Shown here: in pieces, positions 1-64,000 of the stretch
How positions within the stretch are numbered: position 1 is the first letter of the stretch
How the letters are laid out: each line of letters begins with the position of its first letter
UHGV virus genome: UHGV-0218015
Direction: 5' to 3' (one strand)
DNA from: a virus
Length of the DNA: 64,000 bases
Translations under genes and position numbers: made by a program
Notes under the pieces: generated by a model
Told to the model about the DNA's origin: nothing
Seen by the model: only the letters and a program-made list of their open reading frames with translations
The model's database searches: none

Positions 1-13
1 CTTTTGCGACCAA

Positions 14-742
14 TTGAAAGAAAAAGGGGAGGTGACGTTAGAGTATGCAGTAAACGATGTTGGTGCGTTGCTGCGAGGAGATTTGGTTGTACTAAAGCAG
101 TTAGGCTTTGCTTTCTCAACAACACCAATACGCTTAGATAGTAAACCCCCGACCACGCGCCCTGGAGGTGAGCGCACTGAATTTACATTGGGTGTTGTTG
201 TTGTGCAGCGCTACGATGAGCCTGACAACTATCGGTGGCTACGTTTCTACGGCACGAAAATGAAAATCGAGCCAATAACGTCTCGCTATTATGAACCAGG
301 CGTTTACATGATAATAGGAGGTGGTACGAGGGTGGAAGGGAGTCGTATGATTCATTTTGAATTTGACGACATTACTTCACCATTTAGATTATTTAAGGAT
401 GAGGCAGCGGCGGACGCGTTTCGATGGCAAGAAGCAGTTCCCGGTCTCTTTGAGATTAAGCAACGTTTAGAGGAGCAGTACAAAGAAAAATTAGAAAGCT
501 TGGATTCGGCAAAAGACAAGCTAGAATTGGAACACAAGAAACAACTACAGAGCATGGCTTTAGAAAAGGAGCGATTGACTTTAGCATTCAAACAACAGGA
601 ATTGGAAGCGAAGTCACGGGCTGAGGCGCGTAAAGAATTCTACGAGACGCGTTCTTACATTCGTAAGGACGGCTCAGACCTATTTAAATCTGTCCCTGCG
701 TATTTGGCGGCGGGTGTCGCATTTATAGGGATGCTAACGTAA
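14..742 (+). CDS. hypothetical protein, possibly 5'-partial
   Basis: ORF track; track start is TTG and the frame stays open to nt 2, so the gene may begin upstream of the window. Charged coiled-coil-like middle, hydrophobic C-terminus. Confidence 0.45.
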   Translation: MKEKGEVTLEYAVNDVGALLRGDLVVLKQLGFAFSTTPIRLDSKPPTTRPGGERTEFTLGVVVVQRYDEPDNYRWLRFYGTKMKIEPITSRYYEPGVYMIIGGGTRVEGSRMIHFEFDDITSPFRLFKDEAAADAFRWQEAVPGLFEIKQRLEEQYKEKLESLDSAKDKLELEHKKQLQSMALEKERLTLAFKQQELEAKSRAEARKEFYETRSYIRKDGSDLFKSVPAYLAAGVAFIGMLT

Positions 743-752
743 GGAGCATGGC

Positions 753-2528
753 GTGTTTAAAGATGCAATCAAAAAGCTTAAAGAGAGTGGTAAAATAGTA
801 CCCTTTAACCGCGCGATTGCGGAAGGAGTCGGATATACACAAGCCAAAGATGGTATTCACGATCGTGTGCATCGTATCTTGAAACGTGAGCTAGATTACC
901 ATCCTGTAGAGAATCCGCGTGTTCCTGAAGGCTTGGCTGTATTGGGTGTTCGTTTAATGTCGCCGTTCGAAACTTTTATCTACAAGTTGTCTCGCTCAGA
1001 GAGCAGCAGAATGGATAAACGTCGTGGGGTGATGTCTATAGCGAATACCGATGCGTATATGGTCATGTCGTCGTTCCGTATTCCTGGCGACTCAAGGCCG
1101 ATCTCAAGACCGATTAACTTGCCATTCATTCGTCGTGGTGGGTTGATGAACTATTACGGGACAACGTACCACGTTGCGCCTGTTATTCATCAGCCGGGTA
1201 TCTGTCGTGAGCATGGTGGGGTGTTTGTTAATTTTGACTTTAAACGTAAAGCGTCACTAAAATTCTGTAAGCACCCGGTACGTATTTTAGTGAATGGGAA
1301 GAAAGAAGAGTTGTTCTTGCCCGGAACAAACAATTTGTTTAAAGCCAAAAACGCCACACATCCTGATACGGACGAGAAACCGTTAATGTACTGGTTATTC
1401 GGACGTTATGGATTTAAGGAAGCCATCAAACGTTATACTGGTGTGGATGTAGAGATATATCCTGCATTCAAAGTACCTGAAATCGATCTCGATAAAAAAG
1501 TAGTAATCGGTTCAGGTGAACCTAAGCATAATCGGGCGATTATGTACGTAGTGACGGTTCCTGCAGAGGCTTTACCGAATCTCGATAAAGCGGGATGGGA
1601 TCAAAACGAACACTTATTACTCGTAGCGATTTCTGCATTCTTTAAAGCAGCGCACTATTATTGCGGAAAACAAGCGATTAAAAACGGCAACGTTGTTCCT
1701 TTACCGCCGTTGTTTACCGCTATTAATGAACTTGCAATGGAGGACGATGTTGTAAACCTGAATTCCTCCGCAATTTGGCGGGAGATTTTGGGGAGAAGTA
1801 TTGTTGGACTTAAACCGTCTGATATTGAACTGGCACACAGCATGACGAAACACTATACGGAGTGTGAACGCTACGTTAACTCAACATTCCGTGGCGAGTT
1901 AATGATGTCAGATCCCGATATCCCGGACGATATGGATATGTTTGATTTCTTCTGGTACGCGACGAAGTTGATGGTGAGAACGCGCCTCACGAAACAAGGC
2001 GATATTCCGTCAATGTATGGAAAACGTCTGACCGTAACAGATTACCTGTTATTAGGTGAGCGTGGTTTTACACCTACCATTGCTGCGATTCGTTTTCACT
2101 TGGGACAAACGGAGAATAGAACACCGGAGTCTTGTGCGAACATGATACGCAGTGCGTTGAATAAAGACATTGTAACCAGCCTGGTATTGCGGAACATTAC
2201 CGGTAACGGCGGTGTAAGTTATTTCAACGCTTCTACAGAGTCTATGGTGCTGGGGGTTTCAACCCATGCTATCAGCCAGACAGAAACAGAATCAAAACGT
2301 AGCAGCAAGGGCGGTAAGACGGTTAACCTTAACGACCGGACAAAACATGCCTCTGCATCTCATCTGGAATGTGGTAACGTGTATTACATTCCGAAATCAT
2401 CACCGTTCAAATCGGGCATTCTCAATCCGTATATGAAGACGAATACCCAACTGGTGATGGTACGTAATCCAAAACTCAACGACTTGATCCAAGCAACCGA
2501 AGAAGACATTGCGAAGATTGGCCGTTAA
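753..2528 (+). CDS. hypothetical protein (591 aa)
   Basis: Long ORF in co-directional block, GTG start just after upstream stop; no recognisable motif. Confidence 0.55.
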   Translation: MFKDAIKKLKESGKIVPFNRAIAEGVGYTQAKDGIHDRVHRILKRELDYHPVENPRVPEGLAVLGVRLMSPFETFIYKLSRSESSRMDKRRGVMSIANTDAYMVMSSFRIPGDSRPISRPINLPFIRRGGLMNYYGTTYHVAPVIHQPGICREHGGVFVNFDFKRKASLKFCKHPVRILVNGKKEELFLPGTNNLFKAKNATHPDTDEKPLMYWLFGRYGFKEAIKRYTGVDVEIYPAFKVPEIDLDKKVVIGSGEPKHNRAIMYVVTVPAEALPNLDKAGWDQNEHLLLVAISAFFKAAHYYCGKQAIKNGNVVPLPPLFTAINELAMEDDVVNLNSSAIWREILGRSIVGLKPSDIELAHSMTKHYTECERYVNSTFRGELMMSDPDIPDDMDMFDFFWYATKLMVRTRLTKQGDIPSMYGKRLTVTDYLLLGERGFTPTIAAIRFHLGQTENRTPESCANMIRSALNKDIVTSLVLRNITGNGGVSYFNASTESMVLGVSTHAISQTETESKRSSKGGKTVNLNDRTKHASASHLECGNVYYIPKSSPFKSGILNPYMKTNTQLVMVRNPKLNDLIQATEEDIAKIGR

Positions 2529-2567
2529 CGAATTAAATTATAGAAAAGACGTAACAGGAGTATAATA

Positions 2568-4208
2568 ATGGCAACTGTCAATAAAGACGCAATTCGTAAC
2601 CACATCTATAGCACAATCTCTAGTGGCCGCGACGAACTTTTATCATACCTTTGTAATCAAGCACGTGCTGCCGGAATGAATGACGACAAATACATGGATA
2701 ATGCTGTTACCGTCGCCACGTGGTTTGTATACAACCGTCGTCCAGATAACGAAACTGCATCGGCGATTCTGGCAACATTTAAATCGACGCTGTATAGTGA
2801 CTTACTGGGGCGTGGTATGCAGCCATTGGACCCGCGTATTCACAGCCAGCTGGAACAGGAATTCCGTACGGCGAATCAGTATGCGGTACAAGCTAAACAG
2901 CTTATGGGACATTCGAGCTCTTTCGCTGGCCCAACAATGCCCGCTTCGCCGAGCTTAGCGATGCCCGCGTCTAGCTTTACAGGCAGTGGCCACGGTAGCC
3001 CACGACCAGCAACAGCGGTAGAAGGGGGTTCTATCCCAATGTCAACTTACGATCCGCGCACAGCGGAACAGAAGCAAACAGCGCAACCGCAAGGTAACTT
3101 CGGTCAGCCTGCACAACAACCAGTGCAACAGGCACAGCTACAACCGACTGTTTCGCACTCTATGGTGGAAGCTAACAAGCCGCGTGAGCTCGACGAGAAA
3201 ACCATCGAAGAACTTGTCGAACGTTACAATAAACCTATCATCGATCATTTCCGGGTAGAAATTGTGGAAGACTATTTAGATCACGAACTTAGAGAACAGA
3301 TTAAGAAAAACATTCTTACGCCAAAAGAACTCAACGAACGCATCAAAAATTCACCGTATTCAAGCCACCGCAATTGGTCTGAAAAGGTTGACGAAATCAT
3401 CGATAATAAAGACATCGATTATTGCGTCTATGATGAAGCGGACGTGATGGTGAAAACCGAAAGCGAGTATAAATTGTTCCCGATGGTAAGTACGGACTCG
3501 AGCAAAACTTACCTTCAAGAATTTTATACCGCCACCCGTCAGGCAATTGATGGTATTGAAGACATTCGCGATATTGACGATCCGGAAGAGATGCTGAAGA
3601 ATACTATCGAAATGGTGTTCCACATCCGTAAAATGTCTGAATGCCTACTGCAATATTTCAATAGCCAGGCTGAGGAGCCAGAAACGTTGAAACAAAGCTG
3701 TGTGGAGTTCTGTCAGCAGTTTAACGCAACACTCACTGTTTTGGTTCACAACGCTATTTCTGTTGCGACAAACTACGGTAAAGGTATCCCAGGTACGAAA
3801 TTTGTGCAATTCGATTGCAACTTAAGCGATCTCGAATATTTCCGTGACACTCTGTTCCCGCGCACCATCGGTGAAAATGGCGTAACCACGGCTGCGGATT
3901 TCTTCCGCGAACTGTGCTTGCTGGTCGCACGTTCTGTTCGTAAGCTACATTTCCGTCTGAAATCTAACGATCATGCTATTGAAATTTGCCGCGTAACGTA
4001 CACCATTCAGCTGCCTGCGGATTATCCGTCTGCGAAAGGACGCAATATCGTAGAGATTTCCTCATTCGGTAATGCGTTTGAACCTATCGTCGGTATCTAT
4101 GAAGCAATTAACCAACGCGCACCTGAAGCTATTGTGAAGCTGGCTACGCCGTCGGCATCGTACACGCTGCTTAGCAATGGTGAAATTACCGCGCCGGTGC
4201 GTTACTAA
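2568..4208 (+). CDS. hypothetical protein (546 aa) with Q/P-rich linker
   Basis: ATG preceded by AGGAG-like SD; followed by a GC hairpin. Confidence 0.6.
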   Translation: MATVNKDAIRNHIYSTISSGRDELLSYLCNQARAAGMNDDKYMDNAVTVATWFVYNRRPDNETASAILATFKSTLYSDLLGRGMQPLDPRIHSQLEQEFRTANQYAVQAKQLMGHSSSFAGPTMPASPSLAMPASSFTGSGHGSPRPATAVEGGSIPMSTYDPRTAEQKQTAQPQGNFGQPAQQPVQQAQLQPTVSHSMVEANKPRELDEKTIEELVERYNKPIIDHFRVEIVEDYLDHELREQIKKNILTPKELNERIKNSPYSSHRNWSEKVDEIIDNKDIDYCVYDEADVMVKTESEYKLFPMVSTDSSKTYLQEFYTATRQAIDGIEDIRDIDDPEEMLKNTIEMVFHIRKMSECLLQYFNSQAEEPETLKQSCVEFCQQFNATLTVLVHNAISVATNYGKGIPGTKFVQFDCNLSDLEYFRDTLFPRTIGENGVTTAADFFRELCLLVARSVRKLHFRLKSNDHAIEICRVTYTIQLPADYPSAKGRNIVEISSFGNAFEPIVGIYEAINQRAPEAIVKLATPSASYTLLSNGEITAPVRY

Positions 4209-4223
4209 GGGGCTTCGTGCCCC
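4209..4223 (+). terminator. GC stem-loop after 2568..4208 (weak terminator candidate)
   Basis: ggggc-ttcgt-gcccc directly after stop; no clear T-run. Confidence 0.3.
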
Positions 4224-4252
4224 CTAATCTATAGACACCACAGGACAGTATC

Positions 4253-4501
4253 ATGGCAGCCTATGTTGATTATAGTAAAACAAAAATTGAGTTAAAGGAG
4301 ATTGATACCGCCGCTCGTTTAAAACAACAACTTAATCTGGAGTTATACCAACTCCAAGTTCGGATACATGAACGCGAACAGCTCATTGAAAAACGCCCAA
4401 TTTTCATTGACGAACGCCAAGTGAAACTGATCACTGCGGAACTGGAGGTAATGGCCGCAGAGAAATTGTTGTTAGAAGAACGCATTGCCGCTATTGTTTA
4501 A
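4253..4501 (+). CDS. small coiled-coil protein
   Basis: 82-aa ORF, heptad-like charged sequence, followed by a strong terminator. Confidence 0.45.
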   Translation: MAAYVDYSKTKIELKEIDTAARLKQQLNLELYQLQVRIHEREQLIEKRPIFIDERQVKLITAELEVMAAEKLLLEERIAAIV

Positions 4502-4512
4502 TCGCCCCCACA

Positions 4513-4545
4513 GGAGAGCTTCGGCTCTCCTCCTTTATTTTTATT
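4513..4545 (+). terminator. rho-independent terminator
   Basis: ggagagc-ttcg-gctctcc followed by tcctttatttttatt. Confidence 0.7.
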
Positions 4546-4589
4546 CCCCAATTTATTATAGCCGCCCACTATAGTGAGGGAATGAGGAA

Positions 4590-4889
4590 ATGATTAAATA
4601 TGTTGTTATTAATGTAAACTACGAACGTAGTCCACGTTTTCGCTTCGAATTACCTGAAACCGAAGCAACCATGGAGTTTAATCGCTATTTATTAGAACAT
4701 TCAAACACCAAAATCAATCACGGTAGATACTGGCTTATCTACTACAATGCCCGTAATGAATTACTGAAAGCAGTTGAGAAATCAGGTCAGTCGGAGCTGT
4801 TAGCGAAACTGATGGCGTACGATAACGATCCCTTAGCAATAGGAGTTATGTTAGACCTTGTTATTAAGAAAGATGAAATAGCGTGGTGA
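4590..4889 (+). CDS. hypothetical protein (99 aa)
   Basis: ATG with GAGG SD; ends at a bidirectional terminator. Confidence 0.45.
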   Translation: MIKYVVINVNYERSPRFRFELPETEATMEFNRYLLEHSNTKINHGRYWLIYYNARNELLKAVEKSGQSELLAKLMAYDNDPLAIGVMLDLVIKKDEIAW

Positions 4890-4903
4890 AAAAAGAAAAG
4901 CTA

Positions 4904-4948
4904 CTCCGACCCCAGAAGGGTCGGAGTAAGCTCGAATTATTTTTTTTT
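4904..4948. terminator. bidirectional terminator between convergent genes
   Basis: ctccgaccc-cagaa-gggtcggag with A-run upstream and T-run downstream. Confidence 0.7.
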
Positions 4949-4953
4949 GCTAT

Positions 4954-7671
4954 TTAGAGAGTTTCGTCGGTGTTGTCGTCTGTACCGGTATCCGTCTCGT
5001 CCGTGTCTTCAGCAGAAACGTCTTCTTCCGATGTCGTATCGGTTTCCGTCGTTTCTTCATCAGACATGTCCAAGTCTTCATCACCACCCAGATCGTCACC
5101 ACCTAAGTCCTCATCACCACCTAAGCCGCCGTCGTCTTCAGACCCGCCACCAAAGTCGCTACCCCCGCCGAAGTTATTGGCGTCCTCAGGATTCAAATCA
5201 GCCGCTTTTGCTAAGGTTTCAACTTTACCTGTTGCACGCTTAGCTAACTGAATCAACGTTTTAGATGCTGATGCGATTTCATCAGAAATCATCTTGACGT
5301 TTTCGCCACGTTTATCTTCGTCGTAGATCAAATCAAACAGATCGGTTTCTATGCCCTGATTGCGTAGCCAGTTACGCGTATAGAACGATTTAATCATCGT
5401 CTTGAGATCATCAGGCTGCATTTCGATACCTTCATTCTGAAGCATATTTGAAATGTCGTCGGTAACAACCAGATCCGCCAGTTTCTCAATGAACTCATAG
5501 CGTTTGTCGAACAGATCCGCTTGTGAAGAAGAAGCTGATGTGTCTGGTGGTGGTAAGGTGACTTTCATGCCATTGATGAACTTCGCCAGATACTCTGACG
5601 TTTGCTTGGTCAAGTCTTCACTTGTTACGTTAGGATTTTGATTGCGAATATATTCAACGATAATACGAATCAATTCTGCTTGTAACTTAGGAGAGGCTTG
5701 CAAACTGTTTGTCACGTAGCGTGTTAACGGCGTAGACAGGATTTCTTGTTTCTTCACGATTTGCTGAGTCACCAGCAGTGACTTGGAATAAATCTGCGAA
5801 GCAAATTCCAGGTTTTCTGGTGTCAAAACAAGATCCGGGTCTACACACGCGATGTGGCAAGTACGACGGAGTAAGTTTTCATCGATTTGCTGATCGGGCA
5901 CTTTATACTCAGGCGTTGTGTCCGAAACTGACACTTTATGACTGGCGTAGTATTCGTTACCCGTCACGTTAAATGCAATCCCGGCATTAGCCCCCATTGA
6001 CCAGGCATCGTTGATATCGCCCCACATCGGTAAACGACGATTATAGGAGTTGAGGATATCCGATTTAACTTGGTCAACTGTTTTCTGACCGTTCATATCG
6101 TCCGGCGATAACTCAATGTCATATTGCATGTGACGCGCTGAGTTCAACACTGAAGAGTTCATTGTTGCGAACAACAGCGCCATCCTGACCGTGGAGATGA
6201 TAAAGGAACGTTCGGTAATAGACACCCCGATACCATCTTCGTTAAAGTCGGTTGCAAAGTAGCATAAGTTATTAACCGGGATATAGACAACCTGTGTGTG
6301 ACGTTTTGCGAGGTGACGTGCCAGTAGAATACGACCGAAGGTTTCGGTAATTTTCATGCTGATTTCGGCACCACCCAACGCTTGACTTAAAGCGCGGGTA
6401 AATTCGTTCTCAGCAATCTCGCTGCAACGTGCACTTAAACGGTTGGCGATTTCAGGCGTTATACGAGAGGTATTACCCAAGCCTAAATTAGAGCGGTTGA
6501 TAATACTGTCTGTCATGCCGTCGTTATTAAGGTAGTTCATAAAGTTCGCGTCCCCGTAAAGTGAGGAACGTGAGTTGATGAAGTTACCCATATCGTCAAT
6601 AATGGTCAGAAACCCAATAGGGTTACGAACGTCGTCACCAATAACCAACGGGGCGGTAGACTCAGCAGGGAGTAAACATTCGAAATAGTCGATCTGGTTG
6701 TTTTCATCCATCGAAATAATCGGGATGTTACCATAAAGCTGAGTTTTTGGTGTACTTTTGTACGCTTCGTTCAGATCACCTAAGTTGATGAAGCCTTTTT
6801 CAGCTGCATCACGCTGACGATCGTTAAACTGTTGATTAACTTCATACGGCGCAGCACCTGTCGGTGTGGCAGGCTTTTCATATGCGGCTTGCTCTAATTG
6901 GCCGTAGAGACCAGTACGAGCGTTCTCATGCGCGATTCGACGATAAGCATGGGGCAGTAACGTGATACGTGGGTTGTCGGTAATCGAGATGTCCATTTCG
7001 AACTTATCTGAGAACATCTTATCATGGTTACTGAAATTGATTTTCAGTGATTGTGGTCCTTTAACAGGTCCACGGACACGACTCAGAATAGATTCCACAC
7101 CTACGCGTTGCCCGTCATCTTGCGAGTTGATTGGGCCGAGAATACCGAGTTGTTCTTCGAAATACGCGGCTTGAGAACGACGCATGGATTCGGTAGCGAT
7201 TTTGGTGTCTAAACCGAACAGCTGGTCAAATCCATTGTCCGAGATTATCATCACTGGACTTGCGCCTTTTGTTTTTAACGCGTCGTAAATCCACTGATAT
7301 AATTTCTTAGGTAATTGACGTACGTTATCATGATAATCACGCGTTGGTGTCAGTAAGTCATTACGTAAGTCAATTGGAATGTCTGCGATGTTGTCGTAAA
7401 TCAACGTGGTGTTGATTAAGTCTTTTGTCGACAGCAAGCTCGAAGTTGCAATGGTAACAATCGTTTCGAGTTCAGGTAACGCATCAAAGATACGTTCCGC
7501 ATTTTTGATAGTACGAATACGCGAACTTACAATTCCTGCAAGTTCCTGACGTGTTGGCGTAGAACCACCCTCGCTACGCGTACCGCGTTGTTGCTGGGGT
7601 GCTGGGCCCGTAGTTTTACGAAGAATTGCAGCTACGGCGGGGTCGCCCGTTAATTTACTAATATCGTCCAT
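4954..7671 (-). CDS. large hypothetical protein (905 aa) with poly-acidic C-terminal tail
   Basis: Only long minus-strand ORF in the first 49 kb; C-terminal ~60 aa are D/E-rich with GG(D/E) repeats; convergent terminator downstream. Confidence 0.6.
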   Translation of the reverse strand: MDDISKLTGDPAVAAILRKTTGPAPQQQRGTRSEGGSTPTRQELAGIVSSRIRTIKNAERIFDALPELETIVTIATSSLLSTKDLINTTLIYDNIADIPIDLRNDLLTPTRDYHDNVRQLPKKLYQWIYDALKTKGASPVMIISDNGFDQLFGLDTKIATESMRRSQAAYFEEQLGILGPINSQDDGQRVGVESILSRVRGPVKGPQSLKINFSNHDKMFSDKFEMDISITDNPRITLLPHAYRRIAHENARTGLYGQLEQAAYEKPATPTGAAPYEVNQQFNDRQRDAAEKGFINLGDLNEAYKSTPKTQLYGNIPIISMDENNQIDYFECLLPAESTAPLVIGDDVRNPIGFLTIIDDMGNFINSRSSLYGDANFMNYLNNDGMTDSIINRSNLGLGNTSRITPEIANRLSARCSEIAENEFTRALSQALGGAEISMKITETFGRILLARHLAKRHTQVVYIPVNNLCYFATDFNEDGIGVSITERSFIISTVRMALLFATMNSSVLNSARHMQYDIELSPDDMNGQKTVDQVKSDILNSYNRRLPMWGDINDAWSMGANAGIAFNVTGNEYYASHKVSVSDTTPEYKVPDQQIDENLLRRTCHIACVDPDLVLTPENLEFASQIYSKSLLVTQQIVKKQEILSTPLTRYVTNSLQASPKLQAELIRIIVEYIRNQNPNVTSEDLTKQTSEYLAKFINGMKVTLPPPDTSASSSQADLFDKRYEFIEKLADLVVTDDISNMLQNEGIEMQPDDLKTMIKSFYTRNWLRNQGIETDLFDLIYDEDKRGENVKMISDEIASASKTLIQLAKRATGKVETLAKAADLNPEDANNFGGGSDFGGGSEDDGGLGGDEDLGGDDLGGDEDLDMSDEETTETDTTSEEDVSAEDTDETDTGTDDNTDETL

Positions 7672-9866
7672 TGGGGTCTCCGATGCAGAGATTTAACATA
7701 TTTCGTGATCAGAACATCACGTTGGCGAAATCGCTGATTATTAAATCAGAATCAATCGCACAACAGATGAATCTGGCAATAACCGAGAACGGCGGTTTCG
7801 TTTCCGATAACCGTAGTACGTGGCGATACTACCTGCATTTAGCAGGACAACGTCACGAAATGGATAAACCCATTTACATAACGTCGCTCGACACGCAAGA
7901 GCAGATAGAATTAACGACAGCCAACCTGTCCCGTCATAAAAAGACCTCTAACGTTTTTCGTTCGAATGCTGAGTACATCGAGGCGTTGATCGCAAGTTAT
8001 CCCGAATACGCGATTTATATTCGCGGCGTCTTTACGCCAATCGATTTAAAATACGCTTTACGTGTAGACGATTGTTCTATTTTGTATTACGACAGCTCGT
8101 TAGTAGAATCGCAAGAGACGTCATTGATTAGCCGACTGGAAGCGAGAATTCGTGCGGCACATGTCCGTTACATGGCTGAGGGTTGGAAGGTCCACAACGA
8201 TGCGTTTGTGTTAGCTTTCTATTGCATGTTGTTTCCTCAGTTACCAGGCATAATTGGTTATATACGTTCTTCTTTACAGCATACGACAGAAACGCACTCT
8301 TTCTTCGTTACCGAATTTTTAGCTTCGCATCAGGAACTGCATGAGTTTATGCCGTATCTGACTCAGAAACAAAAATTCATTCTTTATCGGAATATCCGAT
8401 ACTGGGAACGCAATTCAGGGAAAGAGGAGATCTTCGATTGGCAAATCGATGCGCTATTGACAGGTTGGGGAATGCCTGCGGTTGGGTATAATGTTGCACA
8501 GCAGATTCACGAACCGAAAGATAACGATGATAATTCCTTAACACCGTTACCTATCGGCTATCAGCAATCTTTAAACTACACAGAGAAAGACTCTGGACGC
8601 GATTTGGATATTGTTGCCACTACGGACATAATCCAAAAAGAGGTGGGGTTAGCGTATAATAACCCGGCGTACGAACCGGAGTATCAAGAAGACTTAGACA
8701 CCCGACTGAGTCTGACACAATACCCCAACTTAACGACGAAACTCGTAGAAGTCACCGCTGTTGACCCAGAAGCTATTGAGCGTTTTGAATACACACATAA
8801 CCTCTTTAATGAATGGGTGCATTTGGTCGCGAAGGGAAAATACAGCATCTACCACGAGATTCTTAACCCGACCAACGGCGACACGTTAAAAATGAGTTCG
8901 AAAGAGCTGTTGGCGTTGTTTTTGTACGCGGCGTATAAAGGCTACTCTGATGTCGCTCTTGAAGAAATCCCGGTATTTAACGTTTTTGATGTTTTGATTA
9001 AACGATGGGTTTCGTTCGATGAAATGGAACAACATCTTATCCCGAGTTGGGAACACCGTTTCGACGCACTGATTAACTACTACACCGATACCCACACCGA
9101 GGTAGTCGGAACCATTCTCAGTGCCGATGAACTTTACGATACGGTTAATGAAATTATTTTGCAGAAGCGCCGTCGTTGGCGTTACAGCCAAAACCGCCGT
9201 AAAATTCCCGACCGTGCAGCGGGCCTAATGTTGTTCGATTACCATTATCGCGATTACCGATGTGATTTAAAGTTAAAGTATCGTAACTACGATGAGTTCT
9301 TTAAGACCTTCGGTTTAGACTACACACTGGTCTCCGCAGAGACGTGGCAAGATATCGCAACTGATGCATTGAACACCGCAACAAACCTCGAAACGCGTGC
9401 AACTATTTCGCAATCTGAAATACAGCGTGCGATGGTTCGATTGATGACCAAGCTTTCGTCGTATACCGTACATTTTGCTGCGCGGATGGGGTCAGATTCT
9501 TACGACGTTATGGACCCGCTTTGTCCAATCTTAGGGGATATCCCTATGAGTGGGGAGGGTACAGTTACCATCATTGAACCTCTCTTAGGCGTACAGTCAG
9601 TTACGCGACATCAACACATGACGACGGACAAAGTGCTTCCCGCAGCGCCGGTGATTAAAGAGCTGTCCATGCCGCAACACATCAAACTACGGATGAACAT
9701 TTACATGGGTATCCGTGTGAGAGTGAATCAGCAAGTCGTGGTGAATATTAATGAACCGACCACCGGGGTTGTTAAGGTCAAGTCTTCACTTGACGACTGG
9801 GCGTTAAGCGAACAGGTGAAAATTAACGATCTCGAAGGGTTTACGTTAGACCAGCTACCTAAGTGA
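7671..9866 (+). CDS. hypothetical protein (731 aa)
   Basis: Long ORF; track start is TTG, an ATG at 7683 is more likely; no Walker motif seen. Confidence 0.55.
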   Translation: MGSPMQRFNIFRDQNITLAKSLIIKSESIAQQMNLAITENGGFVSDNRSTWRYYLHLAGQRHEMDKPIYITSLDTQEQIELTTANLSRHKKTSNVFRSNAEYIEALIASYPEYAIYIRGVFTPIDLKYALRVDDCSILYYDSSLVESQETSLISRLEARIRAAHVRYMAEGWKVHNDAFVLAFYCMLFPQLPGIIGYIRSSLQHTTETHSFFVTEFLASHQELHEFMPYLTQKQKFILYRNIRYWERNSGKEEIFDWQIDALLTGWGMPAVGYNVAQQIHEPKDNDDNSLTPLPIGYQQSLNYTEKDSGRDLDIVATTDIIQKEVGLAYNNPAYEPEYQEDLDTRLSLTQYPNLTTKLVEVTAVDPEAIERFEYTHNLFNEWVHLVAKGKYSIYHEILNPTNGDTLKMSSKELLALFLYAAYKGYSDVALEEIPVFNVFDVLIKRWVSFDEMEQHLIPSWEHRFDALINYYTDTHTEVVGTILSADELYDTVNEIILQKRRRWRYSQNRRKIPDRAAGLMLFDYHYRDYRCDLKLKYRNYDEFFKTFGLDYTLVSAETWQDIATDALNTATNLETRATISQSEIQRAMVRLMTKLSSYTVHFAARMGSDSYDVMDPLCPILGDIPMSGEGTVTIIEPLLGVQSVTRHQHMTTDKVLPAAPVIKELSMPQHIKLRMNIYMGIRVRVNQQVVVNINEPTTGVVKVKSSLDDWALSEQVKINDLEGFTLDQLPK

Positions 9867-9873
9867 GAGAACC

Positions 9874-10401
9874 ATGGCATATCGTGTCGATTTAACGAAA
9901 GCACCTAAACAAATTTTAGTAGACCGGATTAACTACGTATTTAGTCTATCCTATACTGCTGATAACATCGAGTTTAACGCAAACGGCGTTCAACCACTAA
10001 CTTTAGCAGAACGCCAACGTTACGGACTAGAATCAAAGGTTGCTGCCGTCTTCCGTAACGGCGTTGTCGGTAACCAGGAATTCATTTTAACTCGCGTTGA
10101 TTTGGCAACGTTCTTGGCCGATGAACCGGTGAGTGTACCGAAAGGCGCAGTAACGTCCAGCGAAGAGTTGGCTGATTATATCGTCGCACAAACAGGGCTC
10201 GACCTGCGTGCCGACGACATTATGATTGAGCCGATTTCAGAGGAACTGGATTCTTATGATGTTCGTCTCGTCCCGAATCATTTGTCTTTTAAAGGAACGA
10301 TTCCGGTCGTATTTACTGATTCCACTCCACGCAAATTGGCGTCTCTTGTGACGAAATTGGCGTTGGATGGGTTCCGCCCAGGAGAATTAATCAATGTCTA
10401 A
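9874..10401 (+). CDS. hypothetical protein
   Basis: ORF with ATG 8 nt after upstream stop. Confidence 0.5.
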   Translation: MAYRVDLTKAPKQILVDRINYVFSLSYTADNIEFNANGVQPLTLAERQRYGLESKVAAVFRNGVVGNQEFILTRVDLATFLADEPVSVPKGAVTSSEELADYIVAQTGLDLRADDIMIEPISEELDSYDVRLVPNHLSFKGTIPVVFTDSTPRKLASLVTKLALDGFRPGELINV

Positions 10402-11281
10402 TGTCAAAGTTTACGACGGTAAACTCTCGACGGTAACGCTTAATGCGATGCGTTTAGCTACCGCATTAATTACCGGTGCTGACGTGCAATACCCACAAAA
10501 ATCCACACTGAATGAGTTCTATAAACTCATGCAAACGCCAGTGCCGGATGGTAAAGCGCGTCCTCATTTGCAGTACATGGCAATTGGCAACCGTGGTCAT
10601 ATGGTCGACACCTCTGATGTGGTGGCTGACGTTGTACCTGTAGGTAAAGAACCTATTGCTTCCGGGATGTTTTCCCGCGTTCCGTTTGTCCTGCGTACAA
10701 AAGACAATGATCTGTCTGACGAACAGCGTAAGAAATACGCCTTCCGTACTCTGGAAACCATCAATAAACGTCAGTATTGGGCGTATTACTTAAAACGTAT
10801 CGACATGCGTGCTGTAAAAACGTCAGACTACGATATCAAGCGTGAGAACGGCGTTGAGACGGTCGAAGACTTTGTGTACACAGACACGGAATTAAACCCC
10901 GTGCCGAAAGTATTGCCGGATTACGATTACGATGACGATGGTACTGTCGCAATTCCAGACGGACGTTATGTCGAATCTGGTGCTGACCTGGTTATTCCGT
11001 GGACAGACTTTGATGTTCAGGAATACATGCACGTAACGAGCATTATGCGTGGTAGTCCGCGTAGTTCAATTATCTCTGAACTGGCACTCTGTTCTGGGTT
11101 AGACCAGGTAGCGTCCGGGGATTCTGCAGCTGGGTCTAAATTCAGCTATAACGAGGCGATTGGGGTCCAGGCGCTGTACTATATTTCGATGTTTACCAAC
11201 CTGGCACAGACGAATGACAAACTGTCTTTGACCATTCGCATCGGACAACCTGCGCCGTTCTTCCTGGGGACAGCTAACTGA
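10394..11281 (+). CDS. hypothetical protein
   Basis: ORF overlapping neighbours by a few nt (translational coupling). Confidence 0.5.
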   Translation: MSNVKVYDGKLSTVTLNAMRLATALITGADVQYPQKSTLNEFYKLMQTPVPDGKARPHLQYMAIGNRGHMVDTSDVVADVVPVGKEPIASGMFSRVPFVLRTKDNDLSDEQRKKYAFRTLETINKRQYWAYYLKRIDMRAVKTSDYDIKRENGVETVEDFVYTDTELNPVPKVLPDYDYDDDGTVAIPDGRYVESGADLVIPWTDFDVQEYMHVTSIMRGSPRSSIISELALCSGLDQVASGDSAAGSKFSYNEAIGVQALYYISMFTNLAQTNDKLSLTIRIGQPAPFFLGTAN

Positions 11282-11925
11282 TGTTGATACCCGAGCCGAG
11301 ACTTCCAGATAAGATGGTAAGAATCGCGGCAATAGACCCCGGTACGAGCCATCTTGGTATGGCAGTATTGGATTGGGAATACGGCAGCGATCAAGCCGAA
11401 GTGGTTTGGGCTGATACCATGCATGTATTAGACCCAACGCATCCAAATGCGTTCGCAGAGTGTGTCGGTAAACGTGACGATCGTTTAGTTAAGCTCGAAG
11501 CTTGTTACCGTGAATTTCTTCGGATTGCCTGCCCAACTTTCGTTGCAACTGAGACACCGTTCATGCGGAGAGCAAAACTCTCCGCTTATGAATCTGGCGT
11601 CGAACTACAATTAATGTTGCGACGTACTTTGTGGGATATTTACCCGGAGAAAATTTTACACGGCTTCAATCCTATCATTGTAAAATCATTCGTTGGGGTG
11701 GAGGCGAAGGGGACGGATAAAACCGATATGTTTCGGGCCGTGACCAAGCTCTACCATGATCATGCTTTGTTTGATATTACAACGTTAGATGAGCACAGCA
11801 TTGATGCTGTGGCGGTGGGAAATATTTTCGTCAGGGTAAATCTGTTAAACTTAAACAGCTTGCTACCGCCTAAACAAAAGTCGACTAAGACCTCCAGGCG
11901 GAGAAGGCGTCGGAGAAAACGTTAA
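11281..11925 (+). CDS. RuvC-like Holliday junction resolvase (putative)
   Basis: IAAIDPGTSHLGMAVLD resembles the RuvC N-terminal IDPG..G motif; later TETPF and EHSIDAVAVG resemble the catalytic E and D/H regions; basic C-terminal tail. Confidence 0.5.
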   Translation: MLIPEPRLPDKMVRIAAIDPGTSHLGMAVLDWEYGSDQAEVVWADTMHVLDPTHPNAFAECVGKRDDRLVKLEACYREFLRIACPTFVATETPFMRRAKLSAYESGVELQLMLRRTLWDIYPEKILHGFNPIIVKSFVGVEAKGTDKTDMFRAVTKLYHDHALFDITTLDEHSIDAVAVGNIFVRVNLLNLNSLLPPKQKSTKTSRRRRRRRKR

Positions 11926-12503
11926 TGGAACCAAGCACACAAGCACTACCCACTGAAATACTTGACTTGCTGATTCAAGCTGGAAACAAAAAGTTAAGTA
12001 AAGAACAATCTGAACAGTTAACGAAACTCTTGAAAGCGGCGTATGGGGATGAAGTCGATGTTGACGTTACCCGTTCGGGAACAAAGATTCTTTCCGACTT
12101 ACGACCGACGTTAATTGATAATTTAGGCAAACTATCAGAACAATTCCATCAGCAGGCAACTGATGCTGTGGAATCTCTCGGGGATGAGGTTAGTAAAGAA
12201 ACCATGCTAACCTTATGGCCGAAATTAGCCGCTTCCCAGAAGTTCATTATTGCCATTCTGACGTTGGCGACGGTTATTGTAACGGGGTTCCTGGGTTACG
12301 ACACACATCAGCATTTTCCAGAAGACAGTCTAGATGTTCTGATTGTGACGTTGGTACCGTTCTTTGCATTGGTTGTTTTTGCGACTTGGCCGATTAAAAC
12401 GTTGGCTTATAAGTCTCTTGAGATAGCCACAAAAGTTGTTGAGAAGAAGCTTGAGAAATCAGGCCAGCTTAAGTCGAAGACAGAAAGCCCAACAACGAAA
12501 TAA
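11925..12503 (+). CDS. membrane protein (two predicted TM helices)
   Basis: Hydrophobic segments FIIAILTLATVIVTGFLGY and VLIVTLVPFFALVVFATWPI; terminator follows. Confidence 0.5.
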   Translation: MEPSTQALPTEILDLLIQAGNKKLSKEQSEQLTKLLKAAYGDEVDVDVTRSGTKILSDLRPTLIDNLGKLSEQFHQQATDAVESLGDEVSKETMLTLWPKLAASQKFIIAILTLATVIVTGFLGYDTHQHFPEDSLDVLIVTLVPFFALVVFATWPIKTLAYKSLEIATKVVEKKLEKSGQLKSKTESPTTK

Positions 12504-12509
12504 TATTAA

Positions 12510-12545
12510 CCTCTACCTTCGGGTAGAGGTTACTTCTTTTTATTT
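12510..12545 (+). terminator. rho-independent terminator
   Basis: cctctacc-ttcg-ggtagagg then T-rich tail. Confidence 0.7.
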
Positions 12546-12593
12546 TTACAATTTTTAAACATAGTGTGAGACTTAAAAGAAGGAGTGTTAATT

Positions 12594-13247
12594 GTGGAAC
12601 CGTTACGCTTAATGACCAGAACGTTGCTGATACCTATTCAGGAGCTGAAGGTTGGACCGTTGGTCGCCTCTAATGGGGAAATTGTTGATTTCGTTAAAGA
12701 CGAAAAAATTGTTACGACCGCTTTTCAAGAGACGGTCCATCGCTATTATCGTGCAGTGCCTTTATCCGGCAGTTTAGATTGTCCGGGTGTGGAGGGGAGT
12801 ACGTCTGCGTTAATAGCGGAGCACTTAGAAAAGAAAGGGTTTGGGGTTGGGAAGGGACAGGTTTTTGTAGACGCTGTCGAATTGAACGAGTATCAGAACG
12901 ACCTAAGACTTCAGATAAGGAGATTACTCACCCGCTATGGTATTTTCTCGATTAATTGTAAGTTTGACGACGTTCGGATGTTAGACCACGGTTTTACTAC
13001 CGCCCTTAAAATCTGTCGCGGTAAAAGATTCATTCAGTTTGTTTGGTGGGTGCCGACCCTACGTGGTGAGAGAAAAACGGTGGAAGGGTTGTACGGTTGG
13101 GCTTTATGGAGCGAAGTTCCAGTAACGAAACTCGATGCAATTATTCCACAACATCGAAACGTCCCACTTAGCAGTTTATTTACTTCTGGTGGGAACACCA
13201 CGTGGGATGAATTTGTTAAAAATGTTTTATCGATAGGGGAACAATAA
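12594..13247 (+). CDS. hypothetical protein
   Basis: Track start 12585 overlaps the SD; in-frame GTG at 12594 sits 8 nt after AAGGAG. Confidence 0.45.
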   Translation: MEPLRLMTRTLLIPIQELKVGPLVASNGEIVDFVKDEKIVTTAFQETVHRYYRAVPLSGSLDCPGVEGSTSALIAEHLEKKGFGVGKGQVFVDAVELNEYQNDLRLQIRRLLTRYGIFSINCKFDDVRMLDHGFTTALKICRGKRFIQFVWWVPTLRGERKTVEGLYGWALWSEVPVTKLDAIIPQHRNVPLSSLFTSGGNTTWDEFVKNVLSIGEQ

Positions 13248-13723
13248 TGCAACCGTTAAATATTACCGAAGACAAAATCTCTGCTAAATTTCCTGAATTG
13301 TGCGAATATGTGAAAGACTTAAATTCGATTCGTGAAACGCCGGTTAGAATCACTTTGGCCGTTGAAGACGATATTACACATGGGGTTGCAATCTGGGAAC
13401 CGGGGAATCTTATTTATCTGGTGGTGGCCGAGGGTTCTCGTCGCAGTGGTGTAGGTTCCTTTTTACTGAAATATGTTCAACTCAATTCAGATCGTCAAAT
13501 GGTGATGTGTCGTGTTCATCCCTCAAACATCGACGGTCTATGTTTCTTTTCCAAAAAAGGCTTCCAAATAGACCGATGGTTTATTGCCAGTGACTCCCGT
13601 CGGTATTTTCGTATGACGAACAGTAACATTGATTCGTCATACACCCCGCCAGAAGAAGGATATTTGGTGGATTTTATTGAAAACACCCCCATCTTTCTCT
13701 CTGTTGCGGATAAGATTTATTAG
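13247..13723 (+). CDS. GNAT-family acetyltransferase (putative)
   Basis: RRSGVGSFLL matches the GNAT motif A (R/Q-x-x-G-x-G/A). Confidence 0.4.
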   Translation: MQPLNITEDKISAKFPELCEYVKDLNSIRETPVRITLAVEDDITHGVAIWEPGNLIYLVVAEGSRRSGVGSFLLKYVQLNSDRQMVMCRVHPSNIDGLCFFSKKGFQIDRWFIASDSRRYFRMTNSNIDSSYTPPEEGYLVDFIENTPIFLSVADKIY

Positions 13724-13742
13724 AAATGGTTGAGAGCCCAAA

Positions 13743-14219
13743 ATGATTCGTGTCGAATATGAGACGCGGTGCTTGGAAGGCAATAAAGCAAAAGTGTTAC
13801 GTTGCGTTGAAGTTATCCCCGCTCACGAGATTGACTTGCGTACAGGTCGTGTTCGGGGTGTTCCTGTAACGATAATAGAACATAATCCTTGTTCGCAATT
13901 TAAAGAGAAGGCAACTCCAGTAGTACGTTCTCGGCGACGAGAGGACTTTTCTGATCTCCGCAAATCTTTTACACGGCACTACCGACGTAGTAAATGGAAA
14001 GCGCTGGTATTAATTTTAGTGGATGATTTTATTAAAGACTTGGTTTGGGAGGAGGTGCTAAAAGAGCGCGGTTTTACACCCAAGCCATTCTCGTATCACT
14101 GGGAACGTTTCAAAAAGAAATATCGCGAAGCGTTATGGTTTTCGCCGAACACGCGGAACATGATTCCGCGCTTAGAGTCGAAACCATGGCTACGCGAACA
14201 TCTTGATGAGGTATACTGA
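13743..14219 (+). CDS. hypothetical protein
   Basis: ORF in operon context. Confidence 0.45.
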   Translation: MIRVEYETRCLEGNKAKVLRCVEVIPAHEIDLRTGRVRGVPVTIIEHNPCSQFKEKATPVVRSRRREDFSDLRKSFTRHYRRSKWKALVLILVDDFIKDLVWEEVLKERGFTPKPFSYHWERFKKKYREALWFSPNTRNMIPRLESKPWLREHLDEVY

Positions 14220-14611
14220 TGAAAAGATCTGTTATTACCCTTTTTCTAACGTTACTTTCATTTTCCGCGATAGCGGAATTTAAACCGCACGATATTAGTC
14301 GTTTTGAACCTACGGTGCCAGGGGATAAACCTGTCGTATTTAAATCTACCGACCAACCAGTCGTTGCGGTTCAAAACGATGAGTTTGCCACGGTAAATTA
14401 TGGCAAAACCGAACTGTGCCCAGCGGGTGGCTACTATTTGGTAAATATCAAACGACGTACATATCAGTTTGTTGATCCTGGAAGCTGTTCTGCCGGTGTA
14501 AAGGTAATGTTAGAAACTGTACCCTATGTAAATAAAAGTATTAAAATACAACGTTTAACTTTTTATGTCGGTGATGAGATCACCGCACGCTACCCGTTAT
14601 ACGGGTATTAG
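14219..14611 (+). CDS. secreted protein (signal peptide)
   Basis: N-terminus MKRSVITLFLTLLSFSAIAEF looks like a Sec signal peptide. Confidence 0.5.
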   Translation: MKRSVITLFLTLLSFSAIAEFKPHDISRFEPTVPGDKPVVFKSTDQPVVAVQNDEFATVNYGKTELCPAGGYYLVNIKRRTYQFVDPGSCSAGVKVMLETVPYVNKSIKIQRLTFYVGDEITARYPLYGY

Positions 14612-14634
14612 TGATTAACCCCCGCGGAGTTTGT

Positions 14635-15273
14635 ATGTCTTTTGTAATTGATTTTGAAGTTGGTCATAGACAGAACTTACTCAACCTCGTCAGCTACTGT
14701 AATAACGGCAGTGTACGTAAAAAGCTTTCGGCTGAGAAAGTGGATGTTTCTTTAATGGGTGCACCCACACCGGAAGGTCGGTATCGGGTAAAGTTAACTA
14801 ACCGCAACGATATTAACGACGCGGTGATGGTATCTTACACAAAACTTCAACTAAACGACTTTCTTGAGATTCCCGGTAAGTATCTGGATTGGTTCGATTT
14901 CGAAAACGGCCAACCGAAAAATTACGATAAATGGGCAAAGTCCGCGAAAGCGTCAGTAGAGAAGATGTGTCAAGATCGTGGTATGATTTTGTCACGTGCA
15001 TGGGACACTGGCTCGCAGTGCCATGTTGAGTATGATGACGATCTTGAGCGCTATGCGGTAGTTTACGAATGTGATTCGTTTATTTATAGCGCACGAAATC
15101 GTTTTATTCTACCGCTTCATATTGGGCAAATTATTACGAATAAAACCCTTGACGGACTTAACTACAACAACGAACTGGATAAGCGCCCTTTAGCTGACTT
15201 AGATGGTGAGTTGGATGTCTGGATGGGTAAAGCGTTACTCGAAACTGCCGTTTTAAGTAGTTTAGAAGAGTGA
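14635..15273 (+). CDS. hypothetical protein
   Basis: Internal ATG at 14635 with GGAG SD preferred over the track GTG at 14611; terminator follows. Confidence 0.45.
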   Translation: MSFVIDFEVGHRQNLLNLVSYCNNGSVRKKLSAEKVDVSLMGAPTPEGRYRVKLTNRNDINDAVMVSYTKLQLNDFLEIPGKYLDWFDFENGQPKNYDKWAKSAKASVEKMCQDRGMILSRAWDTGSQCHVEYDDDLERYAVVYECDSFIYSARNRFILPLHIGQIITNKTLDGLNYNNELDKRPLADLDGELDVWMGKALLETAVLSSLEE

Positions 15274-15287
15274 TATCGTCAACGATA

Positions 15288-15330
15288 GGAGAGAACCTTT
15301 TCGGGGTTCTCTCCTGCTTTCTTTTTTTTT
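15288..15330 (+). terminator. rho-independent terminator
   Basis: ggagagaacc...ggttctctcc then T9. Confidence 0.75.
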
Positions 15331-15360
15331 CACTTCACAACTTCAGTATGGAGGTGACAA

Positions 15361-15909
15361 ATGTATAAAATCGCTATTATTGGTTCTCGAGAAACGCCCG
15401 AAGACACGATGCAAGAAATGTTGGACGTGTTGCAACGCGGGTTCAAAATTCTTCGTAATAAACAGCACAAAATCGAAACCCGTTCGGGTGGTTGTTATAA
15501 AGGGCCAGACCAATTACAGTTTATGTTAGCGCGTACTGAACCAGGTCCACATATTTGCTATTTGCCCGACGATCGTAAGTTGTGGTTACGTAAGTTACAT
15601 CCGAATGTTGACTTTCGCGTTATCCCTCAAGACATTCGTTATCGTGGGATTGTGGCATCGCTTCACCCTAATCCCGATAAGCTATCGGATATAGCTTGGG
15701 CTTTGCATGGACGAAACTTAAATATTGTATCCGGTGACGCTTTAGACAACCCCGTAGATGCGGTCTATTATTACGCTGAACACGATAAAAAGGGAAATCC
15801 AAAAGGTGGTACAGCAATGGGTGTCCGCTATGCGCAGTCACTGAACATCCCTTGCTATTATCATGTTACGGATGCATCTAAGTGGTTAGAAGACCTACGC
15901 TTATTATGA
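15361..15909 (+). CDS. Rossmann-like SLOG/DprA-like protein (tentative)
   Basis: N-terminal IAIIGSRETP resembles the GSR motif of DprA/SLOG proteins; weak, motif-only call. Confidence 0.3.
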   Translation: MYKIAIIGSRETPEDTMQEMLDVLQRGFKILRNKQHKIETRSGGCYKGPDQLQFMLARTEPGPHICYLPDDRKLWLRKLHPNVDFRVIPQDIRYRGIVASLHPNPDKLSDIAWALHGRNLNIVSGDALDNPVDAVYYYAEHDKKGNPKGGTAMGVRYAQSLNIPCYYHVTDASKWLEDLRLL

Positions 15910-15919
15910 AGTTAGTCAG

Positions 15920-15945
15920 GGCGGGCTTCTCCCCGCTTTAGCTTA
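15920..15945 (+). terminator. weak terminator candidate
   Basis: gcggg-cttctc-cccgc then ttta. Confidence 0.35.
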
Positions 15946-15959
15946 AAATGGGGTAAAGG

Positions 15960-17093
15960 ATGTCAACATTAGATTCCGATTTAGAAGTCCTTTGCGATGA
16001 CTACGATCGATTGGTCGCGTTAGAGTCGCTTAATGTTAAAGACAATTATCCGGCGATTGTCGCTATCCGAAAACGGTGGGTTTTAGACGATGTGCAGGTT
16101 GCGCTAGAGTCTGCAGCGATGATGGAACGCGCGCAATTTGTTGCGGACACTGAGCCTTACGCAGGAGTAGGTAAAGCGGTCGCACGCGCGACCGGCAGAG
16201 CGGTTAAAGGGGCTAGTCGTGTTGCTGGAAAGGCAGCGGTAGCGGGGGCTAAGGCAACTGGAAACTTCGCAGGTAAGCATTCTAAGCAACTTGCGTTACG
16301 TTTTGTCGACTTCGCGGAAGCCGCCGGTAAAGAAGTCATAAAGGAATTAAAAGAAGCGACGTCTAAAGCGACGACTTTAGAACGCAAACTGCAAAAGTTA
16401 ACCGCAAAGCTAAGTTTACTCGGCATCAAGGACACGTTAAAGCCTGTCGACTGCGACACGGGAAGTTGGACAACCAAAGTTTGTTTAGAAGACAAGCCTA
16501 ACGTAAAAGCATGTATTGAATTCAGTAAGAACCTGAGCGCAATGGATGCGATGGTCAACGAGTATACCGTTAAAACACGCACTATTATCGGTAAGAGCAA
16601 GAAAGTTACCGAGAGCGGTTTGGAGAAAGTGGGTCGGTCGACGAACTGGGCGATTAAACGAAGCGCAGGACTGTTCGGTATTATTGATCCGTTTAAAACG
16701 GTGAAAGCGTATCCGTGGCCTGGTAACGTGGTGGTCGTTGAACACGACAACGGTAAGATTGAGTGGGCGATTGCCCGCGATGGTGATTTTGGCCACACAA
16801 TCAAATCTCTGAACTTGCACGAAATCGGTTCAGCTCTAGACGCTGTTAGAAACATTATCCGAGCGTTACGTCAGCGTGGTACGAAACGACGTAGTGTTGG
16901 TTATACCGGTATTTACGATGAAGTTCAGCGAATGAAAAAAGAGCTGAAATCGTTAGATGGCCGTGAGTTACGCGATGCTACTGTCCGGTATAAAAACGCG
17001 CTGCGTTTAGAAGATGCCTTTACTACTTCGTTGGTGCGTGTTGCGGAGGGCTTACTGGAATGGTGCAGGTTGTCGCTGATTGAGGTTAAATAA
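15960..17093 (+). CDS. hypothetical protein (377 aa)
   Basis: ORF with GGTAAAGG SD; Ala/Lys-rich central part. Confidence 0.5.
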   Translation: MSTLDSDLEVLCDDYDRLVALESLNVKDNYPAIVAIRKRWVLDDVQVALESAAMMERAQFVADTEPYAGVGKAVARATGRAVKGASRVAGKAAVAGAKATGNFAGKHSKQLALRFVDFAEAAGKEVIKELKEATSKATTLERKLQKLTAKLSLLGIKDTLKPVDCDTGSWTTKVCLEDKPNVKACIEFSKNLSAMDAMVNEYTVKTRTIIGKSKKVTESGLEKVGRSTNWAIKRSAGLFGIIDPFKTVKAYPWPGNVVVVEHDNGKIEWAIARDGDFGHTIKSLNLHEIGSALDAVRNIIRALRQRGTKRRSVGYTGIYDEVQRMKKELKSLDGRELRDATVRYKNALRLEDAFTTSLVRVAEGLLEWCRLSLIEVK

Positions 17094-17560
17094 TGCGTAT
17101 TACTATTATTCTCAAACCCGACAGTAAATACGGAAAGTTATACGGCGACCAGGTACTCAAACTGCACAACATGCTGTTCGCAGAAGAGAAAGTGCGTATT
17201 AGTCAGTTAACCGGACGTGACACGTTCAACCCCATCGAACGTTTAGAAGAGATTTGGCCTCAAGATTATCTCTGTGCGTGTGCGGTGGACGACAACGAAC
17301 AGCTTCTGGGATTTATGACGTTCTCAATGGGTTCTTGCTCAAAGGACACGTTTGTTTACATCGGGAATTACTATGTGGTTCCTGAAGCACGCTCTCAAGG
17401 GGTAGGCCGTGCGCTTATGGACAAAGTCCGTGAATACGGAAAGTCCAAAGGCTGTGGTTGGATGAGTCTGGATGTGTTAGACAACAACGTTAAAGCTATC
17501 TCCTTGTATGAGAAGATGGGATTCCGTACCGAATGCAGGGAAATGATAAAGGAAATCTAA
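17093..17560 (+). CDS. GNAT-family acetyltransferase
   Basis: ARSQGVGRALMDKV plus a C-terminal SLYEKMGF-type segment typical of GNAT folds. Confidence 0.5.
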   Translation: MRITIILKPDSKYGKLYGDQVLKLHNMLFAEEKVRISQLTGRDTFNPIERLEEIWPQDYLCACAVDDNEQLLGFMTFSMGSCSKDTFVYIGNYYVVPEARSQGVGRALMDKVREYGKSKGCGWMSLDVLDNNVKAISLYEKMGFRTECREMIKEI

Positions 17561-17561
17561 A

Positions 17562-18194
17562 ATGGCTGCAAGATTAGTACCGTTTCATGACGGGTCTAGA
17601 TATACTTTTGGTGTAGAGCGTTACGCTGTGGGTTTTCGTCCTGGTTGGAGAGTGGTACGAATCGATAAAGCGTGTTGGTGTTTACCGACCGGCATTTTTG
17701 ATTACTTTACACCTGAAGCTTTAACGCGGTTTGTTTCTCTGGGTTCACCCACTCAACGTGCGGCGTGGGAAAAGAATATTCGTTGTCGTTATTTGGGTAA
17801 AACACGAAACGCGACAGTCCGTGGCGTTTATCACGTAAGAAGTCGTTGGTTACACGTCGAGCCGACACACCCACGATGTGCAGTCACACCCTTTAATGGG
17901 GAGTATAAAGGTCAGGTATACACAGGATTGCATTTTGCTTTTCCAGACAACCCCGATCTTAATTACTTTTTAGCCACCCAGAAAAACGTTACGTTGTCTA
18001 CGTTCTATAAATACCTTTTGTTCTATCCTGCGTATGTCGTTGCAGAATATGAACACAAAGCATTTCCCCTACCTTACGGTAGAGACAGGAGATTAGCAGG
18101 ATGTTCTATCGAGAACTTCAGCAATACACCGACGCTCTCCGAAAAGCGACCATCGATGCAGACAACAACCTCAGAGATGTCGTTAGCGCTATAG
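17562..18194 (+). CDS. hypothetical protein
   Basis: ORF; its last ~94 nt overlap the next gene. Confidence 0.4.
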   Translation: MAARLVPFHDGSRYTFGVERYAVGFRPGWRVVRIDKACWCLPTGIFDYFTPEALTRFVSLGSPTQRAAWEKNIRCRYLGKTRNATVRGVYHVRSRWLHVEPTHPRCAVTPFNGEYKGQVYTGLHFAFPDNPDLNYFLATQKNVTLSTFYKYLLFYPAYVVAEYEHKAFPLPYGRDRRLAGCSIENFSNTPTLSEKRPSMQTTTSEMSLAL

Positions 18195-18472
18195 AACAGT
18201 GTTCGGATGTATTGTATGCGGAAACGATTGAATCGCCAACTCACGACGGTGTGAAATCGCTCCAGCTACACGTTTGTAGTAAACACGGTAGTCTGTCGTT
18301 AAACTTCCGTGTAGGTTTAGATTATTACATGGTTCGTAAGAGCTATTTAAGTTGTGATGGCGACCTCTATCCGGTTGTCTGGAACAACGATTATTCTAAG
18401 TTTGTTTATCCGCTTGAAGAACACCGACGCACGGTTTACGAATTTGTGAAAGCTGTTCTTGAGGGGTTCTAA
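18101..18472 (+). CDS. hypothetical protein
   Basis: ATG with AGGAG SD upstream. Confidence 0.4.
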   Translation: MFYRELQQYTDALRKATIDADNNLRDVVSAIEQCSDVLYAETIESPTHDGVKSLQLHVCSKHGSLSLNFRVGLDYYMVRKSYLSCDGDLYPVVWNNDYSKFVYPLEEHRRTVYEFVKAVLEGF

Positions 18473-18486
18473 GAGAGGGCCTTGTA

Positions 18487-19092
18487 ATGTCAGAGATGAT
18501 TCTCGATTCATTACTATTGATTACAGTATCGTATATCAACAAAACAGGCAAGTTGCCTAAACGTGGCGTTACTATCGAACGTGACGGGTTTAAACACCGC
18601 TATCCCTTAACGAAAATTTTGGATTTAGCTGCACGTTTAGCCAAGATGCGTCGACCGAATAGCGAAGCGGCTCCGAAATACGTATTGCTGGTTTTACAAC
18701 GCGCGATTTCTGAGGTGCGACGTAAACGTCGCCGTGCTGCGTTTCGATTTTATCCAAACTCGACGCAACAAGTGGTGGGGGAATACAGCAATATGGTCGT
18801 TGATCTTCGTGCAGGTCGGAGTAATGTAACTGGGTTGGCGTATAACCGCCTTAAACGCATTCTGGACGACAGTGATGCTTTAACCACACCGCAAGAGGGG
18901 CAAGCAGCTCTAACGCTTCTACGTGACGCTGAGCTCGTTATTGTGGACACCGCCGTGCAGGCAGCAAGAATGCAACATTATCTTGCTAAACAAGGGTTAG
19001 TCTTGCTGTGCGTAACTTCTGCACAGGCTGCTAACCTCACCTCACCGGAAACGTCAGAAGTGTGGAGTGGTCCGATTGTTGACCACCAATAA
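18487..19092 (+). CDS. hypothetical protein
   Basis: ORF followed by a strong terminator. Confidence 0.45.
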   Translation: MSEMILDSLLLITVSYINKTGKLPKRGVTIERDGFKHRYPLTKILDLAARLAKMRRPNSEAAPKYVLLVLQRAISEVRRKRRRAAFRFYPNSTQQVVGEYSNMVVDLRAGRSNVTGLAYNRLKRILDDSDALTTPQEGQAALTLLRDAELVIVDTAVQAARMQHYLAKQGLVLLCVTSAQAANLTSPETSEVWSGPIVDHQ

Positions 19093-19099
19093 AACCTTA

Positions 19100-19136
19100 C
19101 CCCTACTTAACGGTAGGGGCGGGTTTCTTTTTTATT
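19100..19136 (+). terminator. rho-independent terminator
   Basis: cccctac-ttaacg-gtagggg then tttcttttttatt. Confidence 0.75.
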
Positions 19137-19157
19137 GTAAATTATTACAACTGTTAC

Positions 19158-19186
19158 CCTCATTGTGAGAAGTTTCACTTAACGTG
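19158..19186 (+). promoter_or_regulatory. degenerate variant (inverted repeat plus cacttaac)
   Basis: cattgtgagaagtttcacttaacg upstream of the kinase-like gene. Confidence 0.25.
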
Positions 19187-19206
19187 CGTAAAAAGGTAAA
19201 ACTATA

Positions 19207-19830
19207 ATGCTTAAGACAGTGTCTATTGATGGTCCTGACTTTTCTGGGAAATCAACGTTGTGTAAAATGGTAAAAGCGATGTTGGAATCCGCCGGATTAA
19301 AAGTTTGCGTTCGGAACCATCCGACATCTGAAACCGAGGCGGGCATTCGTGCACGCAGTTTGGTTGTACAGTCTGCTTCGAATACAAAAATTGCTGAAGC
19401 GATGTGTGATGATTTCCTTCACACGTTGGACCACGTTGTTGATGAATACGATGTTGTTATTTTCGATCGCTTCTGTCCTTCAACGATTGTTTATCAGGGG
19501 ACAGATGGTAAGGACGTGGTTTTCCAACGTAAGCTAACTCGTCATTTCCACACTCCTGACCTTTATGTTTGGACAGATGTTGATTACCCAACAGCGTTAG
19601 CGCGATTTAAGAAACGTGTAGAAGAACAAGGTAAGAATTGGGATGATGAGGTACTTACAGTTAAGTATCTAAAGGACAACCAATGTTGGGATGGTTTACG
19701 TGACCATTATCGATTCGCGCACCACATCCTAACAGAAGGCGGTTGTCTTCACACGTTATTACCGGTAACGCAGAATGACGATTACCGTTTGAAAGCCGCA
19801 GAGATTGTTACGCACATTTTAGCGAACTAA
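19207..19830 (+). CDS. thymidylate kinase-like (d)NMP kinase
   Basis: P-loop IDGPDFSGKST and VIFDRFCPSTIVYQG resembling the TMPK DR..S..AYQG region. Confidence 0.5.
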   Translation: MLKTVSIDGPDFSGKSTLCKMVKAMLESAGLKVCVRNHPTSETEAGIRARSLVVQSASNTKIAEAMCDDFLHTLDHVVDEYDVVIFDRFCPSTIVYQGTDGKDVVFQRKLTRHFHTPDLYVWTDVDYPTALARFKKRVEEQGKNWDDEVLTVKYLKDNQCWDGLRDHYRFAHHILTEGGCLHTLLPVTQNDDYRLKAAEIVTHILAN

Positions 19831-19836
19831 CCGCTT

Positions 19837-19875
19837 AGGTACCACCCAACGGTGGTACCTATATTTTATTTTTTC
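19837..19875 (+). terminator. rho-independent terminator
   Basis: aggtaccacc-caac-ggtggtacct then T-rich tail. Confidence 0.75.
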
Positions 19876-19920
19876 TCAGATATATATTACTTAGGTGAGA
19901 GTTACAATTAACTCTTTACA
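19871..19920 (+). promoter_or_regulatory. conserved promoter-like cassette, copy 1
   Basis: ttttctcagatatatattacTtaggtgagagt plus a downstream inverted repeat; ~30 nt near-identical to copies at 38943 and 43316; sits between terminator and SD. Confidence 0.45.
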
Positions 19921-19949
19921 CCGACTTGTTAACCTAAAGGAGTATTACC

Positions 19950-20309
19950 GTGGCTTACAATCACAATTCCATCGTTCTGGCAAAACGTAAATTTGGCCTT
20001 CATTTGTCTTACGTAGTTTGTCATTTGACCACGAAAGACATTACCCAGCGTGAGCTTGCCCAGCTTGCGAAAGTTTCACAACCCGTTATCTCATCTATTA
20101 AGAACGAACGCGTAGAACGTTTAAGCTTGCCGATTATGATGAAAGTTGCTGATGCGATTCGTCTGAAATATCAGATTAGTTTTAATTCCGTTAAGGGTCG
20201 TTGCTCAGTAACCGTTCACGTAGAGTCCGCATTGGACTACGTTGCAAACACGTCCATTAAACGTACCAAGAAGAATGTGCGTTTTATCACTAACACTGTA
20301 ACACACTAA
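19950..20309 (+). CDS. helix-turn-helix DNA-binding protein (putative)
   Basis: ITQRELAQLAKVSQPVISSIKN is HTH-like; GTG start 8 nt after AAGGAG; preceded by promoter cassette. Confidence 0.4.
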   Translation: MAYNHNSIVLAKRKFGLHLSYVVCHLTTKDITQRELAQLAKVSQPVISSIKNERVERLSLPIMMKVADAIRLKYQISFNSVKGRCSVTVHVESALDYVANTSIKRTKKNVRFITNTVTH

Positions 20310-20330
20310 TCAACCTGAAGGAGTAATATC

Positions 20331-20987
20331 ATGGCACCGAAAACTAAAGAAACTGTAAAGAACGAGACTAAAGCCAACGAAGTTCAACCGGCTGCGAAGG
20401 TTGAACTTTTACCCTGCGTTAATGAAATAATTGGGGTGAAATTCTTAACTTTTAATCCGTATACTGACCTGGTTTTCGATTTTTATCAAGACCAGCCTTT
20501 CAACTTATTCACACTTGTCTGCACTTATAATGGCGACATTTTGGCGGTTGCGCCTGGCCTTAATAGAGACAAGTTACTTACAGGTACGGTTATTACTGAA
20601 ATTCTCCTGCGGTTAATGCATAAGTTTGAAGGGCCTGAACTTGACAAAATCGGTGTTAAGTTAGCTGACCTACTAGTCAATGCTGCCGACTGGTTGAGTT
20701 TTAACCCTTCTATCTATTTCCATTTCAATACAAATATTCTTCACGCCGTAACAGACGATGGTAAAAAGTATCGCATCTTAATTAAGGGTGGGGTGCAACA
20801 ACCTTTGTTCTCTAGACAAAACTGCCATATTAAGTTTTCGCCTGACTTGGTAGAAGTTTACGGCCAGCGAGTAGCGACTGGCCACTACGAGGTCCATCTC
20901 AGATTTTTCAATTACCTGTATGAAAAATTAGGGAAAGCTGGCATGACACCCAATCTTGCTTTCACAAGCTCTGCCCCTTTTGCGTGA
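20331..20987 (+). CDS. hypothetical protein
   Basis: ORF with AAGGAG SD; terminator follows. Confidence 0.5.
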   Translation: MAPKTKETVKNETKANEVQPAAKVELLPCVNEIIGVKFLTFNPYTDLVFDFYQDQPFNLFTLVCTYNGDILAVAPGLNRDKLLTGTVITEILLRLMHKFEGPELDKIGVKLADLLVNAADWLSFNPSIYFHFNTNILHAVTDDGKKYRILIKGGVQQPLFSRQNCHIKFSPDLVEVYGQRVATGHYEVHLRFFNYLYEKLGKAGMTPNLAFTSSAPFA

Positions 20988-20999
20988 TGTTTAATAATT

Positions 21000-21035
21000 G
21001 GGGAACTTCGGTTCCCCTTTCTTTTTTGTTTTTAC
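21000..21035 (+). terminator. rho-independent terminator
   Basis: ggggaac-ttcg-gttcccc then tttcttttttgttttt. Confidence 0.75.
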
Positions 21036-21081
21036 AGCTTTAGCGTATTGTTTTGAGACGACCTTTTAAGGAGTAATTAAC

Positions 21082-22080
21082 ATGGCTTTTAGGAAGACTA
21101 TAGAACGTACCGCCACGGATTTAACAGTAGGTCGGTTAGCACGTAGAGATATTCGCAACCCTCAACTTCAGGCTTGTTTATCTGGCCCTAACGGTGCGGT
21201 GATTCGTGAGGCGTTGTGCAATAGTGAACTGAATACGTTCTCTTTACAAAAAGGAAAAACAATTCAAGGGTTTATCATCACAAAACACATTTACGGCGAT
21301 CCAACGTTACACTGCTTGTATATGCATGAAATTGTACCAGGTTGTTTGAACAAACTGAACCTACTACTGGTACTCGACTACACCGGTTTTACGTATCTTA
21401 ATCGAATCGCCAGTGGTGTAGAAGAAATCTCTGAGCTTAATGACTTAGGATTTAGACACACCCACACCACATACCGTTTAGGTACACGCTCGTTATTGGA
21501 TATCGCTCTACCAACGAACGTGAAGAACATCTCTGGTGATTTTTATAAAGAGTTAACCGCTGCACAACGAGAACAGCTTATGTTGCTTTTAGGCGCGAGC
21601 GTAGTTGAAAACATCAACGCTGACCCTGTGGGCCGCTCACGACAAATCATGCCACAAGTCGAAACGTTGGTGGAGTTAGTACGTCACGTCAACCACCACA
21701 CCTATGTTTGGATGGACGGCAACGATGTTGTGGGCGTGGTGCAAGTTAAATTGCGTAATCTTAACGAGTGTGAATTAAAAGCCATTGCGGTAAGTGAAAC
21801 ACATCGGGGGCGTGGTATCGGACGGACTTTGTTATACCGTGCTCTGCAGATTGCATCGACAACAGCGGCACCATTGGAGATAGGGTGTTTCAATAACAAC
21901 CCTGCATTTAGACACCTGGTCGTCGAATTATTTAAATTTCGGTCCTACGAGTACGAATTTGTTTTAGTGCGCGACGATGACGTCGTCAGTTGGGAGCGTC
22001 GGAAAAATCGTGTCGAGCTGGTGTTAGGCGACGAAGTATCATCGTTACAAGGCGGATATAATGCGGAAACCAATTATTAA
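21082..22080 (+). CDS. protein with C-terminal GNAT acetyltransferase domain
   Basis: C-terminal IAVSETHRGRGIGRTLLYRAL matches GNAT motif A. Confidence 0.4.
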   Translation: MAFRKTIERTATDLTVGRLARRDIRNPQLQACLSGPNGAVIREALCNSELNTFSLQKGKTIQGFIITKHIYGDPTLHCLYMHEIVPGCLNKLNLLLVLDYTGFTYLNRIASGVEEISELNDLGFRHTHTTYRLGTRSLLDIALPTNVKNISGDFYKELTAAQREQLMLLLGASVVENINADPVGRSRQIMPQVETLVELVRHVNHHTYVWMDGNDVVGVVQVKLRNLNECELKAIAVSETHRGRGIGRTLLYRALQIASTTAAPLEIGCFNNNPAFRHLVVELFKFRSYEYEFVLVRDDDVVSWERRKNRVELVLGDEVSSLQGGYNAETNY

Positions 22081-22876
22081 GTGGATGGGTGGGAAAACAC
22101 GTGTTTTAGGGGAATTACAAAAGGTCTTGCCTAAACGTACAACCTTTGTAGAACCGTTTGTGGGTGCAGGGTCTGTTTTCCTAAATACGAATTACAGCCG
22201 GTATATTTTATCGGATTCTAACCCTGATTTGATACGCTTACTTTGTGTTGCGCGTGAACAGCCTGAAGAACTGATCGCTGCGTCGCAGCCGTTGTTCTTA
22301 GACGGTAATACTACTGTAAAGTATATGGAGCGTCGTGAGCTGTTTAATAGCGGTAAATCGATGTCAGAAGTTGAGCGTGCTGCGATGTTTTTATACTTAA
22401 TGCGTCACGGTTATAACGGTATGTGTCGCTATAACAGTAGCGGTGGGTTCAATGTTCCGTTTGGACGTTACCCGAATGGGGTTTATTATCCATTAGAAGA
22501 AATTCGTGACTGGGCTAAACGTTGTGCGGAAGTTGATTATCTGGAAATTGTTTGTGAGGACTTTCGTTCTGTATTAGCACGGACACCTGAGGATGCTGTG
22601 ATTTATGCTGATCCTCCGTATATTCCGTTATCGGATACTGCGAAACATGCGCAATACCACCGTAAAGAATTCTCACAAACGGATCATCGTGAATTGGCCA
22701 AGTTACTACAGCAGCAGGTGGAACGTGGCAACAGTGTCGTGTTGTCAAATGCAGACACCCTACTCACCCGAGAAATTTATTACGGTTTTGAGTGGCGCAG
22801 TATTGAGGTTGGTCGCTATATGGGTGCGTCTGGCGCTACTCGGAAAACGGTGACTGAATTACTGGGAGTGCTCTAA
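22061..22876 (+). CDS. dam: DNA adenine methyltransferase (Dam family)
   Basis: KWMGGK, FVEPFVGAGSVFLNTNYSRYILSD, YNGMCRYN and DPPY, in the same order and spacing as E. coli Dam. Confidence 0.85.
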   Translation: MRKPIIKWMGGKTRVLGELQKVLPKRTTFVEPFVGAGSVFLNTNYSRYILSDSNPDLIRLLCVAREQPEELIAASQPLFLDGNTTVKYMERRELFNSGKSMSEVERAAMFLYLMRHGYNGMCRYNSSGGFNVPFGRYPNGVYYPLEEIRDWAKRCAEVDYLEIVCEDFRSVLARTPEDAVIYADPPYIPLSDTAKHAQYHRKEFSQTDHRELAKLLQQQVERGNSVVLSNADTLLTREIYYGFEWRSIEVGRYMGASGATRKTVTELLGVL

Positions 22877-23649
22877 TGCGTATAGTGGATATTGACGATT
22901 ATCGTAATGACCATTTAGCAATTGGTGTGGGTGGTAGAATAGTTTCGCTAACCCGTCTACGAAAAGGGTTGATAGAAAAAGACATCATTCGCGAATCTGA
23001 AGATCCGACCTTTATCATTCTTTCGAACACGAATCAGCTGCAATGTGTCTTCTCCGGTCGCGCCGATGGTAAGATTTTCTACATGTCGGCAATCGTTGTG
23101 TTTGCGAAGAAGAAAATTAATTTCGCACAACTCAAACGTTTGTTAAATGTAGAGGTGTTTGATGTCACATACCCTGCCAATGACCTAAAACGTCGCGATC
23201 AGTTAATGGCGTTCTTGCGTATGCAGCCGTCGTTCATCGATTATGAGCTGACGTTTACTGAAAAACCTGAAGTTCGCACCGATTTGCCTGATGTAGATGA
23301 TATTGAATCTCTAACGTTAGAAGAAACGTTTACGATCACTAAGGTGGTTAATGTCAGCTTGGATACGCGCTGCCTGGAATTGTTAGCGATTGGTGCAGCA
23401 GAAGGTTTGTGCTGCCGTAAAGATGGTAAAGTTGAAGGTATCTTAGTCTATTCGAAAATCAACGAAAAGACGTTTGCCACCGAAGGTTTCTTCTATAACG
23501 ATTGTACTTACGGGAATGCGCTCTTGACCACGTACTACCGTATTGCGTATTTAAAGGGCGCAACCGTGCGTCTTACTTTTCCATATTCAGCACCTCCATC
23601 GATGCCTGGTGTTGAGGCAGAAGCATTAACTGGTCATTTTATCTTTTAA
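22876..23649 (+). CDS. hypothetical protein
   Basis: ATG overlapping dam stop (ATGA-type coupling). Confidence 0.5.
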   Translation: MRIVDIDDYRNDHLAIGVGGRIVSLTRLRKGLIEKDIIRESEDPTFIILSNTNQLQCVFSGRADGKIFYMSAIVVFAKKKINFAQLKRLLNVEVFDVTYPANDLKRRDQLMAFLRMQPSFIDYELTFTEKPEVRTDLPDVDDIESLTLEETFTITKVVNVSLDTRCLELLAIGAAEGLCCRKDGKVEGILVYSKINEKTFATEGFFYNDCTYGNALLTTYYRIAYLKGATVRLTFPYSAPPSMPGVEAEALTGHFIF

Positions 23650-23658
23650 GGACATTGA

Positions 23659-23886
23659 ATGGAAATCAAACGTATTGTAACCAAAGACAAAAAGATTGCT
23701 TATGTTGCAGGTGATAACGAGTTCTCGGCGGTTATTAATGCTGAGAACGTGCTGATTATCGGTTATCCAGGTAAAGATATTACTCGCAGTCATCAACGTG
23801 TGATTGACAAACTTATCGCCAAAGCAAAAGCGCGTGATGGTGTTGGTTCAGCACAAACCCATACCGGGTTAACGTTGGTACTCTAG
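23659..23886 (+). CDS. small hypothetical protein
   Basis: 75-aa ORF. Confidence 0.4.
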   Translation: MEIKRIVTKDKKIAYVAGDNEFSAVINAENVLIIGYPGKDITRSHQRVIDKLIAKAKARDGVGSAQTHTGLTLVL

Positions 23887-23924
23887 CCAGCAGGTAATAT
23901 GACCTCTTAACTGGAGACTTAGAG

Positions 23925-24431
23925 ATGAAAGAGACTCTGGATTTTAATCAGCTGGAGCAGCACGATTTTGATCTCGGTGTTCGCGACTTAGAAGCTGACT
24001 ACGAAACACGTTGTAAAGAATTCTTTAATCGCTACGGGCAATTGATTACCGGGGCATCTGAAGACACAGAATTCTCGTTAGACGATTTCGAAAAGATTCT
24101 GTCTTGCTTTATCACAGACAGCTTAGCGAAACAGGCATTGCTGGTAGAACAGAACCTGCAAATGGTGGAGCCTACAGATGCTCACGCTGTGCTAAAAGAA
24201 TCCATTATTCCGAACGACGAAATTATGGATGCGGTAGCAGGTATTCGTGGTACGTTCGACGCAGCCGTGGAAGACTATGCCGAACAGCTTCGTGAGTCTG
24301 GGCTAACGTTGTGTGCGCCTGCGGGCGAACAGTTACCTTCTGAAGAAGAAACGGAAGAAGCACGTAATCGCTTAGCGCGTTATGTGATTACTTCTGTGTT
24401 AGTAGACGATCGCGAAGAAAACGTACTGTAA
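23925..24431 (+). CDS. acidic hypothetical protein
   Basis: ORF; terminator follows. Confidence 0.45.
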   Translation: MKETLDFNQLEQHDFDLGVRDLEADYETRCKEFFNRYGQLITGASEDTEFSLDDFEKILSCFITDSLAKQALLVEQNLQMVEPTDAHAVLKESIIPNDEIMDAVAGIRGTFDAAVEDYAEQLRESGLTLCAPAGEQLPSEEETEEARNRLARYVITSVLVDDREENVL

Positions 24432-24436
24432 ACCTT

Positions 24437-24475
24437 CCCTCTCTCCGTTTGGAGAGAGGGAGTATTTATTTTTAC
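24437..24475 (+). terminator. rho-independent terminator
   Basis: ccctctctcc-gttt-ggagagaggg then T-rich tail. Confidence 0.75.
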
Positions 24476-24529
24476 GCTTTCGTGTCTAATTATGCACACG
24501 TAAACAAAATTAATTGAGGAACAGCTTAA

Positions 24530-24847
24530 ATGTGGTTAAGTGCGATTCACCGTGATTTACCAAAACAAGAAATGGTATTTACCGTTGGGGAACCAGCAAC
24601 TGTAGTAGGTGTTGCTAAGTTCGAAAGGGTGGAAGAAGGTCAATTCGTCGTAGTAGACGACAACGAGAACGAATTCATGTTGTTCCACCCTGAGGTCGAT
24701 ACCTCTGAAATCTGTGAGGGTTCTCTTTTGTTATCCTGGCAAATCCCTGAAACTAAAGAATGGAAATGGTGTGTTGCTAAACCGACAAATGAAGCCGGAA
24801 CCGCATACGTGTTTGGGGAAATCTATGTCGAACCAAAACCACACTAA
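24530..24847 (+). CDS. hypothetical protein
   Basis: ORF with GAGGAA SD. Confidence 0.45.
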   Translation: MWLSAIHRDLPKQEMVFTVGEPATVVGVAKFERVEEGQFVVVDDNENEFMLFHPEVDTSEICEGSLLLSWQIPETKEWKWCVAKPTNEAGTAYVFGEIYVEPKPH

Positions 24848-25133
24848 TACCGACGAAACGAATTTACAGCGCTTGCAACGGACACTAACTGCACCGCTAG
24901 GTGGTGAGGTTCACGAACGTTGGGTAATTGGGAGGGTGGTAGAAATTGACTATCCTCAGGATCAGTTACTGTTAAAAAACTGCTCAACGAACGTGCCTTT
25001 CACGTTACCGCGCACTGTGTTCCGCCTTACACCCAACGTTGATGAAATACTGACTATTGACAGGAAACTTCTATCGATAGAACTTCAGCATTTCCCGCTG
25101 CCTGGTAAGTCGGTTAATATTGCGCTATGTTAA
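24825..25133 (+). CDS. hypothetical protein
   Basis: Internal ATG at 24825 preferred over track start 24714, which lies inside the previous gene. Confidence 0.4.
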   Translation: MSNQNHTNTDETNLQRLQRTLTAPLGGEVHERWVIGRVVEIDYPQDQLLLKNCSTNVPFTLPRTVFRLTPNVDEILTIDRKLLSIELQHFPLPGKSVNIALC

Positions 25134-25147
25134 TGGCTGTCTAAAAA

Positions 25148-25190
25148 ATTTAAGATATATTTCATCTATGTGAGAATTCTCACTTAACTA
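25148..25190 (+). promoter_or_regulatory. degenerate variant of the cassette
   Basis: tttaagatatatttcatctatgtgagaattctcacttaac; palindrome gtgagaattctcac. Confidence 0.3.
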
Positions 25191-25206
25191 AATGGAGTAA
25201 TCTAAA

Positions 25207-25476
25207 ATGGCTAAGATCTATATTGTTGAAAAACGTGCAGGTAATGTACTTTCTTATTACGAAGAAGGTAAACCTGAGAAAATCAAAACACTCAAACTCG
25301 ACGGTTTCAATGTGAAGAGTTTACGTAAGGGCGTGAAGATTACCTTTAAAGGTCTGGTTCGCGCAGGTAACTTACAGATTGTTAAGGACGATGGTACGAT
25401 GGTTGCATTAGCACCTGTCAGTGCTGCGAAAACGACAGCAGGTCGTGGCTGCTACGGTAGCAGTCGTAAGATTTAA
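25207..25476 (+). CDS. hypothetical protein
   Basis: ATG with GGAG SD, preceded by promoter-like variant; terminator follows. Confidence 0.45.
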   Translation: MAKIYIVEKRAGNVLSYYEEGKPEKIKTLKLDGFNVKSLRKGVKITFKGLVRAGNLQIVKDDGTMVALAPVSAAKTTAGRGCYGSSRKI

Positions 25477-25483
25477 GCAGTGC

Positions 25484-25520
25484 CCCTCTCTCCTAACGGA
25501 GAGAGGGTACTTTTATTTTT
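25484..25520 (+). terminator. rho-independent terminator (same stem as 24437)
   Basis: ccctctctcc-taac-ggagagaggg then T-rich tail. Confidence 0.75.
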
Positions 25521-25534
25521 CTTCGAGGTGTATG

Positions 25535-26023
25535 ATGACAACAGTTTTAGTAACAAACGATTACATTTTAGCTGACCGACTTGTGGATTATGGTGGCACG
25601 GTTAAAGAATTGCCCAAACTGCACAAACACAAAAACAAGTTTGTTTTCTACACGGGAGAACTTGTACTGGACACCGAATTTTGGAAAATATCGATTACCG
25701 CTGCTATAGAAGAATATTTAGACGAGGATAAACGTCAGAAAGTTGAGCCCTTGCTTGCAGATCTTTTCGAAAAAGAGCGAATATTCGATCAAATAGTCAT
25801 TTTTACGGTTAGAGAAACACATTGGCTGACATTAGTGGCAGATAAGTTTAAAACGTTTGTGATAAATAAAAATGCGGTTTGGGCAACGGGTTCTGGTGGA
25901 GGATTTGCGCGGGCTGCTTGGGCAACTGGAATATCAGAAAAGAAAATTATGCCATTGGTAGGTTCTATTGATCCGTCTAGCTCGACCACTTACGACTTGT
26001 TTTACAGGAAGGGTTTACGATGA
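25535..26023 (+). CDS. HslV/proteasome-beta-like Ntn-hydrolase (putative)
   Basis: Start must follow the terminator at 25484-25520; N-terminus M-TTVLV and internal ATGSGGGFARAAWATG resemble HslV TTIV... and GSGG..A.AAA; size ~160 aa. Confidence 0.4.
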   Translation: MTTVLVTNDYILADRLVDYGGTVKELPKLHKHKNKFVFYTGELVLDTEFWKISITAAIEEYLDEDKRQKVEPLLADLFEKERIFDQIVIFTVRETHWLTLVADKFKTFVINKNAVWATGSGGGFARAAWATGISEKKIMPLVGSIDPSSSTTYDLFYRKGLR

Positions 26024-26541
26024 AGATAAATGCGGTTTTAATCGGCGATGAAATATTCGTGAATACAAAAACACAATATTTGTATTACGAAGGTATTACC
26101 GTAATAGACGATTATTACGGTAAGTACGGTTGGTGGATTCCGTCCCCTAACTCTTTACGATTAGAAGATGCATTAACCGCCGAAAAGAACAAATTGGATA
26201 CCGATTGGACTTATATCAGTTCCGTAATTGACGCCAGTGGCCGAATTAAAGATGTCTACTGGACTAAGGAGTCAGGTTGGCGCGTTACGCTACATCATCC
26301 CGCACCGGTAAGACTGCTGTACGACCACTCGGACAGTTCTGAATTAGCGTTTACCATTGAGACGCTCTCGCTACGTAAAGATTTAGATAACGTGGGTAAA
26401 GGGAAGTGGTCGATTGAACGTGTAGAGGAAATTCTTAGTCACTTTAAAGCCAACAACAAATTTAAACGTTGGTGTACATTACCTGAGCTAGTAGAGGAGT
26501 TGAAAAAGCGGGACTGCAAGCCGTTACCTTTTAACCCGTAG
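26020..26541 (+). CDS. hypothetical protein
   Basis: ORF coupled to upstream gene. Confidence 0.45.
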   Translation: MKINAVLIGDEIFVNTKTQYLYYEGITVIDDYYGKYGWWIPSPNSLRLEDALTAEKNKLDTDWTYISSVIDASGRIKDVYWTKESGWRVTLHHPAPVRLLYDHSDSSELAFTIETLSLRKDLDNVGKGKWSIERVEEILSHFKANNKFKRWCTLPELVEELKKRDCKPLPFNP

Positions 26542-26586
26542 TCTTTTTTACAACTGTGGCTATTTTAATGATTAGGAGAAAAGAAA

Positions 26587-27051
26587 ATGAAATGTTTTGA
26601 ATCTAAAGAAATTGTTGAGTTGTTTAAGCAGCGTGAGAAAACCGCTTTCCGTGACCTGTACGATTCTGACTATCGTCCTCTGTTTGCGGTATTAATGCGA
26701 CTGGATAAAGAACCCGAAGTCGCGTTAGCAGAAGTCCAACACCACCACGTCAGTTTCGTATTAACCGAAAACATGAGCCGGTGGGTAGATGCTATGCTGA
26801 TCCGTATTGGGCTCTTGGAAACGCCACACCGTTGGGAAGTGGTTATTCAGAAATCATTATTCCCACGGGAAGACATTTTCAACAAATATCGTCCGAAACA
26901 GTATTACAACCACGACGGGTCGCCGAAACGTGCTTTCCTGGCACCGCAACACTTCGTAACCTATGTAACGTTGCGTTACAAAGACACCGTGGTGCCGTTT
27001 GACACCTACCTGGAGATGCGTGAGATAATTTTAGGGAAGAATCCGATATGA
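26587..27051 (+). CDS. hypothetical protein
   Basis: ORF with AGGAG SD. Confidence 0.45.
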   Translation: MKCFESKEIVELFKQREKTAFRDLYDSDYRPLFAVLMRLDKEPEVALAEVQHHHVSFVLTENMSRWVDAMLIRIGLLETPHRWEVVIQKSLFPREDIFNKYRPKQYYNHDGSPKRAFLAPQHFVTYVTLRYKDTVVPFDTYLEMREIILGKNPI

Positions 27052-27530
27052 TTCAATTTTCTGTTGACGCAGAAAGATTGGCGTCATTTAAAGACCGTGC
27101 TCAGTTTGCAGTTAAAAACGGCTATATTGAAAAAGGTGTTCGTGATACCTGTAAACTAATCAACGACCATCCGCATCTGGCGACAATGTGGAGTTGTGAA
27201 GGCCACGGTATGTATTCTAAATCGCCAGGAAACTTGCATATTGTTTTTGCAACAGATGGTATCGGAAGCCAGCTTCCAATGCAGGTTATGTCCGAACTTG
27301 CAAAGTCGGATTTACCTAATTTTTGGAATCTTAGTTTGTGTCGTCTTTATATACCGGACGCATACACGGATTTGGTATATCTTGAACCTGATTACGGGCT
27401 AAACACCGACGACACGTCTTACTGGTCTTGGAAAATCGGATACATGTGCTTGATTAATCGTCCAGTATTAATTGAGGCACGACAGGCTCTTTATAAAGCA
27501 TTTCACACAGTATTAGTTGAGAATAAATAA
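27048..27530 (+). CDS. hypothetical protein
   Basis: ORF overlapping neighbours by 4 nt. Confidence 0.45.
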   Translation: MIQFSVDAERLASFKDRAQFAVKNGYIEKGVRDTCKLINDHPHLATMWSCEGHGMYSKSPGNLHIVFATDGIGSQLPMQVMSELAKSDLPNFWNLSLCRLYIPDAYTDLVYLEPDYGLNTDDTSYWSWKIGYMCLINRPVLIEARQALYKAFHTVLVENK

Positions 27531-28222
27531 TGGCTACCAAACAAAAGAAACCTCGTAACAAAAAGTATAACCCGAAAGCGGCTGCTAACCGTACCGCGCA
27601 CACCATTGCTGAAAATGCGTTAAACCGCATTACTTTCGTCGGTAGCTCTATTCGTCCTATCGGCCCGTACGCGGGCCGTGGTTTCCAGTTTACAACGTCA
27701 CCGCGTATGCGCATGGCAGCGACTGATATGTTAATCGGTGGTTTGTTTGACGAACCGCGTAACTGGAAACTTTGGGTTGCGCATCTGTACGAAACAGATA
27801 ACGGTGTACAAGCAGAAACCATCGTTGCAACGCTTGACGACTACACGTTAAGTGATTTCTGCCAACATGGTGACAAAATCATTAAATCGCTACGTGAGAC
27901 AGAAGAAAACTACTTCGGTTATGCTTTTGTTGCTGCACCTAACGAACGTTATGATTTCGACCAGGGAGAAGAACGCTTACTGGAAAACTTCATGCATTCT
28001 GGGCTGTTAGACAAATCCCTACACCTACCTGAAGAAGAACTGATGGTTACGCGTAAGGATATGGTAACGTTGCTGTTAGCCGATCGTGGTCGTTTTGATG
28101 TTACCGAATCCCATGTACGTAAAGTGCAGAAACTTGTGGATAAGGTAGACGAAACTGATCTGGACACTAACGAAGTCGCAACCCGTATTCAATCGGTGGT
28201 CAATCAGGAAGAGGATTACTAA
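27530..28222 (+). CDS. hypothetical protein with basic N-terminus
   Basis: ORF; N-terminus KQKKPRNKKYNPK is Lys/Arg-rich. Confidence 0.5.
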   Translation: MATKQKKPRNKKYNPKAAANRTAHTIAENALNRITFVGSSIRPIGPYAGRGFQFTTSPRMRMAATDMLIGGLFDEPRNWKLWVAHLYETDNGVQAETIVATLDDYTLSDFCQHGDKIIKSLRETEENYFGYAFVAAPNERYDFDQGEERLLENFMHSGLLDKSLHLPEEELMVTRKDMVTLLLADRGRFDVTESHVRKVQKLVDKVDETDLDTNEVATRIQSVVNQEEDY

Positions 28223-28224
28223 AC

Positions 28225-28755
28225 GTGATAGCGCGACTTGTGAGTTGGTTTAAGCAACGTCGTGCAAAGGCGGTCGAATGGCCGCCTATTACGCATGACG
28301 AGAAAGTGGCTCTTTTTTTGGGATATAACAAAGACTTGGGGAGATTAGGCGAGTTAATGCACTTAACGGAACGCCAGGTTTTTGCTAAGATTTCGAGCAC
28401 CGAGTTGCGTAAAGAAGTAATTCCCCACCTATCCTTTTTAGGGCAGGTTTATGCAAAGACGACAGAGGAATTTTTATCAACCCAAGGTAGCGAACGGCCA
28501 CATATTCGGTTTTCCGTCGTAGGTGAACCTGATACGGTAGGTGAAATCGATTTTAAGATGCTGTATCGCAGAATAAAAGATGATGGGTTTATACATGTTA
28601 AACGATTATCAAAAACTTCTGTGGTGATTTATCATCGCGCTGATCAGGATTTGTTAGGGTGTGTTATAAGGCTAACAAATTTACATAGTTTTTACGTTGA
28701 CTTACTTACAGAGTTTTATCCAGAACCTTGGTGTTTTATAGATGAAAATAAATGA
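28225..28755 (+). CDS. hypothetical protein
   Basis: ORF in operon context. Confidence 0.45.
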   Translation: MIARLVSWFKQRRAKAVEWPPITHDEKVALFLGYNKDLGRLGELMHLTERQVFAKISSTELRKEVIPHLSFLGQVYAKTTEEFLSTQGSERPHIRFSVVGEPDTVGEIDFKMLYRRIKDDGFIHVKRLSKTSVVIYHRADQDLLGCVIRLTNLHSFYVDLLTEFYPEPWCFIDENK

Positions 28756-28954
28756 CGGATATATCATATCAGCAATTGTTTCGACTACACTGATTGTAGC
28801 GATGTTGATGTTCTACGTTAAGACGTCTGACGAATCACGTAGAGACTCCCTTTATCGTGAATGTATGTCAGACACTACTGTAGATAATCCACGTTACGCT
28901 GAATTAGTAATGGCGTGTACGGAATACGCTAATCGAATGGGAGGAGGGAAATGA
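28742..28954 (+). CDS. small membrane-anchored protein (paralog A)
   Basis: N-terminal hydrophobic helix IISAIVSTTLIVAMLMF then a soluble part with two Cys. Confidence 0.4.
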   Translation: MKINDGYIISAIVSTTLIVAMLMFYVKTSDESRRDSLYRECMSDTTVDNPRYAELVMACTEYANRMGGGK

Positions 28955-29148
28955 AAATTTGGTTACCGATTCTAGTATTTATCCTTATCGCAGGGGCACT
29001 CGCAAGTGCTGAGTTAGACAACCGTACTTTAGAAACGAAACGTGAGTTGTATCAGGACTGTATAAAGGATTATACTCCAGGTACAGAGCTTCATGCACAG
29101 GCTGTAAGAAGCTGTGCGTTGATGGCTGAAACGCAGACTCGTTCCTAA
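28951..29148 (+). CDS. small membrane-anchored protein (paralog B)
   Basis: N-terminal signal/TM WLPILVFILIAGALASA; similar size and Cys pattern to the preceding gene. Confidence 0.4.
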   Translation: MKIWLPILVFILIAGALASAELDNRTLETKRELYQDCIKDYTPGTELHAQAVRSCALMAETQTRS

Positions 29149-29522
29149 TGCGTATCTGGACGCTACAACTCGCTAAGTGGCGGTTAGCTAAGCAGAAAGG
29201 ATTTCACGCGGTGGATATCACCGTGAAGTCAGGGCGAAAGGAACTCGCCCCCGACTGGGATTTCCTAATGGCGTATAAAAATTCTGCCCAAGACGCTGCC
29301 GCTGAGCGTGAATACACGATAAAGTATTTGTACAAACTCGAACGACTGTTAGATGCCGATGCCGAAGTTTTAGTGTCGTTACTCAGACACGAAGACCTGG
29401 TTTTGATGTGTTATTGTCCTGCAGGTAAGTTTTGTCATCGTCACCTACTGGCGAACAAACTTCAAGAAGTGGGAATGACGTTCGGTATCGATGTTGAGTT
29501 ATGTGGAGAACTAACGGTCTGA
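29148..29522 (+). CDS. hypothetical protein
   Basis: ORF; terminator follows. Confidence 0.4.
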   Translation: MRIWTLQLAKWRLAKQKGFHAVDITVKSGRKELAPDWDFLMAYKNSAQDAAAEREYTIKYLYKLERLLDADAEVLVSLLRHEDLVLMCYCPAGKFCHRHLLANKLQEVGMTFGIDVELCGELTV

Positions 29523-29549
29523 TTTGATATTTAGCTGTAAAATGACTGT

Positions 29550-29598
29550 CTACCGCCCGATTCTATGGGCGGTAGATGTTTTTTATTTTTTTTTGATC
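29550..29598 (+). terminator. rho-independent terminator
   Basis: ctaccgccc...gggcggtag then long T-run. Confidence 0.75.
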
Positions 29599-29610
29599 TG
29601 GGAGGCTATA

Positions 29611-30171
29611 GTGGCCACATACGTACCTGATTTAAGTCTGTCCTCAGCCGAATTGGTGGTCGCTTTAATCAACCACGATAACGGTTCACGGTTGTCTCTA
29701 AGCGAAATTCGTATTAGCAACACTATGGCAAACCTGTCCCCGACTACGTCGCGTCGTAACACACTGACAGAGATTACAAAAATCAGGAAACCTGATGGTG
29801 CTTCTGTAGTTGTTTATTACGACCGCTTGGATGCGGACAAAGTGTTAGCGTCCGAACCTATTTTGATTTCGTTAGATGGTACCGAAGACAACCTTCGTGA
29901 CATTTTAGGTGTTGTAAATGAATTCTGCGGAACGAACTTACAACCCGAGGATTTACATGCTTCAGATATCACTTTAGGTAACGATCCTATTGCTGTCAAC
30001 GTTGCTGACGATTCTCCAGCGTGGGTGAATGCGTTTATGGTGACGTTATTTGATAAAACTGAACGGGCATTAGCAAACGAAGAAGATGCAATCTTCTGTA
30101 TTGGTGACGATGCTGTTCTTACATTTGAGGTTCCAGATGGAGACTCCGCTGAAGAAAACCCGGCTACATGA
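29611..30171 (+). CDS. RBP-module accessory protein (paralog of 36262..36774)
   Basis: Track start 29524 lies inside terminator 29550-29598; GTG at 29611 after GGAGG is consistent with the paralog N-terminus (TYVPDLSLSS vs KFTPDLSLTS). Confidence 0.45.
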   Translation: MATYVPDLSLSSAELVVALINHDNGSRLSLSEIRISNTMANLSPTTSRRNTLTEITKIRKPDGASVVVYYDRLDADKVLASEPILISLDGTEDNLRDILGVVNEFCGTNLQPEDLHASDITLGNDPIAVNVADDSPAWVNAFMVTLFDKTERALANEEDAIFCIGDDAVLTFEVPDGDSAEENPAT

Positions 30172-30376
30172 ACTTGACGGTTTTTCTGGTAATGGAGGCC
30201 AAAGCAAACGTTTATCAAGACTTAGTAAACCCAGATCATGAGAACGCGGAGTTGGGCATCACTTTCACGTTAGAAGATGATGGATTAAAACCAGTATAAT
30301 AATCCGCTTATAAAAATGTTGGGGGAGGTGTTTTACCTTCCCAGATCTTTTAGCTCCAGATAGAGAATTAAATATC

Positions 30377-33300
30377 ATGGCTAAAGCGGTAAAGAAAATA
30401 CGTTTACACGACTTACATCCGTACACCGGGGATATCGGTGAAGGCGTTTTACTTTTTTCGAAAGACGAAAAAGATTATAAGTTACCAGTCCGCGAGATCG
30501 TTGCGGACATTGACACCGTCAGAAGTGCGGTTGCTGATGCACAAACGGCTGCGGCCAAATCACAACAGTCCGCAACAGAAGCTACGAAAGCTAAAGATTT
30601 AGCAGAAACAGCGAAGCAACAGACCACCACTTTAGCTTCCACAGTTAATGAGCAAGCGGGAACCGTCGCCACTAAAACTGCGGAGGTTAACAAAAAACAC
30701 GCTGAAGTTTTAGCAGCGAAAACTGCCGTAGATACTGTTTCACAATCAGTAAATGAGAAGGCTCAAGCTGTCGCCGCAAGCGAACAATCTGTGACAGCTG
30801 TAGCGGCTGATGTAACTAAGAAAGCAGAAACGGTTACGCAACGGGCCGGACAGGTTCAACAGACCGCTACCAGTATCGCAAATACTGCGGCTTCAATTGA
30901 GGCCAGTAAGGGCGCGGTGGAGAAGGTTGCTGCGCAGGTTACGAAAGATAAAGAAAGCTCAGAAGGCGCAGCTACACGCTCGGAGTCAGCCGCTCTGCGT
31001 GCGGAGAAAATCGCTGCACAGGGTTTAGTTGACGCTAGTACGACCGGTAAAGGTATCGTTAAACTTAACAATACCCTGACTAGCGAATCCGTGACGGAGG
31101 CTGCCACACCGTCCACGGTTAAACAGCTGAACGACGAATTACAGTTAAAAGCCGATAAACATTCGCCGAATTTTACGGGTAACCCGACATCACCAACGCC
31201 TCCAAAGGACTCGAATGACACGAGCATCTCCACAACGGCCTGGGTGCGTGCTGCTATCGCGGAATTGGTTGGTTCTTCACCTGAGACGTTAGATACCTTA
31301 GCGGAATTAGCTACGGCGTTAGGTAATGACCCTAACTTCGCAACAACGATTACTGAGAAACTTGCACAGAAGCAACCTATCAGTCCACTACTTACTGCTA
31401 TTGCCGCAGTCACAACCGCAGCAAACAAGCTCCCTTATTTCACTGGCACTAATAAAGTCGGGTTAACTGACTTTACAGAAACCGCCAGAACCTTGTTAGC
31501 AAAAGGGACAACTGCGGATATCATCAATTTCTTGGGATTAAAAGCCACTGTAGATAAAGCGAACTCTGCGTTACAGAAAAACTCTAACGGTGCTGATATC
31601 CCCAATAAAGAAACCTTTGCTCGCAATATTGGTCTATCTCCTGATACCTATCTGCGTTTCCGTGGTGAAATGCCCGCAGATGCTGATATTAACACATTTG
31701 CTCCAGATGCCAATTACACAGGAACATGGTCCAAGTCGACATCAACAAACGCATCGATAGCAAAACACTTCCCGGAAGACGGTGCGGTAGGTTATCTAGA
31801 AGTGTATAAAGCGGGCAACTACAGTGGAGCGCAACGTTTTACCTGCCGTAATGGTAACGTGTACAACCGCATGTTGTCAGCCGCGTGGAACGGAACTAAT
31901 GGCCCGTGGTCACCGTGGAGAATGGTAACTACAGGTGTACGCCCGTTATCTACATCGATCGATCTGAACTCCTTAGGCGGCGCTGAGCACATGGGTAACT
32001 GGCGTAACTCGTCCAGTTCGTTAGCGGTGTTCGACAGACATTATCCTGAAGAGGGCGGTAATGCGCAAGGCGTATTAGAAGTCATGGAAGGCGGTCTTTA
32101 TGGACGTTTACAACGTTACACCACTCGTCGTGGTACGATGTATGTCCGTGGTTTGACTGCGACTTGGGATTCGTCTAATCCGCAGTGGGAAGATTGGATT
32201 CAGGTTGGGTATCAGGTAGACGGTGCCTACTATAAGGGTAGCTTTAACGACTTAACTAAACCGGGTCGCTTTAGTGTTACCGGCGAGGCTACAGACGGTC
32301 CGTTAACAGACTCTGCTGGCGCAACCTTGCTAGGCGTTTGCGAAGTTACCTTACGCTTAGACGGTTCAGGTGTTGAACAAAATTATACCACATACGGTAC
32401 AGGCGCAACTTCGAAAGGTCGCAAGTTCCAACGAATTCGTACAGGAAATGCCTGGAGCGAATGGCGAGAGATTTTCACATCCTATTCACTCCCGTTGGCT
32501 TTAGGGATCGGTGGGGTTGCTGCTAAGGTAGATCCGTTAGACTGGCAAACCTTCGACTTCGTTCCTGGCCAGATGATAAGTACACCATTGAATACCATGA
32601 AAAACATTCCTGCGGGAATGGATTGGGGTGTTATCGACGGTAACTTGGTTACTATTCTTGTAGGGGCGTCGGAGGACACCGGTACTGGCCGGAGTATGTT
32701 GGTCTGGCGTGGTACAGTGTCTACTGCTAACTATCGCTTCTTTGCTGTTCGCGTCGCTGGTGAAAAGGGTAAACGTACTATTACTAGCCGCCAGATGCCC
32801 GTATTGAATGCAGCGCATACGTGGGCAGAAAAACAGACCTTTGCAAAAGGGTTATCAGGTGAGTTAACAGGCAATGCTGCTACGGCAACGAAACTGAAAA
32901 CAGCCCGTTTAATCGGCGGTGTAAGTTTCGACGGTAGCGGAGACATTAGCCTCCCTGGTGTAAACCAACAGGGTAATCAAAACACCTCTGGGAACGCGGG
33001 AACCGCAACCAAATTACAAACGGCTCGAAACATCAACGGTGTGAAATTTGATGGGTCTAGAGACATCAATATCAACACGTTGGTAGGACGTGGACGTGTT
33101 ACTGCACTGACTGGATCAAACAAAGGTACACCCGGTATTCAGATGTACGAAGTTTACAATAACGGTTATCCAACCGCTTATGGTAACTTACTGCATTTGG
33201 GCGGTTCTGCTGCGCTAGGCGAAGGGGAACTGTTAATCGGATGGTCGGGGACGAGCGGTGCGCACGCACCCGTTTATATTCGTAGTCGACGTGATACTGC

Positions 33301-34816
33301 TGATGCGCCGTGGTCAGATTGGGCACAAGTTTATACTGCCCGTGATAGCATTCCTGGTGTAAATGCCACAGGTAATCAGGATACTACCGGCAACGCCGCT
33401 ACCGCGACGAAACTGAAAACCGCTCGCAGGATCGGAGGCGTTAGCTTTGACGGTACAGGTGATATCAATTTACCGGGCGTTAACCAGCAAGGCAACCAGA
33501 ATACGACAGGTAATGCAGCGACCGCTACTAAGTTACAAACCGCACGTAAGATCGGCGGTGTGGTGTTCGATGGGACAAAAGACGTTAATCTTCCTGGTGT
33601 AAACCAAACCGGTAACCAATCGACTACGGGGAATGCGGCGACAGCGACTAAGCTACAGACTGCTCGAAATATAGGTGGCGTAGCTTTTGATGGTACTAAA
33701 GACATCAGTTTACCTGGAGTAAACCAAACAGGGAATCAGTCGACCACCGGAAACGCAGCCACGGCAACAAAGTTGCAAACCGCAAGAACCATCAATGGTA
33801 TTGCGTTTGATGGCACTAGAAATATATCGTTAGGGCCAGCCGAAATAGGTTGTCCGGCATCACCTAGTGGTTGGTTAGAAACTGGCGCTAATGGCGGTGC
33901 AATAACTACAGCACAGCTAGTGACGTTATTGAAAAATAACGGCGCATTTACCACAAGATCGTGGGTTGCTCGCTGTGCGTGGGCTTATGCCGCCAGTGCG
34001 TCCATACCTCACAGCGAGACGGGTTGTGGTGTCATTCCGTTAGCTGGGGCCGTTATAGAAGTCATTAGTAACGGCAACAGCACAAACAACTACACGATCC
34101 GTATAACGACCGCCACAACGACGAGCGTCGGCGGAGCACTCACTAATGCGGAGTTTATCTACGTATTTAACGGCGATGGATACTCACCAGGCTGGCGTCG
34201 TGCTTACAATACGAGAAACAAGCCAACTGCTGCGGAAGTGGGCGCGTTACCGTCAGGGGGCGGTACTGTAGGCGGTGATTTAACCGTTAATGGTAAATTG
34301 GCCACTAAATACCCTGATTTTCGAATCGCTTACGGTACCTACGGTTTTATTTTACGTAACGACGGTGCCAATACCTATTTCTTAGTAACCGACGCCGGAC
34401 AAGCCGCAGCGGGTTCCTGGAACGGATTACGCCCGTTGTCTTTTAATAATTCTAACGGCCAAGTAAACTTTGGACATAACGTTACTGGCAACGGTAACGG
34501 TTCGTTTAACGACGTACAGATTCGTTCTGACCGTCGTAACAAACGTAATCTGGTGAAGCTGGATAAAGCTTTGGATCGGTTAGAGTTACTAACCGGTTAT
34601 TTGTACGAAATTCAGCATCCTGATGACGGTTGGCAGACTTCTGTAGGTCTAATTGCTCAGGACGCATTAGAAGCGTTACCTGAACTTGTGTCAGAGGACG
34701 ACGATGCCATTTCAGGCGAAAAACGTTTACGTCTAAATTACAATGGCGTTATTGCGCTGTTAGTAGAGGGTATGAAGTCTCTTCGCCGAGAGCTTAAAGA
34801 ACTCAAGGGGAATTAA
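30377..34816 (+). CDS. tail fibre protein with C-terminal S74-type intramolecular chaperone
   Basis: 1479 aa; Ala-rich N-terminal region, TLDTLAELATALGNDPNF tail-fibre motif, six ~40-aa repeats (GNAATATKLQTAR..GGV.FDG), C-terminal SDRRNKRNLVKLDKALDRL...YNGVIALLVEGMKSL matching the autoproteolytic chaperone. Confidence 0.8.
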   Translation: MAKAVKKIRLHDLHPYTGDIGEGVLLFSKDEKDYKLPVREIVADIDTVRSAVADAQTAAAKSQQSATEATKAKDLAETAKQQTTTLASTVNEQAGTVATKTAEVNKKHAEVLAAKTAVDTVSQSVNEKAQAVAASEQSVTAVAADVTKKAETVTQRAGQVQQTATSIANTAASIEASKGAVEKVAAQVTKDKESSEGAATRSESAALRAEKIAAQGLVDASTTGKGIVKLNNTLTSESVTEAATPSTVKQLNDELQLKADKHSPNFTGNPTSPTPPKDSNDTSISTTAWVRAAIAELVGSSPETLDTLAELATALGNDPNFATTITEKLAQKQPISPLLTAIAAVTTAANKLPYFTGTNKVGLTDFTETARTLLAKGTTADIINFLGLKATVDKANSALQKNSNGADIPNKETFARNIGLSPDTYLRFRGEMPADADINTFAPDANYTGTWSKSTSTNASIAKHFPEDGAVGYLEVYKAGNYSGAQRFTCRNGNVYNRMLSAAWNGTNGPWSPWRMVTTGVRPLSTSIDLNSLGGAEHMGNWRNSSSSLAVFDRHYPEEGGNAQGVLEVMEGGLYGRLQRYTTRRGTMYVRGLTATWDSSNPQWEDWIQVGYQVDGAYYKGSFNDLTKPGRFSVTGEATDGPLTDSAGATLLGVCEVTLRLDGSGVEQNYTTYGTGATSKGRKFQRIRTGNAWSEWREIFTSYSLPLALGIGGVAAKVDPLDWQTFDFVPGQMISTPLNTMKNIPAGMDWGVIDGNLVTILVGASEDTGTGRSMLVWRGTVSTANYRFFAVRVAGEKGKRTITSRQMPVLNAAHTWAEKQTFAKGLSGELTGNAATATKLKTARLIGGVSFDGSGDISLPGVNQQGNQNTSGNAGTATKLQTARNINGVKFDGSRDININTLVGRGRVTALTGSNKGTPGIQMYEVYNNGYPTAYGNLLHLGGSAALGEGELLIGWSGTSGAHAPVYIRSRRDTADAPWSDWAQVYTARDSIPGVNATGNQDTTGNAATATKLKTARRIGGVSFDGTGDINLPGVNQQGNQNTTGNAATATKLQTARKIGGVVFDGTKDVNLPGVNQTGNQSTTGNAATATKLQTARNIGGVAFDGTKDISLPGVNQTGNQSTTGNAATATKLQTARTINGIAFDGTRNISLGPAEIGCPASPSGWLETGANGGAITTAQLVTLLKNNGAFTTRSWVARCAWAYAASASIPHSETGCGVIPLAGAVIEVISNGNSTNNYTIRITTATTTSVGGALTNAEFIYVFNGDGYSPGWRRAYNTRNKPTAAEVGALPSGGGTVGGDLTVNGKLATKYPDFRIAYGTYGFILRNDGANTYFLVTDAGQAAAGSWNGLRPLSFNNSNGQVNFGHNVTGNGNGSFNDVQIRSDRRNKRNLVKLDKALDRLELLTGYLYEIQHPDDGWQTSVGLIAQDALEALPELVSEDDDAISGEKRLRLNYNGVIALLVEGMKSLRRELKELKGN
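32833..33072 (+). repeat. in-frame 120-bp coding repeats, copies 1-2 (tail fibre)
   Basis: Units begin cctggtgtaaacc; encode GNAATATKL.TAR..GGV.FDG. Confidence 0.6.
33353..33832 (+). repeat. four tandem 120-bp coding repeats (tail fibre)
   Basis: Unit starts at 33353, 33473, 33593, 33713; protein-level conservation with synonymous divergence. Confidence 0.7.
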
Positions 34817-34821
34817 AGATA

Positions 34822-34848
34822 GGGGGAGTAATCCCCCTAATTTAGTTT
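34822..34848 (+). terminator. terminator candidate after tail fibre gene
   Basis: aggggg-agtaat-ccccct then aatttagttt. Confidence 0.4.
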
Positions 34849-34857
34849 GGAGGATTT

Positions 34858-35403
34858 ATGGGGGTAGCATCCGGCTGGGTTGGAAGCTCAGCAAAGGCAG
34901 TAACCGGTCAGGAGTGGATGAGTGTGGCAGGTAATAAGCTTAAACTGAGCACGCCATTTAACATGTCGCAGATGGTCGGGCGTAGCGTAGAGGATCTTAA
35001 ACTCGTTGTAGGCCGATCAACCTATGTTGTTTTGGTGCAGGCTACGAACACGCAGTGGGTTCCTATTACAAATACGTATGGGGGGTATTCGAACAACTCT
35101 ACAACAACGGGTGCTGGTTCTACAGTATCGAATCGTGTGCAAACACAAAATGCGGCCGGTTCGGTGTCAGGTTCGATCTTGGGTTGTAGCGTCACACATC
35201 TTAGCCAAGTACAAAATACTGGTATTATCTACATGGCCCTAACCAATGGACCAAATCAGAATATTACGCTTTCGTTTAACGGAACGAAGATTACTTTTCT
35301 ACCGTACTCCTACAGTAACGGCGTCCGGCGCTATGAGGCTAAGACGGCAACCAACTGGTTATTTAATCAGAACGGTGCAACAATTTCAATAAGTGTAGTC
35401 TAA
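34858..35403 (+). CDS. tail-fibre-associated protein (paralog of 35657..36163)
   Basis: N-terminus MGVASGWVGSSAKAVTGQEWMS matches the paralog; sits immediately after the fibre gene. Confidence 0.45.
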   Translation: MGVASGWVGSSAKAVTGQEWMSVAGNKLKLSTPFNMSQMVGRSVEDLKLVVGRSTYVVLVQATNTQWVPITNTYGGYSNNSTTTGAGSTVSNRVQTQNAAGSVSGSILGCSVTHLSQVQNTGIIYMALTNGPNQNITLSFNGTKITFLPYSYSNGVRRYEAKTATNWLFNQNGATISISVV

Positions 35404-35413
35404 GGACAGAAAG

Positions 35414-35644
35414 ATGTTAAGAAAAGTTTTACTGGGTTTCGCATTGCTTACAGTAAGTGGATGTCAACAACTACCCGAACCTGTATGTTACGGCACAGCT
35501 AAGCTGGGTAATGAAGAGACTACGATCAATATTTTCGACGTAAAAAAGCAGGGCAGATACACACTTTATAAAGCTGATCATCATTATAATTGGCGTTGGG
35601 TTGGGCGTGGTGCTTTCGATTCAATAACATGTAGAAAATCTTAA
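35414..35644 (+). CDS. small lipoprotein
   Basis: Signal peptide with lipobox LTVSGC; 76 aa. Confidence 0.5.
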   Translation: MLRKVLLGFALLTVSGCQQLPEPVCYGTAKLGNEETTINIFDVKKQGRYTLYKADHHYNWRWVGRGAFDSITCRKS

Positions 35645-35656
35645 CAGGAGATCGCG

Positions 35657-36163
35657 ATGGGGGGGGTAACCGGTTCGTGGGTCGGTTCTTCGGCCAAGAA
35701 CGAAACGGGCGAACAATGGATGAGCGCTGCTGGTAGTAAATTAGGATTGGGTAGACCTTTTATGATGAGTCAAATGGTGGGACGATCTATGGGCTGTAAA
35801 ATTGCAACCGCTGCATATAGCGATTCTTTAGGTAAGAAATGGGGCGCAGTAGGACCAAGCTGGCCGTTAAACCAGAAAAATCAGGGAACCATTCAAAACG
35901 CGGGTAACTGCGGGGTGGGAACTTTAGTAGGTATTGAGTTACAGTTAACGACGATAGTTGCCAACGCAAAGCCTACTTTAGCGGTTTACTTACAAGGAGG
36001 CAGAGCCTCTAACATTACCGTAAATTTAGGTGGTAACACCTGCGCGCTGGCCTATCAGCAGGTTATTAACGGACAGCATTATTACTGGACTAATAACATC
36101 AGCGCTGCGTTCCAAAACGTGATGAAATCGACAGGCGCACTGCGTGATTTGAGAATTAGCTAA
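35657..36163 (+). CDS. tail-fibre-associated protein (paralog), G8 tract at codons 1-4
   Basis: ATG GGG GGG GTA start; N-terminus matches 34858 gene. Confidence 0.45.
   Translation: MGGVTGSWVGSSAKNETGEQWMSAAGSKLGLGRPFMMSQMVGRSMGCKIATAAYSDSLGKKWGAVGPSWPLNQKNQGTIQNAGNCGVGTLVGIELQLTTIVANAKPTLAVYLQGGRASNITVNLGGNTCALAYQQVINGQHYYWTNNISAAFQNVMKSTGALRDLRIS
35659..35666 (+). repeat. G8 homopolymer at codons 1-4 of the 35657 gene
   Basis: atgggggggggta; the paralog at 34858 has only G5 here. Confidence 0.7.
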
Positions 36164-36197
36164 TTATTTTCAACTGAAAGCGGTTGAAAATAATCGT

Positions 36198-36207
36198 GGG
36201 GGGGGGG
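36198..36207 (+). repeat. G10 homopolymer in 5' region of the 36262 gene
   Basis: Preceded by AT-rich hairpin ttttcaac...gttgaaaa (36167-36190). Confidence 0.7.
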
Positions 36208-36261
36208 TGAATGTTTTTTAGTCAATATTTTATGACCCCCAACCGTAGGAGGTAAACATAC

Positions 36262-36774
36262 GTGGAAAAATTCACACCAGATTTATCACTAACTTCACTT
36301 AACATGGTTATTTCACTGGTTAACCATGACCTCCAACTTGACTTGCAAGAGAACGAGGTTGAAGTCAGTGACGTAAAAACCAGTGATGAAATGGATCGTG
36401 ACTCCACTGCCATTGTAAAGATTAAACGTCCTGGAAACAGAACGTTGCAAATCTACTACAACCGTTTAACCGCAGAGCGGTGGTTAAACCAACAACCTAT
36501 TCTGGTAAAAGTAAGAGGTGAAGGGTTTAATGCACACGATCTTATCGAATCCGTCAATGCCGTTTGTGGTGCTAACTTACAAACCGACGATTTAACCGAC
36601 CAGTCGTTCACGGTAGGTAAAGACGCGGTAACGCTTAGCATCGCTCCGAATTCCATCGCTTATAAAGGACAGTTCTCCGTGGTGGTTTTCGGCCCAGATG
36701 AAACACCGTGTGGCATCGGTGATGATTCTGTCGTGTTGACGTTTGACAATAAAATCTTAACTTTTGGAGAGTAG
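36262..36774 (+). CDS. RBP-module accessory protein (paralog of 29611..30171)
   Basis: GTG start after AGGAGG; sits directly upstream of the second RBP gene. Confidence 0.45.
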   Translation: MEKFTPDLSLTSLNMVISLVNHDLQLDLQENEVEVSDVKTSDEMDRDSTAIVKIKRPGNRTLQIYYNRLTAERWLNQQPILVKVRGEGFNAHDLIESVNAVCGANLQTDDLTDQSFTVGKDAVTLSIAPNSIAYKGQFSVVVFGPDETPCGIGDDSVVLTFDNKILTFGE

Positions 36775-36777
36775 TAG

Positions 36778-38898
36778 ATGAGTCAGCCAATTGGAAAGAA
36801 ACGTATCCATGAACTCGACAATTTCTCTGGCGATCTCAAAGGTGCGTTAGTTCTTCTTTCTAAGGAAGAAAAAGAATATAAAATTGATATTGCAAAACTT
36901 CAGGGCACGACGGAGCCGGAGTATTACTTCGTGATTCCTATAGCCGGGCAATCTAATGCGATGAGTTATGGTGAAGGGTTGCCTCTACCGGCGACGTTGG
37001 ACGCTCCCGATCCGCGAATTAAACAGATGGCGCGCCGTGCGAAGGTAACGCCTAATGGGGCTGATTGTAAATATAACGACGTCATTCCAGCGGATCACTG
37101 TCTGCACGACGTGCAAGATATGTCCAAATACTCGCATCCCAATGCCAATTTGAGCAAAGGTGAATACGGATGTGTGGGTCAAGGTCTACATATCGCGAAG
37201 CGTCTTCTCCCGTATATTCCTAAGAACGCCGGTATCTTACTAGTACCCTGCGCACGCGGCGGTTCTGCTTTCACGGGTGGTGCAGAAGGTACCTTCGATG
37301 AAGCCACAGGAGCCACTGAGTCGTCAATGCTATGGGGGGTGGAGAAACCGCTTTATAAAGATTTAGTTAGCCGGACCAAAAAAGCTCTAGAAGTTAATCC
37401 TAAAAATAAACTCTTGGCTGTAGTGTGGATGCAGGGAGAGTATGATCTGACTAAAGTACAATACGCACAACAACCAGCGTTATTTAACGCAATGGTAGAG
37501 CGTTTCCGAACTGATCTCTCTGACCATCTCTCTCAGATGCCCGAGTACGACACCGCCGAAGTACCATGGATCTGCGGGGACACTACCTATTATTGGAAGG
37601 AAAAATATCCTGCCCAATATGAAACCGTATACGGTAATTATCGTAACAATGAACAAAAAAATATCTTTTTTGTTCCATTCATGTACGACGATAATGGCCA
37701 ACGTGTACCGACTAATGATCCCACTGACGATCCTGATATCACTGGTGCGGCCTATTACGGTGCTGCCTCCCGTACTGTTAAAAACTGGACGTCTGAAACA
37801 AGGAATAGCCATTTCAGTTCTTGGGCACGACGCGGTATTATCTCAGAGAGAATAGCTGCCGAGATATTATCAAGAACAGCGATTGGTGCAATGTTCCTGA
37901 CGAAGAACGACACTAAGAGCTCCAAAGACAATAAGAATGTGGTAAGAAGCTATACCCCATTAGTAGAGTCTGTGGGTTATAACGGACGTCGTGGGGATGG
38001 TTCCCTGAAAGGGCAAGGTTGGAACAATATCGTTGATTGTAACGTAACCGTGCAAGATTCTGAGGATGGAAACGGGCATTTCGTCGAATTAAGAAAGGCT
38101 GTAAAGATGAAACCTTGGAATGTAACTAAGTCAATGACATCTGCTGCGGACATGATACGTTACGGTGGACGTCTGACCGTTACTTTTAGACTAAAAGGTG
38201 ATTTAGCAGCAGATCGTTTCGGATTAGGACTTTATTGGCGTATTTCCGCGTCCGACCTACCTTCTGGTACTACATTTGCTGACGCTGGTGTGGCTGAGAC
38301 GAACCCGTACCTAATGTCTTTTTTCTTACAGACCGACGCTACGAATCTTAATCTGATGCATCATAAAAAGCAAAATGCGAAATTAGGAACTTTTGGTGCG
38401 TACGATAATAACTGGCATACGCTTGAAATCATTTATCCTGGTGCCAATAAAACCACAGTCACACCTGTGCTGGACGGTACGAATGGTACTCCATTTGATC
38501 TGGCGAACAGTCCAGCTAAGACCGATTTGAACGAATTGGTTCTGACGGATATTACGAAAGTTACTGCCTATGATATCGATATTTCTAAGTTTGAGATCTC
38601 GGTCAATCGTGATTCTGGTAGCATAGTGTTATCTGAGGAAGATGTGTCGTCTTATGTGTATTTCCCACCCACCAACCGTGGCGGCCAACTTACTATTCCT
38701 GATCTAGAATATAGTGTGGGCAGAAATATTCAGATCGTGGCAAATAAGGCTGGTAAGATCACCGTTAAACCGGAAAATTCAAACGTTCTCATCACTCCAA
38801 AGAGTGGGACAGAAGGTCTTGCCAAACCCATTGATACCAATGAAAGTATTACGCTAATGCAGATTGGTTCCGATGGTAAAAGCTGGGTAGTTATTTAA
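36778..38898 (+). CDS. tailspike/RBP with SGNH (SASA-type) esterase domain
   Basis: N-terminal ~35 aa shared with the fibre at 30377; then IPIAGQSNAMSYGEG resembling the GQSN block of sialate O-acetylesterase/SGNH hydrolases. Confidence 0.55.
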   Translation: MSQPIGKKRIHELDNFSGDLKGALVLLSKEEKEYKIDIAKLQGTTEPEYYFVIPIAGQSNAMSYGEGLPLPATLDAPDPRIKQMARRAKVTPNGADCKYNDVIPADHCLHDVQDMSKYSHPNANLSKGEYGCVGQGLHIAKRLLPYIPKNAGILLVPCARGGSAFTGGAEGTFDEATGATESSMLWGVEKPLYKDLVSRTKKALEVNPKNKLLAVVWMQGEYDLTKVQYAQQPALFNAMVERFRTDLSDHLSQMPEYDTAEVPWICGDTTYYWKEKYPAQYETVYGNYRNNEQKNIFFVPFMYDDNGQRVPTNDPTDDPDITGAAYYGAASRTVKNWTSETRNSHFSSWARRGIISERIAAEILSRTAIGAMFLTKNDTKSSKDNKNVVRSYTPLVESVGYNGRRGDGSLKGQGWNNIVDCNVTVQDSEDGNGHFVELRKAVKMKPWNVTKSMTSAADMIRYGGRLTVTFRLKGDLAADRFGLGLYWRISASDLPSGTTFADAGVAETNPYLMSFFLQTDATNLNLMHHKKQNAKLGTFGAYDNNWHTLEIIYPGANKTTVTPVLDGTNGTPFDLANSPAKTDLNELVLTDITKVTAYDIDISKFEISVNRDSGSIVLSEEDVSSYVYFPPTNRGGQLTIPDLEYSVGRNIQIVANKAGKITVKPENSNVLITPKSGTEGLAKPIDTNESITLMQIGSDGKSWVVI

Positions 38899-38904
38899 TT
38901 TAAA

Positions 38905-38945
38905 CCGTAGGATGGACTTAGTCCATCCTACGGTTTTTATATTTT
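38905..38945 (+). terminator. rho-independent terminator after tailspike gene
   Basis: 13-bp stem ccgtaggatggac / gtccatcctacgg then T-run. Confidence 0.8.
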
Positions 38946-38995
38946 TTCTCAGATATATATTACCTAGGAGAGAGTGAAATTTACGTTCACTCCAT
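38943..38995 (+). promoter_or_regulatory. conserved promoter-like cassette, copy 2
   Basis: ttttctcagatatatattacctaggagagagt plus inverted repeat gagtgaa/ttcactc. Confidence 0.45.
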
Positions 38996-39021
38996 TAGTT
39001 ATAGCCGAAAAGGAGGATTAG

Positions 39022-39873
39022 ATGTCACACCCGTATTATCTCCCGCGCATTCTAGCAAATAGGGACCCCAGTTATTACTACGAACAAACAAAGGGATTTG
39101 TTGAACGACTTTATATTCGTGAATTTAATACCGATGAAATGACAGATGGCCAGTATCTAGAGTATCTAAAAGACCTTTACGCTTTTTCAAAATCGAATAA
39201 AGGTAGGTTTGGACGTTACTCAGTCATTAGAGATGATGAATATCGTCATTTAGCTAAGCCTGTTACTTACCCTATTGTTACACGCGCCTATACATCGGAT
39301 AGGCAATATATCGCTGAGCTAAAATTTCCATTGCGGATAGACGGGCCCCAAATTAGCGCTATAGAAGTAGAGATTCAACCAATTGCTGAAGACTATATTG
39401 AAGACTACTTCAAGAAAGCTAAAGACGTACTCGAGGAGGGTTTAAGCTACTCTGAAGAAGGAACGATCTGTCTTCTCTCGTTACTCACGAAGACTTATAT
39501 CACAGCAAATTTCCGTATCTCCGATTCCAGTAACTACAATACACTTACCCCCTCTAAAACAAAACCTGTTTATTGGGACGATCGGCTAGTCGACAGACAA
39601 CGCTGGCTTACTATCTTAGATAGAGTAAAATTCGAGCCACCTAAACACACCGAAGACGATTTTATTTTATTGCACAACTTCGAACCAATTTATATTCCAA
39701 CGCATTTTGATCAAGCCTTACGTCATCGGTTGAAGTATGTGTTGGAATTACGGTACGGGAAGATAAATGGGCTGACCTGTTCTGGTGAATTGGGTGAAGA
39801 AGAACGCGAGAAGATAAAAATCGTGTATGATAAGTTGGTTGAAGATTACATTAAGAAGGAAGGGCAATTATGA
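39022..39873 (+). CDS. hypothetical protein
   Basis: ATG after AAGGAGG; preceded by promoter cassette. Confidence 0.5.
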   Translation: MSHPYYLPRILANRDPSYYYEQTKGFVERLYIREFNTDEMTDGQYLEYLKDLYAFSKSNKGRFGRYSVIRDDEYRHLAKPVTYPIVTRAYTSDRQYIAELKFPLRIDGPQISAIEVEIQPIAEDYIEDYFKKAKDVLEEGLSYSEEGTICLLSLLTKTYITANFRISDSSNYNTLTPSKTKPVYWDDRLVDRQRWLTILDRVKFEPPKHTEDDFILLHNFEPIYIPTHFDQALRHRLKYVLELRYGKINGLTCSGELGEEEREKIKIVYDKLVEDYIKKEGQL

Positions 39874-40313
39874 AACCAAATACTACTAATGGCATTATGT
39901 TGCTTTGTGATTCTGAAACGTTAGCAAACCGTATTCGTGGTTTGATGCAAGTACGTTGGCAGCAGAAAGTTCTCGTGGATTACGATGCACCGTTTGTTCA
40001 CATTACCTGGTTGCCAGAAGCTAGTGATTTCAAAGAACGTATAACCACGAGAAGAATTAAAGAATGGTTATCGGCAATCATTAATAAACAGATTACCGTT
40101 ATCAATTTCCAACTTTTCGGTACCGCTGAAGAACATGAAATCTTGAAACAGTGTTTAAGAGACTTGGGTCTTTCCTCTTCTGTTCGTGGTAGCTGCTATA
40201 CGGCTTACTTTATCGGTTCACTTGAACTGTTTAAGAATACACTAATGCTTCAACTAAAAGACGACTACAAACTTTTAGATAAAATCGATTTCGAATTCCC
40301 AGGCATGATTTAA
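39870..40313 (+). CDS. hypothetical protein
   Basis: ORF coupled by ATGA overlap. Confidence 0.45.
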   Translation: MKPNTTNGIMLLCDSETLANRIRGLMQVRWQQKVLVDYDAPFVHITWLPEASDFKERITTRRIKEWLSAIINKQITVINFQLFGTAEEHEILKQCLRDLGLSSSVRGSCYTAYFIGSLELFKNTLMLQLKDDYKLLDKIDFEFPGMI

Positions 40314-40324
40314 GGAACTATAAC

Positions 40325-41167
40325 ATGTTACGGTTCGAACTCACCGAAGAAGAAAAAGTCATCAGCAGGTTTAAGATCTCCCCTATCCCCACTGAAGAAC
40401 AAATTAAGGAAATCGCTGAGTTACAAAAAACGTACACCTTTTACTATAAAGTTAAATCGGAATCGTTTAACATTTTCTGGGTAGAAGGTGATGTCGATTT
40501 TCCTAACAAACTCATTAGTGCGATTACGGATATTTTAGTACGATCTGTTGAGGTGTCTAAAGATCCAGAATTACACGATCAAATGACTTGTGGGCTAAAG
40601 GACAAGCCAACTACGAAAGGCAACGCTTACTACACAAAGGAGTTCCCACTTACCCCCAAACAAGCAGATAAAATTGGACCAATACTATACCATTTTTTCA
40701 GCGATAAATTCACGTATGTGATTGAAGACAACATGCTTAAAGTGAGCTATGAATATACTGCTTATCGATCTCCTATAAATCAACTATTGAAAGATATAGA
40801 GGGCGAAAATATTCTGCTATTTACCGTTGAAAACATTACAGAAGCCGGTGCTGATGAGCTTATCAGTGTTGTGAAAGGTGAATACAAGCTCGCCGAAATA
40901 ATGATTTATCAAAGCAGATATCTTAAAGGTGACTTGCATCTCCTGATCAAAAACGAACCACGACTTCTTAAAACTTTGGAAACCCATGCGAAGAAAATTA
41001 AGAGAGACAGTGAATCTTTTAAACACGTTCTCGAGAAATACGAGAAAGAAGTCAGCGAACGCCTTTCACGCCACCTTTTTGGGGAGTTCGAAAATCACAT
41101 TGACAAATACGCCCAGTTGTTTGATAAGTTTTGTAACGAGATGAGAGAAATTCGAAATCTCAAATAA
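40325..41167 (+). CDS. hypothetical protein
   Basis: ORF with AAGGAA SD. Confidence 0.5.
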   Translation: MLRFELTEEEKVISRFKISPIPTEEQIKEIAELQKTYTFYYKVKSESFNIFWVEGDVDFPNKLISAITDILVRSVEVSKDPELHDQMTCGLKDKPTTKGNAYYTKEFPLTPKQADKIGPILYHFFSDKFTYVIEDNMLKVSYEYTAYRSPINQLLKDIEGENILLFTVENITEAGADELISVVKGEYKLAEIMIYQSRYLKGDLHLLIKNEPRLLKTLETHAKKIKRDSESFKHVLEKYEKEVSERLSRHLFGEFENHIDKYAQLFDKFCNEMREIRNLK

Positions 41168-41209
41168 CGAAGGCTTAATCACACCACCATTTACCTAAAG
41201 GAGCATTAA

Positions 41210-41725
41210 ATGTCAGTAAATATTAACATGAATCTTTATACTAAACGTGAACGTCAGATTCTGGCGAATCAACCTGGTGTTACGACTATCGACGGTAAAC
41301 CTATTGACCGTTTAAAAGTTATCGTTGCGCGAAATTGTCATGAACACGATTGGGACATCACTTACTTCCGTTGTTGTTCGGTCGCAAACGCGCTTACTCA
41401 ACTCTCTAACTACCACTCAGGACCGCTATTAAAAGACTGGGTTTGGTTAGTGCCTAGAACACCCTCAGCAATTGAGTATCCCGCTGGACTAGTTTATATT
41501 CGACCTGTCGCTTATCCAGAGCGTCTGAAAGAATATCTTGAAGTTATCTGGAACCGTCCTCGTAAAGAGCTGGTGACGATTATTAATTTACTGCAGCAGA
41601 TCGAAATCCCTGGCGTTTCGAATTTGAAACTCACGTCTCGCGATATTAACCAGGCTTACTGGGAACTGGAGTGGACAGAACCGAAATTCGAAAACACTAA
41701 CCGTATTTTCTTGCACCGGGGGTAA
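41210..41725 (+). CDS. hypothetical protein
   Basis: ORF with AAGGAG SD. Confidence 0.5.
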   Translation: MSVNINMNLYTKRERQILANQPGVTTIDGKPIDRLKVIVARNCHEHDWDITYFRCCSVANALTQLSNYHSGPLLKDWVWLVPRTPSAIEYPAGLVYIRPVAYPERLKEYLEVIWNRPRKELVTIINLLQQIEIPGVSNLKLTSRDINQAYWELEWTEPKFENTNRIFLHRG

Positions 41726-41727
41726 AA

Positions 41728-42009
41728 ATGTTAGATTGGTTGTTGGGTTTAATTAACTCACGTCAACAGGAGCTTTATAAAGAAAACACGCGATTACGGC
41801 AGGAGCTTAGTAACAATCGTCAAACCAAACGACAATTAATTCGGGTGGTAAAACAACAGGCGCGTTGTATACGTGATATCGATTATCAGTATCACCGTCT
41901 GAATACCTTAGACCCAACAACAAAAGCCCTCGGTGGAACAATCGGACACGCACGGAAAGTCAGTCACGATGCGTTAGTTCGATTAGATACAATAGAAGAG
42001 AAACTGTGA
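41728..42009 (+). CDS. small coiled-coil protein
   Basis: 93-aa ORF; GC stem-loop follows. Confidence 0.4.
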   Translation: MLDWLLGLINSRQQELYKENTRLRQELSNNRQTKRQLIRVVKQQARCIRDIDYQYHRLNTLDPTTKALGGTIGHARKVSHDALVRLDTIEEKL

Positions 42010-42015
42010 TTAGCT

Positions 42016-42038
42016 CTCCCTCGGGAACACCGAGGGAG
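42016..42038 (+). terminator. GC stem-loop (terminator or RNA structure)
   Basis: ctccctcgg...ccgagggag; no T-run. Confidence 0.3.
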
Positions 42039-42043
42039 ATAAG

Positions 42044-42442
42044 GTGATTTACATGATACGTTTATTTTACTTAAAAAGGCGTTTGTCATTAAAAGCCCAA
42101 CTGTTTGTTAACGAGAAAGTTAAAAACTGGCTGTGCGGTAAAAGGGTACAATATGTCGTTAAAGAAGGCGACTGGTATACGGAGGTTGTGACTTCCCCTA
42201 ACGGTGAACTTATAAACGTTACTATTCGTGACGTTATGGTTAAGGTTGGTAGGGGTGGCGGTCGGTTGTTTGAATCGGAAACTATAAGAGTCGCTGCTAA
42301 ACAATTGAAAGATGGTCGAGTTTTATTCAATGTTACCGCCCAGAAATACTACGACAATTTATTCGAGTGTCAACGAGCAATGGACAGAATGACCCGTGAG
42401 ATGCGAAGAATGCACATTACGGAGATCACAATAGGAGTTTAA
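42044..42442 (+). CDS. hypothetical protein
   Basis: ORF; GTG at 42044 or ATG at 42053. Confidence 0.4.
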   Translation: MIYMIRLFYLKRRLSLKAQLFVNEKVKNWLCGKRVQYVVKEGDWYTEVVTSPNGELINVTIRDVMVKVGRGGGRLFESETIRVAAKQLKDGRVLFNVTAQKYYDNLFECQRAMDRMTREMRRMHITEITIGV

Positions 42443-42753
42443 TGATGGAAAATAAAATCGCGAACACATCGGCACCTGAGAACATTGTCAATTATATTCT
42501 CAGTGGCGGGTTATTAGAAGACAACAAAGAAACGTGCGATAAACTCGTTTCTCAACTACTGCCTATTCGTTCAGAATACTGCGAAATCGTTATCTTAGGT
42601 TCCGAGTATTGTGTACGCTCTTACTGCCGACGTTTCGAAGCTTTACGCGTTCCACGTACGTTAGGCGGCGTAATACTTTTAGTCTCTAACTTCCACAGTG
42701 CACACGTTCGTGTTGCAACCTGGATTGCAAACGGTGGCGATAATGGTTTTTAA
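42442..42753 (+). CDS. hypothetical protein
   Basis: ORF coupled to upstream gene. Confidence 0.4.
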   Translation: MMENKIANTSAPENIVNYILSGGLLEDNKETCDKLVSQLLPIRSEYCEIVILGSEYCVRSYCRRFEALRVPRTLGGVILLVSNFHSAHVRVATWIANGGDNGF

Positions 42754-43039
42754 ACTAATTCGACTATTTAAACGTAAGAAATGTCCTGTCTGCGAAATTA
42801 ATGAAAAGATTATTGCTAAGCAAGACGAGCTAATCAAGCAACAAGATAAGTTGCTCACTGAAATGGGCGAACGCTATTTTAAACTTTGTGCTATTACCGA
42901 ACTGATTAGTGAAGGTGTGTTAACGAAAGACGGTGGGTTAGAGTTGGTCAAGAAGGCAACGATTCACTGTCGCCCTGAAGTAGAAAAATATAAACTTGAA
43001 GTGAAACGTGAAATGTGGGAGATCATTAATGAAGCGTGA
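42743..43039 (+). CDS. small CxxC protein
   Basis: Internal ATG at 42743 preferred over track 42698; contains CPVCE. Confidence 0.4.
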   Translation: MVFKLIRLFKRKKCPVCEINEKIIAKQDELIKQQDKLLTEMGERYFKLCAITELISEGVLTKDGGLELVKKATIHCRPEVEKYKLEVKREMWEIINEA

Positions 43040-43310
43040 AACGGTTGTATTTCGTAGTAATGGTGATGTGGTTTTGTATCGTGGTAAGAAACGTATTCGT
43101 ACGTTAGAATACCGAGAAGCAAAACGTTTCGTTGAAGAGTGTGCGTGGTTAATGCATTACGAAGGGAACTATCGCGCCATCTTAGAAGCACCGCGTTTAG
43201 AACGTGCAGTTGCGCAGATGGCAATAGGTAATCCTAAGAACTGTTACCTGGCCCGTAAGCCCAAATACCTACAGCGTGTCTCGCTAGGCAGTTTTATTGC
43301 GGGTTTTTAA
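43029..43310 (+). CDS. hypothetical protein
   Basis: ATG at 43029 overlapping upstream stop. Confidence 0.4.
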   Translation: MKRETVVFRSNGDVVLYRGKKRIRTLEYREAKRFVEECAWLMHYEGNYRAILEAPRLERAVAQMAIGNPKNCYLARKPKYLQRVSLGSFIAGF

Positions 43311-43315
43311 TAAAA

Positions 43316-43365
43316 ATATTTTCAGATATATATTACCTAGGTGAGAGTTCAGTTACTCTCACTTA
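43316..43365 (+). promoter_or_regulatory. conserved promoter-like cassette, copy 3
   Basis: tttcagatatatattacctaggtgagagt plus inverted repeat gtgagagt/actctcac, then cttaac. Confidence 0.45.
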
Positions 43366-43391
43366 ACGAAACCATTTTAGGAGAATATACC

Positions 43392-43886
43392 ATGAACTTC
43401 ACTAGACTTGATTACACTAACGAATTAGTCGACAAAGAAAAATACAAATTCACGATTGACTTGGGTTACGGGCTGTGGGACGTAGAAAAAGATATTCTAC
43501 ACAAAGAATTCCGTGAGCAATTCGGTGCATTATTCTGCGCAGGATTCCGTAGAAATTCTATTGATATCGGTTATGGTGCAACACCGTATAGCGACGAAGA
43601 AATGTTTAAGCTGATAACACAGATTATCGGAACTCGTGTGGCTAAACGTTTTAATTATTCTAACGAACTTGTTTCGAAAGAACATTACAAGTTCACTGTT
43701 AGACTACCTGTTCCTCTCTTTAAAGAAGATAAGAATAGACTCTATAAAGCCCTACAAACCGAATTCGGTAAAACGCTCAAAGTAGGGTTCCGCAGTCGTA
43801 GTATCGATATCGGAATTAGCGTAGACGTGTGCAGTGACGATGACCTTTACGAATTAGTTTCGGAAGTTATCGGAAAACACCTCTAA
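43392..43886 (+). CDS. protein with internal tandem domain duplication
   Basis: ATG at 43392 after AGGAG; two ~80-aa halves share FTRLDYTNELVDKEKYKFT / FNYSNELVSKEHYKFT and GFRRNSIDIGYG / GFRSRSIDIGIS. Confidence 0.5.
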   Translation: MNFTRLDYTNELVDKEKYKFTIDLGYGLWDVEKDILHKEFREQFGALFCAGFRRNSIDIGYGATPYSDEEMFKLITQIIGTRVAKRFNYSNELVSKEHYKFTVRLPVPLFKEDKNRLYKALQTEFGKTLKVGFRSRSIDIGISVDVCSDDDLYELVSEVIGKHL

Positions 43887-43930
43887 GCGTAAATTAACGC
43901 TTCAGCTTGTAAAACCAAAAGGAAAATAAA

Positions 43931-44707
43931 ATGAAAACTATCGAGTTTAAGAATAGTAGTCTTTGGGCATACACGCACATCATTACGAGTTTCCTGAAAA
44001 ACGTTACTCCACATCTTGCTTATCAGATTTATGGGAATGAGCTCACTATCGGTGGTTTTAACGAGGATGAATTAAAACGAGCAAAAGAGTTCATTGACGA
44101 TGTTCTTCGTGGTGAAGCAACGTGTTTAGTTGCATGTTACGTTGCTAAAGACAAAGGAAGATTAAACGTCATGGCAATTTTCAGATCGTTCTCCGAAAAA
44201 GTATACGAAGTTGAGAAGATTAGTCATACCGTTTATATTGTTTACTTTAAACGTTCGGCGGAGAAAAACGCTGATAAAATTCTGGAGTATTTCGACTGTA
44301 ACCCGGGGGAAGGTATGGATGTCTATACGCTCGGTTACGATGGGGTACCTCACCGGAATAACCTTATTCGCATTGACGAACCTTTTTCAGTCAATGACGA
44401 TTCCTCGCCTATAGAGATGGTTCTGGTACACAAAGATCGATTCGCGCATTACGATTCTGATACTATTCAACGTGTCCTGAACAACGTTAATATTCAGTTT
44501 TCACAAACCGAGCACTTAGTACGTGCATGTCTTAGGTCTAATGGCACAACATCATTTTTCTTCGAACGTCAAACTGTTTGGCATACTTATCTGGCTCTGA
44601 TGGAAGAACTTGATAGGATCGAGCCAGTTCAGGTTGGTGCAAATTGCTTATATTGGATAAAAACAAAAGGGTTCATGAATGAAAACGCTCAATTCAGATT
44701 TGCGTGA
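43931..44707 (+). CDS. hypothetical protein
   Basis: ORF with AAGGAA SD. Confidence 0.5.
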   Translation: MKTIEFKNSSLWAYTHIITSFLKNVTPHLAYQIYGNELTIGGFNEDELKRAKEFIDDVLRGEATCLVACYVAKDKGRLNVMAIFRSFSEKVYEVEKISHTVYIVYFKRSAEKNADKILEYFDCNPGEGMDVYTLGYDGVPHRNNLIRIDEPFSVNDDSSPIEMVLVHKDRFAHYDSDTIQRVLNNVNIQFSQTEHLVRACLRSNGTTSFFFERQTVWHTYLALMEELDRIEPVQVGANCLYWIKTKGFMNENAQFRFA

Positions 44708-45107
44708 TTACATCCGTCAGTACCCAGCCAGTATTCCTGTACTGGCGTCGCTTACGCTTTCAGGTACTGACGTTAACATCTTAACGGTGGAACAGTTCCA
44801 CGAGATAATAAAAACCGCTTATAACTCCATTACCGCAACGTCAGTACGTAAACGTTGCGATTATCCCGACGGGGATTTCGGCACCGAGATGTTTACAGAT
44901 TATGCGGTTGCGTTTCTGTTAGGGCGACACTGCCTCGATAAACTTAACACTGCTGTAGAAGGGGAAACAGTGACGGAAATAGTCAACGCTTGGCAGCAAC
45001 GTATTCTGAGCGACGCTTACTGCCGACAGGCGTTAAAACGAATGTCCACAACGGCGATTACAAACGACCAGCGTGCTTTAGAGTTCTTTAAGCACAATTA
45101 CAGCTAA
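44679..45107 (+). CDS. hypothetical protein (paralog of 45968..46399)
   Basis: DLRDYIRQYPASIPVLASL vs EIRNYIRNNPIALGVLAGF; same length. Confidence 0.45.
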   Translation: MKTLNSDLRDYIRQYPASIPVLASLTLSGTDVNILTVEQFHEIIKTAYNSITATSVRKRCDYPDGDFGTEMFTDYAVAFLLGRHCLDKLNTAVEGETVTEIVNAWQQRILSDAYCRQALKRMSTTAITNDQRALEFFKHNYS

Positions 45108-45129
45108 TTTACCAAAAGGAAAAAATGAC

Positions 45130-45891
45130 ATGTTTAATATCGAAATTACCCCGCTCGTTAAAACTGAAATCCGTCCGGTTCCTGAAGCACAGTTACTCGA
45201 TCAACTTTATCGCATATTCCTGGATAAAGGTGTACATTTCCGTGTAGAGCAGGTCAACGATGAAAGCATCGTATTCTACTGGACTCACTGCAACGATTAT
45301 CTTTGCGACACTATTGCGAAAGAAATCGGTGAGTTACTCAACTCAGCAGAAGGTACCACGAACACTCGGGTGGAAACGACCGAGACTGAACAACCGAAAG
45401 TAGAAGAACAGCAGAAAGACGAACCACACGTCCTCTGGTACGAAGGTAAGAAGATTAAGGAAATTAAAGAAGCGTTAGAGACCCTCTATCCCGACGATTT
45501 AGGCATTTATTCGGATAACGATAAGATCGTCGTTCGATTGAAGAAAGACGATCGTAATCTCATGGAAGAAATTAGTTCTATCGCTGAGCTGATCGATAAC
45601 GATGCCGTTCGACTTATTTCGATTCACGGTATCGGAAAAGATACCGCTGATGAACTCATGCGTGTGGCTGTGCACGAACACAAGGAGAAAATTCGTCAAT
45701 CCGTTTACAAAGGTGAAACACTCACCGTTTTGATCGACAACGATGTTGAGGTTTTCAAATCATTAACGAACTTTTTGCGAATTGTTTCAACGGATTCTTA
45801 TATCGAAAAAGCACGTGCCTTGGTTCTCGAAAAGCTTTTTAATATTTACAACAAAGATTGCGATTGTCCTAATTGTCAAAAACGTCGTTAA
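45130..45891 (+). CDS. hypothetical protein with C-terminal CxCxxC
   Basis: ORF ending CDCPNCQKRR; terminator follows. Confidence 0.5.
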   Translation: MFNIEITPLVKTEIRPVPEAQLLDQLYRIFLDKGVHFRVEQVNDESIVFYWTHCNDYLCDTIAKEIGELLNSAEGTTNTRVETTETEQPKVEEQQKDEPHVLWYEGKKIKEIKEALETLYPDDLGIYSDNDKIVVRLKKDDRNLMEEISSIAELIDNDAVRLISIHGIGKDTADELMRVAVHEHKEKIRQSVYKGETLTVLIDNDVEVFKSLTNFLRIVSTDSYIEKARALVLEKLFNIYNKDCDCPNCQKRR

Positions 45892-45916
45892 TTAACGATA
45901 TTCTAAATTCAACCAA

Positions 45917-45948
45917 GGGGTGGATTACCACCCCTCTATTATTGTATT
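45917..45948 (+). terminator. terminator candidate
   Basis: ggggtgg-atta-ccacccc then T-rich. Confidence 0.55.
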
Positions 45949-45967
45949 TACCTAAAGGAGTATTAAA

Positions 45968-46399
45968 ATGTTTTTCGTATTAAATGATGAAATCCGTAAC
46001 TACATTCGTAACAATCCGATTGCTTTGGGCGTTCTAGCAGGTTTCTGTCGTCCAAATACTGACTTCGATTTAGTTAAGTTAGAAGAATATCAGGAAATTG
46101 TGAATACTAACTACATGCACATCTGTAGCTGGGGTAAACGTCCTCGCGAAGAGTACCCTGTAGGTGAGTTAGGTGACACTATGCATCGTGACCAGAATCT
46201 GATGCACGAATTCGTTGAATACACACTGGAAAATCTTAACTATCCGCTTCTTGTCGACACTGTACCAGAAATGGTTGACGAATGGTTAAGTCGTGTTTAC
46301 AATGACCCTACTGCCAACAAGTTACTGAGTCAGATGTCACAAACTTCTCGTGACATCGACACTCGTACGCTGATGTACTTAGCACACAACGTTCGCTAA
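45968..46399 (+). CDS. hypothetical protein (paralog of 44679..45107)
   Basis: AAGGAG SD; see paralog. Confidence 0.45.
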   Translation: MFFVLNDEIRNYIRNNPIALGVLAGFCRPNTDFDLVKLEEYQEIVNTNYMHICSWGKRPREEYPVGELGDTMHRDQNLMHEFVEYTLENLNYPLLVDTVPEMVDEWLSRVYNDPTANKLLSQMSQTSRDIDTRTLMYLAHNVR

Positions 46400-46406
46400 C
46401 CTTACT

Positions 46407-46460
46407 CCGCTATAGGCTTCGGTCTATAGCGGAATTAATTTTCTTTCCCTTTTCTTTTTT
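46407..46460 (+). terminator. rho-independent terminator
   Basis: ccgctatag...ctatagcgg then T-rich tract. Confidence 0.7.
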
Positions 46461-46566
46461 GTTATTTTGACGCTGCTTTACTTACCTTCTACTCGACTAT
46501 TCCTATGCTGGCTGAGGGATGTAAAACGACCTCTTAAACCTTTTTTACTTATTGTGAGTTAACGCG

Positions 46567-47415
46567 ATGTCTCTTACGTCAAAACAGAAACTGCTAAAAC
46601 TCATCAACACTGAAAACAATATTGTTCCGCCATTGACCTTCAGTGATGTTGATATCGGCGAACCTACTGGTACTGGGGTTGATACCCAGGTGGTTCTGAC
46701 TTCTAAACTCAAAGGCGATGAGTCTACTACTTTAACGGTGACTTACCATCGTCGTAATTTGCCCGAATACCTAACAGGTGAGTTGGTATTCGGTAACGAC
46801 GGTGTTGTAACCGCCTCAGATTTGCTTAACGCAATCAACGCAAAATACGATTTAAATATTCTGCCATCGGATATCGTTGATGCGAAAGTTGAAGGTAAAA
46901 CCCACCAACTTACCGCTAACGAGAAATCTTACGAGTGGTGTGGCGAAGTGACGCTTACGCTACGCGATCCTATTGATCTGGCTAAATTGCTACCTGTTAC
47001 TCAATTAGAAAACCTGGTAGAGTATCCGTCCACTAAGAAAGGTAACGCTGCGGTTTATTCTTACCCAATTGACTTCACCGCAGAAAAAGATTACCTTGAT
47101 CCAATTACCATCAACGGCACCGTAGACTTAGTAGAGTTAGCTACTAAACTGACTAACGTTGTTGATGAGAAATGGGTAAGCGTACCTAAGAACGCTGCTA
47201 ATAACTTGTTCGGTGCTAAGGTTATCTACGATGGCCCTACCGCAGGTTTCGAAGGCGCAAATGCGAAGTACACGCGTGTGCTGGTACTCGCCCTAAGCGG
47301 TATGTGTTCTAACCTGACCGGTAAACTGTTAATTCACTTTAACGGAACCGATCGTCCGAAGTCGAAGATTGAATTAGCCAAGACTAATTCGGTCTTACCG
47401 GGATTCTTAGATTAA
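46567..47415 (+). CDS. hypothetical protein, member of a four-gene family
   Basis: N-terminus KQKLLKLINTENN..FSDVDIGEP resembles 47429, 50573 and 51171 gene products. Confidence 0.5.
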   Translation: MSLTSKQKLLKLINTENNIVPPLTFSDVDIGEPTGTGVDTQVVLTSKLKGDESTTLTVTYHRRNLPEYLTGELVFGNDGVVTASDLLNAINAKYDLNILPSDIVDAKVEGKTHQLTANEKSYEWCGEVTLTLRDPIDLAKLLPVTQLENLVEYPSTKKGNAAVYSYPIDFTAEKDYLDPITINGTVDLVELATKLTNVVDEKWVSVPKNAANNLFGAKVIYDGPTAGFEGANAKYTRVLVLALSGMCSNLTGKLLIHFNGTDRPKSKIELAKTNSVLPGFLD

Positions 47416-47428
47416 GAGGATTACAGTA

Positions 47429-47905
47429 ATGACCAGTCAAGAAACTATTTTCGACCTTATTAAAAAGGCTAACCCAGACGCCGAGCTCGACACCGCCAAA
47501 GTCACATTGGGTGAGCCCGTCGTAAGTACCGGTACGTACAACACCGAAATTACGGTTGTGCCGGTTAAAAATCTCGGTTATGTTAATAAGCAAACGTTCC
47601 AGTATAACCGCATTGATGCAGGTTTGTATTTCCTCAACGTATTGCCGAAACTGTTAGTTGAGACAGCAACCACGACTGCGGACCTGCTGCCTGTAATTAA
47701 CGAGCAGTATGGCTTAACCCTTACCGAAGACGATGTGTGGGTAGAGCAGGTTGGTGCGTTGCCGCTAGACGGCAGTGCAATCGAGCACGGTATTTTCTTC
47801 CGCCCCGAGTGTCTAACCTGGGTCGGTGGTTTTACAGTGCGTGTTGCGCGTAAACCGTCTGTCGAGACACCGCCAGCTAAGCCATCGCGCGCTAAGAAGA
47901 AATAA
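47429..47905 (+). CDS. hypothetical protein, family member
   Basis: TIFDLIKKANPDAELDTAKVTLGEP; basic C-terminal tail; terminator follows. Confidence 0.5.
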   Translation: MTSQETIFDLIKKANPDAELDTAKVTLGEPVVSTGTYNTEITVVPVKNLGYVNKQTFQYNRIDAGLYFLNVLPKLLVETATTTADLLPVINEQYGLTLTEDDVWVEQVGALPLDGSAIEHGIFFRPECLTWVGGFTVRVARKPSVETPPAKPSRAKKK

Positions 47906-47910
47906 CTACA

Positions 47911-47945
47911 GGGTGGGGTAATCCCACCCTCTTTTCTTTTTTTGT
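47911..47945 (+). terminator. rho-independent terminator
   Basis: gggtggg-gtaat-cccaccc then tcttttctttttttt. Confidence 0.7.
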
Positions 47946-47967
47946 GTAAAAAGAGGAGTTAAAGAAA

Positions 47968-48558
47968 ATGGCCGAACGTTGGACTAAAGAAGGTATTATT
48001 GAATCAAAAACAGATTTAGAGGGTGGGTACGTCAATGACCCTGACGATAAAGGTGGGGAAACCTGTCACGGGGTAACACTGACAACTGCACGCGAATACG
48101 GGTACAAAGGAAGAATGAAAGATCTGACCCGTGCGCAAGCGTTTGATATTTACGATCGTGGTTGGTGGAAGAAACTTAAACTCGATGAGATTTTCGCTAT
48201 CTCGCCGATACTCGCCGACAGGATGTTTGATTTTGGTATTAACTCTGGTCGTGTTAACTGTGTGAAATCGTTACAACGTATTCTCAACGTTTTAAATAAC
48301 GAAGGGAAACTTTACGCAGATATTGACACCGATGGTGGTATGGGACCTAAAACACTAGGTGCTCTGAATGCTTATCTGAATTACCGTAAAGGCGAGGGAT
48401 TAGGCATCTTAATCTTTGCGTTAATCTCACATCAGGTAACCTACTACACGGAAATCTCCGAAAAGCGTAAGAAGAATGAAAAATTCGCTTACGGCTGGTA
48501 CGGACGCGTGTACAGGGAAATGCCGGATTATGTAGTGAAGGCGGGGTTAGTAAAATGA
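47968..48558 (+). CDS. GH108-family muramidase (endolysin candidate)
   Basis: N-terminal EGGYVNDPDDKGGETCHGVT matches the GH108 EGGY..D..D.GG.T..G signature. Confidence 0.6.
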   Translation: MAERWTKEGIIESKTDLEGGYVNDPDDKGGETCHGVTLTTAREYGYKGRMKDLTRAQAFDIYDRGWWKKLKLDEIFAISPILADRMFDFGINSGRVNCVKSLQRILNVLNNEGKLYADIDTDGGMGPKTLGALNAYLNYRKGEGLGILIFALISHQVTYYTEISEKRKKNEKFAYGWYGRVYREMPDYVVKAGLVK

Positions 48559-48659
48559 ATTGGTTTGCTAAACTCTTAGCACTATTGTGGAAAGCGTTAA
48601 CGTCTGGACGGAAACGTAAAGACGAAAAGCGTGGGTACGAATTTTTCTGGTTTCTATAA
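48555..48659 (+). CDS. small amphipathic peptide (34 aa), lysis-associated?
   Basis: ATG overlaps the endolysin stop; encodes MNWFAKLLALLWKALTSGRKRKDEKRGYEFFWFL. Not in ORF track; speculative. Confidence 0.2.
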   Translation: MNWFAKLLALLWKALTSGRKRKDEKRGYEFFWFL

Positions 48660-48674
48660 GGGAAGGTGTGGGTA

Positions 48675-49340
48675 ATGGAGAAGCTTCAATATAAACGTTT
48701 AGACAATAAGTGGTTTGTATTAACGGAGGATTACCATTATCCGTTTACGTTACGCGAGATTTATCACGACCACGTACACTTAGACCGTGCGGTTTATTTA
48801 ACGGGTGTATTGCCTGACACGCAACTGTGGTTAACAGCACCGAAAGGGTTCGTTACCGATTTAGCGTCAATTCCTGATCACCTCCAGGGAATTTTCCATC
48901 CTGACGGACCGTGGGCACCTGCGGCCTGTATTCACGACTTACTCTATCAAAAATGCAACACGGAGCGTAGCTATCCCATGACACCGGGTGGTAACGTTTC
49001 GCGTTTCATCGATAAAGAGTTCTCTGACTTAACTTTCCTGCGTATTATGCAGTCGTTGGAAATCTCGCCTTATATCTGCCAAACATTTTATAAGGCCGTT
49101 GTTGAATTCGGCTGGGATGCCTACGTAGATCCTAATGCAAAGCCATCCTACAGCACTAACGCGTTTCGTACGTTAGATTACAATCGAAACTATTTATTCG
49201 TTCGCGAGTTTAAGGAACCTGCAATCCCTGACCACGAACGTATTGATATCACCACAGATTGTCCCGTTAATGTCAAATACCTGAACATCAAACGGGCTTT
49301 TCTGTCTGGGAGGGAAGATGTTTCATCCAAATCCGAGTAA
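48675..49340 (+). CDS. DUF1353-like protein (tentative)
   Basis: ATG at 48675 after GGAAGGTG; GFVTDLASIP resembles a phage-associated domain signature; weak. Confidence 0.35.
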   Translation: MEKLQYKRLDNKWFVLTEDYHYPFTLREIYHDHVHLDRAVYLTGVLPDTQLWLTAPKGFVTDLASIPDHLQGIFHPDGPWAPAACIHDLLYQKCNTERSYPMTPGGNVSRFIDKEFSDLTFLRIMQSLEISPYICQTFYKAVVEFGWDAYVDPNAKPSYSTNAFRTLDYNRNYLFVREFKEPAIPDHERIDITTDCPVNVKYLNIKRAFLSGREDVSSKSE

Positions 49341-49833
49341 CTTTAAACTCAGAGAGTTAGTACCACAGTCCTATATTGCCAAATACGGCGATTCCGCAAT
49401 TCGGTTTATGAATCCGTTGTTAATGATCTCCCTACAACAGATTCGTAATCGTTTCGGCAGAATGGTGATTAACTCAACTGCCGCACAACAGCGCGGACTA
49501 AGAACCTTAGATTTCTTTATTAATCAAGAAAAGCCTAAGGGTGGTAGTTATAAACAACGTGCGTTGCAGCTTTACGCCGATTCAGGAAGTCAACACAAAT
49601 TCGGTAACGCCATTGATGCAACGTTGTTGGATAGCACCGTAAAACAGGTTCACGACTATATCGCTGCTAACCCTGACGAGTTTCCGTTCATTCACTTTAT
49701 TGAATGTGACATCAGTTGGTTGCACATTGACGTTCGTAACCAGCCTAACATTACTTTCTGGTCACCAAATCGTGGTACTGTGAAAGTTGTTAAGCAAAAA
49801 CCAATCGATTGGAGCGCCTTAGTCGAGATTTAA
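49318..49833 (+). CDS. peptidase M15-like peptidoglycan peptidase
   Basis: SQHKFGNAIDAT fits the S-x-H-x-x-G-x-A-x-D zinc-site block of M15/VanY-type peptidases (as in L-alanyl-D-glutamate endolysins). Confidence 0.5.
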   Translation: MFHPNPSNFKLRELVPQSYIAKYGDSAIRFMNPLLMISLQQIRNRFGRMVINSTAAQQRGLRTLDFFINQEKPKGGSYKQRALQLYADSGSQHKFGNAIDATLLDSTVKQVHDYIAANPDEFPFIHFIECDISWLHIDVRNQPNITFWSPNRGTVKVVKQKPIDWSALVEI

Positions 49834-49918
49834 CTATTTCTAAGGTGTTTATACCTTATTTTGTATAAAGACGCTCAGAATGCGTTTTACGCACGATTTG
49901 GCGGTTAAAATGAATATA

Positions 49919-49950
49919 CCCTACTCCCGATAAGGAGTAGGGTAGTTTTT
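49919..49950. terminator. bidirectional terminator (+ block end / minus lipoprotein gene end)
   Basis: ccctactcc-cgataa-ggagtaggg with T-run downstream. Confidence 0.6.
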
Positions 49951-50431
49951 ATTGTTCCGCAGGATGGAGCATTGTTCCAGTGTCAGACGCTACACCTTCT
50001 TTACAGTGGAAGAAAGTAATGCCTTTACCATCACCCGTTTTATATTCTAAAGTAGAATACGCAAACGTTGGCGTTTTTGAAAGTAAGCCATTTACACGAT
50101 AGTAACGTTGTCCTGTGATAGGATCAATATTCCCATTAACTTTACCTAATAAATCTTTATAAAGTTGCGGCGACTCAATCTTGCCGTTTGGCCAAGTGGC
50201 TACCCAGTTAGCACCAGTATCGAGTACAGTTACTGACCCTAGCATTATATTAGTCGAGCTGACGACAGGTTTGTAATTTGCAAAATCTTGCTCTGCACCC
50301 ATACAGGTGTAAATAACCATATCATGTGGCTCCACCGGCACAGTCGAGAATTGGCCGTTACCATTCGGTTGTAAGGCACATCCTGCCAATGAAAAAACAC
50401 CAACCATAACGATAAGAAAACGTTTTATCAT
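49949..50431 (-). CDS. lipoprotein
   Basis: Isolated minus-strand gene; ATG at 50431 after AAGGTG; signal peptide with lipobox LAGC; flanked by terminators. Confidence 0.55.
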   Translation of the reverse strand: MIKRFLIVMVGVFSLAGCALQPNGNGQFSTVPVEPHDMVIYTCMGAEQDFANYKPVVSSTNIMLGSVTVLDTGANWVATWPNGKIESPQLYKDLLGKVNGNIDPITGQRYYRVNGLLSKTPTFAYSTLEYKTGDGKGITFFHCKEGVASDTGTMLHPAEQ

Positions 50432-50572
50432 ACTCTTCACCTTTTATAAAAAAGTTAAAGTTAATTAATTTTACAAGCAACCCTTCTGCCGCCTGTCATA
50501 ACTATTAACACCGCTTCTATAATCCGAACAATACTATGCAAACCACCCATACTACTTACGAGGTAAAAAACA

Positions 50573-51103
50573 ATGGCTAAAACTTTTCAACAGCAGCTTA
50601 TCGAACTTATTAACACTAAAAACAGCTCTCTGAGCTCCGCTCTCACCGTAGCTGATGTTGACTTTAGTGCTGTCGCTGACTTCACCGGAGAAGCTGGCCG
50701 CAACACTAAAATTACTCTGACCGCCAAGGCAGAAAGCCAGAACTTCAAAGGCGAGAAAGAATTCCACTATACTCGTCTTTCCTGCGACATCGTTGGTGAA
50801 GTTGAAGTAACTGCACCTACTACCGATTTCGATTCACCAACGAAAATCCTGGCAAAAGTTAACGCAGCCATGGCTGAGAAAGGGTACACCGATGACGAGT
50901 TCGGTGAAAACGACCTGCAAACTATTTCCCGTGAAGAAGAAGGCAAAACCATTTACGTAGTAACTGTTGTGGCTGGACACCTGAAGTTCCTGCCAGGTAC
51001 TGTTGCAACGTATAAAGTTACTCCTCCGGCTATTGAGAAAGTAGTATTGAACGGTTTGGAAGGTGAACTGGATGGCTTCACCGCACCAGCGCCTAAAGAG
51101 TAA
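50573..51103 (+). CDS. hypothetical protein, four-gene family member
   Basis: AGGTAAAAAACA-ATG; QQQLIELINTKN...; C-terminal GELDGFTA shared with next gene. Confidence 0.5.
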   Translation: MAKTFQQQLIELINTKNSSLSSALTVADVDFSAVADFTGEAGRNTKITLTAKAESQNFKGEKEFHYTRLSCDIVGEVEVTAPTTDFDSPTKILAKVNAAMAEKGYTDDEFGENDLQTISREEEGKTIYVVTVVAGHLKFLPGTVATYKVTPPAIEKVVLNGLEGELDGFTAPAPKE

Positions 51104-51110
51104 TTGATTC

Positions 51111-51119
51111 GGGGGGGGG
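51111..51119 (+). repeat. G9 homopolymer in intergenic hairpin
   Basis: Between the two four-gene-family members. Confidence 0.7.
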
Positions 51120-51150
51120 TGGTAACCTCCCCCGATATTTCTTTAACTTT
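51111..51150 (+). terminator. G-tract hairpin terminator candidate
   Basis: G9 followed by tggtaacctccccc and a T-rich tail; imperfect stem. Confidence 0.4.
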
Positions 51151-51170
51151 CATTTTAAGGATTTAAGATA

Positions 51171-51701
51171 ATGGCAGCTACTAACCAGATGATGTTAGTT
51201 GCGCTTTATAATGCTGCTAACACAGAGCTACCGCATCAGGTCACTGATAAAGAGGTAACTTTTGGTCAACCTGTCGCTCTTGAAAAGGGCGATAAAAATA
51301 CCAAAGTTACCATGACCGCACGTACAGAGTCTGAAAATTTTAAAGGCGCAATCGAACTGCATTACGATCGTCTGGAACCTGGCGTTATCGGACGCATTGA
51401 GGTAACGGACGATTTGGCTCTCTGGACTGGAGAAAACGAACTACGCGACCGATTACAGTTCTACATCAATAAAGTAAAACCTGACGACTCTATCGCGCCT
51501 GGTGACGTTGAGTACACCACCGAAGACCAGAAAGACGAACACGATAGCGTCACTCTGCGTACGGTAACTTGTACCGTTACTGAAAAGAACCTCCGTTATA
51601 AACCGGGTGTAATGGCAACTTTCGTAATTACGCCGAAAGTTGTTGATAATCGTATTGACCTGGCCACCACCGACGGTGAACTTGACGGCTTTACTGCTTA
51701 A
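51171..51701 (+). CDS. hypothetical protein, four-gene family member
   Basis: Paralog of 50573 (ENFKGA.ELHYDRL, GELDGFTA); bidirectional terminator follows. Confidence 0.5.
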   Translation: MAATNQMMLVALYNAANTELPHQVTDKEVTFGQPVALEKGDKNTKVTMTARTESENFKGAIELHYDRLEPGVIGRIEVTDDLALWTGENELRDRLQFYINKVKPDDSIAPGDVEYTTEDQKDEHDSVTLRTVTCTVTEKNLRYKPGVMATFVITPKVVDNRIDLATTDGELDGFTA

Positions 51702-51739
51702 TCGCTAAGTCAACTACTACAACAAAAAATAATAAGTTT

Positions 51740-51780
51740 ACCTACCTCCTTTACGGAGGTAGGTACTTTTTTATTTTATC
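51740..51780. terminator. bidirectional terminator between convergent blocks
   Basis: 11-bp stem tacctacctcc / ggaggtaggta, A-run upstream, T-run downstream. Confidence 0.75.
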
Positions 51781-52445
51781 CCCATTTCCAAAGCGTACGC
51801 TCGGATGGTATCATAATCACGCCGCTCGGCTAAAAGCCGAAGCTCTTTTTTCTGCTCGGTTTTCTGCCCATGCAATTTCTGATCACGTTTCACAATCGCT
51901 GCCATCAGTTCTTTGCATTGTTCCAACGTGAACGGTTCTATTCGTGCATTCGACGTATCCAACCAATATTCCGGGGCGGTTTCAGACTGAATATACTGAC
52001 TTAACATCTGTCGCGATGCGTCGTCTGTTTGGAAATAACACCCATTTAACTTAATGGGTGCATAACGCTGTTCCTCATAAAGACGTTCCATCTCTATCAT
52101 GATTTTCTGAACATCTTGATAGATATAACGTGCAGTTGATCGAACGTTGTTTCGTATTTCTTCTAAATCAATCTCAAGAACATCAGCGATAAATTCTTTC
52201 GCTTTCTGTAGAGTGAAATTAGCCTCAATCTCCGACATATCGTAACTACGCATCTGTTCGATTGCGGCCTTATCTTCCAACCCATCGATTAATTTGTAGT
52301 GTAGAAGCGCACAAAAACCCGCACGACCACGATCCTCGTTGCCAATTCGTTCCATGTAATTACCGTGGCGATCGATTGGAAGCCCTCGTGAGAAATAACG
52401 TTGACGTATTTCCTCTTTCGTTAAGCCTTCGTCAATAACAGACAT
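51771..52445 (-). CDS. hypothetical protein
   Basis: Last gene of the minus-strand block. Confidence 0.45.
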   Translation of the reverse strand: MSVIDEGLTKEEIRQRYFSRGLPIDRHGNYMERIGNEDRGRAGFCALLHYKLIDGLEDKAAIEQMRSYDMSEIEANFTLQKAKEFIADVLEIDLEEIRNNVRSTARYIYQDVQKIMIEMERLYEEQRYAPIKLNGCYFQTDDASRQMLSQYIQSETAPEYWLDTSNARIEPFTLEQCKELMAAIVKRDQKLHGQKTEQKKELRLLAERRDYDTIRAYALEMGIK

Positions 52446-52993
52446 TCATCTTCTCCTTTAACTAAACCTAGCTCAATTAACAATTCAAAATCGATTTGGC
52501 GAAATTTGTTATCAAAACCAGAATCCCAATCGATGTGTAATCCTTGTCGTTCTTCATCGGTAAGTTCAGGATAAATTAAATCATGGAACGCTTCACGTTC
52601 CTCGTAAAATCCATCGATAGTAGAATCTGGATTCCGCATTGCGTAAATCGTGATGCCCGGAAAGGATAATCCTAATGCTGTTATAGATTCGACGCTTGGT
52701 TCTTGCAAGGCCCTGCGTAATAGCACGATTTTATGTCGTGGAAAATCTAGTACACGTTGTTCAAACCCAGGATTCCGTTTCTCAATTTCTGTAACTGAAA
52801 GATCGGTGAGTTCTGTGCAATACATTGGGATAACTACAGTTACTCCGTGGCGAATTAATAATCGTTTAACATCGTCAGTGAAGTCTTCACCATTAATTTG
52901 CACATAACAACCAAACAATTTTGTAGTTTCTAAAAATTTTTCCAGAAAACGGAATTTACGCTTCGTAATATTGTGGATCAGAATTGGCTTCAT
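52421..52993 (-). CDS. hypothetical protein
   Basis: ORF overlapping both neighbours. Confidence 0.45.
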   Translation of the reverse strand: MKPILIHNITKRKFRFLEKFLETTKLFGCYVQINGEDFTDDVKRLLIRHGVTVVIPMYCTELTDLSVTEIEKRNPGFEQRVLDFPRHKIVLLRRALQEPSVESITALGLSFPGITIYAMRNPDSTIDGFYEEREAFHDLIYPELTDEERQGLHIDWDSGFDNKFRQIDFELLIELGLVKGEDECLLLTKA

Positions 52994-54278
52994 CTTTGGT
53001 TTCTCTCAATTGTTTTTCTTTCTGGGTACGTTCACGTACGCAACGAGGGCAATAACACATGCTATTGTCATGAAAATCTTTCACTGACGTCGTGCCCATT
53101 TTCTGTTTCCAATATTCCGCAACCATCAACTTTGCAGTTGTCCAGCCGCATTGACGGCGTTCAGCGTGATAAGCTTTGCGATCTTCTAGCGTCCCTTCTC
53201 CATTCTCGTAAGATGCAGCCGCACAACTACCACAAGCGTGCTTCATTGGACAACCTAAACAGGTTTCAGGATAGTTGGTGTATTGCGTCTGAATCTCTTC
53301 CAGCAATTTCCCGTCATCTAAGCTAACGAATTCCCGGCCAACTAATTCAAATACGGCAGAACGTGATGTTACGGTTGACATGAAACGGTTACAACCGAAG
53401 ATCTTACGATCAAATCCTAAGCAGGTCATGTGTGTTAACGTACCGCAGAACGGGCGTAAACGTTCTGGATTCAAACGTACAGTATCGTTATACAATAACT
53501 GATCACGCCAGTTTGGTTCCCAGATAGTATCAAAATCTAACCCGTCTGGAATGATGTGCGACAAAGTGTTACGTGGGTTGGTGTGTAAGCCCTTCTCAAC
53601 CCAATAATCAACCACGTCCATCATCTGCAATGCGATTGAAGTAGCCATGCTCCGTGGCATAATGTCTTCGAAGGTTACGTTGCCAGAAATAGTTCCGCCG
53701 CCAGTAATATCAATTAATGATTTCATTCCAGCAGCATAGAACGGTAACGTTTCCAACGTAAAGGTCGCTTTTACACCAAGTTCTGCAATACCGACTTCTT
53801 TTAAGTAGTTATAGCCCCGCACAGCGGCCTCGTAAGATCCTTCACGAGTTGTTGTAAAAATCCGGTACTTATCGTGCGATTCGGGCAATCCATCAATAGA
53901 CACGCCGATAGAAAGCCTGTCTTTCCAACGTTCAATAATTTCTCTATTCAAAGGTCTATCTAACAACGTTCCGTTAGTAGAGATGCTAAACATAAACGGC
54001 CGATTATGTTTTTCGCATAACTCTTCTGCGGTTTCAAATGCCGCCTTTAATAGTTTAGGCTGCATAAACGGCTCACCACCGATGATATCGATAACGACCT
54101 CGATGTTTGTCAGATCTTTATCTCGTTCAAAACAAGCGTGTAGAAAATCAACAATATCCGCCGCTTTGTTATTACGGGGATACTTACGTTCGTAACAATA
54201 CTCACAGTCCAAGTTACACGATAAATTTGTAACAATTTGATAAGTCAGTTGTTTTGGATAACTATTTTCTTGACTCAT
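52956..54278 (-). CDS. radical SAM enzyme with SPASM-type C-terminal domain (anSME-like peptide maturase candidate)
   Basis: N-terminal CNLDCEYCYE (CxxxCxxC), GGEP; C-terminal Cys clusters CLGCPMKHACGSC and CYCPRC typical of SPASM/twitch domains. Confidence 0.75.
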   Translation of the reverse strand: MSQENSYPKQLTYQIVTNLSCNLDCEYCYERKYPRNNKAADIVDFLHACFERDKDLTNIEVVIDIIGGEPFMQPKLLKAAFETAEELCEKHNRPFMFSISTNGTLLDRPLNREIIERWKDRLSIGVSIDGLPESHDKYRIFTTTREGSYEAAVRGYNYLKEVGIAELGVKATFTLETLPFYAAGMKSLIDITGGGTISGNVTFEDIMPRSMATSIALQMMDVVDYWVEKGLHTNPRNTLSHIIPDGLDFDTIWEPNWRDQLLYNDTVRLNPERLRPFCGTLTHMTCLGFDRKIFGCNRFMSTVTSRSAVFELVGREFVSLDDGKLLEEIQTQYTNYPETCLGCPMKHACGSCAAASYENGEGTLEDRKAYHAERRQCGWTTAKLMVAEYWKQKMGTTSVKDFHDNSMCYCPRCVRERTQKEKQLRETKDEANSDPQYYEA

Positions 54279-55200
54279 TTTCCGCCCCTCTATTACGCTC
54301 TGCCATCACTACACGACGAATGTACTCGTAAGCTTCTACACCTATTGAGGAGGCTAGTTGGTTACACCCTGCTTTTGTAGTTATTGGTACATTTTTAAGT
54401 TGGTTTTCTTCCCCGTCCGCGTCTATCCTGAGACTTTCGCTACAGACATTACAAGCATGATCGAAGAATCTGTTTACAATAAAACCGCAGTCTCTAGAAT
54501 TTAGAACGTTTAATCTTTCTATATTCTCCTGAATTCTAAAATACCCGTAAATAAAGTTCATAACGTGATCGGGAGATAACGGTTTTGGCATGTTTTTATC
54601 TAGTAATAAGGACATGGAACGAAAACCGTAATGATAGATAGCAGTATGTAATTGAATGATATCTTCATGCCATCTTTTGTTGGATAAATTCTCCCTCGTA
54701 ACAACAGCCCAAGTGTTAACATTATTCAAGCTGTAAATTACTTCTAACGCTTCATGACAATTATCATCAATAAAGCGCTTAAAAGGCCGTTCGGAAAGAT
54801 TAAACCCATCGATGCTAACATATATAGCATCGAATTGTTTTAACAACGGTAGATGCGATTTACGCATTTTTAAACCGTTCGTGAACATCTGGTGTTTGAG
54901 TTCAGGACGGATCGTTTTTAATTCGTCGACAAACGCCTCAATCTTTCGAGTTGCCAGTAGCGGTTCACCGCCAGTCCACTGAATTTCAGTAATGGTTGGG
55001 TTAGACGCCAACGCTTTCAAAATTCGTTCACGTTGAAACTCTCGCGGAGAATCTTCACGATGCATGTAATAGGCTCCGCCGCAGAAGCTACAGTCCAGAT
55101 TACATTTGGATGTAGCAACTACGGACAATACGGTGGGTTTATTGTATAAACGATTCGATAACCTTGGCTCTACGTCGGTTGTCATTGCAGGTGAGTCCAT
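54262..55200 (-). CDS. radical SAM enzyme (paralog B)
   Basis: TSKCNLDCSFCGG and GGEPLL; paralog of 57235..58149 with identical DNA blocks. Confidence 0.7.
   Translation of the reverse strand: MDSPAMTTDVEPRLSNRLYNKPTVLSVVATSKCNLDCSFCGGAYYMHREDSPREFQRERILKALASNPTITEIQWTGGEPLLATRKIEAFVDELKTIRPELKHQMFTNGLKMRKSHLPLLKQFDAIYVSIDGFNLSERPFKRFIDDNCHEALEVIYSLNNVNTWAVVTRENLSNKRWHEDIIQLHTAIYHYGFRSMSLLLDKNMPKPLSPDHVMNFIYGYFRIQENIERLNVLNSRDCGFIVNRFFDHACNVCSESLRIDADGEENQLKNVPITTKAGCNQLASSIGVEAYEYIRRVVMAERNRGAENESRK
54514..54597. repeat. 84-bp block identical to 57478..57561
   Basis: Identical string inside radical SAM paralogs B and A; two more shared blocks of ~38 and ~54 bp near 54838/57813 and 55081/58025. 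Confidence 0.7.
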
Positions 55201-55207
55201 CTATTTT

Positions 55208-56095
55208 TTAAATATAGCCAATGGATAACAAAGGATCGTCGTAAGCGTTAACTCCAGGTTTTAATACAAACGGTGAATTGTAAGCCTCAATAATACGATT
55301 AAGGTCTTTATAACGCACGTTTAAACGTTCTAGATCCGCTAACGTTACGTTACGTTCCAATACCGCCGACACTGCCGCTTTTTCTTCATCAGTTAACGTG
55401 ACTTTCGTCATTAAGAAACTAACAAGTTTCGCTAAATCTGCTTCCGATGACGGATGTTCACCAATACGTGTTTGAATTAAATGCTGCATCCATGGTTTAC
55501 GAATACGTTTTGTGATTTCATGTTCATCTGTAAGGGCAACCCATACTGAACGTTCACGATCCCACATAAATTTGTAACTGTACGCCATCAGATCTGCTAA
55601 ACAGTTGATGCCAAGTTCCTCGTAACCTTCTATTTCAATATACGGTTCAGTATCAACATAGTTTTTTGTTTCTACAGGAACCAGGGCATAAAAGTACGGG
55701 AATGAACCAAGATAGTCTGGAGACCACCAACGTCGTGCTACAGGCTTCGCATTCAACTCTTTAAATGGCGTAAAGAACAATTCCAAATCTACAGAATTAT
55801 TCAGAATACCGTCACTAAAGAAATATTTACCGTCAACCAATTTACCGCGTAAATCTGAATCACCGGTAAACACCACTACGCTTTCTGCTGTCAGATCGCG
55901 TATTTTAAAAGTGTTTTCTACTGAATAGTTATTGCGATCGGTAAAAAAACGACCACGCACTTTGGGCCATTCGCCAGGTAACTGGGTTAACAAACGAACT
56001 TTATCTTCCAAATGAGCGCGTATTGAATCGGGGGAAGAAATATGAAGTGGGTGGTTGAAAATTGTTTTATAGGCTAAATGCAAATCGTTTTTCAT
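55208..56095 (-). CDS. hypothetical protein (295 aa)
   Basis: ORF between peptide genes and radical SAM genes. Confidence 0.45.
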   Translation of the reverse strand: MKNDLHLAYKTIFNHPLHISSPDSIRAHLEDKVRLLTQLPGEWPKVRGRFFTDRNNYSVENTFKIRDLTAESVVVFTGDSDLRGKLVDGKYFFSDGILNNSVDLELFFTPFKELNAKPVARRWWSPDYLGSFPYFYALVPVETKNYVDTEPYIEIEGYEELGINCLADLMAYSYKFMWDRERSVWVALTDEHEITKRIRKPWMQHLIQTRIGEHPSSEADLAKLVSFLMTKVTLTDEEKAAVSAVLERNVTLADLERLNVRYKDLNRIIEAYNSPFVLKPGVNAYDDPLLSIGYI

Positions 56096-56107
56096 TGATT
56101 ACTCCAA

Positions 56108-56626
56108 TTATTTTACGGTCAATCTGACGTTCAAGGTATAGAACCCGCCACGCCATTGCCTGCCGGTAACTTCAAATTCTGCAGTAAAGCCGTTTGATTT
56201 ACTCGGTTGCTGCTTAATCGCCATGCTTCCGCCGGAATTACTTAATACTTCTAATGAGATAGAAGCAGAAGATGCATTACCGATAGAGTCTATCTTAAAA
56301 CTAGCCGCGTCTGTAAAATTAACAGTGATACCATTACCCATTGCAACTTGAGGGTAGGCGTAGGACTTTCCAGACAGTAACGATTTAAAGACCCTTATCG
56401 GTTTCTCTCTACCGGTTGACGTTACGCATTGAATAAAGACAGCCCCAGTAGAGAAATTGATACGAACAGTATCTTTAGCGTGTAGCTTAGACTCAACATA
56501 AACAACGGCTTTGTTGTCGTAGGTTGGTCTTGAAGGGGTTGGCGTAGAACCACCGCTAGAGGGCTTACTTACCCCCCCCCGCCCCCTTACTACAGCTACC
56601 GCTGCACGACCAACTACATCCGCCAT
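56108..56626 (-). CDS. beta-rich domain protein, possibly expressed as a fusion to peptide P3
   Basis: Annotated ATG lies inside the P3 coding region; body is +1 relative to P3 across a G9 tract; Pro/Ser/Thr/Gly linker then beta-rich sequence. Confidence 0.4.
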   Translation of the reverse strand: MADVVGRAAVAVVRGRGGVSKPSSGGSTPTPSRPTYDNKAVVYVESKLHAKDTVRINFSTGAVFIQCVTSTGREKPIRVFKSLLSGKSYAYPQVAMGNGITVNFTDAASFKIDSIGNASSASISLEVLSNSGGSMAIKQQPSKSNGFTAEFEVTGRQWRGGFYTLNVRLTVK

Positions 56627-56774
56627 TACAATTATAATGACTTAAAGGTAATCCTGCGAGATTGTTGGTTGAGGAAACCGTTCCTTGGTTTGCAATATAG
56701 TTGTTTGCATTAGCGGTGGTGATATATCCCTCCGCCGTTACTAATCTGTCGCGTATGTTTTTAAGACTTATCAT
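56565..56774 (-). CDS. Cys-rich precursor-like peptide P3 (69 aa)
   Basis: Leader ISLKNIRDRL and core NCNGGCSWSCSGSCS similar to P1/P2; ends in the G9 tract. Confidence 0.55.
   Translation of the reverse strand: MISLKNIRDRLVTAEGYITTANANNYIANQGTVSSTNNLAGLPLSHYNCNGGCSWSCSGSCSKGAGGGK
56572..56580 (-). repeat. G9 homopolymer on the coding strand at the P3 / beta-domain junction
   Basis: Minus-strand reading aag ggg gcg ggg ggg ggt aag taa; a G5 run lies just 5' of it. Confidence 0.7.
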
Positions 56775-56777
56775 TTC

Positions 56778-57176
56778 TTATCTTCCAGTACACGATTGCT
56801 GACATCCGCCTCGACATGAACCTGAACATGTTCCGGTGCAACTACTTGAACAACCGCCCGAGCAATTACCTGTGCACCCTCCTGAGCAGGTACTGCTACA
56901 ACCTGTGCAACCTGTACTACATCCTGAAACACAGTTCGCTGAACAGGAAGAACCGCAGCCGCCGGAGGCGTTGCCGGTACAGCCGCCCGAACAACTTGAG
57001 CACGTCCAGCTACAGCTACCTCCACAGTCATAGTGATTTCTCGGCTGTCCTCCAAACAGATCGCTATTATTAGTGGCTTTACCACGAATATAGTTCTGCA
57101 CCGCACCTGTATTTTTTAATGCAGTAGAGTCTATGTTATCTAGCCGGGCCTTTAAAGAAGATAAACCAATCGCCAT
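56778..57176 (-). CDS. Cys-rich precursor-like peptide P2 (132 aa)
   Basis: Leader LSSLKARLDNIDST; core DCGGSCSWTCS followed by ~20 Cys spaced every 3-4 residues among G/S/T. Confidence 0.6.
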   Translation of the reverse strand: MAIGLSSLKARLDNIDSTALKNTGAVQNYIRGKATNNSDLFGGQPRNHYDCGGSCSWTCSSCSGGCTGNASGGCGSSCSANCVSGCSTGCTGCSSTCSGGCTGNCSGGCSSSCTGTCSGSCRGGCQQSCTGR

Positions 57177-57234
57177 TTTAATACCTACTGGTTTAGTGCC
57201 CCCTAGGACACATTATAATTCACTTTCTGTAAAA

Positions 57235-58149
57235 TTATCGTAGTTTTTCTGAGACTCTATTCTTAGCCCCTACCACACGACGTATATAGTCGTAAGCATC
57301 TAATCCAACCTTTCTGGCCAAGTCACTACAGCCGTGTTGCGTTACGATTTCAACGTTCTTTACTTGGTTCTGGGCACCGTCAGACTCAATGCGAAAACAA
57401 CGACTACATGTGTTACAGGGTTCATCAAATAACGCATTTAGCGTAAACGCACATTCACTTCGATTGGACGAATTCAGTCTTTCTATATTCTCCTGAATTC
57501 TAAAATACCCGTAAATAAAGTTCATAACGTGATCGGGAGATAACGGTTTTGGCATGTTTTTGTCCAAAACCAGCGACATCTCACAAAAACCATAATGGTA
57601 AATGTGGTTATGTAACGCAATTATATCTTCGTACCAACGTTTATCCCCAATACGCTCGCGTGTCAAAACCGCCCAAGTACGAATATTTTTCAATTCGTAA
57701 ATTGTCTCCAAAACCTCGTATTGTTTTTCTTCGATAATCCGCATGAACGGACGCTCTGATTCTTTGAATCCATCCATGCTAAAAAAGATACTATCAAAAC
57801 CCTTTAACAACGGTAGATGCGATTTACGCATTTTTAAACCATTGGTATACAGGTAATGTTCGCAACGAGGATACTTCTCCCTTATCTCTTCTATAAGGGT
57901 ATCAATTTTACGCGTGGCAAGTAATGGTTCGCCCCCTGACCATTGGATATTTGTGATAGTCGGGTTATTTTCCAGCGCCTCGATAATACTTTCCTTTTGT
58001 ACTTCTGCGGTTGTATCCTCTCTATGCATGTAATAGGCTCCGCCGCAGAAGCTACAGTCCAGATTACATTTGGATGTTGTAATCACGTTTAACGTTCTCG
58101 GATTACTGTAAAGCTTATCGGATACCGTCGGTCTAGTAAGTTCTTCCAT
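57235..58149 (-). CDS. radical SAM enzyme (paralog A)
   Basis: TSKCNLDCSFCGG and GGEPLL; C-terminal CNTCSRC. Confidence 0.7.
   Translation of the reverse strand: MEELTRPTVSDKLYSNPRTLNVITTSKCNLDCSFCGGAYYMHREDTTAEVQKESIIEALENNPTITNIQWSGGEPLLATRKIDTLIEEIREKYPRCEHYLYTNGLKMRKSHLPLLKGFDSIFFSMDGFKESERPFMRIIEEKQYEVLETIYELKNIRTWAVLTRERIGDKRWYEDIIALHNHIYHYGFCEMSLVLDKNMPKPLSPDHVMNFIYGYFRIQENIERLNSSNRSECAFTLNALFDEPCNTCSRCFRIESDGAQNQVKNVEIVTQHGCSDLARKVGLDAYDYIRRVVGAKNRVSEKLR
57478..57561. repeat. 84-bp block identical to 54514..54597
   Basis: See partner copy. Confidence 0.7.
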
Positions 58150-58168
58150 TCGAATTGATCCTTATTTT

Positions 58169-58564
58169 TTATGGGTTAGAACAACCACCTGCACAAGAAC
58201 CACTACACCCCGAGGAACAACGTCCAGCACATCCCCCACTACAAGTCCCACTACATCCTGAACAACCACCCGAACACGTTCCGCTACAACCACTGCATTG
58301 ATTACCACACGCAGAGGAACAGCTTCCTACGCACACCGATGTACATGTACCTGAACAACTCGTACAACCATGCGTACAACCGTTTGAGCATGTCCAGCTA
58401 CAGCTACCTCCACAATCTAATCGACCGGGTGTCCAACCTGAAAATGAATCAGCAGCGTTATGTGCTTTCGACGCAACTTGCGGATCAACACGTGGGCCAG
58501 TTGCCATTTGGTTCTCTACGTTGGTGATTCGGTCACGCACATTTTTAACACTGATCGCCATCAC
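58169..58564 (-). CDS. Cys-rich precursor-like peptide P1 (131 aa)
   Basis: Leader ISVKNVRDRITNVEN; core DCGGSCSWTCS plus ~20 Cys in CSG-type repeats. Confidence 0.6.
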   Translation of the reverse strand: MMAISVKNVRDRITNVENQMATGPRVDPQVASKAHNAADSFSGWTPGRLDCGGSCSWTCSNGCTHGCTSCSGTCTSVCVGSCSSACGNQCSGCSGTCSGGCSGCSGTCSGGCAGRCSSGCSGSCAGGCSNP

Positions 58565-58587
58565 GTATCCTTAAAATAAAAAAGAAT

Positions 58588-58612
58588 GGAGGACTACGTC
58601 CATAAACATAGT
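58588..58612 (-). terminator. weak terminator candidate between fibre-like gene and P1
   Basis: Short palindrome ggactacgtcc followed on the minus strand by a T-run, then the P1 SD. Confidence 0.3.
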
Positions 58613-58628
58613 TCCTCCTGTAATTAAA

Positions 58629-59828
58629 TTATTTCGTACCTGCTTCTGCCTGAACGTCATCACGGGACGTCAGGTTAGCGTTAACGTGTACTGAAGCCTG
58701 AACCACACCACCGTATTTCTTGTGGAGATAACCTGTGTGTGGGTTATCTGCCGCAATATGGTTTTGTAGGTTCTGATTCGCCTGACTGATTGCGTTCGTG
58801 TTATTCGCAACCTGTTGTTTAAGCGCATCCAAGTTTTGTTGCAGATTATCAATTTTCTGATCGGTCTCATTACCCCGCTGTTCTAACGCAGCAATGCGCT
58901 GAATCGCTTGGTTGAGTTTGGTGTTCAGATCGTTGATATTTTTCTGTAACTGTAACACTAACGAGTTTAGGTTCGCCAGCGCCAGTGCCATTTTCTGATA
59001 GTTTTGTGCAACGACGTTAAGTTGGTCGTTCCACGCTTCCAGAGATTTGACAACAGCATCAATACGTTTTCCTAACGCTTCGTCCGCTTTCTTCAATGCA
59101 TTGATATCGGCAATCGTTGCATCAATGGCTGTCTGAACACTGCGAATTAAAGCGCGGATCTCCGTTTCCGTTAACCCGTTAACCTGATGAATATCCAGAT
59201 GGTGGACATTACCAGTAGAGTTAATGTGCGCGTTCAGCGCGTCCAGGAAATCGTTTTTCAGGCTATCGAGAATCGCTTTGATGTTCTCAAGCTGTACAGC
59301 ATCACCCGCAGTTATCGCATCTTTAATGCCAGCGAGCACTGTAATGATATATTCGAAGCCGTAAATATCACCGACGTCTTTATACGTTGGTGCTGAAGGA
59401 AACGTGTCCGGCACATTTCGCAAGTCTTTAAAGCCAACAGTTCGATTATCGAGTTTCAACTCGGCAATCGCTTGCTCAATCGCGGTCACATTTGCAGACT
59501 GAGGACCACCAACTACTTGCGCCGATACCGTGATATCGGTCGGAATCGCGGTGTTCGTTACAACAACCGCCATTACCACTTCCCGGTTCTTCGTCAATTT
59601 CTCATAAGCCGGGTGTGCAAAAATCAGTTCATAGTCCGTTCCACGCTCATATGTCGCTCCAGGTCGATTGGCAACCCGCAAGCGGAACGTATCGGCATAA
59701 AACGGACCATCAGGGAAAGCAAACGCACGGTTAACTTTGCCTGTACCTAACGTAATCTGACGCTCCACGGCGTTAGAGGTTAGGGTTCCCGTTAAATCTA
59801 AAGGGTATTGGTATACAATGGAGGCCAT
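58629..59828 (-). CDS. coiled-coil fibrous protein (tail fibre/whisker-like)
   Basis: ATG at 59828 after AAGGAGAG (track start 59954 lies inside upstream gene); long heptad-like Q/N/L-rich central region. Confidence 0.5.
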   Translation of the reverse strand: MASIVYQYPLDLTGTLTSNAVERQITLGTGKVNRAFAFPDGPFYADTFRLRVANRPGATYERGTDYELIFAHPAYEKLTKNREVVMAVVVTNTAIPTDITVSAQVVGGPQSANVTAIEQAIAELKLDNRTVGFKDLRNVPDTFPSAPTYKDVGDIYGFEYIITVLAGIKDAITAGDAVQLENIKAILDSLKNDFLDALNAHINSTGNVHHLDIHQVNGLTETEIRALIRSVQTAIDATIADINALKKADEALGKRIDAVVKSLEAWNDQLNVVAQNYQKMALALANLNSLVLQLQKNINDLNTKLNQAIQRIAALEQRGNETDQKIDNLQQNLDALKQQVANNTNAISQANQNLQNHIAADNPHTGYLHKKYGGVVQASVHVNANLTSRDDVQAEAGTK

Positions 59829-59868
59829 GGCCACTCTCCTTAATCCGAGACGTCCTTGTCTCGTGGCG

Positions 59869-62800
59869 TTAAGATGTAAACATAAGATTGAACTGGAGTT
59901 TATCGATATCGCGAGTTTGTGCTGGGTTAACCGCATCGTACGTGGTTGCCACATAGACCGTTAACGTGCCGTCAGAATACGCGGTTTTCACCGGTGGTGT
60001 AGTCCCTGTCTGTCCATCAGTTACAATGACGACAGGTTGAGCCGGGAGTTGACGAAACTGACTCTTAACCGCTTTATAGACCAAACCAGATTGTGCCGCT
60101 TGCTCTGTGGCGGTGTACACGATAAACGGTGTGTCGATATCTGTCTGTTTAATGACAGTGTTCGTCTCAACGTCAATCAGCTGAACAGCACCAAATTTGG
60201 TCCGGTAACTATCGTATTCATTTTTTGGAATGACAAACGTAGCATGAAGGCGGACTTCGGCGGCTGGCTTAAATCCCGCGTGTTCTTTTTCCAGGTAACT
60301 GTTAGCAGTTAGCGTTACTGTCTGTTCAGTCATCGTACCGCCAGACTGATTTAGCCCGTAACGAACTTGAGTTATACCTGTCGGGGCCGCAAGCCTGATT
60401 TTCAGTCTACGATTAGCAGTACCAGGATCGCCAGGTACTTTAACACGCAGACTCAATGCCAGATATGCATACTCGCCAGTAGTCGGTTTCGTATACGCGC
60501 CCAACCACTTCATGTTCGCGGTTGCTGCTTGTTTGTTCTCAGAAGCAGTAGCCGCTGCAACGTTCGCAGCAACCGCTTTCTGCCAGAACTGGTCAGCGCA
60601 GTTCTCATACGCCACCCTGCTGATACTTTTATAACCTGAATAGGTTTCCTGTACCGGCAACCTGGAACGTGTTGTAATCCCGGACAACGTATTCCATTTC
60701 TGACCATCGACATACCCAGCACCCTTGCTCGCAGATGCTGTAACGACTTTAACGGGTTTATTAACCAGCGTTAATAGTGGGCCAGTTTTCCTGTCGAATG
60801 CCTGCGCCACATCGTGTTGATCAACAATCGATGCATGATTTTCCAGCTCTTTTACGCGACCTAACCGTTTTACTTTATCGATACTGATATCCGTAATACG
60901 GTTCGAATCAGTGGTTACAGTCCCAACAAACAGTCTCGACGAGGTATCAGCTAACTGCTCTAAACCGATGCGGTATTGGGCAGTAGAACCGACCACTTCA
61001 GCATAAACGTAGAACGTCTGGTTAGCATGATTAGTCGGGAATTCATCGCTTAAATCAACGGACCATCTTGGAACGGTATATCTTTTATTTCCAAAACTTA
61101 ACTCGGTTTCCTCCGTCAGATAGAAATTCCAACCGCTCTGTGTTTGTACGCCGCCAATAATAATCTTATCGATAACAGTATATTTTTTGTTAAACAAATC
61201 AGAGATTCTATACTGTTCGCCACCGAGATACAACTCGTTTAAATCTTCCGAGTTACAAGTCAATAGCGCGATGCCCGAGAGATCGGGTATATAGACTTCA
61301 GATGTATTATTCAGCTTATACGTATAGCCCCACGCCCGATGAATTTCGCCGGTAAACCATTCGCCTTTTTTAGTCAAGTTTATCCCAAAAGCAAAAGAAA
61401 TCTCTGATCCTACAAGATTCCCACCAACCAGGTTATGTATTGAGAATCTGAACTTTTGTCCGTCTTGCGAATAAAGGAAAACTTGACCGGAGCGTTGTTT
61501 AAGTTCACCATTAAAAGCTGTGGGTGAGAGATTAATGGCGTTACTGGCCACTTTTTCCCTGAACGTCATCATTCTCGCTTCCGAACTAACGAACCTTATG
61601 ACCCCGTTGGTTATAGTCGGTTTTACCTGAAAGAAGTAAAAAGCAAACTTATTTACCCCGTCAGTGTCTTTATAGATAAGACTCACTATCGCGATACAAA
61701 GCGGACCACCAGACATCGTTTGACCAAGCACCCAAAAGGACAAACTGTAGTTGTTCTTTTTGGTCTTAGCTACGCTAATCCGCTCATAGGCGTTGCCGTT
61801 AGATGCCCCGGAGAACTGGCTGGACTGAACAATATTAGTCAGCTTCGCCCATTCTGCCGCATCGATAGACAACCGATCACTACCCACCGTAGTGGTACCG
61901 TAAACAACTGTACACGGTTTACTTTCGGCACCGATAAAATAAGCCCCTTCTAGTAGGCCGTTCGGTATTTCTGGCGTAACAACCAGCGGTATATTTGTCA
62001 ATATGCCGTATTCGTTCGCTGTTTTTTCAACACGGCGGGATGTTGGTCCAAAACCACCGTATCCAGGATAACCATAGGTCGTATTTTTATCATATTCGGC
62101 TTCAATGAAATAAGCCGATTTTTGATGTTTAAGCCATACTTTGTTTGTTCCTGGGAAGAACAATGGGAAGGTCATAGACGGTTTCCACACCGAACCCACC
62201 ACAGGGTTTATCCGATTTTCAAACGTAGATTGCCCCTCATACCCCACACTCAACTTAACATAGTCCAGATAACTAACTCCTTCTGGGAGTTTCTGGTAAT
62301 GGAGAGATGGTGCGAGTTGTTTTTCTGTCGAACAGCAGCAAGAATAAACCATATCACCGACACAGATTCTATTGTCGGCCATATAGCCAGAACTTCGAGT
62401 AGCCCATTTCCATTTCAGCTCTATTTTTGTTCCGTCTTTTAAGTAACAACCTGTAGTATCGATTTTGATTGGGAAGACGTTAGTTGTCTCTAACCCAACC
62501 TCCCCGGTTAATAGGTCAAGACGATAAGCACCATTCCATGGCCCGAATGTGGTACCTTTCGTTGAAGAAAAACCAAGACAAACACCAGACACGCCGACGG
62601 TTAACAAGTGACCGTCCTTAACAACGGGCGTTATCCATCTTGACGACCCTCTAGTTAATTGTAAGTTCACTGTCCACAACGCTTTGCCTTCCGCAGTGAA
62701 GTAGGCAAGACGCTTCGTATTCGGATTATCTACATCGAACGCGCCAGGTTCAACCAAATCGGCACACTTACCGATTTTTCGTGTAGACCTTAAATCAACC

Positions 62801-64000
62801 TGTTCAAACCGATCGGTTTTATTAAGCCGCAATAAGCCAACACGGAACATGGGTTGTGGGGTATCCTTAATGTAGTCCACCAGAGTATTGTTTTTCAGAT
62901 CGGCCATTAGCATCGTACGCAAAACATAGACGCCGTTATCGGCTATGACCACACGATCCATGAACATATTCGGCACAAATTCCCATGTTGTTTCTGAAAC
63001 AAATTCTGAGAAAGTTACCAACCTGACATCGGTATGTTTGGTGTAATCCATTGAACCGTTCAGTTTAACTAAATAATAATTATTGTCGCTGCCCTTCGCT
63101 ATAAATGCTTCGGTACCAGTAACGGTAATTTCTTTTAGTTCCACCCCCGGATAATTCGTCTCTAACCCTTTCGGCTTATAACGGAAAGTTGTTTTGTAAA
63201 TTTCACCGAGACTTTTGTCGTTTTTTAACCCAGCAACAGCGTAATAAATACCCTCAGTTCCCGGAAGGGCGGATTTAGAGCTAATTAAAGCATAAAGCTT
63301 ACCTTGTTGTACCCCTATAACCATCTGGAGCGCATCCATGTTTTTACCATAACCTTCGTAATTACCCATCGACAAGATCGGCAATATCGAATTGTTGGTA
63401 TATTTGCTCCCGGCCGTTGTCCATGAGGGCAAGAGGGTATTCAGTTTATCAGAGACCTTCTTAATCTCTTTTGCGAACAGCCACCCTTGGCGTGATGTGA
63501 CGGCTTTATCATTCGTGGTATCAATCGCATCCCACAGCTGTAAGATACCGTCCACTGTTGCGCTACCAATCGGGACATTATCCAAATCAGCGGTAGTGTG
63601 CGTGTGTACCTTCAAACTTTTATTTTTCAGCACGTTCGCTAATGCTTTTGTTACCGGTTTAGCGATGGGTGTGGTGTTATTCATCTTATCGATACCGAAA
63701 TCGGCCTTCGTTAAGGTTAACACCATGTTGTCGCCTGTCTTAACAAACCCTTTACCGTTAACCGTGTAGTCGTCGTCAACGTACAAGTCCAACCGGTTTT
63801 TTAACTCGGTCACAGCCTTTTGGGAAATAGCAGTGCCTAGCGCTACAGAGGTTGCGATATTCGTAATCGAAAACACCCCATAAACCGACTCGGTTGCTGT
63901 GGGAATATTCGCGTTCAACGTTAGTGGGTTAGACTGCTTCGCTGTACCGTACGGTTTTACGGTATCTGACGATTTGAAATAGGCATTCGCTTCAAGTAAC
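59869..64000 (-). CDS. very large structural-like protein, 5'-partial
   Basis: Minus-strand ORF; frame stays open from the track TTG at 63918 to the window edge, so the N-terminus is probably outside the window. Confidence 0.55.
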   Translation of the reverse strand, partial: LLEANAYFKSSDTVKPYGTAKQSNPLTLNANIPTATESVYGVFSITNIATSVALGTAISQKAVTELKNRLDLYVDDDYTVNGKGFVKTGDNMVLTLTKADFGIDKMNNTTPIAKPVTKALANVLKNKSLKVHTHTTADLDNVPIGSATVDGILQLWDAIDTTNDKAVTSRQGWLFAKEIKKVSDKLNTLLPSWTTAGSKYTNNSILPILSMGNYEGYGKNMDALQMVIGVQQGKLYALISSKSALPGTEGIYYAVAGLKNDKSLGEIYKTTFRYKPKGLETNYPGVELKEITVTGTEAFIAKGSDNNYYLVKLNGSMDYTKHTDVRLVTFSEFVSETTWEFVPNMFMDRVVIADNGVYVLRTMLMADLKNNTLVDYIKDTPQPMFRVGLLRLNKTDRFEQVDLRSTRKIGKCADLVEPGAFDVDNPNTKRLAYFTAEGKALWTVNLQLTRGSSRWITPVVKDGHLLTVGVSGVCLGFSSTKGTTFGPWNGAYRLDLLTGEVGLETTNVFPIKIDTTGCYLKDGTKIELKWKWATRSSGYMADNRICVGDMVYSCCCSTEKQLAPSLHYQKLPEGVSYLDYVKLSVGYEGQSTFENRINPVVGSVWKPSMTFPLFFPGTNKVWLKHQKSAYFIEAEYDKNTTYGYPGYGGFGPTSRRVEKTANEYGILTNIPLVVTPEIPNGLLEGAYFIGAESKPCTVVYGTTTVGSDRLSIDAAEWAKLTNIVQSSQFSGASNGNAYERISVAKTKKNNYSLSFWVLGQTMSGGPLCIAIVSLIYKDTDGVNKFAFYFFQVKPTITNGVIRFVSSEARMMTFREKVASNAINLSPTAFNGELKQRSGQVFLYSQDGQKFRFSIHNLVGGNLVGSEISFAFGINLTKKGEWFTGEIHRAWGYTYKLNNTSEVYIPDLSGIALLTCNSEDLNELYLGGEQYRISDLFNKKYTVIDKIIIGGVQTQSGWNFYLTEETELSFGNKRYTVPRWSVDLSDEFPTNHANQTFYVYAEVVGSTAQYRIGLEQLADTSSRLFVGTVTTDSNRITDISIDKVKRLGRVKELENHASIVDQHDVAQAFDRKTGPLLTLVNKPVKVVTASASKGAGYVDGQKWNTLSGITTRSRLPVQETYSGYKSISRVAYENCADQFWQKAVAANVAAATASENKQAATANMKWLGAYTKPTTGEYAYLALSLRVKVPGDPGTANRRLKIRLAAPTGITQVRYGLNQSGGTMTEQTVTLTANSYLEKEHAGFKPAAEVRLHATFVIPKNEYDSYRTKFGAVQLIDVETNTVIKQTDIDTPFIVYTATEQAAQSGLVYKAVKSQFRQLPAQPVVIVTDGQTGTTPPVKTAYSDGTLTVYVATTYDAVNPAQTRDIDKLQFNLMFTS

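What the first reader, a model, noticed from the sequence alone, without database searches (positions are those of the whole stretch)
54514..57561. Identical DNA blocks in the two radical-SAM paralogs
Radical SAM A (57235-58149) and B (54262-55200) share at least three blocks that are identical at the nucleotide level (84, ~38 and ~54 bp), including third codon positions, while the rest of the genes has diverged. This suggests recent duplication or ongoing gene conversion. The direct repeats, ~3 kb apart, could also mediate deletion of the intervening peptide and accessory genes.
Basis: seen in the sequence. Interest (0 to 1): 0.4.

Follow-up and report, generated by a model that had tools for sequence, protein, structure and literature searches.

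The report
Gene-conversion islands in phage radical-SAM paralogs
Two old, highly diverged copies of a radical-SAM enzyme gene in a jumbo phage share three short, perfectly identical DNA stretches, because one copy keeps overwriting the other there; this is a clear but ordinary case of gene conversion between neighbouring paralogs.

Summary
Three in-register direct repeats of 84, 54 and 38 bp, all offset by 2,964 bp, link rSAM-A (57235-58149, minus strand) and rSAM-B (54262-55200, minus strand). They are by far the longest exact repeats in the 64-kb window. Outside them the genes share 57% nt and 52% aa identity, synonymous sites are saturated (pS 0.84), and the longest exact run is 8 nt.

The blocks are not conserved at the nucleotide level in single-copy orthologues (SPN3US and relatives, L019). 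In a second two-copy phage clade (L017/L018/L028) the same three regions are again identical between that genome's own A and B. That clade has lineage-specific substitutions shared by both copies and tract ends shifted by a few bases. At the tract edges B alternates between the B-type and the A-type state, while A stays constant.

This indicates recurrent short-tract gene conversion from A to B, confined to three motif-coding islands. "Recent duplication" is rejected.

Seven contigs carry chimeric genes with junctions exactly at the blocks, including the predicted 2,964-bp deletion. All are short, apparently low-coverage assemblies (inferred from length and N-gaps), and those traced are composites of alleles seen intact elsewhere. 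Real recombinants cannot be separated from assembly artefacts without reads.

This is a known kind of process in a new place.

The parts
57478..57561 (-). Block 3, copy in rSAM-A (84 bp). It encodes KNMPKPLSPDHVMNFIYGYFRIQENIER.
   Evidence: Exact match to 54514-54597. In the AF2 model it covers the loop after strand 190-195 and most of helix 205-229.
54514..54597 (-). Block 3, copy in rSAM-B (84 bp), inferred to be the recipient of the A-type sequence.
   Evidence: B here carries the A-type residues F-R-I-Q-E, where the single-copy orthologues have Y-Q-V-Q-D (L019) or W-K-I-L-D (SPN3US). The block is 95 bp in strain L027 and is shifted by 6 bp in L017/L018/L028.
58024..58077 (-). Block 1, copy in rSAM-A (54 bp). 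It encodes TSKCNLDCSFCGGAYYMH, which includes the CX3CX2C radical-SAM cluster motif.
55060..55113 (-). Block 1, copy in rSAM-B (54 bp).
   Evidence: The block is 60 bp in the L017 clade, 51 bp in L027, and 41 bp in L011, where B alone carries a new SNP.
57803..57840 (-). Block 2, copy in rSAM-A (38 bp). It encodes GLKMRKSHLPLLK.
54839..54876 (-). Block 2, copy in rSAM-B (38 bp).
   Evidence: The block is 47 bp in the L017 clade, 41 bp in L012 and 23 bp in L038.
57235..58149 (-). rSAM-A, the 304-aa radical-SAM paralogue and inferred conversion donor. It is a clean presence/absence of about 992 bp (57180-58171) relative to the single-copy relative L019.
   Evidence: PF04055 52.6 bits. The indel is shown. 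Only two clades carry A. Between those clades dN/dS is 0.06 and the gene body is 91-95% identical while its flanks are 69-85%.
54262..55200 (-). rSAM-B, the 312-aa radical-SAM paralogue (307 aa if translation starts at 55185). It is the positional orthologue of SPN3US 'radical SAM protein 2' and the inferred conversion recipient.
   Evidence: PF04055 50 bits. Synteny with SPN3US gp102 and other phages is shown. dN/dS is 0.07.
55208..57176 (-). Genes between the two paralogues, which a block-to-block deletion would remove together with the adjoining parts of A and B. They are the 295-aa accessory protein (55208-56095, phrog_8030), the 172-aa ORF (56108-56626), the short Cys-motif peptide pep69 (56565-56774) and the CXXX-repeat peptide pep132 (56778-57176).
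58169..58564 (-). CXXX-repeat Cys-rich peptide pep131, upstream of rSAM-A.
   Evidence: TIGR04114 20.1 bits and phrog_6085. It shares a 23-nt exact run with pep132 (58392-58414 = 57004-57026).
52956..54278 (-). rSAM1, a 440-aa radical-SAM peptide-maturase-like enzyme immediately downstream of rSAM-B. It forms the downstream flank of the predicted deletion product.
   Evidence: The best NCBIfam hit is TIGR04115, the CXXX-repeat target maturase, at 118.9 bits against a cut-off of 350.

Best explanation
The three identical blocks are islands of concerted evolution. They are maintained by recurrent, short-tract, non-reciprocal homologous recombination (ectopic gene conversion) between two tandem, same-strand paralogues, and the inferred direction is rSAM-A to rSAM-B. 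The two genes are old paralogues. rSAM-B is the ancestral, syntenic copy present in all SPN3US-like jumbo phages. rSAM-A is an extra single-gene insertion found in only two related clades.

Shown: identity is perfect in the blocks and saturated outside them. The blocks co-evolve within each genome. Tract ends differ between lineages and even between near-identical strains. B's blocks share A's history.

Inferred: conversion started in the three stretches that encode the most conserved enzyme motifs (the CX3CX2C cluster loop and two further barrel loop/helix segments). Only there do a naive A-type and B-type gene share 17-24-nt exact runs, which is about the minimum that homologous pairing needs. 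Each event lengthens the exact match, so later events become more likely and the island sustains itself. Flanks at about 57% identity, with a mismatch roughly every third base, stop heteroduplex extension. Selection for the diverged functions of A and B probably removes longer tracts.

As a by-product, the blocks are in-frame direct repeats that can support a 2,964-bp deletion, the reciprocal duplication or circle, and mosaic genes.
For: (1) The exact blocks are far beyond chance.

(2) Single-copy orthologues do not conserve the block nucleotides. SPN3US, SPAsTU, Ea29, Ea43, Caitlin and Asesino differ at many third positions inside the blocks. For L019 against window B, pS is 0.67 inside the blocks and 0.56 outside.

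(3) A second two-copy clade (L017, L018, L028; A 91% nt and B 76% nt identical to the window) has the same three regions exactly identical between its own A and B, at 60, 47 and 84 bp.

(4) In the 167-nt core common to both clades, 6 sites differ between genomes while A equals B inside every genome. L017 and L018, whose B genes are 98% identical, differ at four block-2-region sites: 2 of those 6 core sites and 2 in the 5' extension. Both paralogues change together each time.

(5) At tract edges B alternates between the state shared with L019/SPN3US and the A state, while A is constant (alignment sites 82, 85, 139, 604-606, 609). B orthologues have pS 0.28 inside the blocks against 0.73 outside. 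That matches A orthologues (0.18 inside, 0.42 outside), so B's blocks carry A's history.

(6) Near-identical strains differ in block length: L011 41 bp, L012 41 bp, L027 51/38/95 bp, L038 23 bp. Some differences are fresh single-copy SNPs, as expected under a balance of mutation and conversion.

(7) The longest exact runs between A and the naive single-copy gene L019 are 20 and 24 nt, and they lie in blocks 1 and 2.

(8) Both paralogues are under purifying selection, with dN/dS 0.06-0.07.

(9) The tandem DUF7941 paralogues in the same window have no such islands.
Against: No experiment or read-level data show an event in progress. The A-to-B direction rests on outgroup reasoning from only two two-copy clades. 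How a first conversion could be seeded by matches of only 17-24 nt is inferred, not shown. The alternative origin, in which the islands are relics of a once fully identical tandem duplicate kept by continuous conversion, is not excluded, because A's phylogenetic position is unresolved (distances). I did not examine which recombination machinery, phage or host, is responsible. The relative roles of homology limitation and selection in bounding the tracts cannot be separated here.
Confidence: 0.82

Rival explanations
1. The blocks are recombination sites kept by selection. They allow in-frame shuffling of N-terminal, core and C-terminal enzyme segments between A and B. They also allow loss or gain of the 3-kb peptide/accessory cassette, giving population-level heterogeneity. 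This would work like the conserved-motif-mediated shuffling of T-even adhesins or the S. aureus lpl cluster. It builds on gene conversion rather than replacing it.
For: Seven contigs from seven samples and at least two studies carry full-length chimeric ORFs whose junctions lie exactly at blocks. Five have A(N)-block 3-B(C) with the predicted deletion architecture pep131-chimera-rSAM1 (L020, L023-L026). One has B(N)-block 3-A(C) flanked by the accessory gene and pep132 (L022). One is an A-B-A mosaic that switches at blocks 1 and 3 (L021). The deletion junction occurs on at least three strain backgrounds. Published analogues exist (PMC2568036; PMC3157838).
Against: All chimeric contigs are 1.4-8.4 kb, and L023 contains four 10-N gaps. 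All ten ≥223-kb ENA contigs read, plus the long contigs L018, L027, L028 and L038, show the intact arrangement. L020 is an exact composite of the A and B alleles of the intact strain L038 from the same study. The A sides of L024 and L025 are identical to intact genomes in the set. A repeat-induced loop in a de Bruijn graph yields exactly these 'deletion' and 'circle-junction' paths at low coverage. The deletion would remove the accessory gene, which is conserved in every related phage. Single-copy SNPs in the blocks argue against strict selection for identity.
Confidence: 0.1
2. A recent tandem duplication was followed by rapid divergence everywhere except in three constrained stretches, with no ongoing conversion.
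For: The genes are tandem, co-oriented paralogues, and the blocks encode the most conserved motifs.
Against: Synonymous sites outside the blocks are saturated (pS 0.84; 35% codon identity at conserved residues), as between phage genera. Other segments that are equally conserved at the protein level, for example NPTIT.IQW.GGEPLLATRKI, differ at nearly every third position. Protein constraint cannot fix synonymous sites. Co-substitutions occur in both copies, and tract ends vary. A is a clean single-gene indel rather than a duplicated segment.
Confidence: 0.03
3. The blocks are functional nucleic-acid elements, such as an RNA structure, a regulatory or protein-binding site, or a target of a shared antisense RNA. 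Under this view identity is kept by selection on the nucleotide sequence itself.
For: Identity is perfect, including third codon positions, and is retained in two clades.
Against: Single-copy orthologues vary freely at synonymous sites in the blocks. There is no Rfam match at E<=1 in 52000-60000. Folding energies of the three blocks do not differ from shuffles, with z-scores of +1.4, -0.8 and -1.5. Block sequences differ between clades while A equals B within each genome. Single-copy SNPs are tolerated.
Confidence: 0.03
4. The identity is an assembly artefact, in which paralogous variants were collapsed by the assembler.
For: The window's relatives come from short-read metagenome assemblies, and repeats do disturb these assemblies, as the chimeric short contigs show.
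Against: The same blocks appear in many independent assemblies. These include ENA contigs of about 225 kb from more than 10 samples, MEGAHIT-style k141 contigs in which 84 bp is shorter than k, JGI/IMG-VR contigs, GenBank WGS records, and a protein set deposited under Shigella flexneri. A diverged clade shows blocks with its own substitutions and different ends.
Confidence: 0.02

Closest known systems
Interlocus (ectopic) gene conversion and concerted evolution of bacterial paralogues. Examples are tufA/tufB and the rRNA operons (my own knowledge) and the survey of long-lasting concerted evolution in prokaryotes (PMC6053082).
   Same: Paralogues within one genome are more alike than orthologues over defined segments. 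Transfer is non-reciprocal and homology-dependent. Both copies are functional.
   Different: Here conversion does not cover the gene. It is confined to three islands of 38-95 bp in genes that are otherwise saturated (57% nt identity). The donor appears to be consistently the accessory copy (A). The setting is a lytic jumbo phage rather than a cellular chromosome.
The S. aureus lpl tandem paralogue cluster, in which a conserved central nucleotide sequence inside each ORF serves as a recombination site (Tsuru & Kobayashi 2008, PMC2568036).
   Same: Tandem paralogues carry a highly conserved internal nucleotide stretch flanked by diverged regions. Recombination at that stretch gives chimeric ORFs and changes in copy number. 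The exchanged unit runs from the 3' part of one ORF through the intergenic genes to the 5' part of the next ORF, exactly as in the predicted 2,964-bp unit here.
   Different: In lpl the rearrangements are documented in finished genomes. Here chimeras are seen only in short metagenomic contigs and remain unverified. There are three islands rather than one central region, and two copies rather than a large array.
Conserved-motif-mediated recombinational shuffling in the T-even tail-fibre/adhesin genes (gp37/gp38 glycine-rich motifs and His boxes). Source: Trojet et al. 2011, PMC3157838, citing Tetart et al. 1996 and 1998.
   Same: [quoted passage not shown]
   Different: Those exchanges are mostly between different phages and alter receptor specificity. 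Here the exchange is between two paralogues of an enzyme in one genome, and its demonstrated outcome is homogenisation rather than new specificity.
CXXX-repeat peptide / radical-SAM maturase systems (NCBIfam TIGR04114 and TIGR04115) and thioether-forming RiPP maturases (CteB, SuiB, anSME folds).
   Same: This describes the context of the genes. The Cys-rich CXXX-repeat peptides reach the TIGR04114 cut-off. rSAM1's best hit is TIGR04115. The rSAM-A model's best structural matches are SuiB, CteB and anSME.
   Different: rSAM1 scores far below the equivalog cut-off (118.9 against 350). A and B are short (about 305 aa) and reach no NCBIfam cut-off. The locus sits in a virion tail-fibre module. No chemistry has been shown.

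Membership tests
Interlocus gene conversion / concerted evolution | A segment in which paralogues within a genome are more similar to each other than to their orthologues, while the flanking segments show the opposite. | tested here: met
   Inside the blocks A equals B in every genome, yet genomes differ at 6 of the 167 core sites. Outside the blocks B groups with B orthologues (76-79% nt) and A with A orthologues (91%), against 57% between A and B.
Interlocus gene conversion / concerted evolution | The tracts are statistically longer than expected given the background divergence (a GENECONV-type criterion). | tested here: met
   54/54 synonymous-capable codons are identical against a background of 0.35. 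In the simulation the maximum run was 16 codons in 200,000 trials, against observed runs of 28, 18 and 12.
Interlocus gene conversion / concerted evolution | Transfer is non-reciprocal, with an identifiable donor and recipient. | tested here: met
   By outgroup comparison, at the tract edges B switches between the L019/SPN3US state and the A state while A stays constant. B's blocks show A-like orthologue divergence. This is inference from two clades, not direct observation.
Interlocus gene conversion / concerted evolution | Events are recurrent or ongoing rather than a single ancient event. | tested here: met
   Tract ends differ between the window clade and the L017 clade and among 99-100% identical strains. 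L017 and L018 differ at block-2 sites in both copies.
Direct-repeat-mediated deletion or duplication (unequal homologous recombination) | Direct repeats in the same orientation that are long enough for homologous recombination, and whose products are in frame. | tested here: met
   The 84, 54 and 38-bp repeats are on the same strand, have the same offset of 2,964 bp (a multiple of 3) and are in register in the codon alignment.
Direct-repeat-mediated deletion or duplication (unequal homologous recombination) | Recombinant molecules are observed in nature. | tested here: inconclusive
   Seven short contigs have junctions exactly at the blocks. All appear to be low-coverage assemblies. L020 is an exact composite of intact strain L038 from the same study, and the A sides of L024 and L025 are identical to intact genomes. 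No long contig carries a chimera.
Radical SAM superfamily (for genes A and B) | A CX3CX2C cluster motif and a Pfam PF04055 score above the gathering threshold. | tested here: met
   C28-X3-C32-X2-C35 is invariant in 19 homologues. PF04055 scores 52.6 and 50.0 bits against a cut-off of 29.5.
CXXX-repeat peptide radical-SAM maturase system (TIGR04115 / TIGR04114) | The maturase reaches the TIGR04115 equivalog cut-off, and the target peptide reaches the TIGR04114 cut-off. | tested here: not met
   rSAM1 scores 118.9 bits against a cut-off of 350. A and B do not list this family among their best hits. The peptides score 22.3 and 20.1 bits against a cut-off of 20, so they pass. The locus resembles this system, but the enzymes cannot be filed as members.
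Functional RNA element | A match to a curated RNA family, or unusually stable or conserved structure. | tested here: not met
   No Rfam hit at E<=1. Folding z-scores are +1.4, -0.8 and -1.5.

The most novel reading that the evidence does not exclude
The three identity islands are not just a by-product. They act as built-in, in-frame crossover points that let the phage population continually produce (i) chimeric radical-SAM maturases with swapped N-terminal, core and C-terminal segments and (ii) genomes that have lost or duplicated the 3-kb cassette holding the accessory protein and Cys-rich peptides. This would be a homologous-recombination switch that varies tail-fibre-associated peptide modification. 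The seven chimeric contigs would then be real variants.
Probability: 0.1. Interest if true: 0.6.

Novelty: new member of a known kind. Interest (0 to 1): 0.35.

Why it matters
The locus shows, at base-pair resolution and with natural replicates, how gene conversion can persist for a long time in islands of a few dozen bases inside paralogues that are otherwise saturated. It also shows that the accessory copy can overwrite catalytic-motif segments of the ancestral copy, amino-acid changes included. That matters for how phage paralogues diverge or fail to diverge. There are two practical consequences. First, exact 54-95-bp repeats 3 kb apart are a likely source of chimeric contigs and chimeric "proteins" in metagenome catalogues; three such clusters are present in the large protein collection. 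Second, phylogenies or selection scans of these rSAM genes will be misled unless the blocks are masked. The surrounding system (CXXX-repeat peptides with three radical-SAM enzymes in the tail-fibre module of SPN3US-like jumbo phages) looks unstudied and is arguably the more interesting biology.

Tried and rejected
1. Nucleotide-level constraint common to the family. Rejected because six reference phages and L019 vary at third positions in the blocks.

2. An RNA element. Rejected by the Rfam and folding controls.

3. Avoidance of homology outside the blocks. A-B runs outside the blocks (maximum 8-11 nt) are similar to those between A and orthologues in other genomes, so there is no signal.

4. 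Strain differences in B pointing toward A's state outside the blocks (11 of 19 in L027). I judged this uninformative, because about 57-60% is expected from background identity. Only the cluster at the block-3 edge (positions 588, 673, 675, 678) is suggestive, and L019 also has that state.

5. A search for closed or annotated genomes of this phage. Megablast found only two weak matches (72-75% identity, covering only the rSAM1 end) in 50,697 phage records, and nothing in the E. coli complete genomes, the plasmids or the GTDB representative genomes. IMG/VR added only L017-L019.

6. An attempt to decide whether the chimeric contigs are real, using strain SNPs. They lie on at least three backgrounds, each closely matched by an intact genome in my set (L038 from the same study as L020). 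This fits both artefact and recurrent events, so it remains undecided.

7. Placement of A in the family tree. Four-point sums (1.00, 1.01, 1.04) do not resolve whether A is an accelerated duplicate of B or an older lineage.

8. Literature. Only one paper in the library mentions SPN3US together with radical SAM, and only in passing.

Full report
**What the window is**

ORF listing and database searches show that the region belongs to a jumbo myovirus of about 225 kb related to Salmonella phage SPN3US (Seoulvirus and related genera). It is distant from every deposited phage: at most 75% nt identity over a fifth of the query by megablast, and about 67-68% where longer stretches align in the sensitive search.

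Near-identical genomes occur as contigs of about 225 kb in many human-associated metagenome assemblies. Identical proteins are deposited under Shigella flexneri.

The gene order, all on the minus strand, is:
- tail fibre (59869-63918)
- virion structural protein (58629-59954)
- Cys-rich CXXX-repeat peptide pep131 (58169-58564)
- rSAM-A (57235-58149)
- CXXX-repeat peptide pep132 (56778-57176)
- short peptide pep69 (56565-56774)
- a 172-aa ORF (56108-56626)
- a 295-aa accessory protein (55208-56095)
- rSAM-B (54262-55200)
- a 440-aa SPASM-type rSAM1 (52956-54278)
- a 190-aa protein, then a DUF4376 protein

SPN3US, SPAsTU, pEa_SNUABM_29 and _43, Caitlin and Asesino share this order but each has a single "radical SAM 2" gene, in the position of rSAM-B.

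**The observation**

A codon-based alignment of A and B and an exhaustive exact-repeat scan of the window give three maximal exact matches:
- 84 bp: 54514-54597 = 57478-57561
- 54 bp: 55060-55113 = 58024-58077
- 38 bp: 54839-54876 = 57803-57840

All three share an offset of 2,964 bp and are in frame. They are the three longest exact repeats in the 64-kb window; the next longest is 24 bp and is unrelated.

Between A and B the run-length distribution is bimodal: 84, 54 and 38 nt, then nothing longer than 8 nt. Outside the blocks, identity is 57% nt and 52% aa. Only 35% of codons at conserved amino acids are identical, the same as between phages of different genera. Inside the blocks all 54 informative codons are identical. 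The Nei-Gojobori pS outside the blocks is 0.84, which is saturated.

A simulation that preserves the amino-acid conservation pattern never produced a run longer than 16 identical codons in 200,000 trials. The observed runs are 28, 18 and 12 codons.

**Not protein constraint and not a nucleotide-level element**

Other stretches that are just as conserved at the protein level (NPTIT.IQW.GGEPLLATRKI) differ at almost every third position. In the single-copy orthologues of six reference phages and of the metagenomic relative L019, the block regions carry ordinary synonymous variation. Between window B and L019, pS is 0.67 inside the blocks and 0.56 outside. There is no Rfam match in 52000-60000, and none of the three blocks folds better than shuffled controls.

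The identity is also not an assembly collapse. It recurs in independent ENA, JGI and GenBank assemblies, including contigs built with k=141, which is longer than 84 bp.

**Concerted evolution**

A second two-copy clade provides a natural replicate. It comprises the IMG/VR contigs L017 and L018 and the WGS contig L028. Its A gene is 91% nt identical to the window's and its B gene 76%. In each of these genomes the same three regions are again exactly identical between that genome's own A and B, at 60, 47 and 84 (83) bp.

Within the 167-nt core shared by all block sets, six sites differ between genomes while A equals B inside every genome. One is a non-synonymous Ser/Thr change in block 2. L017 and L018, whose B genes are 98% identical, differ at four sites in the block-2 region: two of the six core sites and two in the 5' extension. 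At every one of them both paralogues of a genome agree.

Tract ends also differ between clades. Block 1 extends 9 nt further 5' in the L017 clade and 3 nt further 3' in the window. Block 3 is shifted by 6 nt.

Among strains that are 99-100% identical to the window, block lengths also vary. Block 1 is 41 bp in L011, because of a new SNP in B only. Block 2 is 41 bp in L012. The three blocks are 51, 38 and 95 bp in L027. Block 2 is 23 bp in L038. This is the expected picture for a balance between point mutation and recurrent conversion, not for a frozen relic.

**Direction**

At the edge sites B alternates between the state shared with the single-copy genes (L019, SPN3US) and the A state, while A is the same in all genomes. 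The sites are:
- alignment sites 82 and 85, converted in the L017 clade
- site 139, converted in the window
- sites 604-606 and 609, converted in the window

Block 3 of B encodes the A-type residues F-R-I-Q-E, where single-copy genes have Y-Q-V-Q-D or W-K-I-L-D. Between the two clades, B's blocks have pS 0.28 although the rest of B has 0.73. A has 0.18 inside and 0.42 outside. B's blocks therefore share A's history, and I infer that A is the donor and B the recipient.

**History of the two genes**

A is a clean presence/absence of about 992 bp (57180-58171) relative to L019, where the two long peptide genes abut. A occurs only in the window clade and the L017 clade. A search of 5.8 billion proteins found no A-like sequence elsewhere; all other relatives are B-like at 63% identity or less.

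The body of A is 91-95% identical between the clades while its flanks are 69-85%. A has therefore been exchanged between the lineages more recently than its surroundings. Outside the blocks B is closer to SPN3US (59% aa) than to A (52%).

Whether A is an accelerated duplicate of B or an older lineage is unresolved. Both genes are under purifying selection, with dN/dS of 0.06-0.07. "Recent duplication" is therefore rejected.

**Why only these three places (inference)**

Between A and a naive single-copy B-type gene (L019), the longest exact runs are 20 nt and 24 nt and lie in blocks 1 and 2; the longest in block 3 is 17 nt. That is roughly the minimal length at which homologous pairing becomes efficient in bacteria and phages (my own knowledge of MEPS estimates).

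The blocks encode the CX3CX2C cluster loop and two further strand-end loop/helix segments of the barrel in the AlphaFold model (pLDDT 80). Once a patch has been copied, the exact match grows to 40-95 nt and further events become much more likely. Flanks with a mismatch about every third base stop heteroduplex extension. Longer replacements would probably be selected against because A and B have diverged (dN 0.43).

The tandem DUF7941 paralogues elsewhere in the window have no such islands. The phenomenon is therefore specific to this pair, with a possible 23-nt echo in the two long peptide genes.

**Deletion and chimeras**

Searching the large protein collection with A returned three clusters of chimeric enzymes whose junctions lie exactly at the blocks:
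- P0002 and P0044 are A up to block 3 followed by the B C-terminus.
- P0004 is the reciprocal.
- P0003 is A-B-A, with switches at blocks 1 and 3.

Their contigs show the predicted architectures:
- pep131-chimera-rSAM1, which is the 2,964-bp deletion: L020, L023, L024, L025, L026
- accessory-chimera-pep132, which is a circle or duplication junction: L022
- pep131-mosaic-pep132: L021

All seven contigs, however, are 1.4-8.4 kb, and L023 contains four 10-N gaps. All ten ≥223-kb ENA contigs read, and the long contigs L018, L027, L028 and L038, have the intact arrangement.

L020 is an exact composite of the A and B alleles of intact strain L038 from the same study. The deletion junction sits on at least three strain backgrounds, each closely matched by an intact genome in my set.

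A repeat of 54-95 bp creates a loop in a de Bruijn graph, and its shortcut and loop paths are exactly these junctions. SPIRE-type assemblies, whose study_sample naming these contigs appear to follow, use MEGAHIT with default k values (PMC10767986). I could not establish the assembler of the scaffolded records.

I estimate roughly a one-in-three chance that at least some of these contigs are real recombinants. Only reads or PCR can decide.

**Comparison with what is known**

The process is ordinary interlocus gene conversion and concerted evolution. Prokaryotic examples are surveyed in PMC6053082.

The closest structural analogue is the S. aureus lpl tandem cluster. There a conserved nucleotide stretch inside each ORF serves as the recombination site, and the exchanged unit spans the 3' part of one ORF to the 5' part of the next (PMC2568036). 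In phages, T-even adhesin genes exchange segments at their most conserved motifs (PMC3157838).

What is unusual here is the small size and sharpness of the islands against a saturated background, the replicated A-to-B directionality, and the jumbo-phage setting.

The gene context resembles CXXX-repeat peptide / radical-SAM maturase systems. The peptides pass TIGR04114. rSAM1's best hit is TIGR04115 but falls far below the cut-off. The model of A is closest to SuiB, CteB and anSME. The enzymes cannot be filed as members of these families.

**Verdict**

This is a new member of a known kind and of moderate interest.

Noticed in passing
window 56572-56580 (poly-C on the + strand; poly-G on the coding minus strand), at the 3' end of pep69 (56565-56774): The homopolymer length differs among otherwise near-identical strains. 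It is G9 in the window, L009, L011, L014, L015 and L027; G10 in L008, L010, L012, L013 and L038; G11 in L016; and G4AG5 in L007. With G11 (or G8) pep69 fuses in frame to the body of the 172-aa ORF, giving a 222-aa protein with a leader, a Cys motif, a Pro/Ser linker and a C-terminal domain. This could be phase variation, transcriptional slippage or Illumina homopolymer noise.
   Followed up: partly
window 52421-59954, and loci L001-L006: A conserved and apparently unstudied module sits between the tail-fibre genes and a DUF4376 gene in all SPN3US-like jumbo phages examined. It holds CXXX-repeat Cys-rich peptides (phrog_6085; TIGR04114 at the cut-off), a SPASM-type rSAM (best hit TIGR04115, sub-threshold), a short rSAM, and proteins of phrog_8030 and phrog_7988. 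Only one paper in the library mentions SPN3US together with radical SAM.
   Followed up: partly
window 57180-58171: rSAM-A is a clean single-gene presence/absence relative to the single-copy relative L019. Its body is 91-95% identical between two clades whose flanking genes are 69-85% identical. This suggests recent horizontal exchange of this one gene.
   Followed up: partly
window 57004-57026 and 58392-58414: A 23-nt exact repeat lies in the two long Cys-rich peptide genes and encodes CGGSCSWT. It may be a further small conversion island, but it is only weakly significant on its own.
   Followed up: partly
window 56102-56590: The body of the 172-aa ORF is absent from the L017/L018 clade, and 56237-56548 is absent from L019. 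This is a lineage-specific insertion next to the poly-G tract.
   Followed up: no
window 19867-19890, 38940-38968 and 43322-43341; also 38902-38936: An exact 24-nt motif, TATTTTTTCTCAGATATATATTAC, occurs twice. An overlapping 20-nt motif, TCAGATATATATTACCTAGG, occurs at a third site. A perfect 17-nt inverted repeat lies just upstream of one copy. These are candidate phage promoter or terminator signals.
   Followed up: no
protein clusters P0002/P0044, P0003 and P0004 (contigs L020-L026): Chimeric rSAM 'proteins' with junctions at the exact repeats are present as separate clusters in the large protein collection. If they are assembly artefacts, exact repeats of 54-95 bp in tandem paralogues are a source of spurious sequences in metagenome catalogues.
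   Followed up: yes
window 50573-51103 and 51171-51701: The tandem DUF7941 paralogues, both 176 aa, share no exact repeat of 16 nt or more. They serve as an internal negative control, showing that conversion islands are not general to paralogue pairs in this genome.
   Followed up: partly

What the first reader, a model, noticed from the sequence alone, without database searches (positions are those of the whole stretch)
56565..56626. G9 slippery tract placing peptide P3 one frame away from a 172-aa beta-domain protein
P3 terminates immediately after a G5-C-G9 stretch (coding strand aag ggg gcg ggg ggg ggt aag taa). The downstream ORF 56108-56626 is open through the same stretch in the +1 frame, and its only upstream ATG lies inside the P3 core. 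Loss of one G, or a +1 slip, would fuse leader + Cys core + Pro/Ser/Thr linker + beta-rich domain. This could be programmed frameshifting or transcriptional slippage, or a phase-variable switch between a free peptide and a peptide-tipped protein.
Basis: seen in the sequence. Interest (0 to 1): 0.65.

Follow-up and report, generated by a model that had tools for sequence, protein, structure and literature searches.

The report
Variable poly-G switch fusing phage peptide to module
A run of nine G's at the end of a small cysteine-rich phage gene changes length between near-identical phage genomes, so a swappable 154-residue domain is either left out of frame or fused onto the peptide; this looks like a bet-hedging switch of a kind shown so far in only a few phages.

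Summary
P3 (69 aa, 56565-56774, minus strand) ends GGT AAG TAA just after a G5-C-G9 tract. A 154-residue module (56108-56572) is open one frame away and has no start codon of its own until codon 78.

The window is an undescribed SPN3US-like jumbo phage. In near-identical ~225 kb contigs the tract is G9, G10, G4AG5 or G11, and the G11 allele encodes a 222-aa P3-module fusion. TAAGTAA after the tract stops both non-fusion frames, giving P3 of ancestral length.

The module is under purifying selection (dN/dS 0.09-0.17). The supposed N-terminus of ORF172 is not (about 1.5), and its ATG is missing in relatives. A sister species with 97-98% identical flanks carries two unrelated modules at this junction. 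One of them sits behind an interrupted tract that fixes the fusion in frame. SPN3US-type phages have neither tract nor module.

All four G-runs of 8 or more in the window vary in length, including one at the start of a Gp38_N adhesin-like gene.

Best reading: a hypermutable poly-G contingency locus that toggles a C-terminal cassette on a CXXX-repeat radical-SAM target protein. RNA-level slippage or ribosomal frameshifting is not excluded, and sequencing error is unlikely. It is a new variant of a known kind.

The parts
56565..56774 (-). P3: 69-aa member of phage family phrog_6085. It has an N-terminal ~47-aa region and then CNGGCSWSCSGSC (four Cys at CXXX spacing), and ends KGAGGGK*.
   Evidence: ORF list; PHROG hit 7.9e-25; 68-aa orthologues ending GAGNR* in Proteus phage 7 and pEa_SNUABM_29; strong purifying selection in this frame.
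56572..56580 (-). G9 homopolymer (encodes Gly-Gly-Gly in P3): the variable switch.
   Evidence: Sequence. Length is G9, G10, G4AG5 or G11 in near-identical contigs, and GCA+G11 or G9 in the sister species. It is one of only three indel sites in 6 kb across 11 genomes.
56565..56571 (-). TAAGTAA: overlapping stop codons that end P3 directly after the tract in both non-fusion frames (G10 gives ...GGG*, G9 gives ...GGGK*).
   Evidence: Conserved in all X1-bearing loci, and the X3 locus L029 has the analogous TAAATAA.
56582..56588 (-). AAGGGGG, a Shine-Dalgarno-like purine stretch directly 5' of the tract (AAAGGAG in the sister species).
   Evidence: Alignment. It is present in module-bearing lineages, while phages without a module have CGTGGAG or CACGGTG. 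Any role as a recoding stimulator is untested inference.
56108..56572 (-). Module X1: 154 codons plus stop. It begins with a VSKP + Gly/Ser/Thr/Pro linker (about 56510-56572), followed by a predicted all-beta domain. It has no start codon or ribosome-binding site of its own.
   Evidence: dN/dS 0.094 and 0.167; AlphaFold2 model is all-beta but low confidence, pLDDT 46.8; homologues are found only at this junction.
56573..56626 (-). Upstream part of 'ORF172' (MADVVGRAAVAVVRGRGG), an alternative-frame reading of the P3 core that is not a real coding segment.
   Evidence: dN/dS is 1.5-1.7 in this frame against about 0.03 in the P3 frame. The ATG 56624-56626 is a by-product of AAT-GGN and is absent where Asn is AAC. 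There is no Shine-Dalgarno sequence upstream.
35657..36163 (+). Gp38_N-type adhesin-like gene with a G8 tract (35659-35666) directly after its ATG: a second frame-switching poly-G tract.
   Evidence: The tract is G8-G11 in ten near-identical contigs, and the gene is called as 168/169 aa or as a truncated 124 aa. The Pfam Gp38_N assignment comes from precomputed hits.
36198..36207 (+). Intergenic G10 tract, 55 nt upstream of DUF7941 gene 36262-36774.
   Evidence: length G9-G11, plus one interrupted allele, among contigs.
51111..51119 (+). Intergenic G9 tract, 52 nt upstream of DUF7941 gene 51171-51701, with a CCCCC run 9 nt downstream (hairpin-like).
   Evidence: length G9, G10 or G12 among contigs, and one contig ends at the tract.
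52956..58564 (-). Surrounding operon: P1 (58169-58564), radical SAM 304 aa (57235-58149), P2 (56778-57176), P3, module X1, conserved 295-aa protein (55208-56095), radical SAM 312 aa (54262-55200), radical SAM/SPASM 440 aa (52956-54278).
   Evidence: The 440-aa enzyme's best NCBIfam hit is TIGR04115, the CXXX-repeat maturase (3.4e-34, below cut-off). P2 and P1 reach the TIGR04114 cut-off.

Best explanation
The G9 run is a hypermutable poly-G contingency locus. It sits at the junction between P3, a small CXXX-repeat protein that is a presumed radical-SAM substrate, and a promoter-less, start-less C-terminal cassette (module X1). Slipped-strand mispairing during phage DNA replication changes the tract length. 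At G9 and G10, P3 stops at the overlapping TAAGTAA and has its ancestral length (69 or 68 aa). At G8 or G11 the Gly run reads through into a Pro/Ser/Thr linker and a ~130-residue beta-rich domain, giving a 221-222 aa P3-module protein. A phage population therefore holds subpopulations with and without the module. The cassette is exchanged by recombination, with its 5' breakpoint at the tract. What is shown: the tract-length polymorphism, its frame consequences, natural fusion alleles, purifying selection on the module, cassette exchange, and co-occurrence of tract and module. What is inferred: that the variation arises by replication slippage at high rate and reversibly, and that the module acts in host recognition or adsorption. 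The second inference rests on position in the tail-fibre gene block, the cassette-like diversity, and a second variable tract in a Gp38_N adhesin-like gene.
For: 1. Length polymorphism. Among near-identical ~225 kb contigs from different samples the tract is G9 (window, L006, L009, L014-16, L035), G10 (L007, L010-12), G4AG5 (L008) or G11 (L013). SNPs in the surrounding 6 kb are few, and only two other indel sites exist.
2. Natural fusion alleles. L013 encodes 222 aa, and P0031, P0032, P0038, P0039 and P0041 are 221-222 aa with the junction ...CSKGAGGGVSKP....
3. Frame states in public contigs. The partial cluster lists give about 45 contigs with the module in the +1 frame, about 95 in the other wrong frame and 5 in frame.
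4. TAAGTAA (TAAATAA in L029) stops both non-fusion frames directly after the tract.
5. Selection. Module dN/dS is 0.094 and 0.167. The region upstream of the tract is constrained only in the P3 frame.
6. No independent initiation. There is no start codon before module codon 78 and no Shine-Dalgarno sequence at ATG 56626. That ATG is absent in L035, L028 and L029.
7. Cassette exchange. The sister species has flanks 97-98% identical within the species, but its modules are X1a, X1b (63%), X2 and X3 (about 50%, i.e. unrelated). X1 is 86% identical between the two species although their flanks are only about 70%.
8. L028 has an interrupted tract, GGC GGA GGG GGA GGG, that fixes the X2 fusion in frame. 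It is seen in 10 contigs and 62 cluster members.
9. SPN3US-type phages lack both the module and the tract; they have only G4 there.
10. The uninterrupted G-run persists between lineages whose synonymous sites are saturated.
11. All four G-runs of 8 or more in the window vary in length, and such runs are far more frequent than chance predicts.
12. Precedent: poly-G phase variation in Campylobacter phages (Sorensen 2021, cited in PMC10579305) and phage contingency loci in T2 and T4 (10.1101/2025.10.21.683753).
Against: No reads were available, so heterogeneity within one population and the switching rate are unmeasured. All variation seen is between assemblies. Intergenic G-tracts vary just as much, so variability alone does not show selection for switching at this site, and part of it could be homopolymer noise in sequencing or assembly. 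In-frame alleles are rare (about 4% of listed contigs, 1 of 13 inspected loci of the window's species) even though the module is strongly constrained. That pattern would also fit expression from the out-of-frame genotypes by RNA-level slippage. The function of the module and of P3 is unknown: Pfam, PHROGs and PDB gave nothing for the module, and the structure model is low confidence.
Confidence: 0.68

Rival explanations
1. Programmed recoding at the RNA or ribosome level. On the G9-G10 run, the phage-encoded RNA polymerase adds or drops a G, or ribosomes slip. Every genotype would then make mostly free P3 plus a set fraction of the P3-module fusion, as with lambda G/GT or T7 10A/10B. The DNA-length variation would be incidental. 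This could also act together with the DNA switch.
For: The module is under strong purifying selection (dN/dS 0.09-0.17), yet about 95% of listed contigs carry it out of frame. Any tract length is only one nucleotide from an in-frame transcript. A Shine-Dalgarno-like AGGGGG or AAGGAG lies 2 nt upstream of the run only in module-bearing lineages; from my own knowledge, this resembles the E. coli prfB +1 stimulator AGGGGG. GGG-to-GGG re-pairing is perfect in either direction. A stop codon follows the run directly in G10 alleles.
Against: No RNA or protein data exist. Natural alleles put the module in either wrong frame, so one directional ribosomal frameshift cannot serve both; only bidirectional polymerase slippage could. 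From my own knowledge, known bacterial transcriptional slippage uses A or T runs. Alleles with the fusion fixed in frame (L028) and natural in-frame alleles (L013, L029) show that the fusion is also encoded directly. The Shine-Dalgarno-like sequence may simply reflect Lys-Gly codon choice.
Confidence: 0.25
2. Homopolymer sequencing or assembly error. The true sequence would be a constant in-frame gene for a 221-222 aa protein, and the apparent split into P3 and ORF172 would be an artefact.
For: Long G-runs are error-prone. Every G-run of 8 or more in this phage differs between assemblies, including the intergenic ones, and one contig breaks at a tract. Many of the contigs come from one metagenome re-assembly project.
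Against: Out-of-frame lengths are the consensus in about 140 listed contigs from ENA, NCBI isolate assemblies, Logan and JGI, made with different assemblers, and in-frame ones are about 4%. Errors would not produce the conserved double stop TAAGTAA/TAAATAA, which yields a P3 of the same length as in phages that lack the module. Substitution-interrupted alleles (G4AG5 in L008, with 2 more similar places, and P3 ending GAGGR in 43 contigs) are real variants fixed out of frame. Tract lengths at the three sites do not co-vary within a sample.
Confidence: 0.07
3. ORF172 is an independent gene, translated from the ATG at 56626 that overlaps the P3 core.
For: The 172-aa ORF with an ATG start is open in the window, L004, L005 and L006, and gene callers annotate it.
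Against: The overlapping segment has dN/dS of 1.5-1.7 in that frame. The ATG is a by-product of AAT-GGN codons. It is missing in L035, which has the X1 module and G9, and it is present in SPN3US-type phages that have no module. No Shine-Dalgarno sequence precedes it. In G10 alleles the module frame is closed by TAG TAA just before the tract, and callers fall back to internal Met codons, giving 77, 96 or 129 aa.
Confidence: 0.03
4. The module is a decaying remnant of an inserted gene, a pseudogene with no product.
For: It is out of frame and has no start codon in most genomes.
Against: dN/dS is 0.09-0.17 across 462 nt with saturated synonymous divergence. Linker indels come in multiples of three. 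The ORF is intact in all lineages.
Confidence: 0.02

Closest known systems
Hypermutable poly-G tracts in Campylobacter phages (Sorensen et al. 2021, Cell Rep 35:109214; cited in PMC10579305)
   Same: Several long G-runs sit in phage genes tied to host recognition. Length changes shift the frame and create phenotypically different subpopulations.
   Different: Here the host is enterobacterial and the phage is an SPN3US-like jumbo phage. The tract lies at a gene junction and toggles a C-terminal extension rather than switching a whole gene on or off. Both off frames end at built-in overlapping stops, so a complete short protein is always made. The extension is an exchangeable cassette.
Phage contingency loci in T2 and T4 (Gomez, Barrick and Waters 2025, bioRxiv 10.1101/2025.10.21.683753)
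   Same: Simple-sequence repeats in phage genes undergo reversible +/-1 frameshifts by polymerase slippage, as a bet-hedging device.
   Different: The agt tract described in the part I read is an A run of about 9 nt that knocks an enzyme gene out or restores it. Here G9-G12 tracts cluster in the tail-fibre region, and one of them fuses two coding segments.
C-terminal extension of phage structural proteins by programmed frameshifting: lambda gpG/gpGT, T7 10A/10B, Listeria phage PSA Cps/Tsh (+1), and Ig-like domains appended by frameshift (Fraser et al. 2006). Cited from my own knowledge.
   Same: There are two products with a common N-terminus, and the long form carries an extra, often beta-sandwich, domain. 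X1 is predicted all-beta and weakly resembles cadherin-like/Big_9 repeats.
   Different: In those systems the frame relation is fixed and the ribosome sets the ratio. Here the frame relation itself differs between genomes, and in-frame alleles exist.
Programmed transcriptional slippage: Thermus dnaX A9, Shigella mxiE T9, IS elements, paramyxovirus P/V G-insertion. Cited from my own knowledge.
   Same: A homopolymer of 9 or more lies at the junction of two frames, and products from more than one frame are made.
   Different: Bacterial examples use A or T runs. No RNA data exist here. The responsible polymerase would be the phage's own multisubunit enzyme, whose slippage behaviour is unknown.
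CXXX-repeat peptides with radical SAM/SPASM maturases (NCBIfam TIGR04114 and TIGR04115) and ranthipeptide maturases such as PapB
   Same: P1 and P2 have Cys at every fourth residue and reach the TIGR04114 cut-off. An adjacent 440-aa radical SAM/SPASM enzyme has TIGR04115 and PapB as its best hits.
   Different: The enzyme scores far below the family cut-off (118.9 against 350). P3 has only four Cys and no HMM hit. The genes lie in a virion tail-fibre block, and relatives carry fibre-like N-terminal domains. A globular domain fused C-terminal to the core is not a known feature of that class.

Membership tests
Simple-sequence contingency locus (phase variation by slipped-strand mispairing) | Long uninterrupted homopolymer within or next to coding sequence, beyond chance expectation | tested here: met
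   G9 at 56572-56580. G7 matches number 12 against 1.98 expected, with 0 of 100 shuffles reaching 12. The run-length census is bimodal.
Simple-sequence contingency locus (phase variation by slipped-strand mispairing) | Tract length differs between otherwise near-identical genomes | tested here: met
   G9, G10, G4AG5 and G11 occur among contigs with few SNPs in 6 kb. The same holds for the three other G-tracts.
Simple-sequence contingency locus (phase variation by slipped-strand mispairing) | Length changes alter the encoded product | tested here: met
   The products are 69 aa, 68 aa or a 221-222 aa fusion, and natural fusion alleles exist.
Simple-sequence contingency locus (phase variation by slipped-strand mispairing) | Repeat kept uninterrupted despite free synonymous positions | tested here: met
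   An uninterrupted G9-G11 persists in lineages whose synonymous sites are saturated. Interrupted alleles exist as frame-fixed variants.
Simple-sequence contingency locus (phase variation by slipped-strand mispairing) | High-frequency, reversible switching within a clonal population, with a phenotype | not testable with these tools
   This needs read-level data or experiments.
Programmed ribosomal frameshift site (prfB-like +1 or dnaX-like -1) | Fixed frame relation between the two ORFs across homologues | tested here: not met
   The module lies in the +1 frame (G9), in the other wrong frame (G10) or in frame (G11) in near-identical genomes.
Programmed ribosomal frameshift site (prfB-like +1 or dnaX-like -1) | Slippery codons plus a stimulator (upstream Shine-Dalgarno-like sequence, a stop or rare codon in the A site, or downstream structure) | tested here: inconclusive
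   GGG repeats and an AGGGGG or AAGGAG sequence 2 nt upstream are present. A stop follows the run directly in G10 alleles. The downstream fold has only a modest z-score of -2.3.
Programmed transcriptional slippage | Homopolymer of about 9 or more at the frame junction | tested here: met
   G9-G11. From my own knowledge, known bacterial cases use A or T runs.
Programmed transcriptional slippage | mRNA tract-length heterogeneity exceeding that of the DNA | not testable with these tools
   No RNA data are available.
CXXX-repeat radical-SAM target and maturase system (TIGR04114/TIGR04115) | Substrate with repeated Cys-Xaa-Xaa-Xaa that reaches the family cut-off | tested here: inconclusive
   P2 scores 22.3 bits and P1 20.1 bits against a cut-off of 20. 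P3 has no hit but shows CNGGCSWSCSGSC, four Cys at CXXX spacing.
CXXX-repeat radical-SAM target and maturase system (TIGR04114/TIGR04115) | Adjacent maturase that reaches the TIGR04115 cut-off | tested here: not met
   TIGR04115 is the best hit of the 440-aa enzyme, but at 118.9 bits against a cut-off of 350. The enzyme is related to the family but does not qualify as a member.
Ig-like or cadherin-like beta-sandwich domain (for module X1) | Significant profile or fold match | tested here: inconclusive
   Pfam, PHROGs and PDB sequence searches were negative. hmmsearch hit a Big_9/Cadherin_4 repeat protein at 8.3e-11, summed over 10 repeats, but the hhalign probability is only 5.7%. The AlphaFold2 model is all-beta with pLDDT 46.8.

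The most novel reading that the evidence does not exclude
The poly-G junction may be a dual-level decoding device. DNA slippage would set the genotype, and slippage by the phage's own RNA polymerase or by ribosomes, helped by the AGGGGG/AAGGAG sequence just upstream, would set a stoichiometry. A radical-SAM-crosslinked CXXX-repeat protein would then be made both free and as a covalent, thioether-stapled anchor for an exchangeable receptor-binding cassette on the virion. That would be a RiPP-like core acting as a structural adaptor for modular host recognition in jumbo phages.
Probability: 0.15. Interest if true: 0.85.

Novelty: new variant of a known kind. Interest (0 to 1): 0.62.

Why it matters
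1. It extends poly-G phase variation, so far shown in Campylobacter phages, to an enterobacterial SPN3US-like jumbo phage. This phage has four variable tracts clustered in its host-recognition region. Relatives of this group are used or proposed for Salmonella and Erwinia biocontrol, so hidden heterogeneity in adsorption proteins bears on host range and on resistance.

2. The layout is distinctive. The switch does not turn a gene off. It always yields a complete short protein and occasionally adds an exchangeable C-terminal cassette, with stops built into both wrong frames.

3. It ties a family of Cys-rich radical-SAM target proteins (phrog_6085) to modular display in the tail-fibre block. These proteins are unannotated or mis-annotated in SPN3US-type genomes. 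The link suggests a structural role rather than an antibiotic one for a RiPP-like system.

4. It corrects annotation. 'ORF172' and the 77-, 96- and 129-aa fragments in public assemblies are pieces of a single P3-module gene.

Tried and rejected
- Megablast of the locus against GenBank phages found nothing. The window is about 67-75% identical to SPN3US-type phages.
- tblastn of the module against phages, a peptide-pattern scan of IMG/VR and a DNA-pattern scan of GTDB genomes found nothing. The JGI metagenome scan found one locus, L035.
- Pfam, PHROGs and PDB sequence searches for modules X1, X2 and X3 gave nothing meaningful.
- AlphaFold2 on four sequences gave pLDDT 46.8, too low for a fold search, so none was run.
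- Pairwise BLASTP between X1, X2 and X3 gave only marginal, colinear similarity (E 0.01-0.07). I therefore do not claim that they are homologous.
- An exact look-up of the window's 172-aa product found no record.
- The RNA fold downstream of the tract has z = -2.3 and no conserved stimulator could be established.
- Literature searches for SPN3US with radical SAM, with poly-G or with Cys-rich peptides found no description of this locus.
- Independent initiation at ATG 56626 and the pseudogene reading were both rejected on the selection analysis.
Full report
**Observation**

On the minus strand the sequence reads ...AGC TGT AGT AAG GGG GCG GGG GGG GGT AAG TAA G.... The G9 run occupies 56572-56580, preceded by C at 56581 and G5 at 56582-56586. 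P3 is a 69-aa ORF (56565-56774) ending KGAGGGK*. ORF 56108-56626 (172 aa) is open through the same stretch in the +1 frame, and its ATG lies inside the P3 Cys core.

Editing the tract in silico gives a 69-aa P3 at G9, a 68-aa P3 at G10, and 221- and 222-aa fusions at G8 and G11. After the tract, the first ATG, GTG or TTG in the module frame is codon 78 of 154.

The run is not a chance feature. There are 12 G7 matches against 1.98 expected, and none of 100 shuffles reached 12. G/C runs number 134, 30, 2 and 0 at lengths 4 to 7, and then four outliers appear at lengths 8, 9, 9 and 10.

**Context**

The window belongs to an SPN3US-like (Seoulvirus-type) jumbo phage. It has no close match in GenBank phages. 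Megablast of the locus found nothing, and identity to SPN3US, Proteus phage 7 and Erwinia phages is about 67-75%.

The locus lies on the minus strand, downstream of fibre-like virion proteins. Its order is:
- P1 (131 aa)
- radical SAM (304 aa)
- P2 (132 aa)
- P3 (69 aa)
- the module
- a conserved 295-aa protein
- radical SAM (312 aa)
- radical SAM/SPASM (440 aa)

P1, P2 and P3 all belong to phrog_6085, of unknown function. P1 and P2 reach the cut-off of NCBIfam TIGR04114, the Cys-rich CXXX repeat. The 440-aa enzyme's best hit is TIGR04115, the CXXX-repeat maturase, but far below that family's cut-off. P3 has four Cys at CXXX spacing.

In SPN3US, Proteus phage 7 and pEa_SNUABM_29, P3 is 68 aa and ends GAGNR*. 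There the sequence is GGA GCG GGG AAT CGA TAA, with only G4. The 295-aa gene follows 35 nt later, so these phages have neither a module nor a long tract.

**The module is real and can only be made as a P3 fusion**

Homologues of the module were found only at this same junction, as clusters P0001, P0002 and P0003 at 96%, 90% and 60% identity. None turned up in GenBank phages or IMG/VR.

The module is under strong purifying selection. dN/dS is 0.094 between the window and L004 (47 synonymous and 20 non-synonymous differences) and 0.167 between L004 and L005.

The 17 codons of 'ORF172' upstream of the tract behave differently. They have dN/dS of 1.5-1.7 in that frame, while the same nucleotides have about 0.03 in the P3 frame.

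The ATG at 56626 is a by-product of the Asn-Gly codons AAT-GGN:
- It is absent in L035, which has X1 and G9 but uses AAC, and in L028 and L029.
- It is present in SPN3US-type phages that have no module.
- No Shine-Dalgarno sequence precedes it, unlike the neighbouring genes.

Coding constraint in the module frame therefore begins at the tract (VSKP is nearly invariant), and there is no way to initiate translation there.

**The tract varies in length**

Using the neighbouring 295-aa protein as an anchor, I fetched ten near-identical ~225 kb contigs from different metagenome samples.

| Tract | Loci | Product |
|---|---|---|
| G9 | window, L009, L014, L015, L016; also L006 and the JGI contig L035 | P3 69 aa, module in +1 frame |
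| G10 | L007, L010, L011, L012 | P3 68 aa, module in the other wrong frame |
| G4AG5 | L008 | interrupted tract of length 10, out of frame |
| G11 | L013 | in-frame 222-aa fusion |

Across 6 kb and 11 genomes the only other indels are in two A-runs.

The cluster member lists show the same three states in many more contigs. About 45 contigs have the 164-173 aa call (+1 state). About 95 have the 77-, 96- or 129-aa calls (other wrong frame). Five have 221-222 aa fusions with the junction CSKGAGGGVSKP. These lists are partial, and the contigs are not independent.

The P3 forms in those lists are 69 aa ending GGGK* (P0010, 37 contigs), 68 aa ending GGG* (P0009, 38 contigs) and 68 aa ending GAGGR (P0005, 43 contigs). 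I did not see the DNA for these forms.

TAAGTAA directly after the run supplies a stop in both non-fusion frames. Whatever the wrong frame, P3 ends within two codons, at the length it has in phages that lack the module.

**The module is a cassette**

A sister species (L004, L005, L028, L029) has flanks that are 97-98% identical within the species and about 69% identical to the window. The segment between the tract and the 295-aa gene differs:
- X1a in L004
- X1b in L005, 63% identical to X1a
- X2 in L028
- X3 in L029

X2 and X3 are about 50% identical to X1 and to each other, which means unrelated. Conversely, X1 is 86% identical between the two species although their flanks are only about 70% identical. 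The cassette has therefore moved between species, with its 5' boundary at the tract.

P0045/L029 has G11 in frame with X3, followed by TAAATAA, so it again has stops in both other frames. P0044/L028 has the run broken up as GGC GGA GGG GGA GGG, which fixes the X2 fusion in frame. It is found in 10 contigs and 62 cluster members.

Long tract and module thus occur together, and in one lineage the fusion is constitutive. Both observations argue that the fusion is the biologically meaningful product.

**Other G-tracts**

All four G-runs of 8 or more in the window lie on the sense strand of the local genes, in the host-recognition region, and all vary in length.
- The G8 run directly after the ATG of a Gp38_N-type adhesin-like gene (35657-36163) is G8-G11 in ten contigs. 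The gene is correspondingly called as 168/169 aa or as a truncated 124 aa.
- The intergenic G10 (36198-36207) varies from G9 to G11.
- The intergenic G9 (51111-51119) is G9, G10 or G12.
- Both intergenic tracts lie 52-55 nt upstream of DUF7941 paralogues.

This generalises the finding to a set of poly-G tracts. It also weakens any claim that variability at the P3 tract is specifically selected.

**Mechanism**

The best-supported reading is a DNA-level contingency locus. Replication slippage changes the tract length, which toggles whether P3 carries the cassette. This matches the poly-G tracts of Campylobacter phages (Sorensen 2021, cited in PMC10579305) and the phage contingency loci described for T2 and T4 (10.1101/2025.10.21.683753).

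The inferred steps are the switching rate, its reversibility, and the role of the module. I infer a role in host recognition from four things: the gene neighbourhood, the cassette diversity, the second tract in a Gp38_N gene, and weak resemblance of X1 to cadherin-like/Big_9 repeats. That resemblance rests on an hmmsearch hit of 8.3e-11 summed over ten repeats, but the hhalign probability is only 5.7% and the all-beta AlphaFold2 model has pLDDT 46.8.

RNA-level slippage or ribosomal slipping remains a live addition. The module is strongly constrained although in-frame genotypes are rare. A Shine-Dalgarno-like AGGGGG or AAGGAG also sits 2 nt upstream of the run only in module-bearing lineages. 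A single directional ribosomal frameshift cannot serve both wrong-frame genotypes.

Pure sequencing error is unlikely for three reasons. Out-of-frame consensus dominates across sources and assemblers. The double stop is conserved. Substitution-interrupted alleles fixed in one frame exist.

**Comparison and novelty**

This works like a homopolymer contingency locus, and it meets every feature of that class that sequence data can test. The kinetic and phenotypic criteria cannot be tested here. It fails the fixed-frame criterion of programmed ribosomal frameshift sites.

I found no description of this locus, of poly-G variation in SPN3US-like phages, or of the P1-P3 proteins. I rate it a new variant of a known kind. 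The distinctive points are the junction position, the built-in stops in both wrong frames, the exchangeable C-terminal cassette, and the partner protein being a CXXX-repeat radical-SAM target.

Noticed in passing
window 35657-36163 (+), tract 35659-35666: A Gp38_N-type adhesin-like gene follows the 1479-aa tail fibre and is a paralogue of 34858-35403. It has a G8 run directly after its ATG. The run is G8-G11 in ten near-identical contigs, and the gene is called as 168/169 aa or as a truncated 124 aa. This looks like a second frame-switching poly-G tract.
   Followed up: partly
window 36198-36207 and 51111-51119 (+): Two intergenic poly-G tracts (G10 and G9) each lie 52-55 nt upstream of a DUF7941 paralogue (36262-36774 and 51171-51701), and each has a CCCCC run downstream. 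Both vary in length (G9-G12) between contigs, and one contig ends at the tract. They may be length-dependent promoter or terminator elements.
   Followed up: partly
L017 (SPN3US) 8999-9334; L001 3016-4045: In SPN3US and Proteus phage 7 the three Cys-rich genes P1-P3 are unannotated. SPN3US_0166 (111 aa) corresponds to an alternative-frame ORF lying over P2, so it is probably a mis-annotation.
   Followed up: partly
window 57235-58149 (-) versus 54262-55200 (-): This phage has three radical SAM genes, whereas SPN3US has two. The extra 304-aa gene is inserted between P1 and P2 and is clearly paralogous to the 312-aa one; the two share the stretch TSKCNLDCSFCGGAYYMHRED.
   Followed up: no
whole window; loci L004, L007-L035: Near-identical ~222-230 kb contigs of this phage and its sister species turn up in many human-associated metagenome assemblies. 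They also appear in NCBI isolate assemblies labelled Salmonella, E. coli and Shigella. No close relative is in the GenBank phage collection searched. The phage may be a widespread, undescribed species, perhaps carried along with isolates.
   Followed up: partly
P0055-P0070 (relatives of P2): More distant relatives of P1 and P2 are 185-226 aa. Each has a larger N-terminal domain, then a coiled-coil-like segment, the conserved N..L.GQ...HY(D/R)C.GGCSWTC motif, and a C-terminal CXXX repeat. One has a weak CBM_5_12-like match (E 0.016). This fibre-like architecture suggests a structural role for the family rather than a secreted-peptide role.
   Followed up: partly
window 55209 (A-run at the stop of the 295-aa gene) and 58171: Apart from the G-tract, the only indels in 6 kb across 11 genomes are an A5/A6 polymorphism between the 295-aa gene and the next radical SAM gene (5 of 11 genomes) and an A6/A7 difference in one genome.
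   Followed up: no
window 4940, 15322, 29586: Three T9 runs are the only other homopolymers longer than 7 nt. I did not examine their context or their variability.
   Followed up: no

What the first reader, a model, noticed from the sequence alone, without database searches (positions are those of the whole stretch)
58629..64000. Fibre-like genes directly upstream of the peptide cluster
Upstream on the same strand are a very large 5'-truncated ORF and a 400-aa protein with a long heptad-like Q/N/L-rich region typical of trimeric fibres or whiskers, separated from P1 by only a weak hairpin. Co-orientation with the cluster supports co-expression as part of late/structural transcription.
Basis: inference. 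Interest (0 to 1): 0.4.

Follow-up and report, generated by a model that had tools for sequence, protein, structure and literature searches.

The report
Baseplate fibre genes of a jumbo phage
These two genes are the last two of a four-gene set that builds the fibres under the tail baseplate of an SPN3US/phiKZ-type giant phage; their counterparts in SPN3US are already known tail proteins, so the finding is correct but ordinary.

Summary
On the minus strand, 59869-64000 is an ORF open to the window edge (1376 codons; relatives are 1727-1728 aa). 58629-59828 encodes a 399-aa protein with 20 unbroken heptads.

Both are orthologues of Salmonella phage SPN3US gp168 and gp167. Published mass spectrometry finds both in virions and not in tailless particles.

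The 399-aa protein has three parts:
- a phiKZ gp131-like N-terminal domain, the module that docks fibres under the phiKZ baseplate;
- a coiled coil of about 20 nm;
- a short conserved His/Tyr-rich end.

The large protein models as beta-propeller-rich. It is mosaic between close relatives, as host-range proteins usually are.

The "weak hairpin" before P1 is a stable stem (-17.7 kcal/mol) followed by a T-run. It is kept at the same place in four relatives with different stem sequences. It looks like the terminator of the fibre operon, so co-expression with the peptide cluster is unproven.

Verdict: a new member of a known kind, low interest.

One lead is worth keeping. Fibre genes followed by radical-SAM clusters recur in distant jumbo phages, and the Cys-rich peptide genes are unannotated or mis-framed in SPN3US.

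The parts
59869..64000 (-). Large 5'-truncated gene, the orthologue of SPN3US gp168 (a baseplate/tail-fibre protein). 1376 codons lie in the window; about 350 N-terminal codons, including the gp131-like N-domain, lie beyond the window edge.
   Evidence: Open to the window edge. Matches phrog_7449 at E=0, profile positions 349-1708 of 1714. 93% identical to P0052 (1728 aa). 33% identical to and collinear with SPN3US gp168 residues 360-1725. gp168 is a virion tail protein by mass spectrometry.
63469..63999 (-). Fibre 'neck' segment of the large protein (in-window residues 1-177), shared with the gp169-type paralogues.
   Evidence: BLASTP of residues 18-154 against SPN3US gp169 residues 386-517, E 8.5e-12. 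phrog_8078 'virion structural protein' over residues 7-168, E 2.4e-16; weak match to phrog_2126 'tail fiber protein'. 85.6% DNA identity to L005.
61069..63018 (-). Variable central region of the large protein (in-window residues ~328-977), beta-rich and propeller-like. Candidate receptor-binding or glycan-binding module.
59872..61068 (-). C-terminal ~400 residues of the large protein (in-window 978-1376). Conserved among close relatives and exchanged independently of the central region.
   Evidence: 67-89% identity to P0053-57 but only 68-82% to P0052. Residues 969-1062 match SPN3US gp170 at E 4e-8. phrog_7557 and phrog_3573 match at E about 1e-26. In the AF2 model this is a beta-rich domain following a low-confidence linker.
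59829..59868 (-). 40-nt spacer between the two genes. It holds a small hairpin without a T-run and the AAGGAG ribosome-binding site of the 399-aa gene.
   Evidence: Sequence read directly; fold -12.2 kcal/mol with no U-tract. The spacer is also 40 nt in L005. Co-transcription of the two genes is inferred from this.
59184..59828 (-). gp131-like N-terminal domain of the 399-aa protein (residues 1-215), the baseplate-docking / fibre-base module.
   Evidence: A profile of this domain hits phiKZ gp135, gp134, gp131 and gp133 (E 1e-38 to 4e-22) and SPN3US gp169, gp170 and gp168 (2e-15, 5e-8, 8e-7). hhalign against the gp168-type N-terminus gives 97.9% probability, E 5e-13. 1343 cluster representatives at E<=1e-3; in the 150 listed the match starts at or near residue 1, in proteins of 166-1560 aa. 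The phiKZ atlas places six such domains plus a six-helix bundle at each fibre attachment site.
58749..59168 (-). Coiled-coil shaft of the 399-aa protein: residues 221-360, 20 heptads, about 20 nm if fully helical.
   Evidence: Periodicity test, 0 of 2000 shuffles. Single heptad register, conserved across the family. AF2 gives a single helix 221-359.
58629..58748 (-). Conserved C-terminal end of the 399-aa protein (residues 361-399, DNPHxxYLHKxYGG...RDDVQAEAG) plus the stop codon. Possible distal knob or partner-binding site.
   Evidence: H357, Y367, G373, V380 and A394 are nearly invariant. AF2 confidence is low here. The function is inferred only.
58573..58618 (-). Terminator-like element: stem-loop at 58588-58618 followed by the T-run ATTCTTTTTTATTTT at 58573-58587. 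It lies between the 399-aa gene and P1.
   Evidence: -17.7 kcal/mol alone; z = -3.25 for the 76-nt region. An equivalent hairpin plus T-run sits at the same position in L005, SPN3US, SaP7 and Stratton, with different stem sequences. It is the most stable intergenic fold in the minus-strand block. The simple scan missed it because of the bulge.

Best explanation
The two genes are the 3' half of a conserved four-gene array, orthologous to SPN3US genes 170-169-168-167. This array encodes the fibres attached to the periphery of the baseplate of an SPN3US-like, phiKZ-related jumbo myovirus.

Shown here or in the literature:
- Orthology to SPN3US gp167 and gp168.
- Virion and tail location of those orthologues.
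- A gp131-like N-terminal domain in the 399-aa protein and in full-length relatives of the large protein.
- A 20-heptad coiled coil in the 399-aa protein.
- A propeller-like fold in the large protein's model, and mosaic variation between relatives.

Inferred:
- As in phiKZ, where six gp131-like N-domains plus a six-helix bundle form each fibre base under gp130, the N-domains of the four paralogues assemble into a hetero-oligomeric socket on the baseplate.
- The 399-aa protein adds a coiled-coil shaft of about 20 nm with a small conserved His/Tyr-rich tip. It is probably present in more copies than each large paralogue.
- The large protein hangs a variable propeller module and a separately exchangeable C-terminal domain at the distal end, for recognition (possibly cleavage) of host surface glycans. 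It would thus set host range.
- The hairpin plus T-run after the 399-aa gene ends or attenuates the fibre operon.
For: Orthology:
- tblastn gives 79% identity over 100% of the query to SPN3US gp167 ('virion structural protein 20'); 64 phage records cover at least 80% of the query.
- phrog_2163 'virion structural protein' at E 1e-103; phrog_7449 at E=0.
- Synteny with SPN3US, Stratton, SaP7, L005 and EarlPhillipIV.

Virion location of the orthologues:
- SPN3US gp167: 25 peptides, 85 spectra, 70% coverage. gp168: 65 peptides, 203 spectra (PMC5694885 supplement).
- Both have spectra in tailed particles and a blank in the tailless am27 sup- sample (PMC5105663 Table S4).
- gp168/169/170 are called baseplate/tail-fibre candidates.

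Domain evidence:
- N-domain profile hits and hhalign result.
- 1343 representatives; in the 150 listed the domain is N-terminal, in proteins of 166-1560 aa.
- In 60 sampled relatives the C-terminal parts carry Peptidase_S74 chaperone (15), PKD (7), Gp53-like tail-fibre C-domain (4) and Collar (1).

Mechanistic template from phiKZ:
- phiKZ atlas (PMC13250141).
- phiKZ gp131-135 tolerate no transposon insertions (PMC12676376).

Coiled coil.

Large protein: AF2 pLDDT 76; propeller matches; mosaic identity pattern.

Copy number hint: spectra per kDa are 1.90 for gp167 against 1.00-1.41 for gp168-170.
Against: - Nothing was measured for this phage itself. Virion location, essentiality and position on the baseplate are all transferred from SPN3US and phiKZ.
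- The N-terminus of the large protein lies outside the window, so its gp131-like domain is seen only in a 93%-identical relative.
- The oligomeric state of the coiled coil is unknown. Ile-rich a positions with Leu-rich d positions fit dimers as well as trimers, and only a monomer could be modelled (pLDDT 64.7).
- The 399-aa model has no significant PDB fold match; the best E is 0.03.
- Propeller matches are generic, at 5-12% identity. phiKZ gp131's own propeller (4GBF) was not among the listed hits. No catalytic residues were tested.
- The SPN3US stoichiometry hint is only semi-quantitative.
Confidence: 0.85

Rival explanations
1. The fibre genes and the downstream Cys-rich peptide / radical-SAM cluster are one functional, co-expressed unit. 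In this reading the modified peptides are fibre-tip components or fibre-maturation factors that work with the 399-aa coiled-coil protein.
For: - Same strand, with only 64 nt between the two.
- The linkage '399-aa gene, then small peptides, then ~300-aa protein, then two radical-SAM genes' is kept even in a Derbicusvirus where the 399-aa protein is only 43% identical.
- In the distant Pseudomonas phage pPa_SNUABM_DT01, two gp131-like fibre genes are followed on the same strand by six radical-SAM genes.
- The last gene of the block (51771-52445) has DUF4376, E 2.8e-9, a domain I recall from tail-fibre assembly proteins, so the cluster would be bracketed by fibre-related genes.
- The real peptide genes are unannotated or mis-framed in SPN3US. 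Their absence from virion mass spectrometry would be uninformative if the MS search used only the annotated proteins, which I did not verify.
Against: - A conserved, stable hairpin with a T-run separates the two units.
- Gene order is broadly conserved in this phage group anyway, so synteny is weak evidence.
- The SPN3US radical-SAM proteins gp163/164 and gp165 are annotated, so they were presumably searchable; they were not found in virions.
- No physical or sequence link between the peptides and the fibre proteins was demonstrated. The 399-aa protein has no cysteine (sequence).
Confidence: 0.2
2. The 399-aa coiled-coil protein is not a projecting fibre. It would be an assembly scaffold, ruler or strut for the large paralogues, remaining in the particle only as part of the fibre base.
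For: - Its length is fixed at 395-400 aa across divergent relatives, as expected of a ruler or strut.
- It is far more conserved than the large protein: 79% against 33% identity to SPN3US. That argues against direct receptor contact.
- It has no recognisable receptor-binding domain.
Against: - Its SPN3US orthologue is an abundant component of mature tailed virions.
- Conserved shafts with variable partners are normal for fibres.
- The distinction from the main explanation is one of degree.
Confidence: 0.1
3. The proteins are head, ejection or non-structural proteins, and the coiled coil is incidental.
For: - PHROG labels phrog_2163 under 'head and packaging'.
- The old phiKZ annotation calls neighbouring large proteins 'structural head protein'.
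- Pfam and PHROG coiled-coil hits to SbcC, tape measure and similar families.
Against: - The SPN3US orthologues are absent from DNA-filled tailless heads.
- The N-domain is the phiKZ fibre-base domain.
- All Pfam hits are below their curated cut-offs and confined to the heptad region.
Confidence: 0.02

Closest known systems
Salmonella phage SPN3US gp167 ('virion structural protein 20') and gp168 (paralog family C, baseplate/tail-fibre candidate)
   Same: - Orthologues, with the same gene order and the same lengths (400 aa; 1727 aa against about 1728 aa for full-length relatives of the window protein).
- gp167 is 79% identical. gp168 is collinear over the whole in-window part.
- The same hairpin follows gene 167.
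   Different: - The large protein is only 33% identical, and its central region is replaced by a different variant.
- The window has an extra radical-SAM gene and a P1 C-terminal segment right after the hairpin that SPN3US and L005 lack.
- Overall DNA identity to any phage in the collection searched is about 70-76%.
phiKZ gp131-gp135 tail-fibre base complex (Sycheva 2012; structural atlas PMC13250141)
   Same: - Homologous ~200-residue N-terminal domain, followed by helices and an HxxxxGN(V/P)H motif.
- A tandem array of paralogues.
- In phiKZ and SPN3US the array lies next to an oppositely oriented gp130/gp171-type gene of similar size (427 and 420 aa). Their homology was not tested here, and that gene lies outside the window.
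- In phiKZ these genes tolerate no transposon insertions.
   Different: - phiKZ gp133-135 (~460 aa) continue with HxxNPH fibre repeats, not a 20-heptad coiled coil.
- phiKZ gp131 ends in a 7-bladed propeller (4GBF), which sequence search does not connect to the window proteins.
- phiKZ has no annotated radical-SAM gene downstream of gp135.
Alpha-helical coiled-coil phage fibres (T4 fibritin/wac whiskers, P22 gp26 tail needle)
   Same: A long uninterrupted heptad repeat forming a rod. The P22 gp26 needle appears among weak sequence matches (4lin, E 0.2).
   Different: No homology. No foldon or other known C-terminal trimerisation unit was found. The oligomeric state was not tested. Attachment is by a gp131-like domain at the baseplate, not at the neck or tail tip.
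Beta-propeller receptor-binding or glycan-active modules of phage fibres (S. aureus phi11/80alpha RBP, phi92 endosialidase)
   Different: Identity is 8-10%. The matches are no better than to unrelated propellers such as GH130, Kelch domains and lectins. Active-site residues were not examined.

Membership tests
gp131-like fibre/baseplate paralogue family of phiKZ-related jumbo phages (SPN3US paralog family C) | A ~200-residue gp131-like domain at the extreme N-terminus | tested here: met
   For the 399-aa protein: profile hits to phiKZ gp131/133/134/135 (E 7e-30 to 1e-38) and SPN3US gp168-170; hhalign 97.9%; tblastn to phiKZ gp135 at 26% identity, E 4e-9. For the large protein the N-terminus is outside the window; the domain is present in the 93%-identical P0052.
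gp131-like fibre/baseplate paralogue family of phiKZ-related jumbo phages (SPN3US paralog family C) | Encoded in a tandem array of paralogues beside the gp130/gp171-type baseplate gene | tested here: inconclusive
   Only two of the genes lie in the window. The full array 170-169-168-167 is seen in SPN3US (with gp171 on the opposite strand) and in the 92%-related contig L005.
gp131-like fibre/baseplate paralogue family of phiKZ-related jumbo phages (SPN3US paralog family C) | The protein is a component of the tail of the mature virion | not testable with these tools
   Published for the SPN3US orthologues only: detected in virions and absent from tailless particles.
gp131-like fibre/baseplate paralogue family of phiKZ-related jumbo phages (SPN3US paralog family C) | The N-domains assemble as a hexamer with a six-helix bundle under the outer baseplate | not testable with these tools
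   Known only from the phiKZ cryo-EM atlas. Only monomer prediction was available; helices 153-203 follow the beta domain in the model.
Trimeric coiled-coil fibres (fibritin / tail-needle type) | A long continuous heptad repeat | tested here: met
   20 heptads in a single register; 0 of 2000 shuffles reach the observed periodicity; conserved across the family; one AF2 helix 221-359.
Trimeric coiled-coil fibres (fibritin / tail-needle type) | Parallel trimer with a dedicated trimerisation or folding unit (foldon, or an intramolecular chaperone) | tested here: not met
   No such domain is detected in the 399-aa protein. Relatives P0048, P0049 and P0082, which share the N-domain, do carry Peptidase_S74. 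The oligomeric state itself could not be tested.
PHROG 2163 / PHROG 7449 | Full-length profile match | tested here: met
   phrog_2163 at E 1.4e-103 over residues 1-398. phrog_7449 at E=0 over residues 2-1376, matching profile positions 349-1708.
Beta-propeller glycan-binding / glycosidase receptor-binding modules | Propeller fold | tested here: met
Beta-propeller glycan-binding / glycosidase receptor-binding modules | Conserved catalytic or sugar-binding residues of a specific family | not tested
   No Pfam or PDB sequence match. Model coordinates could not be inspected.

The most novel reading that the evidence does not exclude
The baseplate-fibre array and the radical-SAM / Cys-Gly-Ser-rich peptide cluster that follows it form one functional module. 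In this reading the cross-linked peptides are distal fibre or adhesin components, or fibre-maturation factors. They could have escaped SPN3US virion proteomics because their genes are unannotated or mis-framed there. A comparable pairing of fibre genes with a radical-SAM cluster exists in distant jumbo phages such as pPa_SNUABM_DT01.
Probability: 0.15. Interest if true: 0.75.

Novelty: new member of a known kind. Interest (0 to 1): 0.2.

Why it matters
For the finding as stated, little is new. It fixes the identity of two genes in an unisolated SPN3US-like jumbo phage and shows which parts are likely host-range modules, which could help phage engineering or host prediction.

Two small additions to what is published:
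- gp167-type proteins belong, through their N-domain, to the same gp131-like family as gp168-170. This suggests a fibre base built from four paralogues, analogous to the phiKZ hetero-hexamer.
- A conserved terminator-like hairpin marks the end of the fibre operon.

The larger potential value lies in the neighbouring radical-SAM/peptide cluster. If it proves to be tied to the fibres, it would be a new kind of virion post-translational chemistry.

Tried and rejected
- **Pfam on the 399-aa protein.** 84 hits (ATG17, XhlA, tropomyosin and others), all below their curated cut-offs and confined to the heptad region. I read them as coiled-coil noise. The N-domain alone and the C-terminal tail alone gave nothing.
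- **PHROG hits to tape measure and SbcC.** These cover the same heptad region and are the same noise.
- **PDB sequence searches.** The 399-aa protein, the large protein and a profile of the large protein family gave no meaningful match. phiKZ gp135 has no PDB chain, and gp131 has only its C-domain, 4GBF. The N-domain fold could therefore not be checked against an experimental structure.
- **Foldseek of the 399-aa model against the PDB.** Nothing reached E<=0.001. The four best weak hits are phage tail / tail-fibre complex entries, and the T7 gp17 N-terminus appears at rank 20 (E 0.03-0.9). This is a hint only.
- **phiKZ gp145/gp146.** A published CoreGenes table pairs gp168 with phiKZ ORF145. 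BLASTP of the in-window large protein against phiKZ gp145 and gp146 gave E>=0.26, so the pairing was not reproduced.
- **Sigma-70 promoter scan.** 12 sites against 24.5 expected by chance, so uninformative. It is also probably irrelevant, because phiKZ-type phages transcribe with their own RNA polymerases (my own knowledge).
- **Simple terminator scan.** It missed the hairpin because of the bulge.
- **Literature search for SPN3US infection time-course data.** It returned nothing usable. A search for papers linking jumbo phages, radical SAM and RiPPs listed none among its top hits, which held only two of the three terms.
- **Pairwise BLASTP of the 399-aa protein against P0052.** Only marginal (E 0.012). 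Profile methods were needed.
Full report
**What is in the sequence**

All genes between 51771 and the window edge at 64000 lie on the minus strand.
- The frame that stops at 59869 remains open to the last base of the window. The large ORF is therefore truly 5'-truncated, with 1376 codons present.
- Forty nucleotides downstream, an ATG at 59828 is preceded by AAGGAG. It opens a 399-codon gene ending at 58629.
- A longer 441-aa reading from an upstream ATG overlaps the end of the large ORF. All 30 aligned family members start at the same M(A/S/P) position, which argues against the longer reading.

**The heptad claim**

- Residues 211-360 are rich in A, L, N, Q and I.
- Hydrophobic periodicity at 3.5 residues over 215-360 is 2.57, against 0.24 +/- 0.24 in shuffles; none of 2000 shuffles reached it.
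- The repeat is a single unbroken register of 20 heptads (221-360). Position a is mostly Ile or Leu and position d mostly Leu or Val. The pattern is conserved in 26 relatives: 87% and 81% hydrophobic at a and d, against 22-30% elsewhere.
- A monomer AlphaFold2 model (mean pLDDT 64.7) gives a beta-rich N-terminal domain (strands 20-105, pLDDT about 80), helices 153-203, one continuous helix 221-359, and a poorly defined tail.
- A 139-residue helix corresponds to roughly 20 nm. The length is my inference from 0.15 nm per residue.

**Identity of the phage and the two genes**

- The region matches SPN3US-like jumbo phages (Seoulvirus, Erskinevirus and relatives) at about 70% DNA identity. No record in the phage collection is closer.
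- The 399-aa protein is 79% identical over its full length to SPN3US gp167, 'putative virion structural protein 20'. It matches phrog_2163 at E 1e-103.
- The large ORF matches phrog_7449 at E=0 over profile positions 349-1708. It is collinear with SPN3US gp168 residues 360-1725 at 33% identity. It has a 93%-identical 1728-aa relative in public assemblies.
- Gene order is the same in SPN3US, Stratton, SaP7, the 92%-related contig L005 and the distant Derbicusvirus EarlPhillipIV: large paralogues, 399-aa gene, small ORFs, a ~300-aa gene, then two radical-SAM genes.

**Are the proteins in virions?**

For the orthologues the opposite is published.
- SPN3US gp167 (44.8 kDa) was identified in purified virions with 25 peptides, 85 spectra and 70% coverage. 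gp168 (188 kDa) had 65 peptides and 203 spectra (PMC5694885 supplement).
- In PMC5105663 Table S4, both have spectra in tailed particles: gp167 58/42/79 and gp168 258/213/292. Both have a blank in the tailless am27 sup- sample.
- The authors assign gp168-170 to 'paralog family C, baseplate/tail fiber candidate' on similarity to phiKZ gp131.
- These data are for SPN3US, not for the phage in the window.

**The N-terminal domain**

- tblastn showed that only residues 1 to about 215 of the 399-aa protein match more distant jumbo phages, including phiKZ gp135.
- A profile of this domain hits phiKZ gp135, gp134, gp131 and gp133 (E 1e-38 to 4e-22) and SPN3US gp169, gp170 and gp168 (2e-15, 5e-8, 8e-7). 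Profile-profile comparison with the N-terminus of the gp168 family gives 97.9% probability, E 5e-13.
- gp167-type proteins therefore share their N-domain with paralog family C. The published family C listing names only gp168-170.
- An exhaustive search found 1343 cluster representatives at E<=1e-3. In the 150 listed, the domain sits at or near the N-terminus of proteins of 166 to 1560 aa.
- Among 60 sampled relatives, the C-terminal parts carry tail-fibre hallmarks: Peptidase_S74 intramolecular chaperone (15), PKD (7), Gp53-like tail-fibre C-domain (4) and Collar (1).
- This is the pattern of a conserved virion-docking adaptor joined to interchangeable distal modules.

The 2026 phiKZ structural atlas supplies the mechanism.
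- Under gp130, at each of twelve sites on the outer baseplate, sit six gp131-like N-domains and a six-helix bundle. This was interpreted as gp131x3 plus gp133, gp134 and gp135, continuing into a flexible fibre (PMC13250141).
- phiKZ gp131-135 tolerate no transposon insertions.
- No experimental structure of the N-domain is in the PDB copy searched. The model of the 399-aa protein has no significant fold match.

**The large protein**

- AlphaFold2 on the last 1199 residues gave mean pLDDT 76 and pTM 0.61. The model is almost all beta, with a low-confidence linker (model residues 870-939) before a C-terminal domain.
- Foldseek returns tandem-propeller proteins (E 4e-10), GH43 enzymes and the receptor-binding proteins of staphylococcal phages phi11 and 80alpha.
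- Identities are 5-12%, so this establishes a fold class, not a family. No sequence match to any PDB chain exists.
- Between close relatives the protein is mosaic. In-window residues ~328-977 are 96-100% identical to P0052 but 10-40% identical to P0053-57. Residues 978-1376 are 67-89% identical to P0053-57 but only 68-82% identical to P0052. At DNA level, 61163-63419 has no blastn match in L005, although both flanks match.
- Independent exchange of a central module and a C-terminal module is what host-range determinants typically show. That this protein binds the receptor remains an inference.
- By contrast, the 399-aa protein is far more conserved and has a nearly fixed length. That fits a shaft or base component better than a receptor-binding tip.

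**The hairpin and co-expression**

- The 64-nt gap before P1 contains GGAGGAACTATG-TTTA-TGGACGTAGTCCTCC, a stem of 13 pairs with one bulge, -17.7 kcal/mol alone. ATTCTTTTTTATTTT follows it.
- L005, SPN3US, SaP7 and Stratton each have a hairpin of -22 to -28 kcal/mol (100-nt context) at the same position. The stem sequences differ and each is followed by a T-run.
- It is the most stable intergenic structure in the block. Most other junctions are tiny or overlapping.
- It lies exactly at the end of the 170-169-168-167 array. I read it as the terminator or attenuator of the fibre operon. This is inferred; no transcript data were available.
- Co-orientation is real, but it does not show co-expression.

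**A lead beyond the finding**

Several observations keep open a functional tie between the fibres and the radical-SAM/peptide cluster.
- The linkage persists at 43% protein identity.
- In pPa_SNUABM_DT01, two gp131-like fibre genes are followed on the same strand by six radical-SAM genes.
- The last gene of the block has DUF4376, which I recall as a tail-fibre-assembly domain.
- In SPN3US the three Cys-rich peptide genes are unannotated, and 'gp166' is an out-of-frame ORF over the second one. If the MS searches used only the annotated proteins (not verified), published virion proteomics could not have seen them.

Against the tie:
- The conserved hairpin separates the two units.
- The annotated radical-SAM proteins and gp165 are absent from virions.
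- Gene order is generally conserved in these phages.

I give this reading about 15%.

**Verdict**

The structural, fibre-related interpretation is supported through orthology and domain homology. The co-expression inference is not supported as stated. The genes are new members of a known kind, so interest is low.

Noticed in passing
L003 (SPN3US, JN641803 reverse complement) 17269-17661, 17672-18076, 18092-18298; window 56771-57106 versus 56778-57176: SPN3US has three unannotated Cys/Gly/Ser-rich peptide ORFs equivalent to window P1-P3. Its annotated gp166 is an out-of-frame ORF overlapping the second one; the same shadow ORF exists in the window. Published 'absence' of gp166 from virions therefore says nothing about the real peptides.
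   Followed up: partly
window 57235-58305 (radical-SAM gene 57235-58149 plus the C-terminal half of P1): Compared with the 92%-related contig L005 and with SPN3US, the window carries an extra radical-SAM gene between P1 and P2. It is a 65-67% DNA paralogue of the ~305-aa radical-SAM gene further downstream. This looks like a local duplication or insertion right after the fibre operon.
   Followed up: partly
window 51771-52445 (-), and 51739-51765: The last gene of the minus-strand block (224 aa) has a DUF4376 domain (E 2.8e-9), which I recall from tail-fibre assembly proteins, and a weak PHROG 'tail fiber protein' hit. An 11-bp perfect bidirectional hairpin follows it directly and closes the block.
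   Followed up: no
L008 (Pseudomonas phage pPa_SNUABM_DT01) 9524-24500: Two gp131-like-N-domain fibre genes (797 and 524 aa, with HxxNPHxxTKAQVGLG repeats) are followed on the same strand by a cupin, six radical-SAM genes and 2OG-Fe(II) oxygenases. A 178-aa protein in that cluster ends in CHTSCHTSCHSARGRR. This is a second, distant case of fibre genes next to a radical-SAM cluster.
   Followed up: partly
window 58575-58613 (-), inside the hairpin: The hairpin's 5' arm is AGGAGG, followed 5 nt later by ATG. This opens a 12-codon mini-ORF (MFMDVVLHSFLF) that runs through the stem and the T-run. The loop sequence CTATGTTTATGGAC is nearly identical in SPN3US, although the Shine-Dalgarno-like arm is not. 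It is unclear whether this is more than a by-product of the stem sequence.
   Followed up: no
window 58629-58748 (residues 361-399 of the 399-aa protein) versus P1-P3 N-terminal halves (58410-58564, 57020-57176, 56640-56774): The fibre protein carries HxxxxGN(V/P)H / DNPHxxYLH motifs. The peptides carry 'N(A/N)xD(L/S)FxGxxxxxHY(D/N)C' just before their Cys-rich repeats, which resembles common tail-fibre motifs. This is a resemblance by eye only, not tested.
   Followed up: no
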